Shown: in pieces, positions 1 to 11,156 of the stretch
Position numbering within the stretch: the first letter of the stretch is position 1
How the letters are laid out: the number at the start of each line of letters is the position of its first letter
DNA from: Chthoniobacterales bacterium
GTDB lineage: Bacteria; Verrucomicrobiota; Verrucomicrobiia; Chthoniobacterales; Chthoniobacteraceae
Length of the DNA: 11,156 nucleotides
Direction of reading: 5' to 3'
NCBI GenBank assembly: GCA_038207335.1
Contig: JBBQZX010000047.1
Location: 1 to 11,156 of the forward strand
Notes under the pieces: model-generated
Told to the model about the DNA's origin: nothing
What the model saw: only the letters and a program-made list of their open reading frames with translations
Database searches by the model: none
Program-made: the position numbers and the translations under genes

Positions 1-178
1 CCACTCCCCCACTCCAATTCACACCATCTTTCCAATCCCCTCCCGCCCCATTGATCCACGCCACCGCCGCCGGCGCGATTCGTGCCTCCAACGGCTCAGG
101 CAGATTGAAGTGACACGACGCCGCGGAGCTCTGCAAACGGCTCCGCCGCGACACCGCGCGGGAAAAGAACGAGTTCAT
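1..178 (-). CDS. N-terminus of a LEPR-XLL/planctomycete-extracellular-leader-type secreted protein, 3'-truncated by the window edge (not in the ORF track)
   Basis: Manual translation from ATG at 178..176: MNSFFSRAVSRRSRLQSSAASCHFNLPEPLEARIAPAAVAWINGAGGDWKDGVNWSGGV, with no stop before the edge. It contains EPLEARIAPA (97..68) and the W-x-x-x-x-GG-x-W-x-x-x-x-NWS motif that opens many beta-solenoid surface proteins. An alternative in-frame ATG lies at 202..200. Confidence 0.9.
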   Translation of the reverse strand, partial: MNSFFSRAVSRRSRLQSSAASCHFNLPEPLEARIAPAAVAWINGAGGDWKDGVNWSGGV

Positions 179-197
179 AAGTGAAGGACCGCCGCGG

Positions 198-226
198 ATC
201 ATTTCACCAAATCCCGACCCGCGCAA
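198..226 (-). promoter_or_regulatory. Weak candidate sigma70-type promoter for the 178..1 gene
   Basis: TTGCGC (226..221), N17, AATGAT (203..198), ending ~20 nt upstream of the ATG. Matches to consensus are only 3/6 and 4/6. Confidence 0.15.
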
Positions 227-267
227 GCTGGCACAGCGGAATTCGCTCAGACCTCGTGTGGACTGAA

Positions 268-287
268 GCGCCGTCGAAGGCGCGGCG
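268..287 (-). terminator. Weak GC hairpin immediately after the stop codon; doubtful as an intrinsic terminator
   Basis: Minus strand GCGCC-TTCGAC-GGCGC (283..268) gives a 5-bp stem. An alternative stem is CGCCG/CGGCG. Only TT follows, so there is no U-tract. Confidence 0.2.
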
Positions 288-3200
288 TCAGACCGTCCGC
301 ACGACGACTTCCCCGGCGTCGCCGATGCCGTTGCTGTCCAAGTCGATGACCGCGCCGTTCGACGTGAACGCTGTTACCACCGCACTCGTGCCGATTTTCA
401 GGCTCTTGAGTGCGAGCGATTCGATCGCGTCGGTGTGATCGAAAAGACTCGCGAGGATCGGCGTGCCCGCGCCGCTCGCCGCGCCGATTTTCACCGCGCC
501 GATTTTGCTCCGCGTGGAAAGCCCGCCGGTCGCGCCCGCGAAATCGTTGCTCGTGCCGAAAAGGAAATCTGCGCCGGGAGCAATCCCCGCCGCGACGGTA
601 CTCATGGCGAAGCGCCCGCCGACGGTGAGCGAAGCGATCGAGGCGTGCGCGTTGTAGCTGTCATCGCCGGTCAGGAAGATTGCGTCGCCGCTCACATCCG
701 CGCCCGCGACGAACCAATCGCGGTCCGCATTTTTCCCAACCGCGATCGCACCCAAATTTCCGCTCGCGACGATTTGCGAATTCTCGAATGAGCCGGAGAC
801 CTTGATGAAACCAATGCCCGCGGCCCTCAGGTCATTTGCGACCACGATCGAGCGCCCTTGTCCCGCGAAAAAGAAACTCGCCGAGACCGTCCCCGCGTCC
901 TTGTTTTTTGCGGAGACATTCAGTCCCGCGATGCTGCCTCCGGCGCGCGCAACGACGCTGTCGAGTTGCGTCGTCGTCGCGTCGCCGCTGGCGTTGAACG
1001 CGCCGATATTTCGTCCAGCGATGAAGTTCGCAAACGCCGCCGCTTCATTCACTGATGCGGTCGCGCGGCCCTTCGAGACTTTCAAAGTGACGGCTCCGAT
1101 GTCCGTGCTGGCGTTGAAATTCACGCGCTGCGTCGAAGCCACATCGAGCGCCACATTCGCCTCCGCCGCGCCGCCAGCGGAGGCGGAAATTTTCCCGATC
1201 GAGCCACCGGCATTGAAGTTCACGTCGAAGTTCTCGGCCTGGATCGCGGCAGCGCGGCCGCTCACCGGAGATCTGCTCGTCACGAGCGCGACCGCGCTCA
1301 CGTTTCCGAGATTGTTGTGCGCGAAAAAGTCTGTCTCCCGAATCGCGGCAAGCTGCGCGGTCGCGGCCGGAGAGGACGCCTTCGCGGTGATCGCTCCGAT
1401 GGATCCGCCGTCGCTGGCGAAGGTCGGAATGTCGATCGCGATGCCGTCGGTCAGCGCGGTGCCCGTCACGCTCGCCGAGATATTGCCGATGTTTCCGGTC
1501 GTCGCGTGAAACAGTCCGCCGAAGAATCCGCGAGCGATCGTCATCGTGCCGGTCACGCTCGCGGTGAGGTTTCCGATGCTTCGCGCCTCGATCAAATTGG
1601 TGTCGATGGAGGCGACATCTGCGGTCTGATTGCTCAGTTTTGCGGTGATGTTTCCGATGCTTCCGCCGAGCGCGCGGATCGTGCTCGAGGCCAGCGGGCC
1701 GCTGGAAACCGTGATGTTTCCGATGTTCCCCGAGAGCGCCGCGATCGTCGATGCGCCGATCGAACCCGCGCCAATGGCACCGATCGAAGCGGCTGAAAGT
1801 TGCGTGCTCACCGCACCCTTGATTTTCAAGTTTCCGAGCGCGCCTTCGACTTGGAACGCCGTGCCGAACAGCCCGCCAGCCTTGATATTGACAGGCCCGA
1901 GCGTCGCCGTGCCGGCGTAAAGCCCACCGCCATCGACATCGACTGATGCGCGGAAATCGCCCGCGGTGACGTTGAGTCCGGCCACGCTTTGCCGCGATCC
2001 GAGCACCCCATCGAAGGCCCACGAAAGCACATTCACCACGCCGACTTTCGTCGCGAAATCCGTGGTGATTCCCTCACCGAGGGCGTCCCGGAATTTCACG
2101 TTGAGCGTCGTTTGGGCGACCGCGACATCGCTCAGCGTGCCGCCGATTTTGAGCTGCGTGAATGCCGCGATGTCGCCGAGCGCGAGCGACTTCACGGCGC
2201 CACCGATCACGAAATCGTCCGCGCCGTCGTCGTAGCCGTCGCCGAGCACGACACTGCTGCTGAGAGAAATGGATCCGAGCGCACCCGCGCTCGTGATGCG
2301 TCCGACATTCACGCTGCCGCCACTCGCCGTCGTGATCTTCAGCGCCGTTTTTATATCCGTATCGGTGAGCACGATCGCGCGCAAATCCGCCGCGTCCAAA
2401 ACGCCATTCACGAGCGACACGACCCCGGAGCCATGCCCGGAAAGCTTGATGGTGACTAGCTTCCCGGTCGAGTCATGCACTTGCACCGCGTGCGCCGCGT
2501 CGAGCGTGAACGTCGTCCCTGCGACCACCATCACGCTCGCATCCGCAACCGGCGGCAGCGCCTCGTGATTCCCCGCGCCATCCAGCCCGCTCACGACGAA
2601 ATCGTACGTGTGCCCGACGACTCCGCTGAAAATCGCCGCATGATAAGTCGTCCCGAGCAGGAGCGGTTCGAACTTCCCGCCATTGTCCGAGACGAACACC
2701 TCGAACGTCGCGAGGCCGGACCCACCCGCGTCGTCCGCCCCGCTCCAGCGCACCGTGAAATCCGGTCCGCTGGTGCCGTTCGCCGAGATCGTCTCGACGT
2801 GCGTGATCGGTGCCGTCGCGTCGATGGTGTTGAAAATGGACGGCGTCTCAATCGCATCGTTGGCGTCGAAAACGATGCTCGCGTGCGCGTCGATCGTGTC
2901 GCCGGTGTGCGCACCCGTCTTGGCCGAAACGCTGTAGCTTACGAATCCCTCACCCTGCCCGCCGCTGATATTGGGCGGCAGAAAACCGAGCGACGCATCC
3001 CCCGGCACATCGCCGGTCGCCGGATCGATCGCGCTCAGCGACCAATGAACCGTGCCCGTCTGGAGGTCGATCGACGCCGAGAAATCCACGAACACCCCGA
3101 GAGTCGCGACGGCATCCACGCGTTGCGTGAACGAGCTGCGTCCGTCGGGAATGACGTAGGTTTTTCCGCCAAATCCAAACTGCGTGACGCGGAACGTCGA

Positions 3201-6200
3201 GAAGTCCAAATCCGCATCGAGCGTCTCGGTGACGAAGACCTCCGCCGCCGATGCGGACGCGGTCGCGACATTTTCAAAATGGATCGTGTACGGCAGCGTC
3301 GCGGTGGCAGCGACGAAATGCGCGTCACCGAAACCGCCCGGCCCGATGATGTCGTTCGGGTCCACCGAGCGGACCTGGCGAATCGGCTGCGAGGGCACGG
3401 GAACGACCGGCTTTCCGGGCGCACCGGGAGGCCCGGACGGCGGCGGTGGCGGTGGCGGCGGTGGGTTGCATTCGGCGTTGTCGCCGCCCGAGTTGGCCTT
3501 GCAGCGCTCGTAGTCGTCGCGCTTGCCGATGGCGTTGGAGACCGCGTCGTAATACTGCTGGACGGCGTTGTCGTAGTTAGTCTTGAGGCCATCGAGGAAC
3601 TGCGCGGCGTCCCGCGAAGCAGTCAGATTGAGCGCGGACACCACTTTCTGACCGTTGAAAAGCAGGTTGAGCGCGGAGGCGATCGGCCCGCCGAACTTCA
3701 ACTGGCCCACCACTTCGGGATTCAGGGACTTCAAGAGGTTGGCGTAGGACGTCACGGCCTTCGCGGAGTCGAGCGCTCCCCGCTCGGCGGCACTGCCGAC
3801 GTCCTTGGCATCGTCCGCAAAAATGATCCGGCTCAAGTCCGCCACGAAATCCGCCAACCCAGCGTACGCGAGGCCCGCCACCACGCCGGCACCCAGCGGC
3901 ACCCCGATGCCAGCCAGCGCGGCGAGCCCCAGATAGCCGAGGCCCACATTCTTCACGTCCGTCCCGAGTTCTCCCAAAAAGATGCCGATGCTCCGAGCCG
4001 CCTGGTCGCGCAACTGCATTTCCTGCTCCTTCGCCTCCATGAAGGTGCGATCCTGCTTTTCCTTCGCCTTCACCGCGGCGTCGTAGGCGCTCTGGCACGC
4101 ATCCCCGCACGCACCGGGCGGAGGAGGCGAAATGCTTTTCACCTCGCTCTCGCTGTGCATGAGGTCCTTGTGCTGGAGCACGGTGATGAAGGTGGGCGTC
4201 TGGATCGTGGGCAGCCCGAACGAGCCGAGCGCGGACAGCGTGCTCGGAGCCGTCAGCAGCGAATGCGCGGATGCCGCCTCGACCGTTGCTGCCAGGAAAG
4301 CAGACGCCGCGGGCGAGCCGCCGGTCGCGAGCAGATCGTAGGTGAAATTTCCGAGCGCAAGGGTTTGCCCGCCGCTCAAGTTGAGCCCGGTCGCGAGGGT
4401 CGTCTCGCGCCCGCCATCGGCCTGCGCCGCCGCGCGCAAGCCGGAGCCGACCGCGGACGTGATTTCAAACGTGCCGTCTGCCAGCGACAACCCGGTGCCG
4501 AGGACGTGCCCGGCCGCGTCCGTCACGTTCACACTCGTGGCCGTGATCGGCGTGCCCGACGCATCGACGATGCGCCCCGTGACGGTCGTCGTCCCCGGCT
4601 GCAACACGACATCGCGCGCCGTCTGGCCCGCCGCGATCGTGATGCCGGTGGCCACATTCACGGCGTAGCCATCGGCGAAAGTGACGAGGTCGTAGCTGCC
4701 GGGCTGGACATTGGAAAGCAGGTAGCTGCCGTCCGTGCCGATGGGCACGATCACCGGCGCACCCCCGCCCGCCGGATAAAGCGCGACGTAGCCATCGTGC
4801 AACATTCCCGCGCCACCGTTGATCGTCACCGTGCCGGAGACGATCCCCTGCGCGGCCAGCGGCACCGTCACGCCGAAACTCCCGGAAGCGCCGACCGTCA
4901 CGTTCATTTGCGCGCCGCGAGCGTCGCCCTGAAATGCCTCGGCCACGTAGTTGCCAGCGGGCAGGTGGGAAAATTGCGCGAGCCCGTTTTCATCCACCAG
5001 CGCGAAGCCCACGATCTCACCGGACGCAGCATTTTTGATGAGCAGCACCGTGCCATCCAGCGAGCCCGCACCGCTGGTCACGGTGACGGCAAGCGTGGCC
5101 GCTCCGCTCGTCAAATCCTCCGTCGCCGTCGCCCCCGCGCCGACCACCACGCCATTCATCACGGCAAAGACCGCATCGCCCGCGAAGGCCTGTAAATCAT
5201 AGGTTCCCGGGTTTTCGAGGAGGAAAAGATAGTGCCCGCTGCCATCCGCGGTGGCCGTCGCGATCGTCTCGCCATTCTGCTTCAACGAAACCACGCCACC
5301 GCTCGCGATACCGCCGTCGGCGAGCAGCAGCGTGCCCGTGATTCGCGCCGCCACCGCACCGTGCAGATCGACGCCGGTGATCGCCGAGTCGAGCGTCGGC
5401 AGCGCCGCGTCGCCTCCCGCGGCAGCGCCCTCGAACCGCACGAAGAGGTGGTAGTTCCCGGTCGCGAGATTTTCGAAAAGGTAGTGCCCAGTGGAATCCG
5501 TGAGCGCGTTCACGACACGCCCGTCCGACGCCGTCGCGAAGACCGGCACGCCCGCGAGCGCCGCGCCCGTCGCCGTGTCCGTGACCACACCCGTGATGCT
5601 GCCGCCGGGCTTCACGGCGACGCCCACGCCGGCGCGATCTTCGCCGCTCCCGAGCGCCACGCTCACCGGCACCTGAAACGCTCCATTGCCGACCACTTCG
5701 ATGTCGTAAGTCCCCGCGGCCAGATCGCTCAGCGTGTAGTTGCCACTGCTGTCGGTCGCTGCCGAAGCCAGCACCACGCCGCCCGCTTTCGCGACGACCG
5801 TGAGGCCCGATGCGGGCTGCGCGGGATCGGTCGAGGTCACGATGCCGCTGATCGTCGCGCCATCAATCAACGCAATGTTGCCGAGCGCGTTGGTTTGGCC
5901 CGCCGCGACGGTGAGCTCACCGATGATTTTCACCACATCGCCCGGATGCGAAATGGTAAGGTCGTACGCGCCCGCGGGCAGACCGGTGAACGTAAATTGC
6001 CCGCCCGTCACCGACGCGCCAAAAACGTGCAGCGGATCGCTGTCGCCGATCGGCCGCGCGATGACGAAAGTATCGCCCGTGGGATTTCCCGAAGTGACGC
6101 TGCCAGCGATGCGCCCTTCATCGGCGAGGCTCACATCGAGCGAGACGCCACCGCCGCTCACCGCGACATTTTCGATCACCTGCCGCGCCTTGCCGGGAGC

Positions 6201-9200
6201 GGTGAAAATCAGCGTGTAAATCCCGTCGGCGAGCCCGCCGAGCGAGTACGCGCCATTCGCGTCGGCGACCGTCGCGCGAAAGGTCCCGTCGGCGGCGAGC
6301 ACCTCGATTTCCGCGCCCGCGAGGATGCTGCCGGACACCGCTGCGCCTTTGGAAAGATCGAGCGCGACGTTCGCCACATGATCGCCCGCAGAGACGAGAA
6401 GCGCGGGCGGATTCGCGATCAACGCGCCGTCGAATTGCAGCGTGTAATGTCCCGCCGAAATCCCGCTCAGCGCGAACGAACCGTCGTTCAGCGAGGTCGT
6501 CGAAAATTGCTCCAGCGTGTCGAGATTGGTCGCGATGACTTCGCGCCCCGAGACATCCACCAGCGGGTCGGCGGAATGCGCCACGCCGCGGATCGAGGTC
6601 TTCGCATCGGCGAAAGCCTGAGCCAGCGGCAGAGCCAGCAGCGCCAGCGGTTCGCGCGCGTCGCCGAGCTCCGGCGGCAGCAGTTTCGCCACCGCCGCGA
6701 GCACATCTTCATACTGCCCGTACGTCGTGCCGAGCCGCGTCTTCAGCGACGCCAGCACCGGCGCCCACGCGGCATCGCTGATCTCGACGGGCCGCAGCAG
6801 CAACTCGACGCGACCGTAATCGACGGGAGCGGCGCGATCGACTTCGGTGAGGAGAAAATTGCTGACCAATCCCTCGCCCTGCACCTCCGGCAAAAACGTG
6901 ACGTATTGTCCGCCGCGAAAGCCCGGAGCGAGCACGCCCGGATCGGCCCCGTCGCCGAGAGCCATGAGTTCGAGATAGTCGGAATGGAACCCGGGATTCC
7001 CGGGAAAACTGAACGAACCGTTGTCGGAAATCAGCACGAGCAGCGGCGCGATGAGATCGTGCCCGGTCGGGTTGCTGAAGCTCACGAGCACCGTCGCCGT
7101 TCGCCCGAGGCGAATCGCAGCCGGCGCGGCAAAGCTGAGCGTGACTTGCAGCCCGGAGTCGATCACCGGCGCGGCGAGCACGTTGAAAGCATTGTCGAGC
7201 ATCTGCGTGTCCGCGCCGCTCACGGCCTGCACATCGTAGTTGCCCGGCGCAGCACCGGTAAGATCGAAGGTCGCAAAAACCGAAGTGGCGTCGCGGACCT
7301 GCACCTTCACGGGCGTGAGCACCGCGCCGCCGAAATTCGGCACGAGGCTCAGCGCCGTCGCGGTGGAAAGCTGCGCGCCGCGGATGGTCAGCGTCACCGT
7401 GCCGTTGTTCGTGCCGGCAAACGGGCCGACACCAGTGAGCGAAAATGGGAGCGCATCCGCAGTGAGCGTGAGCGCCGCGCTGGCGCGTCCGCGCACGAGG
7501 ATGAAGTAGTTTCCGTCGAGCGAATCGGCGACGGTCAGGCTCTGCGTGGTCGAGAGCGGATCGAAGGCGAAAGCATCGCTCGCGGAGACGGTCGGCAGCG
7601 CACCGAAGCGCAGGAAAAGCTCGGCCTGTCCGGCGAGTGCGCCAGCCACTTGCACGCGCGACGAAGCGTCCGGCAGATCGACGCGAAAGAGCAGCTCCTG
7701 CCCATCGGTAATCGACGCATTCAGCGGCACGCCCGGCGTGAGCACCGGCACATCGACGTTCACGGAGCCCGCCGAGATGAGCGTGTTGTTGGCGTTGTCC
7801 GTCTCGGCGACTTGCGAGCGGCTGTCGGTGACGACGAAGACATGGAAAACGCCCGGCAGCAGCGCGGGCACCGCCGCCGTGATCGCGTCCGCATACGACG
7901 CCCCGCCCGACAGCGCTCCCGTGTGCGGCACGCGCCCAAAGAGCACCGCCGAGGAGTCGAAAATCGCGCTCCTTGAAAGATAGATCGAGTCCGTCCAGGT
8001 CGCCGCATTGGTCGGATCGGCACCCGCGTTTTGGACCTGAAAATTGATCGTCACATTCTGCCCCGAGAGGCCATTTGCCGGCACGACGATCGACTGCGGG
8101 ACGAGGTCCGCGAGCCCGCTCAGATTCCCCACCGCAAAGGTGTAAGCTGTGGCCGCGCGCGTCGGCGTGAAGACCGGCTGCACGCCATTCAGCACCGCGA
8201 AATCCCCGGCCACGCTGCCATACGACAGCAGCGCGTAATTTTGCCCCTGCGTCGGCACGAACGCCCCGTCGAGCATCAGCTCCAGCGTCCCGCCGAGCGC
8301 CGCCTGCCCGGTCGTCGTCACCTTACCGAAATGCCCGCTCGCCGACGCGCCCGCGACGTGCAGCCGGAGCGTCCCCGCGCCGGTCTGCGTGAAATTCTCC
8401 GTCACCGCCAGCGTCGCGCCCGCGCCGATTTCGATCGTGCCCGAGTTCGTCAGCGGCCCCGGCAGCGGACCCATCGGATTCGTCGGCGGATTGAAGGTCT
8501 GCGCCGCCGTGGTGAAGGTCGCGCCATTCAAAAGGCGCAGCGTTCCAGTGTTCGCGCTGAGATTCGAAAAGGGCCGAAACACCGTGCCCGCGCCGCTGAT
8601 TTCCACGGTCGCGGCATTCGTCGTGATCTTCGAAAGCGGATTATTGAAAGCGTCCGTCGTCTCCGCCGCGATCAGCCGGATCGACGCGCCGCCGGAGACT
8701 TTCCAAGTGCCGCCGAGCAGGGTGCTTTGATCCGCCGAAAGCTGCGGCACCGCGATGAACGACGGGATGAGCACCTCGCCGCTGCCCACGTCGAGTGTGC
8801 CGCTGTTGCTGAAAGTCGTCGGCGAAATATTCAGCGTCCCCGTGCCGCTGAGGCGCTGGATCGTGCCCGCATTCACGAGCGTCCCGCCGCTCCCGGCCGT
8901 CGCCACGTTGATCGCATCGGCGCGGAAAATCACGGTGCCGCCGGCGGAGTTCGTGAAGTCCGAGCCGTTGATGACCGAGAGCGCCGCGGACGCTGTCGTG
9001 CTGAAATCGAACGTGCCGGAATTCGACACGTCCGTGTTGTCGAAGACCAGACCGAACGCGACCGTCATCGTCGCGCCGCTCTGCACCGTCCATCCGCTCA
9101 GATTCTTGAACGACGGTAGCCCCGAGACCGCCCACGTCGCGCCCGCCGGCGTCACCAGCCCGCCCGGCCCGTTGAGCGTCACCTGCACGATGCTCGTATT

Positions 9201-11156
9201 CGGATGCGCGTAGGTCAGGCCTGGGTCGTTGAAAGTCAGCGTGCCCTGCGTGAAAGCGAACGCGCCCGCGCCGGTCCACGTCGTCCCGGCATTGAACGAA
9301 AAGACCGCTGACGCGAAGGAAATTGTCGCGCCCGTGCCGGACCGAAATTCGCCGGTGCTCGTCGGCGTGCCGACCACGTTGAGCCGTTGAATCGTCGCCT
9401 GCCCGCCCTGCACGTCGAAGAGCCCGTCATTGTGCAAAACGCCGTCGAACGTGAACGACGTGCTCGCCGGCCCGACGCGCAGGATGCCGTTGTTGTTCAC
9501 CGTGAAACGCGCCGTCAGTCCCTGCGAGCCCGAGCCGGTGAATTCCACGAGCCCGTTGTTGTTCAGCACCGCGTTCGTGCCGTTGCCGAGCGTCCCTTTC
9601 ACCGAGATCGTCCCGGCATTTTCCACCGTGCGATCGAGCACCGAGAGCGTCGCCGCGCCCGCCCCGCCCACGCTCAGCGTCCCACCATTCGCGATCGTCG
9701 TTTTGCCCGTGCCGCTCATCGTGCCGCCGATGGGAAAAGTCAGCACGCCGCCCGTCGGCACCGTGTAGTCGCCCGCACCGGTCAGCGTCCCATTCACCTG
9801 CAAATCCGCCACGCTCAGCGACAGCCCCGCGGCGATCGTCAGCGTGGTGTTTTGATTCACGAAAAAGTGCCCCGCACCGGACCACGTCGTGCCGGGCTGC
9901 ATCGTGTAATTTTGCAGGAAGCCGCTGAAGCTGATCCCCGCGCCAGCATCGTTCGTGAAGCTGCCGACCGTCGTCAGCGGCGTGAGGATGACGAGCGTCC
10001 CCGCGATCGAGTGGACGCTGCCCGAGATCGAGGCGTTGCTTGCCGAGATGGAGGCGCTGTCACCGGGCGCGTTGGAGTTGATCGCCCCGCCGCTCACGAC
10101 CGTCAGCAGGCTCGCGCCGGAGCCGGTGAGCTGCACATGGCCGAAGAGATTCACCACGCCGCCGGAGAGCACGTTGAGCGTCGATTGCTCGTGGAGATTG
10201 AGGAGCGCCGCGTTCAGATTCAGCGTGCCGGAGAGCTCCAATTCGTGATCCTCGAGCGACTCTCCGCCGCTCGCATTCACCACCGCGCCCGCCTGCACGA
10301 TCGTCCTGCCCGCGCCGAAAAGCTGACCCCCATTCCAAGTCACAACCCCGCCACTCGGGATGACGATGTCGCCCGCGCCGCCTGCCTGACTGAACTCATC
10401 GAGCTGCAGCGTGCGAATCGTCGCCGACCCCGCATCCACCGTCAGCCTCGCAAACCCCGCGACGAGGTATCGCCCCGTGCCATTCAGCAGTCCGCCCGCC
10501 GCGATATGATGCCCATTCGGCCCACCGCCCGCCATGAAGCCGAGCGTCGCGCCCGCGTCCACATTGTAGCTGCCGCTGTTCAGCGTATCGCCGCGCAGAT
10601 CGTATTCGCCCGCGAGCACATGCAGCGTCCCGGTGTTCGTGAGCGGCCCAAAGTGCAGCGACGTGCCCGACACATTGTTGAGCGTCCCCGCATTCGCGAA
10701 GTCCCCCACGATGTTCAGCGTGTGCGTGCCCGTCACATTGAAAACGCCGCCGACCTGGTTCGTGAAACTCACGCCCACAGCCACGCCGAAGTTCACCGCC
10801 CCGCTCGTCAGGTTGAAGATCCCCGCGTTATTGAAATTCACGTTCAGCGTGTCATTCGCCGCATAAGTCACCGTCCCGTGACTCCTCACCGATCCCGCGC
10901 CGATCAAGGTCACACCGCCATTCCACGCGATGCTGCCCGTCACATCCAGCGCGCCATCCACCATCAGCGTCGTATTGAAAAGCGAGAGCCCTCCCGTGAT
11001 CGAAGACGCCCCGCCCAGCTCCAGCGAACCGCCCGTGAACGCCAGATTCTCCGCCGCCGTCAGCGTCTTCGCGTGCTGCGCCCCCGTCGTGATCGTGATC
11101 GTGATCGTCCCCGGGAAGTCCGGAATCGACACATCGTCCTGATCCGTCGGCGCCAC
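288..11156 (-). CDS. Giant multidomain extracellular/surface protein (adhesin- or polymorphic-toxin-like), 5'-truncated by the window edge, >=3622 aa
   Basis: Uninterrupted 10.9-kb frame ending in TGA (tca at 288-290). It has G/A/T/S/V-rich extracellular composition and recognisable CARDB, carboxypeptidase-regulatory-like, DPND and FN3-like motifs. The first codon (GTG at the window edge) is most likely an internal Val, not the true start. Confidence 0.97.
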   Translation of the reverse strand: MAPTDQDDVSIPDFPGTITITITTGAQHAKTLTAAENLAFTGGSLELGGASSITGGLSLFNTTLMVDGALDVTGSIAWNGGVTLIGAGSVRSHGTVTYAANDTLNVNFNNAGIFNLTSGAVNFGVAVGVSFTNQVGGVFNVTGTHTLNIVGDFANAGTLNNVSGTSLHFGPLTNTGTLHVLAGEYDLRGDTLNSGSYNVDAGATLGFMAGGGPNGHHIAAGGLLNGTGRYLVAGFARLTVDAGSATIRTLQLDEFSQAGGAGDIVIPSGGVVTWNGGQLFGAGRTIVQAGAVVNASGGESLEDHELELSGTLNLNAALLNLHEQSTLNVLSGGVVNLFGHVQLTGSGASLLTVVSGGAINSNAPGDSASISASNASISGSVHSIAGTLVILTPLTTVGSFTNDAGAGISFSGFLQNYTMQPGTTWSGAGHFFVNQNTTLTIAAGLSLSVADLQVNGTLTGAGDYTVPTGGVLTFPIGGTMSGTGKTTIANGGTLSVGGAGAATLSVLDRTVENAGTISVKGTLGNGTNAVLNNNGLVEFTGSGSQGLTARFTVNNNGILRVGPASTSFTFDGVLHNDGLFDVQGGQATIQRLNVVGTPTSTGEFRSGTGATISFASAVFSFNAGTTWTGAGAFAFTQGTLTFNDPGLTYAHPNTSIVQVTLNGPGGLVTPAGATWAVSGLPSFKNLSGWTVQSGATMTVAFGLVFDNTDVSNSGTFDFSTTASAALSVINGSDFTNSAGGTVIFRADAINVATAGSGGTLVNAGTIQRLSGTGTLNISPTTFSNSGTLDVGSGEVLIPSFIAVPQLSADQSTLLGGTWKVSGGASIRLIAAETTDAFNNPLSKITTNAATVEISGAGTVFRPFSNLSANTGTLRLLNGATFTTAAQTFNPPTNPMGPLPGPLTNSGTIEIGAGATLAVTENFTQTGAGTLRLHVAGASASGHFGKVTTTGQAALGGTLELMLDGAFVPTQGQNYALLSYGSVAGDFAVLNGVQPVFTPTRAATAYTFAVGNLSGLADLVPQSIVVPANGLSGQNVTINFQVQNAGADPTNAATWTDSIYLSRSAIFDSSAVLFGRVPHTGALSGGASYADAITAAVPALLPGVFHVFVVTDSRSQVAETDNANNTLISAGSVNVDVPVLTPGVPLNASITDGQELLFRVDLPDASSRVQVAGALAGQAELFLRFGALPTVSASDAFAFDPLSTTQSLTVADSLDGNYFILVRGRASAALTLTADALPFSLTGVGPFAGTNNGTVTLTIRGAQLSTATALSLVPNFGGAVLTPVKVQVRDATSVFATFDLTGAAPGNYDVQAVSGADTQMLDNAFNVLAAPVIDSGLQVTLSFAAPAAIRLGRTATVLVSFSNPTGHDLIAPLLVLISDNGSFSFPGNPGFHSDYLELMALGDGADPGVLAPGFRGGQYVTFLPEVQGEGLVSNFLLTEVDRAAPVDYGRVELLLRPVEISDAAWAPVLASLKTRLGTTYGQYEDVLAAVAKLLPPELGDAREPLALLALPLAQAFADAKTSIRGVAHSADPLVDVSGREVIATNLDTLEQFSTTSLNDGSFALSGISAGHYTLQFDGALIANPPALLVSAGDHVANVALDLSKGAAVSGSILAGAEIEVLAADGTFRATVADANGAYSLGGLADGIYTLIFTAPGKARQVIENVAVSGGGVSLDVSLADEGRIAGSVTSGNPTGDTFVIARPIGDSDPLHVFGASVTGGQFTFTGLPAGAYDLTISHPGDVVKIIGELTVAAGQTNALGNIALIDGATISGIVTSTDPAQPASGLTVVAKAGGVVLASAATDSSGNYTLSDLAAGTYDIEVVGNGAFQVPVSVALGSGEDRAGVGVAVKPGGSITGVVTDTATGAALAGVPVFATASDGRVVNALTDSTGHYLFENLATGNYHLFVRFEGAAAGGDAALPTLDSAITGVDLHGAVAARITGTLLLADGGIASGGVVSLKQNGETIATATADGSGHYLFLLENPGTYDLQAFAGDAVFAVMNGVVVGAGATATEDLTSGAATLAVTVTSGAGSLDGTVLLIKNAASGEIVGFALVDENGLAQFSHLPAGNYVAEAFQGDARGAQMNVTVGASGSFGVTVPLAAQGIVSGTVTINGGAGMLHDGYVALYPAGGGAPVIVPIGTDGSYLLSNVQPGSYDLVTFADGYAVNVATGITIAAGQTARDVVLQPGTTTVTGRIVDASGTPITATSVNVTDAAGHVLGTGLSLADGTFEITSAVGSGLRAAAQADGGRETTLATGLNLSGGQTLALGNFTYDLLATGGSPAASAFLAATVEAASAHSLLTAPSTLSALGSFGLPTIQTPTFITVLQHKDLMHSESEVKSISPPPPGACGDACQSAYDAAVKAKEKQDRTFMEAKEQEMQLRDQAARSIGIFLGELGTDVKNVGLGYLGLAALAGIGVPLGAGVVAGLAYAGLADFVADLSRIIFADDAKDVGSAAERGALDSAKAVTSYANLLKSLNPEVVGQLKFGGPIASALNLLFNGQKVVSALNLTASRDAAQFLDGLKTNYDNAVQQYYDAVSNAIGKRDDYERCKANSGGDNAECNPPPPPPPPPSGPPGAPGKPVVPVPSQPIRQVRSVDPNDIIGPGGFGDAHFVAATATLPYTIHFENVATASASAAEVFVTETLDADLDFSTFRVTQFGFGGKTYVIPDGRSSFTQRVDAVATLGVFVDFSASIDLQTGTVHWSLSAIDPATGDVPGDASLGFLPPNISGGQGEGFVSYSVSAKTGAHTGDTIDAHASIVFDANDAIETPSIFNTIDATAPITHVETISANGTSGPDFTVRWSGADDAGGSGLATFEVFVSDNGGKFEPLLLGTTYHAAIFSGVVGHTYDFVVSGLDGAGNHEALPPVADASVMVVAGTTFTLDAAHAVQVHDSTGKLVTIKLSGHGSGVVSLVNGVLDAADLRAIVLTDTDIKTALKITTASGGSVNVGRITSAGALGSISLSSSVVLGDGYDDGADDFVIGGAVKSLALGDIAAFTQLKIGGTLSDVAVAQTTLNVKFRDALGEGITTDFATKVGVVNVLSWAFDGVLGSRQSVAGLNVTAGDFRASVDVDGGGLYAGTATLGPVNIKAGGLFGTAFQVEGALGNLKIKGAVSTQLSAASIGAIGAGSIGASTIAALSGNIGNITVSSGPLASSTIRALGGSIGNITAKLSNQTADVASIDTNLIEARSIGNLTASVTGTMTIARGFFGGLFHATTGNIGNISASVTGTALTDGIAIDIPTFASDGGSIGAITAKASSPAATAQLAAIRETDFFAHNNLGNVSAVALVTSRSPVSGRAAAIQAENFDVNFNAGGSIGKISASAGGAAEANVALDVASTQRVNFNASTDIGAVTLKVSKGRATASVNEAAAFANFIAGRNIGAFNASGDATTTQLDSVVARAGGSIAGLNVSAKNKDAGTVSASFFFAGQGRSIVVANDLRAAGIGFIKVSGSFENSQIVASGNLGAIAVGKNADRDWFVAGADVSGDAIFLTGDDSYNAHASIASLTVGGRFAMSTVAAGIAPGADFLFGTSNDFAGATGGLSTRSKIGAVKIGAASGAGTPILASLFDHTDAIESLALKSLKIGTSAVVTAFTSNGAVIDLDSNGIGDAGEVVVRTV
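291..2525 (-). other. C-terminal ~745-aa beta-solenoid region with G-S/N-I-G-x-I/L repeats and Asp-rich loops
   Basis: Starts with HDSTGKLVTIKLSGHGSG. Many GALGSI / GNIGNI / GSIGNI / GSIGKI / RNIGAF / GNLGAI units follow, and it ends DLDSNGIGDAGEVVVRTV-stop. Confidence 0.7.
2526..2822 (-). other. Fibronectin type III-like domain
   Basis: DATAP.THV...FTVRWSGADDAGGSGLATFEVFVSDNGG.F...G..GHTYDF....DGAGNHE. Confidence 0.75.
2820..3368 (-). other. DPND-motif Ig-like domain (DUF7619-like)
   Basis: SVDPNDIIGP...LPYTIHFEN...A.A.EV.VTETLDADLD.STF...IDPATG...GFLPPN...GEGFVSY...ASIVFDAN..IETP..FNTID. Confidence 0.8.
3384..3464 (-). repeat. Proline-rich linker (P9 run at 3438..3464 followed by SGPPGAPGKPVVPVPSQP)
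   Basis: cggcggcggtggcggtggcggcggtgg on the + strand encodes nine consecutive Pro (mixed CCG/CCA codons). Confidence 0.95.
3468..4127 (-). other. All-alpha insert of unknown function: coiled coil, 32-aa uncharged hydrophobic segment, helices, coiled coil; bracketed by two Cys pairs
   Basis: Charged helical run QSAYDAAVKAKEKQDRTFMEAKEQEMQLRDQAAR, hydrophobic VGLGYLGLAALAGIGVPLGAGVVAGLAYAGLA (3947..3852), and return helix LKTNYDNAVQQYYDAVSNAIGKRDDYERC. Cys codons at 4107, 4095, 3501 and 3468. Confidence 0.75.
4335..6599 (-). repeat. Nine tandem carboxypeptidase-regulatory-like (prealbumin/CnaB-type fold) repeats of ~76-87 aa
   Basis: Each unit begins with I/V-x-G-x-V/I (TSIRG, AVSGS, RIAGS, TISGI, SITGV, RITGT, TLAVT, IVSGT, TVTGR). 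Most contain T/A-D-x-x-G-x-Y/F-x-x-x-x-L-x-x-G-x-Y. Confidence 0.9.
6600..7151 (-). other. DUF11-like Ig domain followed by a short helical bundle
   Basis: APAAIRLGRTATVLVSFSNPTGHDLIAPLL...PGVLAPG (beta), then the amphipathic helical stretch RPVEISDAAWAPVLASLKTRLGTTYGQYEDVLAAVAKLL. Confidence 0.55.
7179..7445 (-). other. IPT/TIG-like Ig domain
   Basis: LTGVGPFAGTNNGTVTLTIRGAQL...ATFDLTGAAPGNYDV...LDNAFNV. Confidence 0.7.
7449..7748 (-). other. PPC-like (pre-peptidase C-terminal) beta-sandwich
   Basis: AELFLRFGALPT...D...QSLTV....GNYFILVRG resembles the PPC pattern D/E-L-Y-V-R-x-G-x-x-P-T...G-x-Y-Y-I-x-V. Confidence 0.65.
7755..8111 (-). other. CARDB domain
   Basis: ADLVPQSIVVP...G.NVTINFQVQNAG...WTDSIYLS...G.F.VFVVTDS..QVAETDNANN is the typical CARDB signature. 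Confidence 0.88.
8130..8396 (-). other. Beta-helix C-terminal cap module (passenger-domain-like)
   Basis: FTQTGAGTLRLHVAG...GKVTTTGQAALGGTLELMLDGAFVPTQGQNYALLSYGSVAGDF matches the common G-x-A-x-L-x-G-T-L-x-x-x-L-x-x-x-F-x-P-x-x-G-x-x-F/Y end-of-solenoid pattern. Confidence 0.7.
8397..11156 (-). repeat. N-terminal beta-solenoid (autotransporter-passenger-like) region containing four degenerate ~200-aa super-repeats
   Basis: Recurrent N-x-G-T-L/I and N-x-G-x-F turns. Equivalent residues recur at 10923, 10335, 9735 and 9132 (AWNGG / TWNGG / TFPIGG / TWAVSG) and at 10485, 9882 and 9276 (GGLLNGTG / GTTWSGAG / GTTWTGAG), i.e. 196-202 codons apart. Confidence 0.8.

Follow-up and report, generated by a model that had tools for sequence, protein, structure and literature searches.

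Gene content of the window

The window, that is, the whole stretch of DNA analysed (11,156 nucleotides), is one whole contig, nearly all of which is filled by a single minus-strand open reading frame (288..11156). The encoded giant protein comprises at least 3622 amino acids, the 5' end of the gene being truncated by the contig end and the stop codon lying at 288-290. Recognisable features on the same (minus) strand were a CARDB domain (aa 1016-1126; 7779..8111; Pfam PF07705, E 4.1e-11), about eight carboxypeptidase-regulatory-like (transthyretin-like) beta domains with approximate limits (aa ~1548-2250; 4407..6515; PF13620, E 2.5e-52, 8 stretches), a proline-rich linker read from the translation and including P9 (aa 2564-2597; 3366..3467), and a DUF7619 domain starting from a DPNDIIGP motif (aa 2599 onward; 2829..3362; Pfam PF24595, E 5.7e-16). 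With 59.2 bits relative to a gathering cut-off of 27, the protein belongs to the DUF7619 giant-protein superfamily, the genome matches falling at 3180-3362 and 2829-2957; a conserved FN3-like module and then the C-terminal region follow. Pfam gave no RHS_repeat or TEN_YD-shell match in the protein, which is thus not classified as an RHS toxin. The next gene begins 110 nt downstream and apparently encodes another giant protein, only the start of which (MNSFF...LEARIAPAAVAWINGAGGDW; 1..178, minus strand) lies in the window; its N-terminal motif is also present in P0009, a relative of the giant protein. No small immunity-like gene was seen directly downstream of the giant ORF within the window.

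A charged helical insert bracketed by cysteines

Ahead of the linker lies a helical insert, initially delimited at 3468-4127 (minus strand; aa 2344-2563) and here slightly widened to aa 2341-2567 (3456..4136, minus strand) using an HMM from alignment A3 and two AlphaFold (AF2) models, both all-helical. The sequence-only reading had described an abrupt change to charged helices in a low-charge protein, and both the models and the composition bear this out: D, E, K and R make up 21.8% of the insert versus 11.9% of the whole protein, and up to 34% of aa 2351-2400. Beginning where the first long helix stops, an uncharged G/A/L/V hairpin extends over aa 2403-2435 (3852..3950, minus strand); the central proline (Pro2420) and the GxxxG spacing (at 2418 and 2424) were as first described, while the length was 33 rather than 32 residues. 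The hairpin consists of 27% G, 24% A, 21% L and 12% V, its only polar residues are Asn2403 and two Tyr, and its sole three-step small-residue ladder (G2424-G2428-A2432) ends in Ala. The Kyte-Doolittle 19-residue mean (KD19) of 1.98 is the second-highest of the protein, a value reached by only 0.03% of the windows outside the slot ahead of DUF7619 (see below); the single higher value (KD 2.02) belongs to an ordinary beta segment of the CARDB domain. Run length alone is unremarkable, since this protein is poor in charge and has five longer D/E/K/R/H-free stretches at other places. The hydrophobic moment was 0.9-1.5 in the flanking helices compared with 0.1-0.5 in the hairpin. Owing to the high glycine content and the central proline, each hairpin arm would measure only ~15-17 residues, a marginal transmembrane (TM) helix, as estimated by a hand calculation with the Hessa and Wimley-White scales. 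The second, shorter apolar stretch that had been noticed was located at aa 2488-2502 (FGGPIASALNLLFNG; 3651..3695, minus strand); with a hydrophobic moment of 0.9-1.0 and with G153, I155, A156 and S157 invariant relative to an in-genome paralog, we read it as an amphipathic helix that is conserved, and not as a TM segment.

All four cysteines of the 3622 residues flank the insert, as do all four in the 2968 residues of the paralog. They form a CxxxC pair just ahead of the first helix (C2350-x3-C2354; 4095..4109, minus strand) and a Cx10C pair at the end of the last helix (C2552-x10-C2563; 3468..3503, minus strand).

Structure models and database searches

AlphaFold was confident only for the long N-terminal helix (aa 2351-2404; 3945..4106, minus strand; residues 14-67 of model 2, pLDDT up to 91 per 10-residue block, falling below 50 from residue 64) and the long C-terminal helix (aa 2512-2554; 3495..3623, minus strand; residues 175-217 of model 2, pLDDT 83-89 over residues 181-210). 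The toxin layout that had been invoked hides the hairpin within a helical bundle, which the models do not show, as the hairpin was placed at pLDDT 28-45 in both and the head region remained below 50. Searches with the models by Foldseek, the check that had been proposed together with AlphaFold, returned nothing significant (best E-values 0.069 and 0.15); rows to ClyA, AhlB, AhlC and XaxB were non-significant (E 0.49-1.7, TM 0.19-0.31) and stood beside spectrin, SMC and chemoreceptor domains. Structural comparison by VIA gave Z scores of at most 8.8, with generic long helical hairpins as matches, and by the tool's own note Z below ~13 is within background for helical models. Among these rows were the receptor-binding domains of colicins E9 and E2 (Z 8.0 and 7.9), colicin Ia (Z 6.7), YscO/FliJ (Z 8.2, 7.6 and 7.5) and the alpha subdomain of the adhesin Fap1 (Z 7.7), the colicin matches falling on the receptor-binding hairpin and not on the pore domain. 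The layout of an alpha-pore-forming toxin (alpha-PFT) that had been suggested thus holds to the extent that charged amphipathic helices flank an apolar Gly/Ala-rich hairpin, and finds no support in family or fold matches.

Sequence searches agreed with the earlier statement that no named family could be assigned. The insert had no match in NCBIfam or Pfam, and none in a PDB sequence search, where only UreF appeared (E 0.089); Colicin (PF01024), HlyE and HBL of Pfam gave no match to the window's protein (E <=10) or to ten relatives with a similar domain (class A, below; E <=1). A phmmer search of the insert against 1.84 billion representatives gave 0 matches, which is weak evidence as the library evidently did not hold this genome's own protein, and a word-indexed search with aa 2338-2566, which covered proteins 1992-6339 aa long, found no match at E <=1 and also missed real class A relatives that were later recovered via the DUF7619 flank. 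Profile A1 had no match in genome contigs or metagenome contigs, and a scan of 401 genomes of the phylum with it gave two, namely the genome of the window and one with a marginal match (E 0.0038); profile A3 had none among proteins of 493-2000 aa. Language-model feature (Atlas) scores of 0.82 for a colicin Ia cluster and 0.81 for an E1 cluster were below the 0.9 level and serve as a lead only. The parts consulted of a survey of polymorphic toxins (PMC3482391) contain nothing on such an architecture.

A small family of helical domains

We define class A domains by three features: a helical fold ~200-280 aa long, a Cys (pair) preceding helix 1 with a CxnC following the last helix, and a location directly ahead of a Pro-rich linker and DPN motif. 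The window's protein shows this arrangement (alignment A3). Class A domains constitute a small unnamed family, present in 11 of the 121 proteins examined, among which the A3 HMM recovered the ten sequences that it was built from and, in addition, P0113 (E 2.4e-6), an independent member. Two further genomes of the same family also gave strong matches to the class A HMM. C2350 and C2563 were invariant in 10/10 class A sequences, and C2552 was present in 9/10. A TM-like segment (KD19 peak >=1.6) occurred in seven of the 11 domains and was lacking in P0005, P0050 (KD peak only 0.93), P0060 and P0113. By eye, the apolar segment ranges from absent to ~90 residues, with P0019, P0048 and P0108 having longer low-charge stretches (~60-90 residues with 2-4 charged), and acidic residues are scattered through the apolar stretches of the family. 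In shorter proteins the segment ahead of the DPN motif is Cys-rich (A2); comparison of these segments with A1 by hhalign showed no relation (probability 0.1).

The in-genome paralog lacks the apolar hairpin, K and Q residues being spread over the whole of its corresponding segment. The insert is the most diverged part between the two proteins, identity per 50-aa window being 14-32% over aa 2301-2550 compared with 58-86% beyond aa 2600. Beside the paralog lie genes for a PATR protein of 4453 aa and for a radical SAM protein, together with unnamed ORFs, and no secretion-system genes were seen there; a 241-aa ORF following the paralog was considered as an immunity candidate and rejected, its translation being Arg/Pro-rich and unconvincing.

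A hypervariable slot ahead of DUF7619

The DUF7619-FN3 module is conserved in at least 501 giant proteins of ~2000-6300 aa (matches to aa 2590-2900 at E <=1e-10). The region immediately before it is hypervariable: among 113 proteins, BLASTP clustering gave 67 clusters for this slot versus 1 for the next 280 aa. In relatives with a located DPN motif (112 proteins), the global hydrophobicity maximum fell within the 300 aa before DUF7619 in 46, relative to 9.4 expected, and when one representative per slot cluster was used it did so in 28 of 67 (5.6 expected). TM-like segments are thus about five times commoner in the slot than expected; a slot peak of >=1.6 was seen in 44 of the 112, compared with 5.1% of control blocks. 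The remaining 68 had no TM-like segment in the slot, so that, together with the four class A domains that lack one, membrane insertion cannot be general to the fold or the slot. A crude 15-residue scan covered the 45 proteins, among them the window's protein, in which the slot has a TM-like segment; it found two segments in 19 and a single one in 21, the tight hairpin of the window's protein being counted as a single segment.

A DPxGL motif occurred within 400 aa before the slot in 57 of the 112 relatives, and in RHS-type relatives the beginning of the TM-like Gly-rich segments coincides with the RHS DPxGL-type motif or follows it closely, the position taken by Rhs C-terminal toxins. Two RHS-type slot segments had no match in Pfam. 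In P0093, the slot contains an HEGVH motif after a TM-like helix. The N-termini of P0009 and P0010 show no classical signal peptide, and P0050 and P0083 end in RTX repeats, which together suggest a mode of export that bypasses lateral insertion.

Interpretation of the insert

It is quite possible, and is the explanation that we tentatively adopt, that the insert is a swappable cassette forming a Cys-clamped arm, the 33-residue hairpin of which enters a lipid membrane. The hypervariable slot, the enrichment of TM-like segments in it and the strongest divergence between the paralogs all fit the distinct embedded payload that the sequence-only reading had proposed; its placement at the end of a stalk was wrong, as ~1060 residues come after. 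The two long helices (aa 2351-2404 and 2512-2554) would pair antiparallel, and the cysteines would form disulfides outside the cytoplasm, pinning both ends of the insert together. Such an arm would jut sideways from the stalk and escape the pulling force, with the apolar hairpin at its far tip entering the bilayer upon exposure. A plain 'helical spacer' was rejected, for with its ends pinned together by the Cys pairs the insert would add no length.

Whether the hairpin meets a membrane at all is the point on which a soluble alternative differs. A helical hairpin or bundle on the stalk, whose variable tip binds a partner or self-associates and whose Gly/Ala segment is a packed core or interface, is somewhat unlikely. 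It would agree with the confident part of the prediction, which covers only the long two-helix arm, and with the best structural rows, which are generic helical hairpins (colicin E9/E2, YscO/FliJ, Fap1); those rows, however, lie in the background range for helical models. The receptor-binding coiled-coil hairpin of colicins is a model for a soluble stalk-displayed arm, small-xxx-small ladders pack soluble helices too, and charged, clearly soluble versions exist (P0050 and the paralog). Nevertheless, a buried core should keep its length and pattern, whereas this segment varies from absent to ~90 residues (by eye), a stretch of 33 residues with one Asn and two Tyr as its only polar side chains would be unusual for a soluble helical tip, and it would remain unexplained why TM-like segments are enriched in slot cassettes that are unrelated to one another.

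If the hairpin is membrane-inserted, we lean towards its entering a foreign or target membrane over its being a constitutive anchor. A two-helix TM or leaflet-embedded tether in mid-protein, by which the producing cell would keep the protein in its own membrane, both flanks facing outwards, appears quite improbable. The presence of extracellular-type folds on both sides had been held against an anchor; this is a weak argument: a chain that enters a membrane as a hairpin leaves it on the side where it entered, so that both flanks end up together, as would suit such domains. TM-like segments also recur at the slot position, as a pair in 19 of 45 proteins, and outer-membrane lipoproteins such as those of the SlyB type provide a precedent with their two-helix glycine-zipper anchors. 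However, anchoring would be optional, given that the paralog and 68 of the 112 relatives have no TM-like segment; the hairpin arms are short (~15-17 residues each) and Gly-rich, acidic residues are scattered in the class A apolar stretches, and in the 21 proteins with a single segment one pass would split extracellular-type domains across the membrane. The lack of classical signal peptides (P0009, P0010) and the RTX ends (P0050, P0083) likewise speak against it. At the other extreme, a true alpha-pore-forming or ionophoric toxin, in which a soluble bundle hides the hairpin and opens to perforate a target cell or make it leak ions, is unlikely, although its anatomy would be identical to that of the membrane-entering cassette. 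The glycine-zipper-like composition (as in EsxX, CdzC/D and CdiA-CT ionophores, as far as the consulted parts of those sources go), a slot as hypervariable as the toxin ends of polymorphic toxins and located at the Rhs toxin position in RHS-type relatives, the HEGVH motif of P0093 and the lead-level Atlas scores (0.82/0.81 to colicin Ia/E1 clusters) are in its favour. Against it stand the absence of Pfam Colicin, HlyE or HBL matches in the insert and 10 class A members, the appearance of alpha-PFT chains only among non-significant Foldseek rows, the internal position with ~1060 aa following and no known release site, the lack of an immunity-like ORF seen downstream, and a paralog without the apolar hairpin.

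A broader extension of the membrane-entering cassette, which we consider fairly unlikely, is that the DUF7619-FN3 giants of Planctomycetota, Verrucomicrobiota and Cyanobacteria are undescribed polymorphic effector carriers, their payload being the internal slot before DUF7619, often directly after an RHS core, and that the present cassette is a new disulfide-clamped family of pore-forming or membrane-penetrating domains unrelated to ClyA and colicins.

Relation to known systems

ClyA-family alpha-PFTs (ClyA/HlyE, Hbl, Nhe, AhlB/C, XaxAB/YaxAB) are elongated bundles of long antiparallel helices, with a hydrophobic beta-tongue or a hairpin with amphipathic flanks in a head domain, and form oligomeric pores in membranes. 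The insert shares the layout only, in that amphipathic helices flank a hydrophobic hairpin; it differs in having no profile match, in lying inside a protein at least 3622 aa long, in its two flanking Cys pairs and in an apolar segment that is optional among class A domains. The colicin pore domain (PF01024) is a globular bundle of ten helices that buries a hydrophobic helical hairpin of ~35-40 residues. When the confident part of the insert model is superposed on colicins E9/E2 and Ia, it matches their long helical hairpin, but this is the superposition of a generic two-helix arm in the background range for helical models; the insert has no Pfam match, and its hairpin comes straight after helix 1 and not near the C-terminus.

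A glycine zipper is an in-register GxxxGxxxG-type ladder, and the Rhs toxin Tse5-CT is a glycine-zipper membrane toxin. Membrane-depolarising or glycine-zipper toxins also include, according to the consulted parts of the respective papers, CdzC/D (PMC5380434), EsxX (PMC12744356) and CdiA-CT ionophores (PMC11630599), with which the Tde1 entry motif (PMC10240207) is grouped. As far as these parts describe them, such toxins resemble the insert in their Gly/Ala-rich apolar helices with GxxxG, and are unlike it in being terminal, released and immunity-paired; the insert's segment is internal, has only a loose small-residue ladder and has no immunity-like gene seen with it. MARTX-type giant toxins are secreted and carry swappable internal effector cassettes. 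They are similar in having a hypervariable internal slot bracketed by conserved regions, but the window's protein has no MARTX repeats, cysteine protease domain or known effector fold. Fibrillar adhesins with CLIPPER/DUF11, DUF7507 and DUF7619 isopeptide-type stalk domains are described in the consulted part of a recent preprint (bioRxiv 10.1101/2025.04.25.650565). The scaffold of CARDB, transthyretin-like repeats, DUF7619 and FN3-like domains is shared with these adhesins; that part makes no mention of a Cys-flanked all-helical insert with a TM-like segment before DUF7619.

Implications

In most cases, the giant surface proteins of bacteria from soil and water are labelled 'adhesins' and taken no further. 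In the very large family considered here (at least 501 proteins), a single defined position behaves like a cassette slot, which in half of the relatives lies at the Rhs toxin position. The Cys clamp around the helical insert would be a simple design principle by which a soft domain is shielded in a load-bearing stalk. If the cassettes are tethers, they would explain how such proteins are held at a membrane without known sorting signals; if they are membrane-active effectors, they would represent a new delivery architecture, with the payload internal rather than terminal, and a new source of membrane-inserting domains.

A hydrophobic hairpin on a helical, cysteine-flanked domain

The genome comprises 5.17 Mb in 53 contigs, of which the window is one complete contig. 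Nearly the whole window is filled by a giant ORF on the minus strand (positions 288 to 11,156; 3,622 aa), whose 5' part is cut off where the contig stops. Pfam domains of this minus-strand product were CARDB (aa 1016 to 1126), eight carboxypeptidase-regulatory-like beta domains (aa ~1550 to 2250) and DUF7619 (from aa 2599); aa 2340 to 2598 had no Pfam match. Within this gap, window positions 3468 to 4127 encode aa 2344 to 2563, where the sequence-only reading had placed a candidate membrane-active domain. The switch in charge that it described was borne out, with charged residues rising from 11.9% in the whole low-charge protein to 21.8% in the domain and 34% in aa 2351 to 2400. The uncharged segment proved to be 33 rather than 32 residues long (aa 2403 to 2435; 27% Gly, 24% Ala, 21% Leu, 12% Val), and otherwise was as described, with Pro2420 at its centre, GxxxG at 2418 and 2424, and a small-residue ladder (G2424-G2428-A2432); the second apolar stretch, FGGPIASALNLLFNG, lies at aa 2488 to 2502. 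The length of the hairpin run is by itself ordinary for this protein, since five runs elsewhere in it that lack D, E, K, R and H are longer. By 19-residue Kyte-Doolittle mean (KD19) the hairpin ranked second (1.98), after a beta segment in CARDB (2.02), and its helical, charge-flanked setting is found nowhere else in the protein.

The giant protein contains only four cysteines (2350, 2354, 2552 and 2563), all flanking the domain, and its in-genome paralog (P0005; contig C37, 2,968-aa frame) also contains four and no more, at matching positions. Both AlphaFold models of the domain were all-helical; the hairpin, proposed to be hidden in a helical bundle, was not modelled with confidence. Using a ten-sequence alignment (mean pLDDT 57.6), the model was confident for two long helices only, both encoded on the minus strand: aa 2351 to 2404 (model residues 14 to 67; pLDDT up to 91, below 50 from residue 64) and aa 2512 to 2554 (model residues 175 to 217; pLDDT 83 to 89 over most of the length). 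Model residues 64 to 156, hairpin included, had pLDDT below 50, and a two-sequence alignment performed more poorly (mean pLDDT 50.0). The hairpin start coincides exactly with the end of the first long helix. In the proposed arrangement, the two long helices would pair antiparallel, the four cysteines would clamp the base of this pair through disulfides, and the hairpin would lie at the opposite end of the arm. Such a clamped domain would be a side-arm, adding no stalk length and shielded from pulling force. The A1 and A3 domains of von Willebrand factor have terminal disulfides, to which the proposed clamp may be likened.

Searches for a named family

The domain matched no named family, in agreement with the sequence-only reading, which could assign it to none. 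No match was obtained by phmmer against 1.84 billion representatives, by a word-indexed region search, or by NCBIfam and Pfam scans even at E up to 10, and a PDB sequence search gave nothing under E 0.089. Structure prediction followed by Foldseek, the route suggested for identifying the fold, gave the two confident helices and no match at E <=0.001 for either model; the best, non-significant values (0.069 and 0.15) were to a chemoreceptor sensor domain. Kinship with the alpha pore-forming toxins (ClyA/Hbl/Nhe, colicin), to whose layout the sequence-only reading had compared the domain, was not supported: ClyA, AhlB/C, XaxB and Tc pore chains appeared at Foldseek E 0.45 to 1.7 only, alongside spectrin, SMC and designed bundles, and in a Pfam scan of ten related domains Colicin, HlyE and HBL were matched by none and no family by more than one. 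VIA-align against 48,161 chains ranked LemA highest (Z 8.8), followed by YscO/FliJ, the colicin E9/E2 receptor-binding hairpins (Z 8.0 and 7.9), Fap1 NR-alpha and colicin Ia (Z 6.7), all within the background for helical models (Z < ~13 by the tool's own note). Colicin clusters likewise scored 0.81 to 0.82 in the Atlas feature search, under the 0.9 level.

A giant-protein superfamily with a hypervariable slot

With the flank (aa 2590 to 2900; DUF7619 and an FN3-like domain) as query, 501 proteins matched at E <=1e-10, the best 120 of which were examined. Among the matches listed, relatives were 2,018 to 6,168 aa long and source names, where given, pointed to Planctomycetota (Pirellulales and others), Chthoniobacteraceae or Cyanobacteria, with two exceptions (Saprospiraceae and Rhodoferax). 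Many listed relatives have RHS repeats together with a teneurin-type YD shell; in others the domains are CARDB, transthyretin-like repeats, Calx-beta, cadherin, FG-GAP or subtilase domains. The DUF7619 start (DPNxxxxGP...F[EQ]N) was located in 112 of the 120, and the other eight were left out of the slot counts.

The region directly before this DPN motif (the slot) was taken from the RHS DPxGL motif to DPN in RHS-type proteins and otherwise as the 220 aa upstream. By BLASTP clustering (E <1e-5), the slots of 113 proteins, the window's included, gave 67 clusters, including 50 singletons, and the 280 aa downstream of the motif formed one cluster in the same proteins (median identity 50%); by these sequence comparisons the slot is hypervariable. 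Modules distinguished by eye were class A, the window's helical, Cys-flanked type (200 to 280 aa), a Cys-rich unit (~45 aa), a module with a GGVGHYGTP motif (~180 aa), Pro-rich linkers and, in RHS-type proteins, one or two TM-like Gly-rich helices opening the segment at or just past the RHS motif. The P0093 slot (RHS-type) has an HExxH-like HEGVH motif following its TM-like helix, a sequence hint that some slot cassettes may be enzymes. A term search of the polymorphic-toxin survey PMC3482391 returned no description of this architecture, which, judged from the survey text so searched and the DUF7619 literature among the matches listed, we consider undescribed.

The global KD19 maximum fell within 300 aa upstream of DUF7619 in 46 of 112 relatives, against 9.4 expected from length, an excess present among RHS-type proteins (29/57) as well as the others (17/55), and 44 of 112 had a slot peak of at least 1.6, compared with 5.1% of control blocks of equal size taken from other parts of these proteins. 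The binomial tail (~1e-20) overstates the enrichment because the relatives are not independent; a fairer count, with one representative per slot cluster, was 28 of 67 against 5.6 expected. Ala, Val, Leu and Gly were abundant in the peak windows. For the 45 proteins that have a TM-like slot segment, among them the window's, a crude 15-residue scan gave one segment in 21, two in 19 and three in 4, the window's tight hairpin being scored as one.

In many relatives (L004 (G019:C57), P0011, P0015, P0026, P0064 and others) no terminal toxin follows the RHS/YD-shell core; TM-like Gly-rich helices come next, then DUF7619, FN3 repeats and varied tails of 300 to 1,500 aa. This placement of the RHS core is unusual. 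P0015, P0026 and P0004 share a C-terminal domain of ~80 aa (SPFQKP...DGDG...RKG) that ends several planctomycete-type relatives, whereas dockerin-like repeats, RTX repeats or DUF4214 close the sequence in others; the tails are thus no less interchangeable than the slot. DUF7619 proteins of smaller size (open frames of 866 to 2,000 aa; L011, L023, L024 and L026) occur in three genomes of the same order (G488, G448 and G522), with a low-charge, Cys-rich segment of ~120 aa, itself bearing a central Pro-Gly turn, immediately upstream of the DPND motif; hhalign detected no relation of this segment to class A (probability 0.1).

Class A domains and neighbouring frames

An HMM was built from an alignment of ten class A domains (A3). 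Among 121 proteins it recovered the ten training sequences and also P0113, a member independent of them (E 2.4e-6); across 151 genomes from the taxonomic family to which the window belongs it matched strongly in the own genome and two others, with two marginal matches (E ~3.5e-4), and in 10 same-genus genomes (several incomplete) it matched none. The N-terminal and last Cys (10/10 each) and the penultimate Cys (9/10) are conserved, as is a Tyr of the last helix, and the middle varies in both length and sequence. Judged by their KD19 peaks (at least 1.6), 7 of the 11 members have a TM-like segment, each time past the first long helix: P0019 (2.24), P0108 (2.10), P0048 (2.03), P0009 (2.00), the window's P0001 (1.98), P0121 (1.76) and P0010 (1.72). 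The paralog P0005 (1.50), P0060 (1.34), P0113 (1.33) and P0050 (0.93) lie lower, P0005 and P0050 being ordinary amphipathic or charged versions. In 50-aa windows, identity to the paralog was 22 to 62% at aa ~700 to 2300, 14 to 32% at aa 2301 to 2550 and 58 to 86% past aa 2600.

The next gene (minus strand; start at window 1 to 178) begins 110 nt past the giant ORF stop, and its N-terminus, MNSFF...LEARIAPAAVAWINGAGGDW, is also present in the giant relative P0009. After a basic stretch, this product and relatives (P0009, P0010, P0012 and others) carry an N-terminal LE-x-R-(I/L)-x-x-(P/S) motif, in the relatives without a hydrophobic signal-peptide core; it may, from its sequence, serve as a signal for export or processing that has yet to be described. 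PAAV in the next gene's N-terminus we take to resemble the LapG-type (T/A/P)AA(G/V) cleavage motif. In the own genome, 93 open frames reach 1,500 aa or more, some of them possibly GC-driven artefacts; contig C16 (minus strand) has a 24,413-aa frame in which the LExR motif is at residue 30 and there are just two Cys, and several other giant frames have C-terminal PEP-CTERM-like VPEP...hydrophobic tails. Two long plus-strand ORFs antisense to the giant gene (2475 to 5195, 906 aa; 5232 to 7976, 914 aa) were taken as shadow ORFs (GC ~65%) and rejected as genes.

What the hairpin may do

Predicted membrane insertion is the best reading, held tentatively, because membrane-like apolar segments are frequent in slot cassettes and the one in the window's protein would be a compact hairpin, rich in Gly and Ala, borne on a helical arm whose base has the cysteine pairs. 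A hand calculation on the Hessa and Wimley-White scales makes each arm of the hairpin a marginal TM helix. A soluble binding arm is somewhat less probable and stays a serious rival, since the two-helix arm is the sole modelled part, soluble class A members exist, and soluble helices too can pack by Gly/Ala ladders. That insertion would serve an effector or toxin role is, as a stand-alone explanation, unlikely: the slot is hypervariable and sits at the Rhs toxin position in relatives, and the hairpin's composition resembles that of glycine-zipper toxins in the accounts consulted, but the domain is internal, fold searches gave no match, no release site is known, and no immunity-like gene lies downstream. 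A constitutive membrane anchor, already disfavoured in the sequence-only reading, is more doubtful still, because most relatives and the paralog do not have the apolar segment.

Overall, these results place the domain among many interchangeable cassettes that occupy one defined slot in a very large giant-protein family, and a membrane-like apolar segment is a frequent property of these cassettes.
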